64,000 bases of DNA from Octopus vulgaris (taxonomy: Eukaryota): NCBI GenBank assembly GCA_951406725.2, contig OX597830.1, positions 26,846,001 through 26,910,000 on the forward strand. The letters are read 5' to 3'. A program made the translations under genes and the position numbers. The notes under the pieces are model-generated. The model was not told the origin of the DNA, made no database searches, and worked only from the letters and a program-made list of their open reading frames with translations. Below, one piece after another: positions 1 through 64,000 of the stretch; position 1 is the stretch's first letter, and each line of letters starts with the position of its first letter.

Positions 1-309
1 CCCTCAGTTGCTAATGACTTCTGGTTCCTATTGAGAAATACAAACAATCAACGCATCTCACAAATCCTGGGATTTACTAAGCATAAACATCCAGGTTAAT
101 CTGATGAGAATAATTCCCTCACTTCCAACGTACTTAATGACTTACATTTACTTCAAAAGTCATGGATGGAGGGTAGACAAACCTGAAGCAGACCTGGAGA
201 AGAAAGGGCATGTCATTATGAGGATGCGAATGGTGACAAAAGGATGTACATACAAACATTACATATATACATTACATACATACGCACGTATATACTTACA
301 AACATAAAA

Positions 310-952
310 ACATGAATACATACATACAAACATACATACATTCATACATACATTGAGAAATCTGCAGGTACTCTATCCAGATTACAAGTTCAGGTATATA
401 CCTGTAATTTTTGGGGCCCTGGGATATGTAACACACTACCTAAATACCAATCTTGAGAAATTAAGCTTCTCAAAATAAGAAAGGAGAAAGCTTATTTGAA
501 GATTACAGATCCAATCCATCACTGGAACTGTGAAGATCTGTAAAACTTTCCAGAAGTTTATCATTTAAATATATATATGAGCATGTCTAGATATGCAACC
601 ATATGCATGAGAATACAAACATAAAACAAAACATATAAATCTGCACACATACATAATACATACATACATAAATACATACATACATACATACATACATACA
701 TACATACATACATACATACATACATACATACATACATGCGTACATACATACATACATACATACATACATACATACATACATGTGAACAAAATACACTGTT
801 GTTGATGCTGAAATTCCAATAAAGGCGCCTTGGATCTAGGTTAGAGACTGGCTCTTTCTCTATTGGCAAGAAATCTTGAAATAAAAACTGAACAATGACA
901 TACATACATACATACGTACATACATACATACATACATACATACATACATACA

Positions 953-984
<32 letters not shown>

Positions 985-985
985 C
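310..985. repeat. (TACA)n/(TATG)n microsatellite cluster
   Basis: Long TACA runs at ~650-780 and ~900-985; these produce the spurious MYVC ORFs. Confidence 0.9.
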
Positions 986-1107
986 ATGAAGTGGTATGGA
1001 TAGACGATTTAAATAAATAAAGGTTCATTCAACACCTTTTAGCAGAGTACATATATTGATTAAATATTATTCTTTGATTTTCTTGATAACATACATATCA
1101 TACATAG

Positions 1108-1151
<44 letters not shown>

Positions 1152-1273
1152 AACCTAGAAAAACGATCCCTTTCACAAAATATTCAAATGCCTCTTAAGT
1201 CTCCTTTCATAATTTCCTCTGTGTATTTTGGTTTTTCATCTTCATTGCATTTTCTTTTTTCTTTTACAAATTC

Positions 1274-1991
1274 TCCGTTTGTTTTTTCTGTTTCTTTTCA
1301 ACCCCATTCGATCTAATGACGTTTCGATAAACTCTGAAGTCTCTAAAGTGTAACACACCAAATTAGGAAAATACAACCGTTTCTGATTTTGATATTATAT
1401 TCTTTGTTGTATTATGTTTTTTTCCTCCCATCTTCATGTATTGTCAGTGAAGACGCGTGGCCAAGTGGTGTTGTACTCACACCTAAGGTGGTGCACTTAC
1501 AATCGCGGGACCATGGTTTCGATTCTTAGACCAGGTCGTATGTTATGTTCTTGAGCAAAACGCTTCATTTCACATTAGTCTTCTACATTTAGCTGTCAAT
1601 AAGTAACCCGGTGGGAATATTGTAGGATGGACGAATTTCATGGAAAACTTGAGAAAGCGGGCAACCGACTCCATAAGCCTTTGGAATATATATATATATA
1701 TCGCTAGTCTGTTCACTATGTTTAATCCTTTAATTCTTTATTAATGAGAAAACAAAAATAAATGCAAAATATTTTTGCATTAGGTGTGAGTACAACATCA
1801 CTTGGCCACGCGCCTTCACTGACAATACATGAAGATGGGCGGAAAAAACATAATACAACAAAGAATATAATATCAAAATCAGAAACGGTTGTATTTTCCT
1901 AATTTGGTGTGTTACACTTTAGAGGCTTCAGAGTTTATCGAAACATCATTAGATCGAATGGGGTTGAAAAGAAACAGAGAAAACAAACGGA
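1274..1991. repeat. Local inverted duplication, ~210-bp arms (1274-1487 / 1780-1991)
   Basis: ACCCCATTCGATCTAATGA...GTACTCACACCTAA recurs as its reverse complement TTAGGTGTGAGTAC...TCATTAGATCGAATGGGGT. Confidence 0.9.
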
Positions 1992-2754
1992 AAAAAAATT
2001 TCTTTCTTCGCCATAGTGTTGGACTACATTGGTAGAGTCTTCAGAGTATCAGACAGAAAACTTCGCGGTATTTGTCCTAAATCTCTGGGCTTTGAGTTCA
2101 AATTCAGCCATGAGCAGTTTTGTGTTTAATGCTTTTGGGGTCGATAAAAAGATTCCAGGGGTTTGGATAGATAGAATTGTAAGAACCTTGGACCAGATGT
2201 CTTTTGTAGCGTTTCTTCTGACTCCTGATGTTCTGTTTTTAAATCCCGCAAAAGGCCAAGTTTGCTTTTCATACTTTGGGGGTTGATAAAGGTAAAGTAG
2301 CAATCCAGGGCAGGAGAACGGTGGAACGGAAGAATTTTGGACCGAATGCCTTGTGGTATTTATTCTGATTCTTTGCATTCATAATTCATATCCCACCAGA
2401 GTCTTTCTACTCAGGTCGTAGACGTAATCCGTCATCCAGTTTAACACCACCACCTGACACCTCGGTACCTTTAATAGAGTCTATTCTGTTCAAAGTATTT
2501 TTGGCATGAAGTTACCTTCCTCCCAGCGTTGTTGGATTCCCTGTAAAGGATCGCAAACATTGCATTCTTGTATACTAAAATATTAAAATGATAAATAATA
2601 AAACTGAACCTTTTTACCCAAATCCTCGATCTTAGGGAAAAGACAAAAAAATTTACACTTGCATCCATATAATTCTTTCTTAACCATAGAGTTAGAAAAG
2701 TTTAAGAGTTTAAAAGTTAAAATTTATTTTATTAAATATGCCTCCTGTCAGGCG

Positions 2755-3148
2755 TCACAGACCCTCATCTCTTAAATTTATACACCCCTTCTATGTGATT
2801 TTCCCGCCTCCTTTCCAATCCAAACAGGTTCTCACCTCTATCAGATTTCTCCACCCAGTTTTTACTTCTCACAGACCTTCACTTCTATTTGATTTTCCCG
2901 CCTTCTTTTCAATCGTCATTGGTTCTCACTGCTATGAGATTTAGCCGCCCCTTTTTAAGCTCTCACATATATTCACTTCTATGTGATTTGTCCGTCCCTT
3001 TTCAGTTCTCACAGTTTTTCACTTCTAAGGGATTTCTTCGCCCCCTTTTCATATATCACAGACTTTCACTTCTATGCGATTTTCCCGCCTTTTTTTCAAT
3101 CGACACTGATTCTCACCGATATGAGATTTCTCCACCCTTTTTTCAGTG
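2755..3148 (+). repeat. Degenerate tandem minisatellite
   Basis: The motif TCACAGAC(C/T)TTCACTTCTA(T/G)GTGATTTTCCCGCC..TTTCAATC..TTCTCAC..ATGAGATTT is repeated 3-4 times. Confidence 0.65.
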
Positions 3149-3304
3149 AAAGGCAATGAATGTGTGTGCGCGAACGCGCGCCTGCTATTCACTGACAAAA
3201 CTTCGTGCTGCATCACTTTTGTGAAGTTTTGTCAGAGAACAGGTCGCGGTTTCAAAATGACGAAAATATTTTGACACATGAAATTTTAATGTTGAAGTGG
3301 AACT

Positions 3305-3504
3305 GGTACTATTTAGATACAGAGGTCCCTTACTTAAATACAGAGGTACTACTTGAATACAGATGTTACGTAAATGTACGCTGTGTAGATGTGTAATGAC
3401 ACCCTAACCAACCCTAAAACTAGCCCTAATCGTAACCCTACAACTAACCCTCCTCTTCATATCGTTGCGTAGGTGCATCGGGACCTCTGTATTTAAGTAG
3501 TACC
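3305..3504. mobile_element. MITE-like element with 25-bp TIRs and internal degenerate CCCTAA repeats
   Basis: GGTACTATTTAGATACAGAGGTCCC ... GGGACCTCTGTATTTAAGTAGTACC, with internal ACCCTAAC/CCCTAAA/CCCTAAT units. Confidence 0.65.
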
Positions 3505-4444
3505 GTGAATCTAATGGTTTCTGTGAGTTCTTGAATAGCTTACGAACATCTACACTGCAATTGTTTTTGTTTCAGCACATGATCTCATATCAAGTCACTT
3601 GCTATGCAAATATATCGCTGTAATTTTTTAAAATCACTGTGGATAAATGCCAGCAATGACCTTCTCAGGCTCTCCAATATTTTAATTTCCGAACAGACAC
3701 AATCAGGGGCAGGGAGTGGGGTTGCAAAACTTCATAATTTCTTAAATTTTCTTTTTTATAGCATATAAATGTATTTATGGGGGGAAAATATTGAAAAACA
3801 TCAACACATGCGAGAGCGATAAAGAAATGAAGAGGGTTGTCTTTGGATGTGCTAGAAACAACAACAAAATTGTCTTTAAATCGCTTTTCCTTTAAAATAT
3901 TAACATTTAAACAATACTCTTCCCATGGTGTTGAAGTGCAAAAAATTGGTCAAAATAGTTTTGGAGTGGGATGATGAGCGAAGGGGTGTAAAAAAAAAGA
4001 GTTTTCAAAACTTTTTCATACAAAGACGTCCCACCCCCAACCCCATCATTTCGTAGGCTGTGGTTTTAAAAAATTGGGAAAATCCCCGTAAACATTTTCC
4101 CCACAAATTTCTTTGTAATCAAATTTCTGCTGTTTGAAAGGGATTTGTTTAAATTTTCATTAAAAGATATCCATCTTCCTGAAAGTTATGAGGGGAAAAA
4201 GTCAGATCATGTGGATTTTCTGAAATTCCTCTCTCCACCGCCTCGCAAAAATTCTTTCCCATAAATCCCTGTATACTCTAAAGCCACAACATCTGAGCGG
4301 TATTTGTAGAAAATTTTGTTAAGAAGTATCCATTATTCCGGGTGTTATGAGGCAACAAAGTCGGGGGTGTATACATCTGTAGTAATGCCTTTTTATTCAT
4401 ACGATTTTTTTCATTTCATTTTTATTTCATTCATTGTTTGCAAT

Positions 4445-4492
<48 letters not shown>

Positions 4493-5065
4493 TCTCTCTC
4501 TCTCCCTCTCTCTCAGATGGGCTGCTGAATTGAAATCTCTATATTGCTTTGAAGGGAAAGTACAACTTGACAAACTTCTCCCTCTGTTGGACTACTCTGA
4601 TGTTTGTTTAAAAAAGAGAGATTATGGCTGTGATAAAATAATAGAAGCAATATTTACTAACCAAGTAAGCACTATTATGCAAAGAAATAATTAGAGGTAA
4701 AATATATAAATTATTAGAAATTGGAATCAAATGTGAAATTAGTATCAAGTGGCTAACAGAATACCGCCCACAGCGCGGTCTTTCTCTTAGTGTTAAATAA
4801 TTTGGTTACAGCTTAGATTTACAGAGCATTTATCAGTCATTGACCTGCAGTTACACATTCTGTGTGTCATGTTTGCGCTTCAGATTAATGGGTAAAGTTA
4901 ATATTAACTATTTTTAATATCACCAAACAAAGGCGTTTGTTAAGGACGACGAGATGATAGAATATTTAGAATGTCGGAAAAGTGCTTCGTGGTGGTATTC
5001 GATTGACGCTCAACACTTTTGCCGTTCGTCTGGCGCGGGAGAGCCTGTAAAACATTAGGACACAC

Positions 5066-5096
<31 letters not shown>

Positions 5097-5454
5097 TGTA
5101 TGTATGTATGTATGTATGTATGTATGTATGTATGTATGTATGTGTGTGTGTCCTGTTATTTTTATTGTATTTGTGTAACATTGTTTATTTTTTATCGTCC
5201 TTGTTTTTGTATACATTCGCTGCTTTCTTCCAAGGAATCCAATGCTCTTAGCTTAGTTTTTCCTTGGGGCTGGCCAGATTGGAGCAATCTCAAGTATAAC
5301 CAGCCGAAATTGCGAAGATGATCTGGTACTTGACTGAGGAAATAAAACTTCGAATGGCCCATACTTGTTTTCTTTGTATCGTCTATCTGGATGTTTTGTT
5401 GTCCCATTTTTGTATCACCTAGCTGTCCGGACGTTTTGCGTTCTTGTTCCATTT

Positions 5455-5494
<40 letters not shown>

Positions 5495-5571
5495 CATACA
5501 TATATATATATATATGTATATATGTGTGTGTGTGTGTATATATATATATACACACATACACTCACGCATAT

Positions 5572-6700
5572 ACAGGGTCTTGCAGATAAATTGAGATAAT
5601 TTTTACGATGCATAAAACTGGTTGTAAATACTAAAGTAATCATAGAAGACAGATATAATTTTAATGTAACATTTATTACAACATAAAATAATGTAAATAT
5701 AAATTTAATGTAATATTTATTACAGCAAAAACATTTATTACTGAATAAGGTCGCCCTTTTGGGAAATTACTGCCTCTACACGAGAGCGAAATTTTTGGCA
5801 GTCTGTTACAATCTCCAGCTTTTTCATTTTGCGTGTCGCACGTACGATGCAAGTCTTCAAACGGTTGACACTCGAGTGTGGTCCTTGCTTGAAGCACGCC
5901 CCATTAAAAAGTAATCGAGAAGATTGAAATCTGGGCTGTTACTGGGCTAGATATTGGACCTCACAAAAAATGGCACCTTCTCACTAAGGAGGCCCTATAT
6001 TGCTTTTGACCCATGGCATGGTGCAGAATCCTAGATATGCACCCCATTGTCAAACCCAAACTGCTGCTCCATCCAAGGTAACAGAGAATTCTTTAGGATG
6101 TCCAGATATTCCTTTGTGCCGATCTTCAAGCCAGATTCAATGAAGTGTGGAGCAATGACACTTCCATCACTCGCCACGGCTCTAAATACCATCACTCGCC
6201 ACGGCTCTAAATACCATCACAGAGGCAGGATTCTTAGTCGCAAACACAGTGGGGGCGTCAGGAGTGTTTTATGCAATCACTTGAGGATTTCTGCTATTTA
6301 CCTCAGCGTCCACAGTGAACTTCTTCCCGCCCTCACACACGAGAGCTTTTCCTGCACCTTGATGTTTGATGAATGACAAAAGCTTCGGACTTCTCTCGGC
6401 TCTGATTGCTTTGGCTTTACGTGTTTGGAGTTGACGGCGTTGTCGAACATATCTAGTCATGCCAAGGTTCCTGTTCACGACTCTGGACATCGTGGAAAGG
6501 GACACATTGCGTTTCTTTACAAAAGTTGTCATGGATGTGGATGGTTTGGCTTCAATCATTTGAGAACCTGCGAGAAACTTTGGTTTGCACTTGGAAACAC
6601 TTCGAGTCTTGTGTTCTTTTCTATCAATCTTTCCCTCTTCTTTAAATTGTTTATACACAAAATAAACTGTTGGTTTTTGGAAGTTTCGTCAACTGTTGTC
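5572..6700 (-). pseudogene. Decayed Tc1/mariner-superfamily transposase
   Basis: ORF 6269-6658 has an HTH-like region (PSTSM...VSLSTMSRVV). Downstream minus-strand fragments read (Q)DSAPCH and SPDFNLLDY, and the terminus is TACAGGGT. Confidence 0.7.
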
Positions 6701-6701
6701 T

Positions 6702-6812
6702 AGTCCTTATTCTATCGGTCTCTTTTGCTAAACCGCTGGTTACGGGGACGTAAACACACCAGCTTCGATCGATTTTAAAGCAATGGTGGGGGGACAAACA
6801 CAGACACACAAT

Positions 6813-6893
<81 letters not shown>

Positions 6894-7057
6894 GACTGGC
6901 TTGTTTCAGTTTCCGTCTACCAAATCCACTCGCAAGGCTTTGGTCGGCCCGAGGTTATAGTAGAAGACACTTGATCAAGGTGCCACGTAGTGGGACTGAA
7001 CCCGGGACCATGTGGTTGGTAAGCAAGCTACTTACCACACAGACACTCCTGCGCCTA
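6702..7057 (-). mobile_element. tRNA-derived CORE-type SINE (family A)
   Basis: Matches the full copy at 25214-25650 (GGTTCAGTCCCAC B-box, ACCTTGGGCAAGT-like core, internal (CA)n). Confidence 0.85.
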
Positions 7058-7423
7058 TACTTGTATTCATTCTTGACCATAAGTTTCTTGGTGACTGTTT
7101 TCAGTGCAGTTGGTTTCGATCATGTTTTCAAAGGTTGAAACACTTCAATGGGCAGAAGTGCTTTTTCAGCGAGTCAAATTCCTGGAATGGGCGGTTTTGT
7201 ATTGTATGTACTCATGTGTATATGAGTGTTTTTTGTGTGTCTAGGTGGGTGTGTGCAGTTTTGTGTTTGCTGTGGTGAGCGTTCTTGTATGTGCGTGAGA
7301 GTAATTATGTTTGTGTCCTTACCTGTCTGTGTGTGTGGTACATGTTTGTATGTGTGAGTGTGTGTTTGTTTTGTAGCTCATTTTAGTAAGTAAAATGTTA
7401 GGAATATAAATAGAGAAGAAAGG

Positions 7424-7675
<252 letters not shown>

Positions 7676-7694
7676 ATGAATTGACAGATTGACA

Positions 7695-7985
7695 GATAAC
7701 TTTCTTTATTGGCCACACAGGGCTGAACACAGAGGGGATAAATACAAATGTAGAGCTTTTATTTTCGAAGATGAAAAAAGAATAAGGAAGAAAAAAGGAA
7801 ACAAATGTAAAATTCCGATCAAAAGGGGTCGGAATATAACAAAGACGATCAAAAGGGATCGTGTATCACAGAAAGAAATTTTATTTAAAAAAAAAATGTA
7901 ATAAACAAGATTAGGTTCATCCGTGGAATGAAAAGCCTATAAAAAAAACCACGGTAACCTCAGGTAGGGAGAAAATAAACACATG
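7695..7985 (-). mobile_element. 3' end of an L1/Tx1-type LINE abutting (TATC)n
   Basis: The minus strand ends CTCTGTGTTCAGCCCTGTGTGGCCAATAAAGAAA, similar to the LINE 3' end at 55220-55252 and the insert at 60211-60300. Confidence 0.55.
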
Positions 7986-9004
7986 AGAGCAAAGTGCTCT
8001 CTCTCTCTCTCTCTGTCTTCTACGATTTACAGGATCATGCTCAAAGTGGTTTCGTCACTCGCACACACCATCTTTGCTACGTTCACCCACCTTTTTTTGA
8101 AACTTTCTCAAGACGAAAACCTGCCTCTCCATTCTCACCTTCCTTTTCAAGTGGTACTGACAGATAACTAGCTAGATATATAAATAGAAGGCTGTGAAAT
8201 TTTGGAAAAGTGTTTGTAAAGTTCAAGGCTTCTACTTACATGAAAGAACATTGCATGCATGTTTTACATATTACGCAGTATTTTTCCCACACCCCTTGTA
8301 TAATGAGGTACGACTATAATTTAACCAATGATCTTGTTTATTTCATTATATTAATTACATTTTCGTAGAACAAAATTATAATTGCACGTTTTACTAGGTA
8401 CTCAAGTATTATAACTTTCTTAAAAATTACAATTTTAAAAATCCGCTACACATTTGGTAGCCCCTTGCGGTGTTATATTGGAGAATCTTTGTGGTTGGCT
8501 GTGATTTGTAGGTGTGTTGGCTGCTTGTTCTTGTAGGCTGAGCAATTGGGCTGAGACACCCTCGTATTTTCCCGTGTCTTAATGACAAAGGGAAATAAGA
8601 ATAAGAATCACAGAAGTCTCTATGTGATACAAAACGTACTTCTATCCTCCACCCACGAGCAAGTATATCTTTGTAGCATGTACTATAGTGTCTTTAGTTA
8701 TTTGTAGATGTCCATATAGTCGAGAGCAAACATAGACACCATCTGTGCCCCTTCACCATTAACCTTGGGGAATAACCAAGGCATCAAAAGCTGAGGGAGA
8801 GGAGACTGTACCAGCAGCTGGTTGGTACTCATTAACAGCCAAGTAGACTGGAACAGCGTGAAATGAAATGCTTTGCTCCAGAATATATCGCACCGCCTGT
8901 TCCAGAAATTTGACTCACTGAAAAAGCACTTCTGCACATTGAATTGGTCCAACCTTTGAAAACAGGATTGAAACCAATTCTACTGAAAACAGTCACCAAG
9001 AAAC

Positions 9005-9240
9005 TGATGGTCATCTCTAGTGAAATGTTTGGATAGATCTAAGTGGATCGAAACCGTAGAGAAGGCAAGTTTATTACCCAAACTCTCAATGATAAATCGT
9101 ATGAGGTAGAGGCTTCCCTGGGTTGATCTGACAAGGCATATATCTGCGACTTCTCGATTACTGCTGAGGACAAACGTAAACTTTCTCAAAAGACTATGGC
9201 TTGACGAGATATGGAAGGAAAGAAAACTGCACCTATTTTC
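9005..9240 (-). pseudogene. L1/Tx1 reverse transcriptase fragment
   Basis: Reads RSTQGSLYLIRFII...IHLDLSKHF, matching GRsi.dN...D.sKAFD; homologous to 11740-11860. Confidence 0.55.
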
Positions 9241-10144
9241 AGACGAGCAGACTGGAGCAACATGAAACGAAGTACCTTGCTCAAGGATATTATGCATAGC
9301 TCATTCCAGGAAGGGAACCAACAATCTTATGTTTCAGAGTCGAATTTCTTGACTTCTCGCCCACATGACTTTCATTTAGGCAATGCAACAACCTTCCTAT
9401 CTCTTTCGGCAAGGTACACAAATTTTCCGTATTTCACGGAAGATGAAAAATGGATTTTATGGATTACATTATCAATATCTATCACTTAAGTGACGCGCTT
9501 GCAGAAAGTATGGCAGCATTTCTTCTGATTCCTTATAGTCTGTGTTAAATCTACGCCGAGGTCAACTTTGCGCTTCATCCTTTCGAGATCGATAAATTAA
9601 ACTTGAACTGAGCACAGGGATCGATGTAATCGACTTATATCCGTCGCTCAAAAATTTCTGACCTTTTGCCCAAAAGTGAAGTCAAGTGAAATAGGGTTAG
9701 GGTTAGTGAAATAGAAGTGAAAATTGCAACGGTGTTGACCAAGAGGTATTTTTTTCCTAAACAAGTCACCTTTTGCCTTACATTGGTAATTTATGCTTAG
9801 TAATTTCAAATCATGGTCATGAAAAGTTCAAAACAAATGTAAGGAAGAGACTATGTCGAGCTGAATCAGACAACCTCAATGCATATCTCGTACTGATTAC
9901 TCGAACAAATAGAAATAAAGAGTAATTTATTGCACGTACAACTCCAACTGCTTTTAGTATCAGAAGCATTGACATAATGATTACAGATCCATGTTGTTAT
10001 GCATATCAATGACTTTAACCCTACCGCCCACTATCACCGTTACGACCGTCACCACCATCATTGCTGTCGCCACACGTTTACTTTTCTTGATTTATAAACT
10101 GGTTTTACCTTTCATTCCCCCGTCTCCGAGCAGCCATTATCTAT

Positions 10145-10209
<65 letters not shown>

Positions 10210-10214
10210 ATGTG

Positions 10215-10535
10215 AAAGCGTGTGACTTAGTGGTTAGGACATTCGGCTCCTGATCGTAAAGTTGTGAGTTCAATTCTCCGAAACACGTTGCGTCCTTGAG
10301 CAAGACACTTTATTCCACGTTACTCCAGTCCACTCAGCTGGCAAAAATGAGAAGTACCTGTAGTTCAAAAGGCCGGCCTTGTTACGGTCTGTGTCGAGCT
10401 GAATCTCCCTGAGAACTTCGTTAAGGGAACACGTGTCCGTGGAGTGCTCAGCCACTTGCACGCTAATTTCACGAGCAAGCTGTTCCGTTGATCGTATCAG
10501 CTGGGACCCTCGTCGTCGTAACCGACGGAGTGCTC
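10215..10535 (+). mobile_element. tRNA-derived SINE (family D head, tail shared with the 19876 copy)
   Basis: A-box TGACTTAGTGG, B-box AGTTCAATTC, CCTTGAGCAAGACACTT; tail ends CTCGTCGTCGTAACCGACGGAGTGC. Confidence 0.75.
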
Positions 10536-10639
10536 CTATATATATGCGCAGGTGTGGCCATAGGGGCAGGAGTGGCTGCGTAGTAAGTAGTTTGTTTACC
10601 AACCAAATGGTTCCGGGTTCAGTTCCATCGTTAAGAAGC

Positions 10640-12385
10640 GAAAAATAGCTTTATCTAGTGCGATAAAAACCGGAACAAGACAATAGACAAAAAGGCGATG
10701 TATGCGTTGTTCATCTCTATCCAAACTTTCATGGATCATTTTCTCTTAGCAAAATCTTTAGTAAAATTGACCTCTGTGCTCATATTTCGTCTATTTTCTA
10801 TTTGTCTAGTGATTCAACTCGACCCAACAAACGTTGTTCTAATGACCCACAGCACTGACCATCGCAGACTCGCTTCTATGAGAGCTTAGTTAGAAGCCCA
10901 TTGAATTTTCTTTCTAATGCGCGCTTCTGTTACTGCCTTCGTATTTTTTCTGTATGGTGCCAACCACGTCGACTTCCATTGTGCCCGACACTACAACAGT
11001 GACGTCTCTGTGTATAAGAACACGTCCTTTTCACATCCCAGTTAGGGCGGGATTCTCTTCACCATCTTTAGCGTCTGTAAGAATGGATCGAAAGCCGACA
11101 AGACTAACGAGATGTCAGCATTGACGGCACGAGGGTGTAATTTGAAAGTTTCGATTGGCGACCATTTAATATGACTACTAAGCAATTGCTTCTTATTTCT
11201 TTATTGCCCACAAGGGGTTAAACACAGAGAGGACAAACAAGGACAGGCAAACGAATTAAGTCGATTATATCGACCCCAGTGCGTAACTGGTACTTATTTA
11301 ATCGACCCCAAAAGGATGAAAGGCAAAGTCGATCTCGGCGGAATTTGAACTCAGAACGTAACGGCAGACGATATACCCATTTCTTTACTACCCACAAAGG
11401 GTTAAACACAGAGAGGACAAACAACGACAGACAAACGGATTAAGTCGATTATATCGACCCCAGTGCGTAACTGGTACTTATTTAATCGACCCCGAAAGGA
11501 TGAAAGGCAATTTGAACTCAGAACGTAGCGGCAGACGAAATACAGCTACGCATTTCGCCCAGCGTGTTAACGTTTCTGCCAGCTCGCCGCCTCTGTACAC
11601 TGCTTCTGTACACTGAAATGATTCTGCCTTTCAAAACAACCGAAATCAGCTCCATTGAGGACAGCAGTCAAAAGATTGATGGTAGTCTCTATTGAAATTT
11701 TTGGATTGTTCCAAGTGAATCAGAGATCCAGCGAAGGCAGGCTTATTTCCTAGTTTCATACAATATATCGTATGAGGTAGAGGTTGTCATAGATCTGCCG
11801 GGCATAGATCTTTCAACGTTTCCCTGACCACTACCGTCGACAAATGTAAACTGTCTTAAGGGCTCCTTGTCTGAAACTCTGCGTTCAACGGAATTATGGC
11901 CCAATAATTGTCTTCCACAGCAGTGACCTGACCTCTAGTTAACTCGGCTAGGAATATCTCTAGTTCGCTGCCACTAGCAACAGGCACCTGCCAGCTGAGA
12001 GACGAACAAACCTGCCATGCATTGATATAGTTCATAAAACAGATTATCCAAACTGAGCGATTTCCTATTGAATAACGACCCACAATCAACCGTATTCCAG
12101 CTGCCGTGATCATGCTTTAAACACTATTTTTTTCTGCCGAGGGTCAGAGCATCTCATAAAGTAGCTACGAAAGTCCACAGTCTCCAGTTCACCATCGTTA
12201 CCCCTAAACGATTAGTCAATAGGCTACCGGAAAATCTCACCTGCCTGCTGGAGTAGAGCAGCACGCGTCCGTCCTTAATTGTCAAATAATTAATTGCGTC
12301 TTTGTTTCCATAATGTATCTCTGACACCTTGTATGGATTTCTTGCCTCATATCTAAGGGAACATATTTTAGCTCTAACGACATAG
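10640..12385 (-). pseudogene. Decayed L1/Tx1 ORF2 (RT region) interrupted by SINEs
   Basis: Minus-strand fragments in RT order: NYWAIIPLNAEF (NYRPI.LLN.DY), RQIYDNLYLIRYIV, AFDPFLQTL, and frameshifted YT(D)DVTVVV near 11000. Confidence 0.6.
11190..11592 (-). mobile_element. Tandem pair of family B SINEs (Meta-like central domain)
   Basis: Two copies with GAGTTCAAATT B-box, GCCTTTCATCCTTT..GGGGTCGAT and a TGTGGG..AATAAAGAAA tail. Confidence 0.85.
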
Positions 12386-12395
12386 CTTTTACAAT

Positions 12396-12625
12396 TGGGC
12401 GAGCTGGCGGAAACGTTAGCACGCCGGGCGAAATGCGTAGCCGTATTTCGTCTGCCGTTACGTTCTGAGTTCAAATTCCGCCGAGGTCGACTTTGCCTTT
12501 CATCCTTTCGGGGTCGATAAATTAAGTACCAGTTACGCACTGGGGTCGATGTAATCGACTTAATCCCTTTGTCTGTCCTTGTTTGTCCCCTCTATGTTTA
12601 GCTCCTTGTGGGCAATAAAGAAATA
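12396..12625 (+). mobile_element. Family B SINE, full length
   Basis: GGCGAGCTGGCGGAAACGTTAG...GTCGACTTTGCCTTTCATCCTTTCGGGGTCGATAAATTAAGTACC...TGTGGGCAATAAAGAAATA. Confidence 0.9.
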
Positions 12626-13589
12626 TACATGTAGAATAATACATGTAGAATAAATGGGAGAATGACATTTGTACCACTAGCACGTCAGTTGCGACGCGTT
12701 TTTAAAATTACTTTTTCTAATTTTCTCATCAGTTTCCTATATAACCTGTTGGGCTCTCGTTATTTACTAACAAAACAAAATTCAAATCTAGATAATATGT
12801 ACTTGGTTTGGTGAGGTTTGTTCATGTCTACAAGAGAACCCGGAACTCTTAGAAATCCACTCGGTATCTGTTTGACAGTCGGAATGCCCTGGGTTGTAAA
12901 ATTTTTACATGCATTCCTATCGGTTATACCGACACAAACCCAGTGTACACCAAATGTCATTACAGTCGGTCACTTGTACTAACACGTGTGATATTCCCAT
13001 GATTGACTCCAGATAACTAAAGAAATTCTAACATCCTACTACAATCCAAGTACAAACGTTTCAGCTTTTCAATTCAGGGACCCAACTACCCACCATCTCG
13101 GTTCAAGAAAATTGCCGATATAACCTCGAGATCCAGACCTTTCCAAGATAACATTTCTACCCTCTTGATCCGGACTGACTGAAAAATGTGCTTCACCTCA
13201 TAGTCTTCGAGAAGGAGTATGGGTGATTGCTATCGCCACGAAGTTTTTGATATGTTCTCTCTCCGTGCAAGTCTGGGTCTGAATTATTTGTGTTTGAGTT
13301 CTTTGTATGTTTGTGCCAGTCCATTTGGGTGTGCATGTGTATGTGTGCGTAGGGGTGGAGTGAGATGGGCGGATGGGCTGGTTGGGTGGGGGAATCGGAA
13401 GTTCGTCCATTATCCTTTTGCTTGGTGGTGACATTAGATCCACCGGCCTCTTACAACGTTGCTGCTATCCTTGGGGTCCTGCCATTTGAGTTTCCCACTT
13501 AGGCTAGAAATAAATGTGAAGTAGTTAAGCTCAGGAAGTGTTTGGTTAAAACTGATAATTTTTTCCTCTTCCTTTAACCTTGCAAAAAA

Positions 13590-14060
13590 GATAACAGCGA
13601 CAACAATAACATCAACATCAACAACATCCACAATAATAATAATAACAATAACAGCCACAACAACAAGCAGAATAACTAGTGGTAGTAGTAGTAGTAGTAG
13701 TAGCAACGATTTACAGCATCAACAGCAACAGCAACAACGAAAACAACGCCAGTAATAACAAGAATAGCAGCAGCAGCAACAACAGCATCAATAACAATAA
13801 CAAGAACAGCAGCAGCAGCAGCAGCAGCAACAAGATGAACAGTAACATCATCAACAGCAACAAAAATAACGCTAGCAATAAGAACAACAATGTCAGCTAC
13901 AACAGCAACAACAGAAGATACACCACCACCACCACCACCACCACCACCACCGCCGCCGCCGCCACCACCACCACCACCACCACCACCACTACCACTAACA
14001 ACAACAACAACATGAGCAAAAGCAATAACATCATTAACGACGACAACGGCAGTAGCAGCA
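13590..14060. repeat. Compound trinucleotide low-complexity tract (AAC/AGC/ACC/AGT)
   Basis: Direct reading; a paralogous tract lies at 26370-27250. Confidence 0.85.
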
Positions 14061-14061
14061 G

Positions 14062-14572
14062 TGGAGGCGCAATGGTCCAGTGGTTAGGGCAGCGGACTCG
14101 CGGCCGTAAGAACGCGGTTTCGATTCCCAGACCGGGCATTGTGAGTGTTTATTGAGCAAAAACACCTAAGCCCCAAGAGGCTCCGGCGGTGGGGGAGGGG
14201 TATACCCCGTTTTACTCTTCCACCACAATTTTCTCTCACTCTTTCTTCATACTTCTATCACAAAGCAGAGGAACCATGGTGTAACCCACTATGGTGTGGT
14301 AAATTTTCAGACCCTAGTATAGATTGCGAATCCTCTATACCCCAGGATTGTTCAGCTCTCCACCCGTTAAAAGTCACCGTTTACGGAATGAGGACAACAA
14401 CGTAGCTTTTGCGACCGTGCAACCGCCAGTCTATCGCGTGTGGTGGGTGGATCGTCAAGTTACCGCACGCATTCTTAGTAGCTTAGAGTAGGCTCGAATT
14501 AGAGATTATTTTTTGTGGCTAATGGCGTCAGTCCTGGATTGGAAGAAGAAGAAGAAGAAGAAGAAGAAGAAG
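14062..14572 (+). mobile_element. tRNA-derived SINE family C with (GAA)n-terminated tail
   Basis: Head GGAGGCGCAATGGTCCAGTGGTTAG...GGTTTCGATTCCC; tail ends GTCCTGGATTGG(AAG)n. Homologous to 16112-16587 and 27251-27730. Confidence 0.85.
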
Positions 14573-16111
14573 ACAGCAGTGACACCAACAGTTATTGTTG
14601 TTTCGTTTACTCTCAGATCAATCCTGATTCAACAAACTTATGAAAGTCACTACATCGGGGGGCTGATTTGAAGAAATTTGGTTGCTATTTCTAAAATATG
14701 GAGCGACCACATAGAAGCTACCTCACTGCCTTGATGCCAACTTTTGGTGTTGTTTCTGGTGTTACATTTTGTGGTGAGAGTGCAACCCGTGTTGCAACTG
14801 CTACTATTGCAAATTTGTATTACGACTTCATGCAGCACAGTGGTGGAGCATTTCCCCACCTTCACTATAAAGCGGGAAATTATCAAGTGATTTGTGCTAC
14901 CATAACTGTAGCATTTTGGTTTCCAACCTTCCATTGTTATGCTCTCGAAGTAAACTGGGTCATGGACTCTCGCAAGACATGCAGGTCTTGTTAGTAGCAT
15001 TAGTTCTAAGGATTCCTTTGATTAGTTCGTCTCGATCCTCGAAACCAGTTTCAGCTGTTGTAGGTTCAAATCCAGGGAGGGGATCCTCCGCGAGCCACTC
15101 TAACAGAGTGATCAATGTTGCTCCATTTCTGTTGCCTTTATATTACTTACATGTGACTTTAGAGATCCACTTCAATTTCTCATTTATGTGACATAGCGGA
15201 TGATCTGTGCCGCTCTGTCTTTCTTTTTAGGTTTGCTCAGTACATTTTGGTTTCATCTTTCGTTCTGTGATGGTGTAAGGTCTTACACCACTCGGAGTTA
15301 TTTGGAGACGACGCACTTGTAAGCGATCTTTCTTTTAAGCTCTTTTAATAATTCCTATCTAATCTGCAATCTTCAATCACATAGGATGTTCATTTCAGGA
15401 GTAAACAATACTTTTTGTAAGGGACGGTTCTACAGAGCAGAATTTCGTCCGTCCTTACGTTCTGAGTTCAAATTCCGCCTCGATTGACTTTGCCATTCAT
15501 CGTTTCGGGGTCGATAAAAGAAACACCAGCTAAGCACTGGAGTCAATGTAATCGACTTATCCTATCCCCCGTTATTACTGGCCTTGTGCCAAAATTAAAG
15601 ATTATTATTGGCCGTGGTATTATTTGCAGAAGTGTTAAGGCTGTAGATCGGCTGAATCGTTAGAGCTTCGGATAAAATAGCTTGCTCTATGTTATTACAA
15701 ACCTTTACGTTCTGAGGCCAAATCTCACTAAAGTTAACTTTGCCTTACAATTTTCCGGGATCAATGAAATAAAGTACCAGTAAAGTACTGAGGATCAATA
15801 TAACCAACTGTCCCACCCCTCCTCAAATTTCTGGTTTGTGCCTATATTAGAAATTTGAACAATTGTTGCAGTTACCGTTATTGTTCTGGTCATTGCTGTT
15901 GTTGTCTTCTTCTCCTCCTCCTCCTCCTCCTCCTCCTCCCCCTCCTCCTCCTCCTCCTCCTCCTTCTTCTTCTTCTTCTTCTTCTTCTTCTCCTCCTCCT
16001 CCTCCTCCTCCTCCTTCTTCTTCTTCTTCTTCTTCTTCTCCTCCTCCTCCTCCTCCTCCTTCTTCTTCTTCTTCTTCTTCTTCTTCTTCTTCTTCTTCTT
16101 CTTCTTCTTCC

Positions 16112-16587
16112 AATCCCGGACTCACGCCATTAGCCACAAAGAATAATCTCCAATTCGAGCCTACTCTAAGCTACTAAGAACGCATGTGGTAACTTGATGA
16201 TCCACCCACCGCACGCGATAGACCGGCGGTTGCACGGGCGCGAAAGCTACGTTGTGATCCTCATTTGGTGGCTTTTTAACGGGTGGAGAGCTGGACCATC
16301 CTGGGGTACAGAGGATTCGCAATCTAGACTAGGGTCTGAAAGTTTTACCACACCATAGTGGATTACACTATGGTTCCTCTGCTTTGTGTCGGAATTAGGA
16401 AGAAAGAGTGAGAGAAAATTGTGGGGAAAGAGTACAGCGGGGTTCACCACCCCCAGCACTGCCGGAGCTTCGTGGAGCTTAGGTATTTTTGCTCAATAAA
16501 CACTCACAATGCCCGGTCTGGGAATCGAAACCGCGTTCTTACGACCGCGAGTCCGCTGCCCTAACCACTGGGCCATTGCGCCTCCAC
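16112..16587 (-). mobile_element. SINE family C, (GAA)n tail type
   Basis: Reverse-complement homologue of 14062-14572, followed by a (TTC/TCC)n tract at 15905-16110. Confidence 0.85.
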
Positions 16588-17278
16588 TGATGCTGTTGTT
16601 GTTGCTATTGCGGTTGGTGTTTTTGATGCTGGTGGTGATGGTGGCGGCGGTGTTACTACCGCTACGACTGATGTCGAAGAATGCGACGTCCTTGCAAGAA
16701 GTGACGTCACTGTTGGATGTCGACGTACTGCTGCCGTGCTCTCGACTCATATTGAAGGCAACCCTTGTTTGAAAACCTCTTTTTGATTTGTTATGCATAG
16801 CAAAGGCGTTGTATAGTGTTCTTGTTGTTGCTGTTGTTGTTGTTGTTGTTGCTGTTGTTGTTAGTACTTTTATTTATGTCGTTCAGATTTGCGTTTTCCA
16901 GTTTGAAGTTATGGTTGCTTTTGTGTTTGTATCTTTGTTTCTTTGTGAATGTTTACCGATTACTTTGTTTTTAAAATTAGATTTCGTGTTTGTGGGGCAG
17001 GGTGTAACCAGTGCTAAGTAGCTGTTTGCACTTTATCCTATTCCTCAAATAGAAGAAACCATATTGAAATAAATATAAACACACATACACATCAAAAAAT
17101 ATTTTCAGAAGGTGTTTAAACGACAAACTTTATCCACCCCTATTTAAATCCCACGACCTTTTTTTTTTTGCAAAATAATCCGTCTCTCTCCACAAGTAAA
17201 AGAAAATGTTTATTCAATAAATCGTGGAAATAATTCAGGTTTCACAGGGCGGTCTGAAAACACATCGGTTCAATTCAG

Positions 17279-17344
<66 letters not shown>

Positions 17345-17349
17345 TTCCT

Positions 17350-17744
17350 TTCTAGTATAGGCAAAAGACCTGAAATTTTAGGAAGGGGACAAGTCGATTA
17401 CATCGACACCGGTGTTTCATTGGTATTTAATTTATCGGTCCCGAAAGGATGAAAGGCAAAGTCCACCTCGGTGGAATTTGAACTCAGAACGTAGCAACGG
17501 GTGAAATAACTATTTCATTACTACCCACAAGAGCCTAAGCACAGAGAGGACAAACAACGACAGACAAACGGATTAAGTCGATTATATCGACCCCAGTGCG
17601 TAACTGGTACTTATTTAATCGACCCCGAAAGGATGAAAAGCGAAGTCGACCTCGGCGGAATTTGAACTCAGAACGTAGCGGCAGACGAAATACCGCTAAG
17701 CATTTCGCCCAGCATGCTAACGATTCTGCCAGCTCGCCACCATA

Positions 17745-17821
<77 letters not shown>

Positions 17822-18039
17822 TAATAATAATGATCTTTTCTACTCTAGGCACAAGGCCCGAAATTTTGGGGGAGGGGGCCAGTCGATTAGATCGACCCCT
17901 GTACACAACTGATACTTAATTTATCTACCCTGAGAGGCAAAGTCGACCTCGGCGGAATTTGAACACAGCACGTAAAGACAGACGAAAAACTGCAAAGCAT
18001 TTCGCCCTGCGCGCTAACGTTTCTGCCAGCTGGCCGCCT

Positions 18040-18127
<88 letters not shown>

Positions 18128-18660
18128 TAATTTATATTAGGGGCACAAGGCCTGAAACGTTTTAGGGAAGAGGGTTAGTCGACTGAATCTACCCCAGTGC
18201 ACAACTTGATCCCGAAAGAATAAAAAGCAAAGTCGAGCTCGGCAGATTTTGAACTCAGAGCGTAAAAACAGACTAAGTACCGCAAAACGTACTGTCCGGC
18301 ATGCTATCGATTCTGGTTGAATCGTTAGCAAGCCGGGTAAAAATACTTAGTAGCATTTCGCCCACCTTTTCGTTCCGAGTTCAAATTCCGCCGAAGTTGG
18401 CTTCGCCTTTCATCCTTTCGGCGGCCCTTTAAAATAATTACCAGTTGATCACCGGGGTCGATGTAATCGATTTCCTCCTCTTCTTCTTCTTCTTCTTCTT
18501 CTTCCTCATCCTCCTCATCCTCCTCCCCCTCCTCCTCTTCTTCTTCTTCTTCTTCTTCTTCTTCTTCTTCTTCTTCTTCTTCTTCTTCTTCTTCTTCCTC
18601 CTCCCCCTCCTTCTCCTCATCCCAACTTGCTGGCCTTGTGCCACGATTTGAAGCCAATAT
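17350..18660. mobile_element. Cluster of about five family B-related SINEs separated by (AAT)n tracts
   Basis: Repeated GTCGACCTCGGCGGAATTTGAAC / CTGCCAGCTCGCC motifs; (AAT)n at 17280, 17745 and 18045. Confidence 0.8.
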
Positions 18661-19875
18661 TTTATTTTGTCTTAGTTATTCGTAATGAGTAAGACAAAAA
18701 AAATGACGATGATGACGACGATGACGATGATAAGGGACGGTGTAAATTTCTCACAGCAAACAAGAGAAAAAAGAACTTTTGATACATATTTTCTTCGTCA
18801 GAGACGAAATTTCGGTATCCAAGAAGACACTGTGAAACCTATCTTGTTTGTATTTACTTAATGCTATTACGATTTAATGCTTTATCAGAAACAAAATTAT
18901 AGATCACCCGACGGCATGTGACATATTTGACAACATGTTCTAGAATTAAGAAAGCTTGATAGTTTAAATAATTATAATTACAGGCCAGGTTAACGTCCAG
19001 CTCGCGTCTAATTGTTTGTCTCTTGAGACCTATATCTTCACCTTTTTCAACAGTTGATCCACTCCTGAGCTATGCTGTCATTATACCGGTGCTATCTCAC
19101 TCAACTTCAAGCTGCTCACCCCTTTCACCTCCTTTGTCAATTTATTCCACCGTCACCGACAAATCCATAATCCTGTGGCATGTCGCCACTTTAGTCGATA
19201 ATTTTCACCGCTTGTTACGAACCCTCTTAATCTTCCTGCATCCACGTCATTCACATTAAATCCAATACCTCTTTCTAGCACTTCACCCCGACTCCACCGT
19301 CTCTGTAGTCAAGACTGAATCCAATGAAATGCCAGTAACCAGTAACGAGGTAAACTCGTACGAATTAACCAACTTACCATCGATGCGATCCAAACTTGAT
19401 TCCAGAGATCGATCGGATTCTAACCCTTCAACTTCACCATATAAATTCTTTTGCTCACCACCTTACACCCCATAACTCTATTAATTGGATTGGCATTTAT
19501 ATTAACTGATTTTACTGAATTTGGCCCTTCTATCGCTCCTATTTTTTCTGATGCTTCACCCCTCTTTTAAACACCACTAAAACATGTACCTTCTCCGTTC
19601 TTTTGCCTCATGTCACACGCATCCTAAAAATTTCGCTTTTATTTTCGCCATAACCATATGAATCCCGAAGTCCACATTTCCTCTAGCGTTAAATACCAAA
19701 TATATACTGCACAGTAAATGGGTGAAACTGTCCGATAATTGGTAGACCATTCCCGAAAGCGCCCTTCTGATTCCATCGAGTAGCTTATCTTGGCTTTCCA
19801 TCTCAATTCTCCAGGCCATTCCCGCCGCCAATCTCCAAGTTACTCTCAAAGCAAACTCGTAATAGATAGCCTCAA

Positions 19876-20252
19876 GGAGGCGCAATGGCCCAGTGGTTAG
19901 AGCAGCGGACTCGCGGTCATTGGATCGCGGTTTCGATTCCCAGACCGGGCGTTGTGAGTGTTTATTGAGCGAAAACACCTAAAGCTCCACGAGGCTCCGG
20001 CAGGGGATGGTGGTGATCCCTGCTGTACTCTTTCACCACAACTTTCTCTCACTCTTACTTCCTGTTTCTGTTGTACTTGTATTTCAAAGGGTCAGCCTTG
20101 TCACTCTCTGTGTCACGCTGAATATCCCCGAGAACTACGTTAAGGGTACACGTGTCTGTGGAGTGCTCAGCCACTTGCACGTTAATTTCACGAGCAGGCT
20201 GTTCCGTTGTTCGGATCAACCGGAACCCTCGTCGTCGTAACCGACGGAGTGC
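19876..20252 (+). mobile_element. SINE family C head with alternative tail
   Basis: GGAGGCGCAATGGCCCAGTGGTTAG head; tail nearly the same as 10370-10535. Confidence 0.85.
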
Positions 20253-20825
20253 TTCAAGCCTCAAGGACAAAGGCTCTTCTTTAAAACGGATCTGTTCGCT
20301 CCCTAATGCATTCATAAAAGACCAGATTTTATCTAATGCCAATCCTGGGCACGTATAGACGCACACGTACGCTAATACATCATAAACATGTACATGAACT
20401 GACACACACACAGACACTCACTCACACACACACACACAGACACACACACATGCACATACACACAAACGCACACGCACGCACACTCACAGCCAGAGTAACA
20501 CTGACATCCACACACACACATATTCATACTCACGCGAACTAACATGCACACACTCACAAATACAGAGTTACGCTTCCGTGTACAAAAACATCATACATAA
20601 CCACGAGAACTAAAGAAACATATAAACACACATACAAATACACCCCCACACACATACGCCCCCCCACGCGCACATGCAGAAGAATCAGTTATTGTTTACC
20701 ATTCCCGTTGTATATCCGATGCCACCTCCATTTTCCGCACCTCGGAAGTCATTTCTAACGGACCTATTTCCGCCTTCCATTACTATCACTTTTTCCAGAC
20801 ACACGGAAATCATGCAAGTTTAGTT

Positions 20826-21630
20826 AGTGGGGCAAAATAAGTAATTTTTGATTTTCTCGCTATTTTCTCTTGACTTGCTAGAAACCATAATATTGCAAGT
20901 ATTGCATCGTCATCGCATCATCATTTTGTACTCTTGCATTATCTTCAGGAGTAAAAACTGGTCAGCATAGTCGTTGTTGTCGAAAAGTGAGACAGAGTTT
21001 GAGAGATAGTCTGGCGACAAGTACATTTTTTTCAAAAATGTTTTCCATATTTTTGACCAGATTGTAATTGCTAATAAAATATCTGGATAACTTTTGATGC
21101 TTAACAATCGANNNNNNNNNNNNNNNNNNNNNNNNNNNNNNNNNNNNNNNNNNNNNNNNNNNNNNNNNNNNNNNNNNNNNNNNNNNNNNNNNNNNNNNNN
21201 NNNNNNNNNNNAATTCTTTTGTCTGTTGGATTCCATGTCAATATTTTTTTTAATTTTCAATTTCAAAAAAAATTGTCTAAAATGGGGCAAAATGAGTAAT
21301 GACTAATTTCAGTAGTTTTTGTTTTTCTCTTTAACTGCACGCAGCGTAAATATAACACGAAGAGAGCCACACCGGTAAATCGTGAAGAAGCTATAGAGAA
21401 TATTTTATGTTGAGGTTTTAGATTTAGTCTAATTTCGTTAATTTCATATCATATGTTATTTTCCATTATTCTCTTTCATTTGACTTAGATATTTTTAATT
21501 GTCGTTGCATTTGTGATGTTGCTGACGTCTAAGGATGGATATCGACGTGTAAAGGTCATTTTTCAAATGTAATTTTAGAAAATGGGAGCAAATTTACTTC
21601 AGTTTGTTATACTCATTTTGCTCCACCTAA
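20826..21630. mobile_element. Non-autonomous DNA-transposon remnant(s) with GGGGCAAAATGAGTA termini
   Basis: The motif occurs at ~20828 and ~21283 and inverted at ~21610; a homologous segment lies at 52720-52915. Confidence 0.45.
21112..21211. other. Assembly gap (100 N)
   Basis: Run of N. Confidence 1.
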
Positions 21631-22169
21631 ATTTGTATTTTGCATGCTCAGAGATAATTTTCGGAGATCATTTTTTTTCTTAAAAAAAGCGTTCTGAATA
21701 TGTTATGGTGTTTAGAGAAGGTCAGTTGCTCAACTGATATAGTATTTGTAAGGTAGCGAACGTTTGTAAAAAAAAAAAATGTTTTTTTCTCAAAGACAAA
21801 CATACAGTAAATATTACTTATTGTGCCCTTCCTTGAAGACATTGGATGCTAAAATGTCGAACCTTTTCCTTTCCCCTCGGCAACTACATATATTCAGTCT
21901 ACATTACTTACTCTAAAGGATTACTGGAAACCATTGTCCGAATCAGAAAATTACCAATTTACTTTCCGGTTTGGTGCATGTACAAGTCCTACTGAAAATC
22001 CAACGCATGTTGAGATATTGCGTTTAGTTCCGGGCCAGGCTTAATTGAGAAATGTCTGATCAAAAGTGTTCGAATCATGACCAGCTTGCAGTCTCTCTTC
22101 CAGAGTTTCATTGTGAGTGGCCAGCTTTCAGGTAAGTTGAAGGAAGGAAGAGGCGCAATCCATAAAGGA

Positions 22170-23450
22170 GGTAGCAGAGCGGAAGCTAAAAACTATATGC
22201 TTGTCTCTCTAATCTCGCTTATCAGAAAAGTCAGAGGGTGAATATTCAGAAGGAACCTGAGCCTGTTCCTTGAATAAAATGGCTGTCCGACTGACACACA
22301 GTTTGGTTTTTCCCTAGGAAGAAGCTGCTTGATACAACACTTACAACACTATGACTGGGTGTCAAAACAACTGTCAACCATTCAAATGTGGGTGATATAT
22401 TTCGACTTTGAGAAAGCCTTCGATAAAGTCCTCATGGATGACATGTTTCGAACTGCGTGATCTAGGTAAAGTCAGAAAACTAAGAGAGTGGTTACACGAC
22501 TTTATAAAAGATAGAAGTTAGGTAGAAGAAGCCCATAGGGTCACCTCCAAGGAAAATCAAATAGTGAATGATGTGCCGCAGAGACCACTTGGAGCCCCCA
22601 CTGTTCATAGCGGCCCTTTCAGATAAACCCTCAGTGATACACTGAGCCACCTTCATAAGCTATACGGACAATACAAAAGTCTCACGGGTAATATAGAACC
22701 CTAAAGAAGACACGCATCTGCAACAAAAGTTGGACGCAAGAAATAAGTGGTCTGAAGATTATAACATGCAATTTTATTCTATCAAGTTCCAAACGCTACG
22801 CCATCAGCTGACAGAGCTAAGTACAATGCAGACAAAAACACTGAATCAGGGGAGACTGCTGTCTCAGAATCACAATCAGTGCGTGACAGGGTCATTGACA
22901 CGAGTAATGACACAGATGCATTCTATATGCATCTTACTAAGTTCGTAATGAAAGGGAGCAGGAAACCATGATGGTCTTCTGCATGATGTTTGTATTAAAC
23001 CGTTTTGATTATTGGTCCCAATTATGGCCATCTCATAGTGTAGAATTAATAGCGAAACTCGAGGCAATCCAACAAAGATACTCAGAAAAGGTTGTTTCAA
23101 TGCAGCAGATTAGATACAGAGAAAGATTCAAAAGGCTATGGTTCTACACGCTGGAACGAAGGTGGGAAAGATATTCTGTAATGCACAAACGGGATATCCT
23201 CGAAGGACTTGTTTCAAATTTTATGCTAAAATCGGAACAGGGAGCCTTTGCATAGTACCAAAGATCCCACTCTTGTCATCACAACACAGGACCAGATATG
23301 GGAGTATTTTGAGATTCAAGGGCCGACATCTTTTCAATGTCCTCCCGAAGACCTTGAGAGATTTATATAGAGTGGATGTACATATCTTCAAAACAGAACT
23401 GGATTTCCTACTGTCAATAGTTCCTGTTCAACAACCATGGAGGTATCAGG
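22170..23450 (+). pseudogene. Decayed CR1/L2-group LINE RT and C-terminal region
   Basis: Fragments FGFSLGRSCL, IYFDFEKAFDKV, SYTDNTK (YADDTK), FDYWSQLWP...KLEAIQQR and RHLFNVLPKTLR...FKTELD. Confidence 0.75.
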
Positions 23451-23568
23451 AGGTGTTGGTAAGATACTGTAAATATGTAAGTACCAAATCCAATTTAAAC
23501 TGTAGATCTACTGAGTGCTGGTTCTAGGTGTGGCAAGGGTATAAAAAGAACACAAATGGGGTTTCAAA

Positions 23569-23650
23569 TTTACGATAGCTGTTTCGGGAGAATTTTATTA
23601 ATGTATTTATAGATTACACCACAGTACATAATCCACCTTCTTCAGGTAAA
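23569..23650 (-). ncRNA. Type I hammerhead ribozyme
   Basis: TTTAC-CTGAAGA-[long stem II]-GAAA-CAGCTA-TC-GTAAA; stem I TTTAC/GTAAA, near-palindromic stem III. Confidence 0.65.
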
Positions 23651-23703
23651 ATCTAAAATAGATATAAACAGGTGAGATGACGAATCCGGTTAACATATTT
23701 GGA

Positions 23704-23835
23704 TCGCTACGCGCGTTTCCACAAATCACATGTCTTTTAAGATCCCAGCCCGTATTCTTGGGATGATTACAGTGTAGTCCGTAGTATCCCTGGGCATCGT
23801 ATTGATCATCATCATGGATTCATTTCTTCAGGCGG
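23704..23835 (-). ncRNA. Type I hammerhead ribozyme (long stem II)
   Basis: CGC-CTGAAGA-[~105 nt]-GAAA-CGCGCG-TA-GCG; palindromic stem III, GUA site. Confidence 0.55.
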
Positions 23836-24391
23836 TATAACATTAATGTTACCCCAGGAATACGGACTATGATCTCAAGAGACATGTGATTTGTGGAAAC
23901 GCGTGTAACGACGCATTAAAATATCGATAAATTGCATTCATGGATTATTGTTATTATTACTATATTTATCCTACATTATATCAGTACAACCCCGCAAAAC
24001 TGGTTCACCAGTCAGCAATATTAGACTTTGGCCAGCGTAATGGAATAGGAGGTACTAATTTAAAAGCGTAAAGGTATGTAGGAAAGGAATTCAAGTGTTT
24101 GGATAAGTGATATTTTAAGATATAGCATTCAGAGTTGTAGAAAAATTAAAAGGAGTAGCAACAACGGGCATGCTAAAAGCAAAAAGATCAAACGACTTTA
24201 TTATTTAAAAATAGTTATCTCGGTTAGTTTATAGGTAAGTGGCTGTGAGAACGTGCAAGAAAAGATATGCTTAAGGTCATAAAAGCCAGAAAGATATCTT
24301 GCCAGTTACGTAAGATAAAAGAAAGCAACTCTCAGATCAGCAGAAATTTATAAAACTTTCAAACATGAAGTGTAATTTTATTTGGGAAAAC

Positions 24392-24461
<70 letters not shown>

Positions 24462-24539
24462 ATACACACACACAAACGCACACACGCACACACACACACG
24501 CACACACACACACGCACACACACACAAAGTAAAATAGAC

Positions 24540-24742
24540 CCCCTTCAGTCATGAATGACCATGAGATTGCATGAAGAAAGTTCCCCTCCGAGGCACCAGT
24601 GACGTCATAACTCATTTCTACAGCTGAGTGAACTGGAGCAACGTGAAATAAAGTGTCTTGCTTAAGGACACAACGCACAGCCCGGTCCGGGAATCGAACT
24701 CACTACCTCATGATTGTGAGTCCGACAGTTTAACCACCGAGC
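24540..24742 (-). mobile_element. SINE family D-related
   Basis: GAGTTCGATTCCC B-box and TTAAGCAAGACACTTTATTTCACGTTGCTCCAG on the minus strand. Confidence 0.7.
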
Positions 24743-25213
24743 GAAGGAGTTTGATGGAGAGAAGCTCCTTCCAGTTGTAGAATAAGGTAATTTTATCTAC
24801 ATATTTGTGTGTATAAGGAGAGGTATATGAAGAACTCCTATGAAAAGAAATAAAAGAGACATTAAAAAGATGTCTTAGAAATAGAGATAGATTGAAAAAA
24901 AGACAGGATCCAAGACAATGACAGAAAGAGAAAAGGAAAAGAGAGAAAAATAAAACAAAAAATATGATTCGAGACCACGAACCATAGCTTTCTTTACTAA
25001 GTAGCGAGGAAGGTATAGATGTCCGCTTTGAGGATAAGGATCAAACTTCTCTTTACGAGACTCTAGTAACGGTGGTGGAGAAAATTGTCCTTAGCACTGA
25101 CCTAAAGTCGTAAAAAGACGCGTAGCATACACCATATTTCATGTGATTGGGTACTAATTTATAGTTTATCTACAATTATGAAAGCAGACGAAAGAATAAT
25201 AAAACAATACCTA

Positions 25214-25650
25214 GGCGTAGAAGTGGCTGTGTGGTAAGCAGCTTGCTTACCGACCACATGGTTCAGGGTTCAGTCCCACTACATGGCACCTTGGGCAAGT
25301 GTATTCTACTATAGCCTCGGGCCGACCAAAGCCTTGTGAGTGGATTTGGTAGACGGAAACTGAAAGAAGCCCGTCGTATATATGTATATATATATGTATG
25401 GGTGTGTATGTGTTTGTGTGTCTGTGTTTGTCCTCCCAACATCGCTCGACAACCGATGCTGGTGTGTTTACATTCCCGTAACTTAGCGGTTCGGCAAAAG
25501 AGACCGATAGAATAAGTACTAGCCTTACAAAGAATAAGTCCTGGGGTCGATTTGCTCAACTAAAGGTGGTGCTCCAGCATGGCCACAGTCAAATGACTGA
25601 AACAAGTAAAATGACTGAAACAAGTAAAAGAGAGAGTAAAGAGAGAGTAA
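25214..25650 (+). mobile_element. CORE-type SINE family A, full length
   Basis: GGCGTAGAAGTGGCTGTGTGG A-box, GGTTCAGTCCC B-box, ACCTTGGGCAAGT core; tail ends TGACTGAAACAAGTAAAAGAG. Confidence 0.9.
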
Positions 25651-25659
25651 CTTAAAATT

Positions 25660-25945
25660 TAAAGATTGGCCCTAAATGTGTACGGTGACGAGGAAAATTA
25701 CGGTGCATTACGGTGTTTTGAGACTAGCCCTAAATGTGTATGAAGCAGAAAAAGGGGGAAATCTAATGCTTAGGGACTGGCCCTAAATTTTTATACTGAA
25801 GGCACAAGGAGACTAAAATTCTGAGATTGACTCTTAATTTGTATGATGTAAGGAGATGTTGAATCTTATGCTTTCGGACGTCCTGAATTTTGTGAACTGT
25901 CAGGTGAAATGGGATTTAATGCTTTGGAGCTGCCCCTAAATTTGG
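25660..25945 (+). repeat. Degenerate ~55-bp tandem repeat
   Basis: GCCCTAAAT-like motif recurs at ~25668, 25726, 25779, 25826 and 25932. Confidence 0.5.
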
Positions 25946-26575
25946 TAGCTGTGCGGAGTGGAAGAGGGGACTGGTATTTCGAAGCCTAACTAAAAAGAAG
26001 GACGTACTGTCAACTTTAAAATTTCTCTAAGACAAAGGAACAATCATTAAACTCAAGATGTCTCCCATCTTCATGACATACTAGCTTATCTAAATTCACT
26101 TAGAACTCAATAATTATTTTAAAAAATGCTTTCCGACTGTGGCCATCCTGTCTGTGACCATTCCTATCTGGAACAATATTGTCTAACATAGTATTTTTAA
26201 TCTAAAACTGTTGGAGGTGGTTTTAGAATAGATTTTAGTTGTTATTTCCAGCGGATTCTGCAACCAATTAAATTTCCCTCTTCGGCTGAAAATAGATGTG
26301 AAGTAGGTAAGTTCAGGAAGTGTTTGGTTTAAATTGATAATTTGTTTCTCTTCCTTTATCCATGCAAAAAAGATAACAGCGACAATAACATCGACAGCAA
26401 CAGCATTCACAATAATAATAACAATAACAACCACAATAACAAACAGAATAACAGTAGTAGTAGTAGTAGCAGCAACCAGATACAGCATCAAAAGTGACTG
26501 CAACAACAACTACAACAACTACAAAAACAACGCTAACAATAAGAACATCAGTATCAGCGACAACAGCAACAACAG

Positions 26576-26932
26576 TGGATGCGCAATGGCCCAGTGGTTA
26601 GGACAGCGGACTCGCGGTTTCGATTCCCAGACCGGGCGTTGTGTGTGTTTATTGAGCGAAAACACCTAAAAGCTCCACGAGGCTCCGGCAGGGGTTGGTG
26701 GCGACCCCTGTTGTACTCTTTCGCCCCAACTTTCTCTCACTCTTCCTTCTTGTTTCTTGTCCCCGACTTCCTACGCAACCGCTGAACCTGGATGCGCGTT
26801 CATCCATCCGTCGATGCTCTCGGTGTCGGGGGTTGACCTGCTTTCTCTTCTGCGGGTCTTACGAATAGCAAAGGACCACGCTTCGGACTTCTCCCATCTT
26901 GCGAGCTCTGGGACGAAGACCGCTTCGCTCAA
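26576..26932 (+). mobile_element. SINE family C head with a third tail type
   Basis: GCGCAATGGCCCAGTGGTTAG head; unique tail ends GACGAAGACCGCTTCGCTCAAC. Confidence 0.75.
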
Positions 26933-27037
26933 CAGCACAGCAGCACAGCACAGCGACAACGACAACAGAAGACATACCAACAACAATAAAATCAACAACA
27001 TCAACAACAAAAGCAATAACATCATTAACGACGACAG

Positions 27038-27075
<38 letters not shown>

Positions 27076-27250
27076 ACAGCAGCAGCAACAACAGCAGTAA
27101 CAGCAGCAACAGCAGCAGCAGCAGCTATAATACCAGCGAACAAGCAACATCAACAATGATAACAACAGTTACAACAAAAATATCAACCACGACAACAATA
27201 GCAAGAATAGCAACAACAACAACACCAAGAGCAACATCAGCAACATCAAG

Positions 27251-27730
27251 TGGAGGCACAATGGCCCGGTGATTAGTGCAGCGGACTCGCGGTCGTAAGA
27301 ACGTGGTTTCGATTCCTAGATCGGACATTGTGAGTGTTTATTGAGCAAAAACACCTAAGCTCCACGAGGCTCCGTCAGTGCTGGGGGTGGTGAACCCTGC
27401 TGTACTCTTTCACCACAAATTTCTCTCACTCTTTCTTCCTACTTCTGCCACAGAGCATAGGAACCATGGTGTAACCCACTATGGTGTGGTAAACCTTCAG
27501 GCCCTAGTCTAGATTGCGAATCCTCTGCACCCCAGGATGGTTCAGCTCTCCACCTGTTAAAAGCCACCGTTTACGGAATGAGGATAGCAACGTAGCTTTA
27601 GCGCTCGTGCAGCCGCCAGTCTATCGCGCGTGGTGGGTGGATCTTCAAGTTGCCACACGCAATCTTAGTAACTTAGAATAGGCTCGAATTGGAGATTATT
27701 CTTTGTGGCTAATGGCGTGAGTCCTGATTG
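27251..27730 (+). mobile_element. SINE family C, (GAA)n tail type
   Basis: Homologous to 14062-14572. Confidence 0.85.
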
Positions 27731-27740
27731 GAAGTAGTAA

Positions 27741-27791
<51 letters not shown>

Positions 27792-29039
27792 AAGAAGAAG
27801 AAGAAGAAGAAGAAGAAGAAGAAGAAGAAGACAGCAGCATCAGGAGCAACAACAACAGCCCCAGTAACAACAACAACATCACCACTACCAACAATAACAA
27901 GAGAAACAACAACAACATCGTCACCGCCGCCATCACCACCGCCGCAACCACCACCACCACCACCACCACCACCACCACCACCACCACCACCACCACCAAT
28001 GACAACAACAACAACAACAGTTCCAGCAACAGCAATAACAACAGCGTCAACCATAACCAGCAGCAACGACAGCCGTTCAAGAATTTGAACCTGGAGATCT
28101 CCATTTCCAGCGACTTCGAGGGCCACCTCCCAGTGGTGTCGGGCTCAACGAAGAGCCCTCGACTACAACAAGACGACCAAAGTGTTTTTTTCCCAAGGTC
28201 TGGGGTCTCCCGCTCCAAAGCCCTAGACCATCACCTAATCACCCTGACCCGTCTTGTTGCTTTACAACAACAACAACAACAACAACGACAACCGCAACAT
28301 TGATGGTGTCATTGTCAACAGTCTAAGAAAATCTGGAAACGGCCAATGGTCATGCTCTTTCCTCCAGACACCCGTCGCTCTCCAAAAACTGACAGCAGCA
28401 ACACCACCAACAGCATCACCAGTAATAACAATAGCAGTAAGAAAAAGAAAAAAACAGCAATGGCGGCAACGGCAAGAATTAAACTCATGTTGATAAATGA
28501 CTAGCTTTCTAAGTTGTTGCTGTTATTTAGCTGAAAGGCGGCTCTGGTTGAACAGACCTTCAAATCAAGTATGCTCTAACCGTGACCTCCCTTCCCTTCC
28601 CTTCCATCCCATCTTTTGTTCAGACGGTATGATTTTAGACTATATTATCAAATGTTTCCTTCTTGAAAACGGTAGTGATTTGTGCGATATTTGGAGGTCA
28701 TTTCTTGGTGATCAATAAACCACGCCGAGTTTTTCTACGTTAATTATGATTTTCAACGCCACTGACTGTTCCCCAATGTATAAAATTATTCTTGAAATAA
28801 AAGAAGACACAGAAATCGTTAAATTTAACCCGAATACCCTGTATCCGACAGTCTTCTTTCAGTTTCCGTTTACCAAATCCACTCACAAGGCCTTGATTGG
28901 CCCGGGAGCAGGAGGGACTATAGTAGAAGACAGTTGTCCAAGGTGCTGGACAGTGGACATAAACCTAAGACTATATTATTGGGAAGCAAGCCTTTTGACT
29001 ACACAATCACGCCTGCAACTAAATAAGAAATATCACTCT

Positions 29040-29452
29040 CTTTTACTCTTTTACTCTATTACTTGTTTCAGTCATTTGACTGCGGCCATGCTGGAGCACC
29101 GCCTTTAATCGAGCAAATCGACCCCGGGACTTATTCTTTTGTAAGCCCAGTACTTATTCTATCGGTCCCTTTTGCCGAACCGCTAAGTAACGGGGACATA
29201 AACACACCAGCATCGGTTGTCAAGCAATGCTAGGGGGACAAACACAGACACACAAACACACACACGCATATATATATATACATATATACGACGGGCTTCT
29301 TTCAGTTTCCGTCTACCAAATCCACTCACAAGGCATTGGTCGGCCCGAGGCTATAGTAGAAGACACTTGCCCAAGGTGCCACGCAGTGGGACTGAACCCA
29401 GAACCATGTGGTTGGTAAACAAGCTACTTACCACACAGCCACTGCTGCGCCT
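29040..29452 (-). mobile_element. CORE-type SINE family A (a partial copy lies at 28850-29020)
   Basis: Reverse complement of 25214-25650. Confidence 0.9.
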
Positions 29453-29722
29453 ATATTTCTTTTTTTTTATAAATTCTAAAATATTCTACGAAATATATAT
29501 TGCTAGCATGCGTTCAGAGTAGGTAGGAGTCCGACTAAAGCTGTGATTAACTTCGGTTTTGATTAGCCCATTCAGTTTACGATACGAATTTTTTTTCCTT
29601 CTCTGAACCAAGGAAAAAAAAGCCCAGAAAAACAAAAATCAACAAAAATGTTATGAATCAATAGAGAAATGGCCGTGACCTATTTCCCTTTCAGACCGAG
29701 CCAAATAATAGAATTTTCTTTT

Positions 29723-29863
29723 TCATTTGTCTTTCATATCTCACGTTTATTTTTCTCTTCAAATTTACGCACAGCTAATAATTCATGTGTGTGTATGTGT
29801 GAATGTGCGTGTGCTCGCGTGCATATATCTTTGTGTGTGTGTGTGTAAATATATATATGCATA

Positions 29864-29930
<67 letters not shown>

Positions 29931-30341
29931 GAGACTAGTCCCTTTTAGAGAGATTTAGAAATATTAATATTTCGAAAGCCATTTTGGATGTATTCCACTG
30001 AATATAAATAAATAAACCTTCGAACAGACGGTCAGCAGCGACGCCCGCTGGGTTCGGCTACTCCACATTGATAAGGGGCAAATACCCCGAAACTAGTCTG
30101 TGGTTGTTGAACCAGCAAGGGGAAGCTGCTGACCTTCCTTGTTCGAAGGTTATAATGAACACGGTTTGTGTGTCACAGTTTGTGTGTCACGGTTTGTGTG
30201 TCATTTGTCTTTCATATCTCACGTTTATTTTTCTCTTCAAATTTACGCACAGCTAATAATTCATGTGTGTGTATGTGTGAATGTGCGTGTGCTCGCGTGC
30301 ATATATCTTTGTGTGTGTGTGTGTAAATATATATATGCATA

Positions 30342-30392
<51 letters not shown>
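29723..30392 (+). mobile_element. Partial-tandem HHR element (retrozyme/pLTR-like), ~478-bp period
   Basis: A ~150-bp block plus (TA)n is repeated at 29723 and 30201, flanking a hairpin that carries an HHR. Confidence 0.65.
30063..30103 (+). ncRNA. Minimal type I hammerhead ribozyme, U3-A8 core variant
   Basis: CCACA-TTGATAA-GGGG caaata CCCC-GAAA-CTAG-TC-TGTGG: perfect stems I and II, palindromic stem III, GUC site. Confidence 0.85.
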
Positions 30393-30396
<4 letters not shown>

Positions 30397-30542
30397 AGGG
30401 CGATGGCCTCTTGGAGCTAATCAACGGCAGCATTCGTCCTATTTTCCATGTTAGCTTGGCGATAACTATATATATATATATAAGTATGTATGTATGTGTG
30501 TATGTATGTATGTTTGTATGTATGTATGTATGTATATATATG

Positions 30543-30634
<92 letters not shown>

Positions 30635-31051
30635 TATTTGTAAAAAATGAAGTTCGAAAATGCTGCTGTATTATACAATTTTAAATTTTTATATATACAT
30701 TATAACATGTTTCAGTTCCTGAAATGAACCTAATCAAAAAAAGTTATATATAAAAAGAGACAGCTTATGCCGTCAAACACAAGAAATTCATTTATAATAC
30801 ACAACGGAGTCAGACATCTTAGAGTTCATGTATAGTTGATATATAGTTCATGTATAGTTGATATATAGTTTGAAGTATATGTTCAAAGTGTTCGGTGCAG
30901 TGGCCCACGGTGGCGATACGTATTCAATACAAAAAACAGATCAAAGTGGTGGAAAGCGGTCAATACAGAAGATTGATGTTTCCGAAAGAGCGAGGAATTC
31001 ATTTTTACCTTAAGCAATTGTGATGACCCATGGTGGAAGTTCGCTGGGTGG

Positions 31052-31563
<512 letters not shown>

Positions 31564-31581
31564 ATATATATATATATGCAT

Positions 31582-32330
31582 AGTTAATCTAAACAAGAAA
31601 ACACAAAAAAACACAACAACGCGAGGACGTGGAATAAATATAGTATTATTGGACGCTCAGGAAAGAAGGGAAGAAGGAGGGTTTAACGTTTCGATCGGAG
31701 CTCTTCGTCGGAAACATAGGAGAAGGAAAGATCCCGAGAAGGGAAGACAGAGGAAAAAAATCGCCAACGGTACACACGAGGTCACATTTTGAAAGACCGG
31801 AAGTAGAAAGGGTGAAGATGGTTGTTTTCAAAGACAGTATGGTAGTATGTCAAAGACAAGGAATGTGGGAGGGGGAATGTGTGTGGATGTGTGCGTGCGA
31901 AGAGGTCTGCGTGTGCGCGTGTGTGTGTATGTGTGCAATGATGACACGTGTGTGTGTGTGTGTGCGTGTGTGTGTGTATGTGTGTATGGTTGTGGCTGCA
32001 AACAACAGGCTAGTCGCTGGCCAGTTTGTAAGAATAAGGAGTGGTGTTTCTTTGTGTCCCAGCCACAGATCAGAACAAAGAAGTATGTGTGTGTGTGTGT
32101 GCGTGTATGTATATGTATCGTGTGTGTGTTTTGTTTGTAGTGTGTGTGTGTGTATGTGTGTGTTCGTGTGTGTATGCGTAGAGTTTGGGTGTGTGGCGAG
32201 TAACTGTGCTTAACTTAGTGTATGTGTGCGTGTGTGCTTGTACGTGTGTGTGTATATATATGTATGTATAATTGTGTGCGTGTATGTATAATTGTGTGCC
32301 GTGTGTATGGGATGTATGTGTGGGTTCATT

Positions 32331-32361
<31 letters not shown>

Positions 32362-32926
32362 ATGCATGTATATGCATGTAGTTGTGTGTGCGTGTATGTG
32401 CGCGTTTGTATGTGTGTGTGTGTAAGCGTATATGGATGTATATGCGTATATCCGTGGGGTTGTGAGTTTTGTGCGCATGTTTTTGTGTGTGTATGTGTGT
32501 ATGTGTGTCTGTGCCTATATGTGTGTACGTATGTGTATGTGTGCGTGCATGTGTAGGTATATATTGTGTGTATGTATATGTATGTGTATGTGAATTTGTG
32601 TGTTTGTACGTGTTTATGTGTGTGTGAGTGCGCGCGTGTGTGTACGTGCGTGCGACTGAATGTATGTATACAAGTGTATGTGTGTGTATGTATGTATGTA
32701 TGTATATATGTGTGTATGCATGTCTGTGTGTGTATGTGTATATGTGTGTGTGTATGTATGTGTGTATGTATGTATGTATGTATGTATGTATGTATGTATG
32801 TATGTATGTGTGTGTGTATGTATATATATGTATGTGTGTATGTGTGTATGTGTGTGTGTGCATGTGTGTATGTATGTATGTGTGTATGTATGTGTATGTG
32901 TGTATGTGTATGTGTGTATGTGTGTA

Positions 32927-32957
<31 letters not shown>

Positions 32958-33229
32958 ATGTATGAATGTATGTATGTGTGTATGTATGTGTGTGTGTGTG
33001 TCTCTGCTAGGTGTTTATAAGTGTGTGCGTATCTGTATGAGTATTGTTTGTTGGTGTGCATGGGAATGTGTGTGTGCGCGTGGGTGTGTGTGGGTGTGTG
33101 TATAGGTGTGGAAGTACGTGTGCGTACATGTGCATGTATGTTGTATGTGTGTGGTGTGTTGGAAGTATGTGTGTTCGTGGATACGTGAGTATGTGTGTGT
33201 ATGTGTTTCTGTATAAGGACAAAATATAA

Positions 33230-33307
<78 letters not shown>

Positions 33308-33590
33308 GTAAAAAAATAAAAAAAGTTGCTAGTGGGGAGAGGTGGAGCGCAGTCACTAAGAGGAGGGGGCTGTGTTGAGTCCGTGTGGGATATTGGTCTG
33401 TAGAGTGAAAATGAATCGTTTCTCCAAGTGAAGCCTGGATTGTGGAGGACCGTTGTGTGGGGCGAGACAAAACACAGAGATGTCATCGGGGGAATGGCTG
33501 GCCGAGCGGAAGTGACGTGCGACGGGAGGGGTACAGGACGTTACCAACTTTGCAAACAGCATGAAATACGTAAACAGCGAGATATATGAG
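31582..33590 (-). mobile_element. HHR-bearing non-autonomous PLE-like element (longest copy; right boundary uncertain)
   Basis: The terminal ~210 bp is shared with 35717, 46880 and 53297; it abuts (TA)n and the interior is TG/TA low complexity. Confidence 0.55.
31681..31716 (-). ncRNA. Minimal type I HHR (CCGACGA core)
   Basis: GTTT-CCGACGA-A-GAGCTCCGATC-GAAA-CG-TT-AAAC. Confidence 0.65.
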
Positions 33591-33613
33591 TGCATATATA
33601 TATATGTATATAT

Positions 33614-33665
<52 letters not shown>

Positions 33666-33964
33666 AGACAGACAAACAGACAGATAGATAGATAGGTAGA
33701 TGAACCATCGTTCGAATAGATTCCAGCCGTATCAACGTTATTGAAAGTATTTCTTTGTACTCGAAACAGTGCAAGCTTTCTCTTAAGCTTCGTAAGTACG
33801 GTATGCACTCAATGGACAAATTACATCTCCATTGTCATTCTAAGTACTTTCACTTAACAGGACTAAATATATTCTGTGTAGATGAGTTCTCCCTCCACAT
33901 CGCTGCATGCACTCAGATTCTTTCTTTTGTTTAAATAATAAAAAAGAATAATAAATGCGCTCTT

Positions 33965-34205
33965 TTTTAAAGCCAAGCCAGGCTCATGGGCCCGGTTTCC
34001 CGGTTTCTATGGCGTATGTGTTCCCCAGCTGGACGGAACGCCAGTCCATCGCAGCGTTACTCATTTTTGCCAGCTGAGTGGACTGGAGCAACGTGAAATG
34101 AAGTGTTTTGCTCAAGAACACAACGCGTCGCCCGGTCCAGGAATCGAAACTACAATCTTGCGATCATGATGCTGACACCCTAACCACTAAGCCACGCGCC
34201 TCCAC
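33965..34205 (-). mobile_element. SINE family D (V-domain-like central region)
   Basis: GGAGGCGCGTGGCTTAGTGG A-box, GTTTCGATTCC B-box, CTGCGATGGACTGGCGTTCCGTCCAG; homologue at 62225-62472. Confidence 0.8.
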
Positions 34206-34412
34206 TTTCCTTTGTTTATTGTTAATAAAATTATTATAATGTATATTGACATTTGTTAACATTTTACTTTGGCTTATATTTAAAAAAAAAATAACTGAAC
34301 CCATCTGATTCGCGAGATCGAGTTTATGCTTCAAGTCAGCCAGAAAAATACAAACGAGTTGTCACTCTTGGTGTGAAGCCGCAGTAAGTCTGAATGCTGT
34401 ATCGACATATCT

Positions 34413-35660
34413 ACGAGGGGTGTTCATGAAAGATTTCCTCTGATCCACTTTCCAAGGACTGGGATTAACGAACCTTGGCATAACTATTAGTCCTTCTCTA
34501 CATATCCACCACCAATGGTCACACACTTCTATCGCTTTAGGCAGCTGTGAAGACCTCGTCATTAGAAGTCGAAAGAAGGCATCTGGAGCCAAAACTTTAC
34601 CTCGGAAATAAATTCTTCATCATCCGAAAAATGCTTTCCCTTAAAAAAAAAAGAGACTTCACGGTTGGAAAGAGGTGGCAGTCAGATGATACGAGGTCGG
34701 GAGAGTAAGGGGGATGAGGAAGGATTTCATAGCCTCAGGAGTGTGCTTTCATCTGGGCAACATGCGCACTGTGAACTGGGGCATTGTCTTGGAGAAGGCA
34801 GACTCCTTTGGTCAACATGCCATGCCTCTTTTCTTCGATAATATGCCTCGTTAATTGTGGTGCTCTTTGTCAGAAAATCCGTCATCACTACTCTGCGCTG
34901 GTCTCAAGAGACTGTGAGCATCACCTTGTCTGCTGAGGGTTGGACACGAGCCTTCTTTGGAGGTGGTGAGTTATGATGCTTCCATTGCTTCGACTGGGTT
35001 TTAGTCTCAGGATCATAGTGATGGACCCATGTTTCATATTGTGTGATAAGTCTGCCGAAAATTCCCTCCTCGTTTTCTAGGCACATTGCCAAAAGAGCCT
35101 GGGAGCAATTGACTCGTTCCAGTTTCTGAAAAGGTGTGAGCATCTGGGGAATCCATCGTACAGACAACTTCCGCTTATGCAAATAGTCATGAAGGATTTT
35201 TTCCACCGACCCTACACTTATCTTCACTTCTTAGCTTAGTTGCCGAATAGTAATGTGGCATTCCTCCAAAATGGCAGCTTCCACTTTATGGATGGTGTCG
35301 TCATCAATGGCGCAATGTGGTCGTCCAGGAATAGGAGCAGTTTCCACCGATGTCCGCCCACATTTGAACTGGCGATGCCAGTGCTTGATTACATCGTATG
35401 ATGGGACATCGTCACCATAAACTTTTTTCATCCTAAGTCTCTTTTGGTGTACGACCTTTCAAATATAAGGACCTGATCACTGATCTGTATTCAATTGCCT
35501 CCATTATAACACCTTCGTCCACTTCAGCAGCCGTAGAAGACAAATGAATACCAGTAGAAAGCTACAATTTACAATGACATGTAGAGACATGTATTATTAT
35601 ACCTGTACAAGTTCCGTTTCCTGCAATAACCGGAAGTGGGTCAGGGGAAATCTTTAATTT
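34413..35660 (-). mobile_element. Mariner DNA transposon with inactivated transposase
   Basis: TIR remnants AAAGATTTCC(T/C)CTGA(T/C)CCACTT at ~34429 and ~35632. Fragments VYGDD..VIKHWHRQFKCGR, WIPQML, ETWVHHYDPE, LLQDNAP and PYSPDL, with stops and frameshifts. Confidence 0.9.
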
Positions 35661-35716
35661 GTGTAATGAGAGATGGAAGATGAAAGATACGAGAATTTTT
35701 ATTAATATATATATAT

Positions 35717-35923
35717 AAAGTTAATCCAAACAAGAAAGCACACAAAAAAACACAACAACGCGAGGACGTGGAACAAATATAGTATTATTGGACGCTCAGG
35801 AAAGAAGGAAAGAAGGAGGGTTTAACGTTTCGAGCGGAGCTCTTCGTCGGAAACATAGGAGAAGGAAAGATCCAGAGAAGGGAAGACAGAGGAAAAAAAA
35901 ATCGCCAACGGTACACACGAGGT
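35717..35923 (-). mobile_element. HHR-bearing element, truncated copy (HHR 35820-35855)
   Basis: GTTT-CCGACGA-A-GAGC tcc GCTC-GAAA-CG-TT-AAAC; abuts (TA)n. Confidence 0.75.
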
Positions 35924-35994
35924 CGAAGATATAAACCTTGGAGGGATAAAGATATCCAAAATTAGACTGGTTGAATACCTTTCCAATATAGGCA

Positions 35995-36585
35995 CATACA
36001 TATATATTATTAATATTATAAAAATCAAGAAAGAAGGTCGAGATAAGATTAATAAAGGCTTATTAATGCATTGAGACCAGACCAGACCAGACCAAGACCA
36101 GACTTATAGTTGTTTCAGTTCATCACTTGCAGCATAAAATCAACCAAATTTAATTTAACTAAATCAATTTAGTTAATTACTACAAACGAGAATGTCTTCA
36201 GGGAAGGACGTACAAAGAAATTTATCTTATTTAAAACATAACGAACAGGAAGAATACAGTGTACCATTAAAGTTAAAAATAGATACAGTTATAAAAAAAA
36301 AACCTTTATTTTTATATATGTATATTTTTAACTTTAGTGGTAAACTGTAGTTTTACTGTTTAATGTTTTCATTGCTTTAAATATGATAAATTTCTTTGTA
36401 CGTCCATCACTGAAGATATTCTTGCTTGTAGTAATCAACTAAATTGATTTAATTAAATGAAATTAAATTTGGTTGATTTTTATGCTACAAGTAATGAATT
36501 AAAACAATTGTCGGTCTGATCTTGTCAATGTATTAATAAACTTTTATGAATCTTGTCTCCATCTTCTCTCTTGGTTTTTATAATA

Positions 36586-36595
<10 letters not shown>
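35995..36595. repeat. Fold-back element with a degenerate HHR in each arm
   Basis: Arms ~36000-36290 and ~36320-36592 are inverted. Each has CTGAAGA, a long hairpin, then (G/A)AAA-CAA(T/C)T(G/A)-T; flanked by (TA)n. Confidence 0.7.
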
Positions 36596-36629
<34 letters not shown>

Positions 36630-36836
36630 ACGTATGTATGTACGTATGTATGTACGTATGTATATGTACGTATGTATGTACGTATGTATGTACGTATGTA
36701 TATGTATGTATGTATATTTACACATACACCGACAATCACATGTACACATATACGCGTGCGTACACACATGTATTAATTATTAGCGACGGAAGCTGTATTA
36801 ATACCAAAATGTAGACTCTATATTCAATTTATATGC

Positions 36837-36941
<105 letters not shown>

Positions 36942-37489
36942 TTATACATATATATATATGTATGTGTGTATGTATCTATGTATGTATGTGTCTATGTATA
37001 TCTCAATGTGTGTACTTGTGTTTGCTTTTGTTCTCCACCATCGTTTAAACAACCGGTGCTGGCTTGTCTATATCCCCGTCACTATTCGCTTCGGCAAAGG
37101 TAACAGATAGTAAGTACGAGGCTTAAAATAAGGCACCGGGGTCGACTCGTTCGACTAAAACCCTTCAAGACTGTGCTCCTGCATGGGCGCACTCATATGA
37201 CTGAAACAAGTAAGAGATAAAAGAACACACACACACATGTATAAGAGCGTTGTAGTTTGCTTGAAGTATTGTACTACAGAAGTAAAAAAAGAAGAAAAGG
37301 AAAGAAAGAAAGCTTCAAACAATGCAGAAAGTTTTATAAAAAAAGATCCTTTCTATTTTGGGCGCAAAACCTAACTTCAGAAGAAAGCATTCCAAGAAGT
37401 GTGTATTTACACTGATTTCATTATTTTATTTTAATTTTATTTTTTTTTCTTTTCCTAAACCCACTCTTTCACATATATGTATGTGTGTG

Positions 37490-37570
<81 letters not shown>

Positions 37571-37694
37571 TATATTGAGAGTACTACTATTCATAGATAC
37601 CGCACGCTAAGAGGGACCAATGCGGTCAAAACTACTTACGTTTTTCACGCTAACTACTGATAATTTCTTATAAAGATTTTATCCTCAATTGTAA

Positions 37695-37785
<91 letters not shown>

Positions 37786-37985
37786 GTATGTATGTATGTG
37801 TATGTATGTATGTATGTATGTATGTATGTATGTATGTATGTATGTACTGAAAAGGTTGCAAGACGCAACGAAAATTTTAGAAAAAGAATCAGTAAATGAG
37901 TGGAAATTTTTCCGGTGAGTGTGTTAAATTATAAGATACTAAAAGAGAATGACTCTCTCCAGACACAACAGAATATGTATACATA

Positions 37986-38060
<75 letters not shown>

Positions 38061-38061
38061 C

Positions 38062-38362
38062 ACCGTGCCCGATCAGGCTCTCAGATGTTGCTACACATCG
38101 CTGGTCACAATGCGCTTCGCATTGGTTTAGCCTTCAGACGACGCCGCCCCGCTGGCTAAGCGAGCAGGCCAACAGAAGAAAGAGTGAGAGAAAGTTGTGG
38201 CGAAAGAGTACAGCAGGGACAGCCACAACCCCCTGCCGGAGCCTCGTGGAGCTTTAGGTGTTTTCGCTCAATAAATACTCACAACACCTGATCTGGGAAA
38301 CGAAACAGCGATCCTACAACCGCGAGTCCGCTGCCCTAACCACTGGGCCATTGCGCCCCCAC
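38062..38362 (-). mobile_element. SINE family C head with a fourth tail type
   Basis: GCGCAATGGCCCAGTGGTTAGGGCAGCGGACTCGCGG head on the minus strand; tail ends CTGATCGGGCACGGTGAT. Confidence 0.8.
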
Positions 38363-38439
38363 CTCTCGTAACGGCAGACGAAATACGGCTATGCATTTCG
38401 CCCGGCGTGCTAACGGTTCTGCCCGCTCGCCTATATATA

Positions 38440-38675
38440 TATATATATCTGTAAATGTAAAATGTGACAATTATTCGCTAGCCAAGATAAAACTCCGATT
38501 TTCGGATGCCGAGGTGGAAATCCACGCCACCATCTCTTAAGTTATCCGGCCATCCGAAACTCGGAGTTTTATCTTGGCTACCGAATAATTGTCACATATT
38601 ACATTTACAGATAAATTCCTCTATTTACATAATATCGAGGTCCCTTTCTTTCTTTTGTTATCTTACCGTTTTTAT

Positions 38676-38680
<5 letters not shown>
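38440..38680. repeat. Fold-back plus unique tail between (TA)n tracts
   Basis: TATCTGTAAATGTAA...TTTCGGATG is inverted at 38550-38612. Confidence 0.8.
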
Positions 38681-38747
<67 letters not shown>

Positions 38748-38876
38748 TAAAAAGAATTCCAACCTTGTCTGATTTTCACGTTTTATTTACAATCTTATAA
38801 TGATATATTATAAGATAATATATTATAATTGAATAAAATAAAATGAAATAGTAGAATGTTAAATATTCATTCTGAT

Positions 38877-38921
38877 TGAACTAGTACTTTCATGCATTGA
38901 ATTCTGCAATCTTCGGGTTCA
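38877..38921 (-). ncRNA. Minimal type I HHR in the PLE 3' region (CCGAAGA core)
   Basis: TGAAC-CCGAAGA-TTGCA gaattcaa TGCAT-GAAA-GTAC-TA-GTTCA; stem I TGAAC/GTTCA, palindromic AGTACT. Confidence 0.75.
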
Positions 38922-38957
38922 TGTAGTAGTGTTGACAGTCATGCTTCACAATTTTTG

Positions 38958-39098
38958 ACTGTAGCAAGATGAGTGATTCTGTGCTATAAATACAGCTGGG
39001 TAGGCTCCAGAGTGCTAGGTTTTGCAAACCGTATTCTGACCAATCAGTGTGTAGTATCACTCAATTACTTAAGCTGATTGGTTGGTTGAGCTGATTGG
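38958..39098 (-). promoter_or_regulatory. Putative pLTR promoter (3 CCAAT boxes, TATA-like box, Inr-like CAGT)
   Basis: CCAAT/ATTGG at 39040, 39077 and 39094; TATAAATA at 38985-38992; CAGT ~31 nt downstream on the minus strand, just before the HHR. Confidence 0.4.
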
Positions 39099-39415
39099 TT
39101 TAGGCATCACGCTTTGTTGGACAGGTCAAGAGTCCTGTATCTTGACCCTGGCCGAAGCAGCAATTGTTGGGTTATTTTTAGAAATGTTGTAAATATCCTT
39201 TGTCAGAGATTTTTATATTTTTATATTTCAATTGTCATCATCATCATTGTCAGCACCTTAATTATTGTTGCTAGTGGTGATGGTGGTGGCAATAAAACTT
39301 TTAACCCTAAATAAGATAATTTTCCTGCTATCTTCGTCTTGATCACCTTTAGTATTGTTGTTGTTGTTAGTGGTCATGGTCGTAGCAGTGGAAGTAATAC
39401 CTCTAAGTATTATTA

Positions 39416-41743
39416 TTATTGCTTATTTAGCTTGGGTTCGAATTTATCAATAAAATTCTTTTCTCTGATTTTCCTCTCGATTTCACTTGGGCTGTGTAAT
39501 TTGTAGAATGGAAATATTATATATATTTTCCGACCACATGTTGCTAGGTGGTTACTCAAAGGTATCTGACGGACCTCTGGGTCTCTAATCTGTTGCCGGT
39601 GTACACGTGAGCGTTCTAATAGTGCGTTTCCCGTCTGACCTACATATATTTCTTCACAATTTGGGCATTTGATGCAGTAAATTAAATTTCTGCTTTTGCA
39701 GTTCATATTCGCGTTTGTGAATATTTTCCCGGTTTTTGTGTTTATATATTGACCGGTATGTATGAATTGGCATGTGCCACATCGGCTATCATTGCATTTA
39801 GATACCGTGAATGTTTGGTCTTTGTTGCTGAGGTCAAATTTTGCCTTTGTTAGTAATGTTTTCAAGTTTTTAGGCTGTCTTTTACTAAGCACCATAGCTC
39901 GATCCTTGATTATGTCTTTTAATTCATTACTTTGGGCAATGATTGGTAGGTTTGCTTTGGCAATGTTGAAGATATTCTGGTGACATGGGTTGTGTGTCAC
40001 TATGAATGGTATTACTTGTTCTTGTTTTCCTCTTCCTTGGGTTGTCCTAAGTTGTTGTATAGGTATTTTTATAGCCCGCTGTATGCCATTTTCTATAAGT
40101 AGAGATGGGTATTTTTGTTTGAGCAAAAATTCTCTTAGTTCTATTAGGCGTTTGTTCCTGATATTTGCATCTTCTACAATAGTACAAATTCTTCTGGCTA
40201 GGCAGTATGGGATGTTACGTTTTGTATGTGGTGGATGGCACGACTTAAAATTTAGGTATTGATGTGTGTCTGTGTGTTTATAGTATATATCTGTGGTGAT
40301 GGTGGTGTCTTTTTTAATTACCATTATATCCAGGAATGGTAATTTGGTACTACTCATCTCCTTTGTAAATTTGAGAGATGGGTGTAGGTTGTTCAAGAGG
40401 ATATTGAACTCTTCCAGAGTATTTAGAGATTCTGTCCAGATTATGAAACAGTCGTCTAGGTATCTCTTCCATGTCTTTTCAATATACTTTCTAAATCCAG
40501 TGCCATAGTTTACCTCCACCTCTTGGTAGAGTTGTTCTTCTAAGTATCCCATTACAGAGTTGGCGTAAACGGGAGCAAACCTCGTTCCCATCGCCGTGCC
40601 TCTAATTTGGATGTAATTCTTTCCATTGAAGAAGAATGTGTTATTTTCTAGAATAAGTTTGACTGTGTCTAATATAAATGGCACTGTGAATCTGCTGGGA
40701 ATCACTTCTCTATGTTTTTCTAACCAGTATTTAATCGCCTTTATTCCTAAATCGTGTGGAATATTGGTGTAGAGGCTTACCACATCAAAACTTAGTAAAA
40801 CTGAATTTGTTTCTGTTGTTTTGGGAAGATGGGACAGGAAGTCGATGTCATCCCTGATGAAACTTGGTATGTAAGTACATAGTGGTTTCAAAACAATGTC
40901 AATAAAATTGCTTAGACGGTGTGTAGGGCATGCTGGACCAGCTATAATAGGTCTAAGTTTTAGGTCTTTTGGATGTAATAATTTTATGTACTCACTTTCT
41001 TGTTCTTTTACTGCCTGTTGAATGTTTTTTGATTTGTGTATTTTTGGTAAGCCGTAGAAGTTGCTGGGTTTTGGTTCAAAATTGGTGATGTAGTCTTTTT
41101 CATTATCCGTAAGTGAGTTGTGGTGTGTTGAAATCAGGTTGTTGATCTTTTTCATGATGTGGTGGTCTATATTTGCGGGTATTTCACAATAGAAGGTTGT
41201 ATCCTTCAGTTGGTCTTCAACCAAATCCTTATAGTATTCGGTATCCATAATAACAATTGCACCACCTTTATCTGCTTGTTTAATTATTATTGTTTGATCG
41301 TTTTGTATACGTTTACATGCAGACATCTCTGATTTGCTAATGTTTGGCCTAACATTGGTATTGCGTCTAAGGGGAAATTTAGACAGGATATCAATGTATT
41401 GGTCAAGGTAGTTATTTCTTCCTTTTGGTGGGGTGAAATTTGATTTATTCCTTACTAGGGATTCATCAATCTCATTACTTTTGTTAGCGAAGAATTCTAC
41501 AAGTCGTAATTTTCGACAGAATTTTTGGATATCCTCCTTTAATTCTTGGTGGTTGGCTGTTGGTGTAGGTGTGAATTTCAGTCCTTTTGACAGAAGTTGG
41601 ATTTCATCATTGTCAAGATCTCTTTTTGATAAATTAATTATTTTAGGATCTATACGTTCAGTTGTTTGGGGTATGTTTCCTCTTGGATTTTTTCTTTCTC
41701 CGGTGTTTGTTGTCCTGACGTAAAAAAATGGATTTTTTTCTGG
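39416..41743 (-). CDS. PLE reverse transcriptase + GIY-YIG endonuclease (775-aa open frame; first Met at 41326)
   Basis: IINLSK..LLSKGLKFTPTP, ADKG, FYGLPKIHK, RPII, SFDVVSLYTNIP, GTAMG, RYLDD, LPFLD, Cys linker CNDSRCGTC, NLIY-CIKCPNC-YVGQT, H..H, EPKLN. Confidence 0.95.
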   Translation of the reverse strand, partial: PEKNPFFYVRTTNTGERKNPRGNIPQTTERIDPKIINLSKRDLDNDEIQLLSKGLKFTPTPTANHQELKEDIQKFCRKLRLVEFFANKSNEIDESLVRNKSNFTPPKGRNNYLDQYIDILSKFPLRRNTNVRPNISKSEMSACKRIQNDQTIIIKQADKGGAIVIMDTEYYKDLVEDQLKDTTFYCEIPANIDHHIMKKINNLISTHHNSLTDNEKDYITNFEPKPSNFYGLPKIHKSKNIQQAVKEQESEYIKLLHPKDLKLRPIIAGPACPTHRLSNFIDIVLKPLCTYIPSFIRDDIDFLSHLPKTTETNSVLLSFDVVSLYTNIPHDLGIKAIKYWLEKHREVIPSRFTVPFILDTVKLILENNTFFFNGKNYIQIRGTAMGTRFAPVYANSVMGYLEEQLYQEVEVNYGTGFRKYIEKTWKRYLDDCFIIWTESLNTLEEFNILLNNLHPSLKFTKEMSSTKLPFLDIMVIKKDTTITTDIYYKHTDTHQYLNFKSCHPPHTKRNIPYCLARRICTIVEDANIRNKRLIELREFLLKQKYPSLLIENGIQRAIKIPIQQLRTTQGRGKQEQVIPFIVTHNPCHQNIFNIAKANLPIIAQSNELKDIIKDRAMVLSKRQPKNLKTLLTKAKFDLSNKDQTFTVSKCNDSRCGTCQFIHTGQYINTKTGKIFTNANMNCKSRNLIYCIKCPNCEEIYVGQTGNALLERSRVHRQQIRDPEVRQIPLSNHLATCGRKIYIIFPFYKLHSPSEIERKIREKNFIDKFEPKLNKQ

Positions 41744-42942
41744 TTATGATTCATATTCCTGTTGATGTTTGCTTGATGAATTTTGCGTTTTGGTTGTGGT
41801 ACTTTACTTGGTTTCGTTATGTTTTCTGTCTTGTTTTTGGTATTATGTATGCTACTTTTCAATTTCTTGTTAGCATTGTTTTTAACCACCTGGAGAAATG
41901 ATCTGGGTTTACTTCTAGATCTAGATCGGTTTTTTGTCCAGTTTCTTGTGGGTAATCTCTGTTGAGGTCTTGAAAATGATCTCCTGTTATTTCTACTGCT
42001 AATGGTCTGTTCAAAACAATATCTATTTTGTTTGTGCTTTTTGTTCATGTTGTGTGCATTAGGGTGTTTGCATACAAAATGGGAAGAGTTCTTACCGTAG
42101 TTCGTCTTCGATTCGTGGTGAAACGGGTGTTCATGTTGCCACGTGTTCTGGTGTATGTTGCGTTGGTGAGGTTGTCCACTTTTAATGCTATTTCTCGGAG
42201 TTCTGGTGTCTTTACCGTAATTTGTAGCATATTTGTCGAGAAATAATTGTTTCCGCTGCCAAAACTTTCTTGATCTGCTTTCTTCTTTTGAGATATCTCT
42301 GATCCATAGTTCTCGCATTTTTTCTGCTATATTGCCGGTCGTTAGTTTGGATATTTCATCTCTGATTTGATCATCGATAGCTTCGTATTTGGCTTTGTAG
42401 CGGGATTGTTTAGACAGGGTAATGGAGATGTCGGTCCTGAATTTTATCAAACTAAGGTCCCATCGAAGTTTAGTTTCTTCCTCTGGTTCTCCTGCAATTT
42501 CTTTAATTAGGTACTTCCGAGGAAGTATGGGTGCCGCTAAAGATATCCATTTCGAATGTATTTCAGCATATTTTTCGCATTTATATGCCTTCCAGAAGTT
42601 TTGTTTTCTTATGTTAAGGAGTTTTTTCCATGTCTTCTGTATCTCTTCTCTTTTTCGGTGTGCCTCTTTTTCCAGATTTCTTTCGTTTATTTCTGACATC
42701 CAAGGAGGTTGTGGTAGGCTTTCTCTTGTAGATTTTATAATTGTTGGTATCATTTCAGCTAAATTCTTAATTTCAGAGTTTATGTGTTCATTTCCAAGTT
42801 TTCCGTCTGTAGACTGTTTTTCTATTTCCTTTAAAATAGAGGATTGTGTGTCAATCATCGTGATGAGTGTTGATAATTTCGATGAAATTTCCATTAGAAT
42901 TCTTTCGGATTCTGTTAATTTTGTTTGTTGCTTTCCAGACAT
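41650..42942 (-). CDS. PLE ORF1: helical/coiled-coil protein with basic R/S/K/N-rich C-terminus (430 aa)
   Basis: Uninterrupted 430-aa ORF, co-oriented with and overlapping the RT frame. Heptad-like K/E/L segments, RKQNFW and LPRKY motifs, RSRSRS tract. Confidence 0.8.
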   Translation of the reverse strand: MSGKQQTKLTESERILMEISSKLSTLITMIDTQSSILKEIEKQSTDGKLGNEHINSEIKNLAEMIPTIIKSTRESLPQPPWMSEINERNLEKEAHRKREEIQKTWKKLLNIRKQNFWKAYKCEKYAEIHSKWISLAAPILPRKYLIKEIAGEPEEETKLRWDLSLIKFRTDISITLSKQSRYKAKYEAIDDQIRDEISKLTTGNIAEKMRELWIRDISKEESRSRKFWQRKQLFLDKYATNYGKDTRTPRNSIKSGQPHQRNIHQNTWQHEHPFHHESKTNYGKNSSHFVCKHPNAHNMNKKHKQNRYCFEQTISSRNNRRSFSRPQQRLPTRNWTKNRSRSRSKPRSFLQVVKNNANKKLKSSIHNTKNKTENITKPSKVPQPKRKIHQANINRNMNHNQKKIHFFTSGQQTPEKEKIQEETYPKQLNV

Positions 42943-42969
42943 GTCTATTGTCTATATATATATATATAT

Positions 42970-43271
42970 GCTATGGGAGAGCAATGCCTGCCATCGCCAC
43001 AGATGGAGGAAGCAGGTTAAGGAGGGGTCGACACTTCTGAGAGATCACATATTCTGCATGAAGAATTTAAGTGTCCTGCTCGAAAGCGAACTGCTGATGT
43101 AGTGAATGGGGAAAGCTTGGTTTGCAATGTTTGCAGTCGTGTATGCTTGTCAAGAGCAGGGCTCATTAGCCACCAACGGGGCCGCAAATGCAAAATATAA
43201 GTTAGTCCTAGAAAGCACAAAGGTCATGAAGGTCAGCAATAGTCTTCCTCGGTCACAAGTGGACGGCCAGA

Positions 43272-43278
<7 letters not shown>
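42970..43278 (+). mobile_element. 5'-truncated RTE-clade LINE 3' end inserted in (TA)n
   Basis: RHRWRKQVKEG, then LVCNVCSRVCLSRAGLISHQR zinc finger; short 3' UTR ending ACCATCAT. Confidence 0.7.
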
Positions 43279-43300
<22 letters not shown>

Positions 43301-43311
<11 letters not shown>

Positions 43312-43650
43312 TAAATTAGAGACAAAACCACTATTAGGCAAATCAAACAATGAAAAACTTAAGCCAATACATATTATTTAATTTATATTATTTAAATATA
43401 TAACAAAATTATTAAAAAAATATAATTAATATCACACTAATTATATTTTTTTAATAATTTTGTTATATATTTAAATAATATAAATTAAATAATATTATGT
43501 ATTGGCTTAAGTTTTTCATTGTTTGATTTGCCTAATAGTGGTTTTGTCTCTAATTTAATATAATATAATATTTTACTATAAAATTGGATTCAATCCTAAA
43601 TCTGATTTTTCCCTGTAAGTTTGGATTTATTCCCTAATATTTATTATATA
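43301..43650. repeat. Near-perfect palindrome (~130-bp arms) plus tail between (TA)n tracts
   Basis: 43301-43428 is inverted at 43438-43568; the tail TTTTTCCCTGTAAGTTTGGA is shared with 48316. Confidence 0.9.
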
Positions 43651-44540
43651 TATATATATATATAAAATCAAAATAAGCAATAGGATATCAAGAAGTGATG
43701 CAATACGACCGTTTAAATGGCTCCATTTAATTGAACAATGCAATCATTACATCAACTAAAATGCAGGGCTATAATCAGCTGCACAAATAAATAGAATTTT
43801 AATCAGTTGGACACATTAATATAGTTTTTCTCAAATACTTTAACAAAGCAAGAAGATGGAAGAATAGACTATACTTCCAAGAAAGGCATGAAGCACACTG
43901 GGCCATAGCTTGTAAAGGATTGTGGTTCATTTCTAATTTATTTGTCTTTTTATCAACTACTAAATCTAAGACTAGAGGATTGTGTCTGGAATGAAGGGCA
44001 AGAATGAGTTGACAGCTTATGGCTAGGCATGGTCATAAATATCGTCAAAATATTAGGAGTAGTAAATTGGGTATAAAGTAAGTGTCTATAAAGGAGGCTG
44101 GATAAGGAAAGACTCTAAATCATGATGTTAATTACCAGTGAAAGGGGCTAGACGCTAATAAAATCTATGATGTTAATAGAGGAAATTTTATCATGGGGTA
44201 ATATGGGTGATTGTTTATAAACAATATTATGTTGTATAAAGATAAAATTTAAGATTATGAAAAATGATATTACCAAAATAGGTGACCTGTGTGTATATAT
44301 CAATGTTCAACATTAAAAAGGAAAAATTACATAGAATCAGTTTAATATTCATTCATGTACTTAATTATTTACTTTTTAGGTGGCTTCTATAAAGACTGCT
44401 CAGGGCATTTACTTATGGAATACTGGAAAGATAAACACGCTATCTATATATTAATTATAAGCCATGAATCTTAATTTTTTGATGTATGTATGTATGTATG
44501 TATGTATGTATGTATGTATGTATGTATGTATGTATGTATG

Positions 44541-44572
<32 letters not shown>

Positions 44573-44928
44573 CTGTTCGGTCTGATTTCAAAATAGCAAA
44601 GATGACCTATGTATGATGGAGAATTAAGATTTTAAGTTGGCAGAGCTCCAGCATTGATTGGGCGGCGATGGTCAACAAACCTTAATATCTACTGAATAAT
44701 GTGTTTATCTTGAGTGGGCTGTTGGTATTTTATTTACCCCATTCAAAACAGCCGTCGCACGGGTAATCCTACACCACGGGTTGTATATCTAAATTGCACC
44801 GCTCCTTTCCCCAACAAATAGGAAGAGTCTTTTCATTGCGTCAAAATTAACTATTAACGTAAAATGAAGGTAAACAATGTCAGGACAGATGCGTGCTTAG
44901 GCAAACATGTGTGGTGTGTGTGCATGTG

Positions 44929-44973
<45 letters not shown>

Positions 44974-45061
44974 TCGTTCGTGTATAAAAGTTCAATTATA
45001 TAGCTATTCATATCTCTCTCTCTATATATATATTTGTATATTTATATACGTATTTATACAT

Positions 45062-45110
<49 letters not shown>

Positions 45111-45744
45111 TCTCACATATGTATATACATCCATTTATATGTTCCTATATAAGGACTGTGTACATGAAGGCACTAACCTTGTGGTTAGTATGTTTGTTTC
45201 GCGATTGTAAAGGTAATGATTTCGATTCCAAGCAAGGGCAACGAATTCTTACTTTGTTGAACAAAACACTTTCTCCCGCGTTGCTTCATTTCACTCTGCC
45301 AAAAATGGATGCCACTAACAACAATCGGGGATAGATCTTGCGATAGACTGTCGTATGGTTCGTACAAACTCAGCGCTAAATAGTTTTTGAATGTTAAGGA
45401 TCATGGTTCTGAAGAGTGAGAGAATTAACCCTTTAGTATACGGTTTACGCCATCAAATTAATTCATATTGCTTTAAATTTATCCAGCGTTATCTTGTAGC
45501 TTCGAGATTTAGATGATGCAATTGTTATTTTAGAATGACATTGTAGGGTGATAGTGAGAAAACTGGATCTGACCAGTTTGAACATAAAGCAGGTAGAATA
45601 TTTTGGCTGAATATGACCGGTTTAATTGTTAAAAGGCTAAATGCAGGATATTTGCACGGGTGAGAATTAGACGTTATGGCAATGGTATGGGAGATAATTA
45701 TTATGCGACATGACGCTAGAAGACGATGGAAATGAAATAACATG

Positions 45745-46443
45745 GCATTAGCATGCCGGGCGAAATGCGTAGCCGTATTTCGCCAGCCGTTACGTTCTGG
45801 GTTCAAATTCTGCCGAGGTCGACTTTGCCTTTCATCCTTCCGGCGTCGATAAATTAAGTACTATTTACGCACTGGGGTCGATGTAATCGATTTAATCCGT
45901 TTGTCTGTCCTTGTTTGTCTCCCTTGTGTTTAGCCCCTTGTGGGTAGTAAAGAAATATATATTATTATTAAAAGGGCGGCGAGCTGGCAGAAACGTTAGC
46001 ACGCCGGGTGAAATGCTTAGCAGTATTTCGTCTGCCGCTACGTTCTTAGTTCAAATTCCGCCGAGGTCGACTTTACCTTTCATCCTTTCGGGGTCGATAA
46101 ATTAAGTACCAGTTACGCACTGGGGTCGATGTAATCGACTTAATCTGTTTGTCTGTCCTTGTTTGTCCCCTCTGTGTTTAGCCCCTTGTGGGTAGTAAAG
46201 AAATATATATATTGTTCATGTAAGAATTTGATAAAATTTCGAAAGAACGTGACAACAAGGACAGACAAACGGATGAAGTCGATTATATCGACCCCCGTGC
46301 GTAACTGGTACTTAATTTATTGACCCCGATAGGATGAAAGGCAAAGTCGACCTCGGCGGAATTTGAACTCAGAACGTAACGGCAGACAAAATACGGCTAC
46401 GCATTTCACCCGGCGTGCTTAACGTTTCTGCCAGCTCGCCGCC
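45745..46443. mobile_element. Three family B SINEs (two plus, one minus)
   Basis: Copies at ~45745-45957, 45974-46205 and 46250-46443 match 12396-12625. Confidence 0.9.
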
Positions 46444-46879
46444 TTTCATTCATTGATATATTACCAAAACTAAAGACAGTCCACTTGTAGCAGACCGAAG
46501 AAAATAATGAAGGAAACAAAGCACATTCTGGAAACACCGATGGATCGAAATGTTAAAAAAAATCATCCTGAATCCAATAAGGTTAAGGTTGTAGGAGAAA
46601 ATGCTTGTGTGAAGAAGACTACCACAAGGTTATTAGGCGCCATATACCACAACCACAAAGTATATCACTTCCTAGTTTTACGATCTTCTCGTCTTACTCT
46701 CAATTCTATATTGTGCGTTCGCTTAACATTTTCTTCTACAAAATTCCTCTAGCCATCATCCTCTTGGTGCAGAACAAATACCATACAGCTATAGTAAAAT
46801 GTACTATAGTAAAATGCTATAGTAAAATGTACATTCCAAAGATGATACACGGAAGATCGAGCCTGGACCACGTTGTTGT

Positions 46880-47061
46880 GAAGTGGACGGCGTGTGTACC
46901 GTTGGCGATTTTTTCCCTCTGTCTTCCCTTCTCTGGATCGTTCCTTCTTGTTTCTGACGAAGAGCTCCGCTCGAAATGTTAAACCCACCTTCTTTCCTTC
47001 TTTCTTGAGCGTCCAATAATCGCGTTGTTGTGTTTTTTGTGCTTTCTTGTTTGAATTAACT
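46880..47061 (+). mobile_element. HHR-bearing element copy (HHR 46949-46985, canonical CTGACGA core)
   Basis: GTTT-CTGACGA-A-GAGC tcc GCTC-GAAA-TG-TT-AAAC; ends at (TA)n. Confidence 0.75.
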
Positions 47062-47135
47062 ATATATATACATATATATACATATATATATATATACATA
47101 TATATATATATGTATACATATATCTACACACACGC

Positions 47136-47183
<48 letters not shown>

Positions 47184-47355
47184 TTAATTACTGTTACCCA
47201 AGTAAGCGCATAATAGCGAAATTCATAAATGTACTTTCAACGATGTCACACTACTGACACACAGATAATCATTGTTTTCTTTCAGTAAGGATAACAAAGA
47301 CTATAAAAAAATAAAATACAACTCAAATAAATGGAGGTTTTATTGTTATCAGATT

Positions 47356-47386
<31 letters not shown>

Positions 47387-47808
47387 ATCATCATATTTAT
47401 TATCATTATTAGTTTTATTAAGAAAAATATGTCAAAAAACGTTTACAAAACAATTAATTTTTTTTTTATATATGAACGCTTCACATCCCTTTGTTTAGCG
47501 TCATCTCTCTATTTATCTCTCAATCGTTTGGACAGGTTTAGAAAACTATTTCGAATCCATAACATTAGAGTTGTAGCAGAAAGGGCTTGTGCAAACAAGA
47601 CCGCCACAAAGGTATTCGATGCCGTACCCAACAGCTGCAGATAGATAGATAGATAGATAGATGAAACTAAAAGAAAAGGGTATGAAACGAAAAAAACGGG
47701 TTATATATATATATATATATATACAAGGACCATACTTACGGAGGTAATTACCAGGAGTGTCTCTGGATACTTCTATCGCTTAGAGGGCTTAACACCTCTA
47801 CCTTATAT

Positions 47809-47884
<76 letters not shown>

Positions 47885-47937
47885 CATATATGTATATATA
47901 AGTGTTTGTGTGTGTATGTATGTATGTATGTATATGT

Positions 47938-48216
47938 ATATGTATAAAATTTAGAGAAAAACCTCTATTAAGCAATTCAATAGTGAAAGACGTTATTCAC
48001 ACCTTATAGAAAAATATACTATAGAAACCATTATTCTAAAAATCAATAGAGTACATAAACAATAAATAGTATTGATTTTTAGAATAATGTTTTCTATTTA
48101 TATTTTACTTTTTCTATAAGGTGTGAATAACGTTTTTCACTATTGCATTGTTTAATAGTTTTCTCTAAATTTTATACATATACATACATACATACATACA
48201 TACATACATACATACA

Positions 48217-48252
<36 letters not shown>

Positions 48253-48360
48253 TATGTATAAATTTTATACATATATTATATATTGTGAAATTTGATTTAG
48301 AATTGCTAAATTGAATTTTTCCCTGTAAGTTTGGAATTATATTCCCTACTATATATTATG
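47938..48360. repeat. Fold-back plus tail, same family as 43301-43650
   Basis: AAATTTAGAGAAAAACC.CTATTA arm, its inverted copy, and the shared CCCTGTAAGTTTGGA tail. Confidence 0.8.
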
Positions 48361-48378
48361 TGTGTGTGTGCGTGTGTA

Positions 48379-48413
<35 letters not shown>

Positions 48414-48752
48414 ATGTATATACATATATATGTATGTATATATGTGTGTGATATGTGTGTGTGTGTATTTATATATATACATACTTCTATTGTATGATGA
48501 CATCAAGTAGTCAATATTAGTTGATGATCTTTGCACAGAATTCAAAGCTTTCTCCCAAATCTTAACATGTGTGTATGCATGTATGTATGTATGTATGAAT
48601 GTATGTATGTATGTATGTATATATCTGTGTGTACGTGTGTGTGTTAAAAAATTAAATTACCGAGACAATGCAAAATGACTGAAACATCCGCAATCGGATG
48701 GAGGATACCCGAGATCCTTGAAGACACACACACACACAGACAGAACGGATTT

Positions 48753-48861
<109 letters not shown>

Positions 48862-48869
48862 ATATATAT

Positions 48870-49085
48870 GGTGAGAGTTTACTAAAAAAACAACAAAAGA
48901 CGAAGACAGGTGGTGTACAAAACAAACAGATGTATTAGTATAACGCTCAGGAATGGAAAAAAGTGTTTTACGTTTCGAGCCTACGCTCTTCTACAGAAAG
49001 GGACACAGAAAACAAGGAGACAAAATAATGTGTGTGTAGTGGCTAATGATTTATCATGGCGTCTGACTCGGACAGAAGGGTCACA
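48870..49085 (-). mobile_element. Related HHR-bearing element (HHR-like 48965-48999, CTGTAGA core)
   Basis: TTT-CTGTAGA-A-GAGC gtag GCTC-GAAA-CG-TA-AAA; shares the ACGCTCAGGAA motif and the (TA)n junction. Confidence 0.6.
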
Positions 49086-49560
49086 CACGCATACATATAA
49101 ATTGAAGAAAGGATATTATGATATTACTTTTATTTAACAGTTGATAATTTTCTCAACAAACCCAAGGTGATTAACTTCCCTAAAGGTCTATAGACATGTA
49201 TGTTTATAATAATCAACCTATGCATGCTGTTGCGAGATTCGTAACTTTGAAATTTATGTAACAATTGCAACCTTGAACTAAAAAAATAATGTTGTAAATT
49301 CCAATCTTGAATTTCCTATTATTTATTCTCTATGACGGAAATGAAACTGACGGATTTTCTGTTTATTCAAAACATCATTTTTGAAGCAGGATATACTCCT
49401 TATACTCCTTTTGCAATTTACAGATATCATTTATCCGCGTGAGTGGTTCCTTAGATAAAGGACTGGATTACCTTATCACTACGTTCTACACACACACAAA
49501 CACACACTCACATACATATATATATATATATATGTATGTGCATATATATATATGTGTGTG

Positions 49561-49641
<81 letters not shown>

Positions 49642-50488
49642 TTAGTATCACAACATGGTGAGAGGAAGGAAAAGAAGGAAAGAAAGGTTAGAATGTCTCC
49701 ACTCACCATGTTGTACCACCTAACAATCCTTTCTGATTATGCATTTACCAAAAGAAGACCTGATCTAACAGGGTTTAACTAGACCATCCCACCCCCTGGA
49801 AATAATGAACCACAACAAATAGATGAGGTACTTTCTTCCACTGTTTAACCTATATCTCTCCGATGCGATAGCCCAATAACTAGGATATCCCAGAAATATT
49901 TTGTTTATAATTTTTACCATTCGTTACGTAGTTAAATTAGATTAAATTAAATTAAATTAAATATCCTCGTCAGGCCTTGCCTAGTTGTTTGCTTTTCCTC
50001 TTTACTTTAACCTACGCCTATTGGCTCAAAGGGAAGCCACCTTTAGCCGTTTTGAACAAGACTATCACATAACTACAACTGCAACTGTTGTTCGAACTGG
50101 AATTTTGGTGGCACATCTATTTGGGCACTCAGAAGACACACACGCACACTCACACACACTCACATACACACACATGGATGTGTATGTATGTATTACAAAC
50201 GTTCAGATACGTATTCATATTTGTATACATTCATATTTATTCTACATGCTATAATGAGTCATGCCAAGAAGAAGCCAGTTGGTGTAATGGCGAAAAAGAT
50301 TATGTCTTAAAGTGAGAAATATCGTGAAGGAGTGTTTCATGAAAAAGGGATTTTATGGAAAAATATAGGATGGATAAAACAATTTTATATGTATTGAAAA
50401 GAAGAGAAAAACGTCGAATGCATGGAAATCCGAAGAAAGAATTTTAAAAACAACAAAGATTTTAGACAAAATTTTCTGGAAGACTATT

Positions 50489-50545
<57 letters not shown>

Positions 50546-50546
50546 T

Positions 50547-50637
<91 letters not shown>

Positions 50638-50671
50638 GTATATATATATATGTATATATACATATATATAC

Positions 50672-50722
<51 letters not shown>

Positions 50723-50783
50723 GATACATATATAGATATGCATATATGCATACGTATATGTACATACATACATCTATACGTGC

Positions 50784-50829
<46 letters not shown>

Positions 50830-50833
<4 letters not shown>

Positions 50834-51125
50834 CGAATCTTGTGCAACATAAAAATACGAAGTACGAATACATTTAATATGAACTATCTTTTCGAACAAC
50901 GAAAGACACAAATGGAAAACAAGACAAACGACATAAGAACGACATAAGAACGACCCGTTTCAGTTGTTGGCTGTTTTTCTACTCTCATACTCGAAATACG
51001 AGAGTAGAAAAACAGCCAACTGATGAATAGCCATTCTTTTTGTTGTTTGTCTTGTTTTCGAAAACATAGGTCATATTCCATGCACGTTTACTTCGTATTT
51101 TTTGTTTCACACGTTTCGTGACGTC
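50830..51125. repeat. Nested fold-back between (TA)n tracts
   Basis: Inner GTTGGCTGTTTTTCTACTCTC/GAGAGTAGAAAAACAGCCAAC hairpin and outer AAAAATACGAAGTA/TACTTCGTATTTTT arms. Confidence 0.75.
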
Positions 51126-51194
51126 CTGTACCTACATATGCATATATATATGTATATATGCGTTTAGATGTATGTACATATACGTATGTATATA

Positions 51195-51240
<46 letters not shown>

Positions 51241-51261
51241 TACATATTTGCATATATATAC

Positions 51262-51325
<64 letters not shown>

Positions 51326-51352
51326 GAACAGCACGCATCCTCATCTAAGTAA

Positions 51353-51400
<48 letters not shown>

Positions 51401-51526
51401 CACACATACGCATGCATATAAGTATATTTATAGATAAAAAAATATATATGTGTGAGCAAGTGTGTGTTTACATATCCATATATATATATATATATATTTA
51501 TACATACATACATGCATATATATATA

Positions 51527-51584
<58 letters not shown>

Positions 51585-52613
51585 TATATGTATATGTACA
51601 CACACACACACATATATATATTTTGTAAAATATATTTTAGTCTTCAAATTTGAGAAAACAATAGTAAAAAAATGCAAGATGATTTTATGTCTCTTGAATA
51701 TTTTTTAATAATTTTAATATTTAACAAAATAACTGTTTTGATGTATTTCTAAAGCTCTAAACTATCACAGCAGCAACTCTCATCTATTTTACACCTATCA
51801 CTACACCCAATCCCCGCTGCAATAACAGTTATTGCAATCACTCTCATCAAAGTTTAATTGTTAACATGTCCAGTGCCGAAAGTGTTAACACTTCTGGCAC
51901 CGGTACTGCTACAACCACTACAGCACACCATTTCATCTTTCATTCACCTTTACCCTATTATATATACTTTAAAAGGGGTTAGAGTGCTACTTCTTATTTT
52001 TCGTCACAACAATGAAAACAAGTACAACAACAAGAATAGCCAGAATGCAGACGACTCCGATGAGAACTCCAAGTGCCACTTTTACTGTTGGATCGGTTAT
52101 CGCTGAAAAGATAAAGAAGGAAAAACGATATGGACTTTATTAGGTAGGTATACAAACAACAATGTATAAAGGCACGTGGCCCAATGGTTGCATTCAAAAT
52201 CTTGCGATTTTGAATGCAAGCGCCCAAAATAAAAAATGATGAAAAATATAAGCAAGCCAATGAAATAAAGAAACATAAGGTGAAATTATTCAGGGAAATG
52301 AAAGAAATATAAATAGATAAAGAATGAATAAATACACGAATGAATGATATGACCGAGCGCAGAGACGATACTTTTCTATTCCAGACCGTTGTTTTCTTGA
52401 GCAAAACATTCTTTTGCTCCAGTTTACTCGTCTGTACATAAATAACTCTGTGGCGGACTAGCATCCTATTTAGAGGTAATATTGTGCTCTTGGTCGCTTA
52501 TACGACATGGAAACCGGAACATCGGTTCTATGAGTCCAAGGATGAGAAGTTAGTAAAGTCCAGGAGACTTACTATATATATATATGTGTGAGCAAGTGTG
52601 TGTTTACATATCC

Positions 52614-52644
<31 letters not shown>

Positions 52645-52665
52645 CATGCATATATATATATATGT

Positions 52666-52709
<44 letters not shown>

Positions 52710-53011
52710 GATAAATTAGATGAGGAGCAAAATGGGTGACTGGGGCAAAATGAGTAATTTGTGGTTTCTCATTTTTTCACCTTATCTGTTTGAAATAATT
52801 ACATTGCAAGTATTGCTTCATCGTTTTGTATTATTGCATCATCTTTGGCAACAAGATCTGCTCAGCGTAGTCGTTGAAACTGAGAGAGTTTGAAACAGTC
52901 GCATGACAGGTACTTTTATTTCAAGAGTAAAAATCCAACCAATGTGTTGAGTGCTACTTTCTTGTTTGCGCACTCACTCACGTGTACGCACGCACACACA
53001 CACACACACAC

Positions 53012-53228
53012 ACGAGGAGTTGATGAGAAGTTCCTGACTATATGAGTATCGCGAAAGGCCCGGCTAGAGGTCCAAACTTCCGAGTTCTTTTGAAGGGCTT
53101 AGAAAAACTGAAGGACTGTTGCTATAATTGCATGAATCTGAGAGGAGAACACGTTAAACAGAATCATAATTAACTGATCCTCCTATATTTTCTTTTATCG
53201 AAAGATAGGAGCTCTCCCCACCCTGCCT
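53012..53228 (+). mobile_element. Internally deleted mariner derivative
   Basis: CGAGGAGTTGATGAGAAGTTCCT terminus; GLEKLKDCCYNCMNLRGEHV matches a mariner C-terminus. Confidence 0.55.
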
Positions 53229-53260
53229 AATGTCTCTTGGGGCTAAAACAACAGTAACAT

Positions 53261-53296
<36 letters not shown>

Positions 53297-53300
<4 letters not shown>

Positions 53301-53505
53301 TAATCCAAACAAGAAAACACAGAAAAAAACACAGCAACGCGAGGACGTGGAACAATTAAAGTATTATTTGACGCTCAGGAAAGAAGGGAAGGTGGGTTTA
53401 ACGTTTCGAGCGGAGCTCTTCGTCGGAAACAAAGGAGAAGGAAAGATCCCGAGAAGGGAAAACAGAGGAAAAAAATATTTTTGCTGGTGGTGCTCAAGAG
53501 ATCAC
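53297..53505 (-). mobile_element. HHR-bearing element copy (HHR 53396-53431, CCGACGA core)
   Basis: Same terminus and HHR as 35717; flanked by (TA)n on both sides. Confidence 0.75.
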
Positions 53506-53655
53506 ATATATATATATAATTAGTGCACATTTAAACACAAAAGAGGCGACCCTTATCAGGCAGCCTAATATGAAGGAGTAGTCAAAACGTCCAAAAACTA
53601 CATTTAAGAGCAATTTCGAAGGTAATGAAAAATTAAAACTTTTACCTTGTTTTTT

Positions 53656-53730
53656 ACAGCCATACCTAGATTTCGAACTCTAAGTAGCAAATAAAATAAT
53701 TTGCTAGGCGAAGTTCTCATCAGTGGCTAC
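53656..53730 (-). ncRNA. Type I hammerhead ribozyme, canonical core
   Basis: TAGCCA-CTGATGA-GAACT[TAGCAAAT/ATTTGCTA hairpin]AGTTC-GAAA-TCTAGG-TA-TGGCTG. Confidence 0.8.
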
Positions 53731-54010
53731 GCTAAAACACTAACATATAATTTAGAGACAGAATATTACGTGTCCCATCATTATATATTATAAAGTTTCA
53801 AATTCAATCAAATTTTCAATCGGCAGCAAGTGAAAGAATGCCGAATTAACTTCCGAAATTACTAAAATTCTATTCATAAAATATAGGATAGCAAAATTTT
53901 AGAAATTTTACTATCAGTGGCCTATCATGTATAAAAAGTCAATAGACAACGTATTCTCCATATAAAATTGGTGTAGTATATATATATATATATATATATT
54001 ACATATATAT

Positions 54011-55252
54011 AGGAGTAGTGTTTATCGTTTCTGTGTTTACCTACCGCCTAACCATCGTGTCTTGCCCCCATTCGTGGCTCATCAAGTTGGAGTAGCTGGT
54101 ATTTTTGGAGGTATAGAAGTCCTCTTGGAAAGCGGTCTGTCTGCTGCGTGCACTCGCTAAAGCGTGAGTTAGGGACGCCTTGGCTGTTGATGCGCAGACA
54201 TGCACTGAGGCTGAGGCATTTGTGGGTCCAGCTGGATGGTTAACAGGCGTGGTCTCCATTTGTTCGGTCATTACTTCCTGAGATTACTAGTTTGAGTGAA
54301 CTAGGACCTTGGATCAATTGTAGACCAAAGCTGGGTGCTTGACGGATTGCTGTGAGGCATCCAAGCTTCTCTGTTACACGAGCAACGCCAGTGGCTGGGG
54401 TTCCACCTCGCCTTTCTATAGAGGGTTGGTAGAGGCTCAATGTGACGGCATCTTGAGGGAGACTCTAGGCTTCCATGCTGGTCGACTAGCCGGCCTGTTC
54501 CGAATTACATTCGGGCCAGGAACCTTGGATATCTTCCAAGGATCCCTGGCCTGACAGTGTTACCGATGAGTCTTACCAGTTCGCGATAAACTCACAAGGC
54601 ATGGTGCCCCTTGCACACCCATGTGCCCAAGATGCGAGCGGGACAGAGAAATTGTTCTGCACGCAATTGTGCAATGCTCCAAAATCTCTGAGATGTGGAT
54701 TTACATTGAACATCTGCTGTCACGACTGGGAAGTGTACAACTGTCTTCCGAGTAGACTAAAGATTTTTCCTCCTTCATCTTTTAACAAAGAAGGCAAAGC
54801 TTGTTTTCTCACTGTGATAGCTATAGAGAAAGAAGCGGTATGGAAAACCCACGTGAAAGGAATCGTGACAGGCACATTCATCTCCAGCCTTGGACTGGTC
54901 CATTACCTCATCTACTAACTTAAGAGGAGAATAAGGGTGGAGCGAAAATGCCTGTCACCTGATGTATATGGAAAAAGATGGAAGGCTGTGGCGAGTTTGT
55001 TGCGAATGAATGAACCCACACAGTGTATCCATAAGGTTATACTAAAGGTTATAGTGATGGCACGGGACTTGTGAGGTCGAGGCAAAACCCATTCCCCGCT
55101 ACATTGAGTATTTGTTTTGCTTATCATTTGTTTATCATTCGATTATATAGATTTTTAATTTTTCATCTCTCTGTTAAAACTATACGCACCATCGACCCCT
55201 CCCTCATTTGTACCGTCTCTCTATGTTTGGCCCCCTGTGGGCAATAAAGAAA
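54011..55252 (+). pseudogene. 5'-truncated L1/Tx1-clade LINE (ORF2 C-terminus and 3' UTR)
   Basis: CCHC knuckle CPRCERDREIVLHAIVQC at ~54623-54676; 3' end TGTGGGCAATAAAGAAA. Confidence 0.7.
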
Positions 55253-55751
55253 ACGTGGTTACAATCATCTGAAATGGAACTGTCAAAGCGTGATATTCGA
55301 GCAATTTTGTTTTGCAACTTCAAAAAAGGACGTAAAGCAGCTGAAACTGATCGCGATATCAACGAAACGTTTGGCGAGGAAACGATGAGTGAGTGATCAG
55401 CCCGAAAATGGTTTAAACGATTTCGCAGTGGAGACCTGAGCCTTGAAGACTGTGAGCGTAGTGGACGCCCATCTGTCATCGATGACGTTCAATTAAAGAC
55501 CGTCATTGAAAAAGATCCACGTAAAACCACTCGAGAACTGGTAAAATAACTTCAAGTTAGCCAGAAAACTGCCTGCAACCATTTGCATGAGATCGGAGAA
55601 TCAAAAAAGCTCGACAAATGGGTACCACACGATTTGAATGAAAATCAAAAAAATGCGCAGATATGAAATTTTCTCCTCGCTTCTTCTCCGTAACCAGACG
55701 GATCAATTTCTCGACCGTTTTGTTACTTGCGATGAAAAGTGGATTTTGTAC

Positions 55752-55807
<56 letters not shown>

Positions 55808-56232
55808 TAAAACGTTATTCGCAGTGGTTGACCAAAATGAAGCACCAAAAACCTTCCCTAAACACGAGCTCTTCAAAAAGAATGTTTTGGTGATTCTTGA
55901 TGGTGTACTGCTGTACACTATAACTTCTTAAAACCCGGAAAAACCATTACTGCAGAAGTATATTGCCATGAACTTGCCAAAATGAACGAAACACTGTTAA
56001 TCCTTCGTCCCAGACTGGTCAACAGAAGAGGGCCAGTCATTCTTCATGACAATGCTCGACCACACGTTTCATTTATGATGCTCCAGAGGTTGAGGGAACT
56101 TGGCTACGAAGTTCTTCTCCACCCAGCTTATTCCCCAGACCTTTCTCCTACCGACTACCACTTTTTCAAGCACCTTGATGGTTTCTTGCGAGAAGAGTTC
56201 AAAAATCAAACCGATGCTGAAAGAGCGTGCTA
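55253..56232 (+). pseudogene. Mariner (DD34D) transposase pseudogene
   Basis: IRAILFCNFKKG..WFKRFRSGD, WVPHDL, VTCDEKWILY, HDNARPH and HPAYSPDLSPTDYHFF, with a stop, frameshifts and an (AAT)n expansion. Confidence 0.92.
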
Positions 56233-56596
56233 ACTTTTCTACCAGCTCGCCGCCTTAACATGAACAATATATAAATTTATATGTAGGTGTAAGTGTATGT
56301 GTGTCTGTGTATGCGCCTTAGCATTTGTCTCCTATCAGACAATCGGAGTTGGTTTGTTTATGTTCCTTTAACTCAGTGGTTCACAAAAGCCGACAGATAG
56401 AATTAGTACCAGGATTAAAAATGAGTGCTAGTATTGATTTGTTTGACTAAATCCTTCAAAGCGGTGATTCAGCATGGCTGTATTCCAATGAATGAAACAT
56501 GAAAAAGATAAAAGACAACGATATAAAAAAAAAACAAAGAAAGAAAGAAAAGAAAAGAAAAGAAAAGAAACGAGATTGCAGAGAAACGATAAAATA

Positions 56597-56734
56597 TTAG
56601 GTTGTCCCAAAAGTTCGTAAATCTGGAATATAAAGATGAAGGTAACTATAACAATATAAACCCAAACAAACAATTAAAAATTGCATAAAAATGCAAATTT
56701 TCGCAAGTGTTTACGAACTTTTGGGACAACCTTA
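56597..56734. mobile_element. Mariner-type MITE with TA target-site duplication
   Basis: TA|TTAGGTTGTCCCAAAAGTTCGTAAA ... TTTACGAACTTTTGGGACAACCTTA|TA. Confidence 0.85.
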
Positions 56735-56748
56735 TAAGTTATTGAAAA

Positions 56749-58764
56749 CTATTCCTTACCGTGTTCTGAAGTATTTTCGTTTCCTTTATCACAATTGTTA
56801 GTATTGCTATTATTAACATTTTTATCACCAACACCTTTTGTTTCTTCATTATAAACTCCTTTCTGGAAACTTCGACATGCAGGGAAATTGTCAGGGATTT
56901 TTGGTAAGTGGGCATAAGATTCATTTAGAACCAGTGCCATTCCGTCCTTACTGTGTAATTCAATATGGCAGTGCATGATCCATATTCCAGGATTATTGGC
57001 CACTATTCTCACTACAACGTATCCACCTGTAGGGACCATAATTGTATCCTTTTGAGGGGCTTTTTGTAAATTCATTCCGGGGATGTTGTCTCCTTCCCAG
57101 TTGCTGTTTGACCAAGCCGCATCATTACAATAGTTCATTTTCGGATCACCTCTGCAATCAATATCTGTAGTATCATTTATTATTTCTCCCGTTGTTTCAT
57201 TGTATTTTGGAAACCCCATTTTAACTACATAAAATGAATGTCCATGCATGTGTATAGGGTGGGAGAACCCTTTACCTTTTCCAAGATTTGTCATTACAAC
57301 TTGAATTGTATCACCATATTTCAGGTTTATAGAATAAGTACACCGACACACTTTATCAACACCGCAGTTGGCATTATCACACAGACTATCTATTTCTTTT
57401 GGTTGTGTTAAAGGGTTTACCGTGGGTTCCACGAACACACGACCATTTACTGATGCTGGTGTGTATCCTGGCTCACCAGGAAAAGCAAAATTTAAAAAAT
57501 ATTCTTCAAACTTCCCAGACTTGTATGGAGGTACAACAACAGGGTAATCAGGTTCCAAGTCATTAAACTGTAAACACCGTTTATTACTTTTCTCGGGATA
57601 ATAAAGAAAGGGGCAGTTGAGTAAAGTGCAGTCCTTTTGTTGAACGCAGTCAGAAACCGTGGAGTTGGGTTCTTCGTCCAGTGCACCCTTATAACGAAGA
57701 ATTACTTCAAATGTGTTATTTTTTTCATTTTCCATTGTTTTTCCACGAATCCAATAATTTCCGACAGAGTTATTTGCCTTCAATATAAAGTCAAATCTCT
57801 CACCCGGACTGAGGATGAAATAATCAACAGCTGTTGGTTTTAGGTCAAAACCATCAGAGGCAACGACTACCATCTGGTGACCATCAACAGACACTTCAAA
57901 CGGGTAAAGGGACCCTGCGGCGATCACTCTAAAACGATACTCTTTACCTTGTTCTACTTCAAAGACAGTCAGTGGAGCCCCATTATGATTCCCTGATTCA
58001 TCATAATAGCGGCCTCGACCATTCACAATACCAGAATGGAAATTAAAAAGACTAAAAAATGCCCCATCTAGAGATTTGGAATTGCCAATGTTTGTACGGT
58101 TCCAATAGAGTCCAAAATCCATTTTTAAATAACTCACATCGGAGTCCCAGTTATGGTTGTAGTCTGTTATTAACATCACATGTTCTTCCATTTTACGTTT
58201 TGTCTTTTCGTGTATTATAAAACCACCAAATAGTCCCATCGTACGTTGTGTCCCAAGATGAGAATGGTACCAAAAGGTTCCAGTTTGTGTAACATTGAAT
58301 TCATATCTGAACGACTGACCTGGTTGAATTGGACACTGTGAAACCCAGGGTACGCCATCCATATGAGGTGTTCCTTTTTGATGAATGCCGTGCCAATGTA
58401 TTGTTGTAGATTCTGAAAATAATCGGTTTTCTACTTCAATGATGACTCTTTGTCCTTTATAAACTTCTATCGTTGGTCCAGGAACTGTGCCATTAACTGC
58501 AATCACCATAACTGTCTCAGAGAAACCATCCATAGTAATAACTTCATCAGTTGGTATCGGTTGAGCATCCGTAAAATTAGTGACGTCATATCTGTAGAGT
58601 TTTCTATTATAGGGTAGTACCAAAGTCTTATTAACTAACATAGTTAATTTATAGGAAATTACCAGCTTAAACTCACATTCGTCGTCTTCCATACGACAAC
58701 CATGAGAATAAACTAATGGTGATAAGAGACCCAGGAGGAATACAATTACGTTGAAGTGAATCAT
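56749..58764 (-). CDS. Secreted laccase-like multicopper oxidase (671 aa), single coding exon
   Basis: Signal peptide MIHFNVIVFLLGLLSPLVYS; all four Cu motifs (HWHG, WYHSH, HPIHMHGH, HCHIELHSKDGM with axial Met). ATG at 58764 is preferred over the track's TTG because TTGTTATTTCAG at 58789-58800 looks like a splice acceptor. Confidence 0.95.
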   Translation of the reverse strand: MIHFNVIVFLLGLLSPLVYSHGCRMEDDECEFKLVISYKLTMLVNKTLVLPYNRKLYRYDVTNFTDAQPIPTDEVITMDGFSETVMVIAVNGTVPGPTIEVYKGQRVIIEVENRLFSESTTIHWHGIHQKGTPHMDGVPWVSQCPIQPGQSFRYEFNVTQTGTFWYHSHLGTQRTMGLFGGFIIHEKTKRKMEEHVMLITDYNHNWDSDVSYLKMDFGLYWNRTNIGNSKSLDGAFFSLFNFHSGIVNGRGRYYDESGNHNGAPLTVFEVEQGKEYRFRVIAAGSLYPFEVSVDGHQMVVVASDGFDLKPTAVDYFILSPGERFDFILKANNSVGNYWIRGKTMENEKNNTFEVILRYKGALDEEPNSTVSDCVQQKDCTLLNCPFLYYPEKSNKRCLQFNDLEPDYPVVVPPYKSGKFEEYFLNFAFPGEPGYTPASVNGRVFVEPTVNPLTQPKEIDSLCDNANCGVDKVCRCTYSINLKYGDTIQVVMTNLGKGKGFSHPIHMHGHSFYVVKMGFPKYNETTGEIINDTTDIDCRGDPKMNYCNDAAWSNSNWEGDNIPGMNLQKAPQKDTIMVPTGGYVVVRIVANNPGIWIMHCHIELHSKDGMALVLNESYAHLPKIPDNFPACRSFQKGVYNEETKGVGDKNVNNSNTNNCDKGNENTSEHGKE

Positions 58765-58788
58765 AGTTGAACAAGTGTGAACAGATAT

Positions 58789-58803
58789 CTGAAATAACAA
58801 AAT
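58789..58803 (-). other. 3' splice acceptor of a 5'-UTR intron of the laccase gene
   Basis: TTTTGTTATTTCAG|ATATCTG lies 24 nt upstream of the ATG. Confidence 0.65.
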
Positions 58804-59512
58804 ATAAATATGAGAAACACTGAAATCATCAAATCATCAAGGACGATGTGACAATTAAATCATGAAATATGTGCATGTTTAAAGACGAAAGAACACCAAC
58901 ATATTAAAGAAAAGAAATGAAAATAAAACTCTGTGTGACAGGCAGACGACAGGGAGATCGATATTGTTTTGTTAGTAGGACATTTCAGCTGGAACAAATT
59001 TTAATCAGGAATTGTTAGAAACTTAACAATTCTGGTTAGAGTCTTTTGTTTCTCTGTCCTTTATAGCTTACGAGATGATCTTTGTCAACAGTTGGTGACT
59101 ACCCTCAGGAATTAACGCTGGGAATATCTCAAGTATACCTGCCAAAGCAGAACTACCGGATGAAGAATTAATCCAGTGAGTGTGACTGTGTGATACGGTG
59201 TGGTCCAAGGATCTTAGTAAATCAATAAATATAGATGCCTGAGATTGATTACATAATCTGGTACTAGTTTATTCGCTTTATTCTTGCGGCTATCGTTTAC
59301 TAAGTAAAATATATTTGCAGGAGACAGTTTATTAGTTGGGTATATGTAGTAATGAGGAGACTCTCAAATCCTGATTGATTCATACGAGGTACGCTATTCT
59401 GTCATGGGCATTTTAGATATGACGAAGCCCATCTCACGCAGAACCTGAACACAACTGATTTCTTTCAGAGAAAAATGCTTGTTTCTGTATGTGTGTGTGT
59501 GTGTGTAAGTGT

Positions 59513-59548
<36 letters not shown>

Positions 59549-60300
59549 AGAAAGAGAGAGAGAGAGAGCGAAAGAAAAAGAAAGAGAGAGAGAGATCCAT
59601 GGGATCACGAATGATAACTTCGCTAGTAATTTATAGGAAAAAGCAAATAAATCTTTACAGCTGCTTCTGGAATAGGCATTCATTAGAAGCATTTTTGTGC
59701 ATTGTGTCAACATGCATTTATACAAGTAGATTTGTGTAACTTGCTTTATATGAAACAGCACATAAGTAAGTTGTCCAATCAGTGTAGCCTTTTGTTAGAA
59801 GAAAAGTGAATTTAAGCAGCAAAATCACAGCATATCTAATCAGAGGTATAAATAGAGATGTAGTCAAATACAGTAGAGAAAAATTAGTAATAAAAACTGC
59901 CTACACTTTCCTGTCTTTTACTTGCAAAGTTATCCCTACTGATTCTATACATTTTACTATCTTGGTTGAAAAATATGAAGGATCATTCGAATGCTCCTTT
60001 CATTACTAATTCATATATTATTGTATGAATTTTCTAGATTTGTACCTGTCTATGCCGAATCACAATGAAATTTCAATCTCCAGATTCTCTACAAAAGTAT
60101 AGAGAAACAGATCAGATTATTGTGAAATTGTTTTTATTACAACAAAACATAAAAACAAACATTATATGTATATATGTATATGTATGTATCTATCTATCTA
60201 TCTATCTATCTTTTTTTTAAACATTCAAAAGAAAAGCTCTACCTTGTAATTTGTTCTATCTGTGTGCAGCCCTGTGTGGCTAATAAAGAAACAAGAAACA

Positions 60301-60439
<139 letters not shown>

Positions 60440-60527
60440 CAATGATAAATTTCAGAGCGAGTTATAAACAGTAGCGTTAACACAACGTGATGCATAAGCC
60501 ATATTCAAATGGCATATATGCATCACG

Positions 60528-60557
<30 letters not shown>

Positions 60558-60560
<3 letters not shown>

Positions 60561-60630
60561 CGGTTAGCTCAGTCAGTAGAGTACGAGACTCTTAATGTCG
60601 GGATCGTGGGTTCGAGTCCCACGTTGAGCA
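60558..60630 (+). tRNA. tRNA-Lys(CTT)-like, probable pseudogene
   Basis: GCCCGGTTAGCTCAGTCAGTAGAGTACGAGACT CTT AATGTCGGGATCGTGGGTTCGAGTCCCACGTTGAGCA; mismatches in the anticodon and acceptor stems. Confidence 0.75.
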
Positions 60631-60697
60631 CAATATAATTCTATGGTGCTGATCTTGCATGACCACGGCCACATGGCTGAAAAGAGTAAAAGAATAC

Positions 60698-60756
<59 letters not shown>

Positions 60757-61098
60757 CATACGTACGTGTGTGTTGGTGGGTGTGTGCATGTGTGTGTATA
60801 CGCACACACATATAACATGTGTTTATACGATGATTTTCATATTTCTTCTTAATACATAGTACGTACATAAACTCAAACACACAAACAAACATACTTGACG
60901 TTTGCAACTCGATTTTGAACAATGCCATCGCTTGATGGTTCTCTTAAATATCTTTTCTACTCGAGGCACAAGGCCCGAAATCTTTGGTAAGGAGTCCAGT
61001 CGATTAGGTCGATCCCAGTACGCAGCTGTTACTTAATTCATCGACCTCGTTTCAGCCATGCGGCCGTGGTCATGCTAGAGCAGCATAGAATTATATTG

Positions 61099-61168
61099 TG
61101 CTCAACGTGGGACTCGAACCCACGATCCCGACATTAAGAGTCTCGTACTCTACTGACTGAGCGAACCG

Positions 61169-61171
<3 letters not shown>
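61099..61171 (-). tRNA. tRNA-Lys(CTT)-like, probable pseudogene (duplicate)
   Basis: Reverse-complement copy of 60558-60630 with one extra change in the A-box region. Confidence 0.75.
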
Positions 61172-61236
<65 letters not shown>

Positions 61237-61259
61237 GACAGACAAACAGACAGACAGAC

Positions 61260-61308
<49 letters not shown>

Positions 61309-61312
61309 TAGA

Positions 61313-61352
<40 letters not shown>

Positions 61353-61377
61353 TAGATAGATAGATAGATAGATAGGT

Positions 61378-61414
<37 letters not shown>

Positions 61415-61479
61415 TAGATAGGAAGATAGATAGATAGATAGGTAGGTAGATAGATAGATAGATAGATATAGATAGATAA

Positions 61480-61518
<39 letters not shown>

Positions 61519-61909
61519 TAGATATACATATACATATACATATATACATATAATGTTTGTTTTTATGTTTTGTTGTAATAAAAATAATTTCACATTAATC
61601 TGATCGATTTCTCAATATTTTTGTCGAGAATCTGCAGATTGAAATTTCATAGTGATTCGGCATAGACAGGTACAAATCTAGAAAATTCATACAATAATAT
61701 ATGAATTAGTAATGAAAGGAGCATTCGAATGATCCTTCATATTTTTCAACCAAGATAGTAAAATGTATAGAATCAGTATGGATAAGTTTGCAAGTAAAAG
61801 ATAGGAAAGTGTAGGCAATTTTTATTACTAATTTTTCTCTACTGTATTTGACTACATCTCTATTTATACCTCTGATTAGATATGCTGTGATTTTGCTGCT
61901 TAAATTCAC

Positions 61910-62209
61910 TTTTTGCCGAACCGCTAAGTTAAAGGGACGTAAACACACCAGCATCGGTTGTCAAGCGATGCTGGGGGACAAACACAGGCGCGCGCACACA
62001 CACACACACACACAGACACACACACACACATATATATATACATACGACGGGCTTCTTTCAGTTTCCGTCTACCAAATCTACTCACAAGGCTTTGGTCGGC
62101 TCGAGGCTATAGTGGAAGACACTTGCCCAAGGTCCCACGCAGTGGGAATGAACCTAGAACCATGTTGTTGGTAAGCAAGCTACTTACCACACAGCCACTC
62201 ATGCGCCTA
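61910..62209 (-). mobile_element. CORE-type SINE family A, 3'-truncated at the duplication breakpoint
   Basis: Matches 29040-29452 up to TTTTGCCGAACC. Confidence 0.85.
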
Positions 62210-62224
62210 TAAAATAAATGTTTC

Positions 62225-62472
62225 CTTCTCGAGCCATGTCACGCTCATGAAAGACGATTTCCCGGCTTCAATGGTGTATATATATATTCCCCACCTGAAC
62301 GGGACGCCGGTCCGTCGCAGGATTAGTCCTTTTTGCCAGCTGAGTAGACTGGAGCAACGTGGAATGAAGTGTTTTGCTCAAGAGCACAACGCATCGCCCG
62401 GTCCAAGAATCGAAATCACAATCTTACGATCATGAGTCCAACACTCCTAACCACTAAGCCACGTGATCCCAC
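62225..62472 (-). mobile_element. SINE family D
   Basis: Homologous to 33965-34205. Confidence 0.8.
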
Positions 62473-63399
62473 CTACATAATATAAATACATAAAAAAGAA
62501 AAACAACTTTTGAGTATATCACCATCAACTTGCATAATAATACCTTCCTTTGTAATCTTTTTTTTTCTCTGTCTCGCCATTTATTTTATTTTATTGTCAC
62601 ACTTATTGGTAAAATATTCTCTGAAAATATATTTATTTCTCTCAGTTAACCTCGAATCTGACAAGTCCGGCTTAGCTTATGTTTTATTTATGCAGTCCCA
62701 TTGCGGGAAGTTAGATAACAGCCGCTGTTTATGCTGTTGGCACACTTATGACGTCTGTTATTTGAATGTGTCTGGGCGGAAGATTCCGACATAGCAGAGT
62801 ATTTCCTGATATGAAGTAGGTTAGGTTAACCAGCGAATTGATAGAGTCGTTAGAACTAGTAGGATAGAATTTCCTATACACGAATTCTGAGTTCAAATCC
62901 TACCGAAGTCCTCGTTTCCATTATCTTTTCGGAGGATGATAAATGATAAGCCCTGAATTCCCTTTAGTTTCACGCTCTTCCTCTACCTCCCTCTGTTTTT
63001 TTCTTCTTTTTACTCTCTCCCACTCCAACGGCCATGTCAAAGGTCTCTAGAAAAAAGAATTCATATCGAGGTTGCACAAATATATCACCAACATTATAGA
63101 TTTGTTAACAAAGAAAGCAGTTTAGCTATAAGATTTCTGTAACGTGAGAGGAGTATTTGATGGTTGGCTGTCCTATTGACGTTCGAGCTTTTTCTCATTG
63201 ACTTGGCGTCCATTATAAGTAAGCTGCAGAAGAGTGCCTCCGCTACCTCGGATTTGTTTCCCTATAAAATGCATATTGTTTAATGGGATTTTCCTGGGCT
63301 GCATTTGAGATATTTTTGATTATGACTGTGAAATCGTATGGCCTTGACTGTTGCACTCACCAAATCGTTATTTCGGTTTTTACTATTTTCTTCGACATC

Positions 63400-63750
63400 T
63401 GTCTCTATGTTCTGAGTTCAAATTTCTCCGGCGTCGACTTTGCCTTCCATCCTTTCGAGGCCGATAAAATAAAAACCAGTAGAGCACTGAGGTCGATGTA
63501 ACCGACTTAACCCTATCCCGAACTTGCTGGCCTTGTGCCAAAATATGAAACCATTATTAGCACGCTGGACGAAATGCTTAGCAGTATTTCGCCCGTCGCT
63601 ACCTTCTGAGTTCAAATTCCGCCGAGGTCGACCTTGCTTTCATCCTTTCTAGGTCGATAAATTAAGTACCAGTGAAACATTGGGGTCAATATAATCGATT
63701 AGTCCCCCTACCTCAAATTTCAGGCCTTGTGTCTTTAGTTGAAAGGATTA
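63400..63750 (+). mobile_element. Two family B-related SINEs
   Basis: TTCTGAGTTCAAATT...GTCGAC.TTGC.TT.CATCCTTTC appears twice. Confidence 0.8.
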
Positions 63751-64000
63751 TTATTATTATTGGAACCTCAAGTTGTTGCCATATACAGTGTGGCTCCGTA
63801 AGTTTTGTTGGTTTTTACTTGTTTACATAACATTCATTATTAAAATGTTTTGATACAAACTCTAAATAGGGCACCATACATTGTCCACGGAAAAGGCAAC
63901 CTCATAATATTTGGGCTTTGGGCCCAAATATTGTAATTTCATTTTCAAATTACGCTCATAAAAAATCCTAAAAGAAAAATAGACGCAAACACCCCTCCAC

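What the first reader, a model, noticed from the sequence alone, without database searches (positions are those of the whole stretch)
29723..30392. Variant-core hammerhead (UUGAUAA) at the tip of a long RNA rod, inside a 478-bp partial tandem
Seen: the HHR at 30063-30103 has perfect stems (CCACA/TGTGG, GGGG/CCCC), a palindromic ACTAGT stem III and a GUC site. Its core is TTGATAA, so C3-G8 is replaced by U3-A8. Stem I extends into a ~135-nt rod (AACCTTCGAACA/TGTTCGAAGGTT, GGTCAGCAGC/GCTGCTGACC, GCTGG(G)TTC/GAACCAGC). A ~150-bp block plus (TA)n is directly repeated on either side. Known: positions 3 and 8 form a Watson-Crick pair in the active HHR fold, and minimal type I HHRs act as dimers in PLE pLTRs and non-LTR retrozymes. 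Inference: the compensatory double change implies selection for activity, and the unit may be a retrozyme copied from a circular RNA.
Basis: partly seen in the sequence, partly recalled or inferred. Interest (0 to 1): 0.75.

Follow-up and report, generated by a model that had tools for sequence, protein, structure and literature searches.

The report
Aged Penelope-type hammerhead repeat copy
This is one aged, rearranged copy of an abundant 360-base non-coding jumping repeat that carries a predicted self-cutting RNA and was likely spread by Penelope-type retrotransposon enzymes; the paired swap in its core is real but already published, so the find is mostly ordinary.

Summary
The hammerhead (30063-30103, U3-A8 core) and the 137-nt rod are real (fold z -8.6). 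The 478-bp 'tandem' is not the element's unit. It is about 200 bp of flanking DNA duplicated into a single copy of a dispersed ~355-361-nt ORF-less family (about 2,370 first-look candidates in a 2.8-Gb, probably octopus, genome). Copies show the Penelope-like (PLE) footprint: inverted 5'-truncated partners, two fixed 3' ends ~50 nt apart, AT-rich targets, and runs up to 2.6 units. U3-A8 is fixed in this family (52 of 53 copies). Homologous sister families (60-65% identical) carry C3-G8 or U3·G8, and the rod covaries across them (28 of 42 pairs), so selection on the RNA fold is supported. U3-A8 is already reported in nature, including ~1,300 hits in a PLE-bearing genome (Schistosoma; PMC4209133, PMC3088659). 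Cleavage, circular RNA and an autonomous partner were not shown. This copy has one ribozyme and is probably inert. One lead: in a younger sister family 6 of 47 segments start at the predicted cut; in this family 0 of 46 do. The scan found this class before on other DNA of this genome (e1-9582922, e1-9525137). Verdict: new member of a known kind.

The parts
29724..29926 (.). Original upstream flank: unique AT-rich DNA, (GT)n and the (TA)n tract at the insertion site; source of the duplicated block
   Evidence: No match to the family unit; first 149 nt match 30202-30350 with 1 mismatch
29927..29937 (-). 11-nt inverted 5' piece of the element; it creates the second ACTAGT at 29934
   Evidence: Reverse complement of the unit's first 11 matched bases (blastn row 29937-29897)
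29936..30177 (+). Main body of the element copy (family positions 10-257 of 355)
   Evidence: 12 differences in 240 aligned bases from its subfamily majority
30015..30151 (+). 137-nt RNA rod extending stem I
   Evidence: Fold z -8.61; covariation across sister families
30063..30103 (+). Type I hammerhead with U3-A8 core, 4-bp stem II, 2-bp palindromic stem III; predicted cut after C30098
   Evidence: core conservation; stem I/II covariation
30160..30203 (+). Local triplication of a 14-nt motif at the left breakpoint of the rearrangement
   Evidence: family D16
30202..30398 (.). Duplicated copy of the upstream flank plus (TA)n, inserted into the element in place of about 11 family bases
30399..30475 (+). 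3' piece of the element (family positions ~270-355), ending at the family's main 3' end and followed by (TA)n

Best explanation
This is one 5'-truncated, later rearranged copy of an abundant ~360-nt ORF-less repeat family that carries a predicted type I hammerhead with a U3-A8 core, and that was likely copied into the genome by a Penelope-like reverse transcriptase/endonuclease from a probably circular or multimeric RNA. Shown: the family, its copy structure, the fixed U3-A8 pair, covariation in stems I and II and the rod, and the flank duplication. Inferred: (1) A source locus with two or more units is transcribed. Two hammerheads pair through the ACUAGU palindrome and cut after GUC to release a monomer. 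(2) The rod holds the cut ends together, and a host ligase closes a circle. (3) A PLE protein nicks AT-rich DNA and starts reverse transcription at one of two fixed internal sites ~50 nt apart. This gives the 'end' and 'tail' termini, inverted pairs, and more-than-unit copies. (4) This copy came from the main start site, with an 11-nt inverted partner. Later a local template switch copied ~200 bp of flank into it. With a single ribozyme and a broken unit it probably cannot make a circle.
For: 2,374 first-look candidates, 40 scored, 55 matches on many contigs. 209 exact core-context matches against 0 for the reversed control. Head-to-tail period 361; direct dimers at 361 and 357 bp. Of 74 distinct loci, 41 are inverted pairs, and 19 of those 41 have one 'end' and one 'tail' terminus. 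Of 115 outer 3' ends, 44 fall at positions 340-355 and 40 at 40-59, with 5 more at 0-9 just past the junction. This matches the PLE footprint in PMC8557442 and the two internal RT start sites in PMC11167929. Contiguous runs reach 940 nt in this family and 896 nt in sister family D. U3-A8 is present in 52 of 53 copies not selected on the core. Core non-CpG mismatches number 11 against 23.1 expected from base-matched positions, p about 0.005. Two-sided changes occur in stem I in 19 of 69 copies and in stem II in 16 of 69. Sister families with C3-G8 are 60-65% identical over most of the unit. Across 11 clan representatives 28 of 42 pairs change on both sides, 0 of 500 shuffles reach that, and slid controls give 5-10.
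Against: No autonomous PLE sharing this unit was found. tblastn with the window's PLE protein hit 1 of 103 family loci (L026, a fragment separated from the unit) and 0 of 30, 0 of 5 and 0 of 10 sister-family or candidate loci. The young PLE in the window has no DNA similarity to the unit. No 5' ends of this family fall at the cut site: 0 of 46 segments, and 3 of 125 against 3.2 expected. So there is no genomic trace of cleavage for U3-A8. No long arrays were seen in the loci sampled. More-than-unit copies could come from uncleaved read-through RNA. In vitro, PAc insertion did not need hammerhead cleavage (PMC11167929), and 8 of 9 frog retrozyme dimers did not cleave (10.64898/2026.07.22.740005). 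Covariation counts come from related sequences and reflect few independent events. Only 43 of 115 3' flanks passed my TA-rich criterion.
Confidence: 0.78

Rival explanations
1. The copies are 5'-truncated terminal repeats (pLTR stumps) of an autonomous, now rare or decayed Penelope-like element, not an independent non-autonomous unit.
For: Same insertion footprint and minimal type I hammerhead as PLE pLTRs (PMC4209133, PMC8557442). Most sampled copies are 1 to 1.6 units long.
Against: Upstream of the unit lies another unit, never an ORF, in all long copies. No RT was attached in the loci tested. A candidate pair 5.65 kb apart enclosed ORFs of LINE type, not PLE type (LINE assignment from recalled motifs).
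Confidence: 0.12
2. The element is PLE-mobilised but through linear, uncleaved multimeric transcripts; in this U3-A8 family the hammerhead is slow or protein-dependent and no circle forms.
For: 0 of 46 segment starts at the cut, and all 29 main segments read through it. PAc used unprocessed RNA in vitro (PMC11167929). Stem III has only 2 bp.
Against: Core, palindrome and stems are conserved or covary. Sister family D shows 5' ends at the cut. Mollusc retrozymes of this size form abundant circles (PMC7229834, section 14).
Confidence: 0.25
3. The 478-bp repeat is the functional unit of a local retrozyme tandem.
For: A 98% direct repeat at 478 bp surrounds the ribozyme.
Against: The block matches only this locus among 30 loci. 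It interrupts the family sequence, whose period is 355-361. The two blocks differ at 1 of 149 sites while the element differs from its subfamily at 12 of 311, so the duplication is younger than the insertion.
Confidence: 0.02

Closest known systems
Metazoan non-LTR retrozymes (Cervera and de la Pena 2020, PMC7229834; passages and section 14 read)
   Same: ORF-less unit of 350-390 nt in a mollusc, type I hammerhead with short palindromic helix III, highly self-paired RNA, thousands of copies, co-existence with autonomous PLEs.
   Different: Core is U3-A8 (or U3·G8 in a sister family) rather than C3-G8. Sampled copies are dispersed 1-2.6-mers with inverted partners, not long arrays. Circular RNA and cleavage were not shown here.
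PLE pLTR minimal hammerheads, including the U3-A8 variant of Schistosoma mansoni (Cervera and de la Pena 2014, PMC4209133; parts 1-2 of 4 read)
   Same: Same U3-A8 covariation (about 1,300 hits reported there), palindromic positions around loop 3, predicted dimer action, mostly single scattered motifs.
   Different: Here helix II is 4 bp with no extra base before it, a 2-bp helix III is kept, stem I continues into a 137-nt rod, and no ORF is attached.
EN+ Penelope-like element insertions (PMC8557442, passages; PMC11167929, passages and section 3 part 2)
   Same: Partial tandems, inverted 5'-truncated copies, a tail at one end only, two internal start sites, AT-rich targets.
   Different: No RT/GIY-YIG ORF; tail about 50 nt rather than 30-40; the mobilising partner is unidentified.
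Vertebrate non-LTR retrozymes as non-autonomous PLE derivatives (bioRxiv 10.64898/2026.07.22.740005; parts 1-3 of 5 read)
   Same: Proposes the same PLE dependence; monomers dispersed over chromosomes.
   Different: No mollusc was sampled there. Here the link rests on insertion anatomy, not on sequence homology to a pLTR.
Natural U3-A8 hammerhead cores (Perreault et al. 2011, PMC3088659; passages read)
   Same: C3-G8 covarying to U3-A8 in several natural examples; such covariants are stated there to be active in vitro.
   Different: Those are scattered examples; here the state is fixed in whole repeat families.

Membership tests
Type I hammerhead ribozyme | Core N3-UGAN-N8-A, GAAA, UH, with a Watson-Crick 3-8 pair | tested here: met
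   U3-A8 in 52 of 53 copies. The Rfam models did not hit.
Type I hammerhead ribozyme | Stems I, II and III, supported by covariation | tested here: met
   Stems I and II covary. Stem III is 2 bp, palindromic and nearly invariant.
Type I hammerhead ribozyme | Site-specific self-cleavage after H17 | not testable with these tools
   Indirect only: 0 of 46 starts at the cut in this family; 6 of 47 in sister family D.
Non-LTR retrozyme | ORF-less unit of 150-450 bp with one type I hammerhead per unit | tested here: met
   355-361-nt unit
Non-LTR retrozyme | Head-to-tail tandem copies with two or more ribozymes (family level) | tested here: met
   Dimers L170 and L171; runs of 896-940 nt. No long arrays seen.
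Non-LTR retrozyme | This copy has two consecutive complete hammerheads (the 'active' criterion of the 2026 preprint) | tested here: not met
   One ribozyme, unit interrupted
Non-LTR retrozyme | Expressed as linear and circular monomer RNA | tested here: inconclusive
   Contigs of 3 runs only guessed to be RNA carry family sequence; they give no strand, ends or circle evidence.
PLE-mobilised element | Inverted 5'-truncated partner and tail at one end | tested here: met
   41 of 74 loci inverted; 19 of 41 end+tail
PLE-mobilised element | Sequence shared with the pLTR of an autonomous PLE | tested here: inconclusive
   None found in limited sampling
Autonomous PLE | RT plus GIY-YIG ORF between the repeats | tested here: not met
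   No such ORF at the finding or joined to family loci

The most novel reading that the evidence does not exclude
One genome holds a clan of homologous ~360-nt retrozymes that spread successfully with all three states of the catalytic 3-8 pair (C-G, U·G, U-A) on the same covarying rod. Their insertion breakpoints record in vivo cleavage: the younger U·G/GUU-rich family leaves 5' ends at the cut site while this U-A family never does. Core strength would then be a tuned trait that sets how long the RNA circle stays closed during PLE-driven rolling reverse transcription.
Probability: 0.2. Interest if true: 0.55.

Novelty: new member of a known kind. Interest (0 to 1): 0.22.

Why it matters
As a single locus it matters little: an aged copy of a known element class with a published core variant. 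The clan is a useful natural test set. Homologous units with C3-G8, U3·G8 and U3-A8 cores, each with many copies, allow a direct test of whether hammerhead cleavage matters for PLE-dependent spread. PMC11167929 and PMC8557442 leave that question open. My paper searches found no octopus retrozyme description. The main text of the 2026 Octopus vulgaris repeat annotation has 0 occurrences of 'hammerhead' or 'ribozyme' (its supplement was not read and might list the family).

Tried and rejected
Rfam scan: no hammerhead family among 52 hits. Search for the autonomous partner failed: the window's young PLE has no similarity to the unit (alignment scores 42 and 30 against shuffled maxima 53 and 55); the pair 5.65 kb apart (L169) encloses LINE-type ORFs; the search with the L026 RT fragment did not run because the fragment has stop codons, so that family is unexamined. 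RNA: no RNA holder was listed; contigs laid from guessed-RNA runs cannot show strand, ends or circles. Laying DNA contigs on the locus did not bridge the duplication junctions, so an assembly error in the duplicated block is not excluded. The idea that the rod's arms guide inversion junctions was not supported: 6 of 47 against 2.9 expected. Clustering of 5' ends at the cut was rejected for this family. RNAalifold on 69 decayed copies gave only a weak consensus (-3.46 kcal/mol, 16 pairs), as expected for neutral decay. In one search the cut index for family D was mis-set; the true cut is +22 in that table, corrected by inspection. The tree of 26 natural copies gave three clades but is unrooted, so the direction of the 3-8 change is not shown. 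Two papers I wanted were not held. The sequence look-up and nearby look-up of earlier findings returned nothing.

Full report
Observation. The motif is as described: CCACA, TTGATAA, GGGG-CAAATA-CCCC, GAAA, CTAG, TC, TGTGG at 30063-30103. My descriptor scan of both strands of the window returned only this motif and one other. The rod covers 30015-30151. It folds at -70.7 kcal/mol, z -8.61, with 0 of 200 shuffles as good, and its centroid structure has stems I and II formed and the core open. The flanking direct repeat is real (98%, spacing 478). Rfam did not report a hammerhead among 52 hits to E=5.

What it belongs to. The window lies in a 2.8-Gb genome of 227 contigs. I take it to be an octopus from its size and recalled repeat motifs; earlier scan notes say the same. 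A search with 29928-30165 gave 2,374 first-look candidates, 40 scored, 55 matches. Homology covers 29936-30177 and resumes at 30399-30475, and other loci join these two pieces into a head-to-tail unit of 361 bp. A majority sequence from 71 copies is 355 nt, and copies are 92.5% identical to it on average (range 89-96%). CpG sites are heavily decayed (238 of 1,382 cells). The family is therefore old, and most copies drift neutrally.

The 478-bp repeat. The repeated block is flanking DNA. It matches only this locus among the 30 loci and replaces about 11 family bases. The two blocks differ at 1 of 149 sites, whereas the element differs from its subfamily majority at 12 of 240 plus 0 of 71 sites. 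So the duplication is younger than the insertion. A 14-nt triplication marks its left breakpoint. I infer a local template switch or templated repair. An assembly error is not excluded, because public contigs did not bridge the junctions. The element's 5' junction has an 11-nt inverted piece (29927-29937), which explains the second ACTAGT at 29934.

Insertion anatomy. Among 74 distinct loci, 41 are inverted pairs and 33 are single-orientation. Of 115 outer 3' ends, 44 fall at family positions 340-355 and 40 at 40-59 of the next unit, with 5 more at 0-9. Of the 41 inverted loci, 19 pair one 'end' with one 'tail', 3 pair end with end, and 1 pairs tail with tail. 43 of 115 3' flanks are TA-rich by my criterion. 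PMC8557442 (passages) describes exactly this for PLEs: partial tandems, an inverted 5'-truncated copy, and a tail at one end. PMC11167929 shows that the tail reflects two internal RT start sites and that the endonuclease cuts AT-rich DNA. Direct dimers exist at 361 and 357 bp, and contiguous runs reach 940 nt. I saw no long arrays in the loci fetched, which are a similarity-ranked sample of a few hundred out of thousands.

Is U3-A8 selected? It is a family trait. It occurs in 52 of 53 copies from searches that did not select on the core, and 39 of 53 keep a fully intact core. A pattern that allowed either state gave 209 matches against 0 for the control. Of the first 100 listed, 98 are U3-A8, 1 is C3-A8, 1 is U3-G8 and none is C3-G8. 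Non-CpG core positions carry 11 mismatches against 23.1 expected from base-matched background (p about 0.005). Subfamilies differ by compensatory changes in stem I (C-G to U-A, 19 of 69 copies) and stem II (G-C to A-U, 16 of 69); these are probably one event each. Motifs with the same ACTAGT and a C3-G8 core number 999 (control 26), and U3-A8 motifs number 677 (control 73). Many of the C3-G8 loci are 60-65% identical to this unit over most of its length. Across 11 representatives, 28 of 42 rod and hammerhead pairs change on both sides. No shuffle of 500 reaches that, and slid controls give 5-10. The structure was taken from the window copy, and related sequences inflate such counts. Each of the 11 folds into a rod (z -2.9 to -10). 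A further family, D, has U3·G8 with GUU in 28 cores and U3-A8 in 9. The tree shows three clades, unrooted.

Does it cut? Not tested. In family D (segments about 95% identical to their majority), 6 of 47 segments start within 4 nt of the predicted cut, against 1.2 expected (p 0.001). Four of these junctions are visible directly. The table used a wrong cut index, offset by 22. I noticed the cluster before testing it, and the loci were ranked by length. In the family of this finding there is no such signal: 3 of 125 and 0 of 46, and all 29 main segments read through the site. That fits a ligated circle or an uncleaved precursor equally. RNA evidence is uninformative. Against an essential role for cleavage: PAc insertion in vitro did not need it, and 8 of 9 frog retrozyme dimers did not cleave.

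Partner. Not found. The window holds an intact PLE (775-aa RT plus GIY-YIG ORF), with 104 of 104 scored copies about 100% identical over 400 aa. It shares no sequence with the unit, apart from a similar TATTAAT(AT)n 3' end. tblastn found PLE RT at 1 of 103 family loci and at none of 45 sister or candidate loci.

Comparison and verdict. It works like, and at family level meets the testable criteria of, a metazoan non-LTR retrozyme (PMC7229834), mobilised as proposed in bioRxiv 10.64898/2026.07.22.740005. This copy fails that preprint's two-ribozyme criterion. U3-A8 was reported in nature in PMC3088659 and at about 1,300 sites in Schistosoma in PMC4209133. I found no paper on octopus retrozymes (supplements not read). 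Earlier scan notes report the same class and the same variant elsewhere in this genome; I had reached this reading before opening them. New member of a known kind; interest 0.22.

Noticed in passing
window 38730-43280 (-); ORFs 39416-41743 and 41650-42951: Intact Penelope-like element (RT + GIY-YIG, CX4CxxC linker as in the Neptune type, upstream 433-aa ORF) in a (TA)n target. 104 of 104 scored genomic copies are about 100% identical over 400 aa, so the family is very young. No canonical hammerhead was found in its 3' UTR.
   Followed up: partly
window 53729-53655 (-): Second type I hammerhead with canonical CUGAUGA core, long stem II and 7-bp stem I; a different family.
   Followed up: no
L179-L208 (family D, about 2,240 candidates, 357-nt unit): Younger sister family whose majority core is U3·G8 with a GUU site (28 of 37 cores). 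It has runs up to 896 nt, and 6 of 47 segment starts lie at the predicted cut.
   Followed up: partly
L169:1775-7705: A LINE with endonuclease- and RT-like ORF pieces (L1/Tx1 type by recalled motifs) lies between two 98% identical 235-bp fragments of a family D unit.
   Followed up: no
L134-L163: At least three further hammerhead families with the same ACTAGT stem III but unrelated flanks; two pairs are about 315 bp apart.
   Followed up: no
window 56749-58833 (-): 694-aa uninterrupted multicopper oxidase ORF with three Pfam Cu-oxidase domains.
   Followed up: no
window 43297-43571 and 38443-38616: Two fold-back (self-inverted) repeats, 279 bp at 95% and 177 bp at 79%, flanking the young PLE.
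   Followed up: no
window 29036-29446 and 31170-31563: Two copies (88-94% alike) of a common short interspersed repeat on either side of the finding.
   Followed up: no
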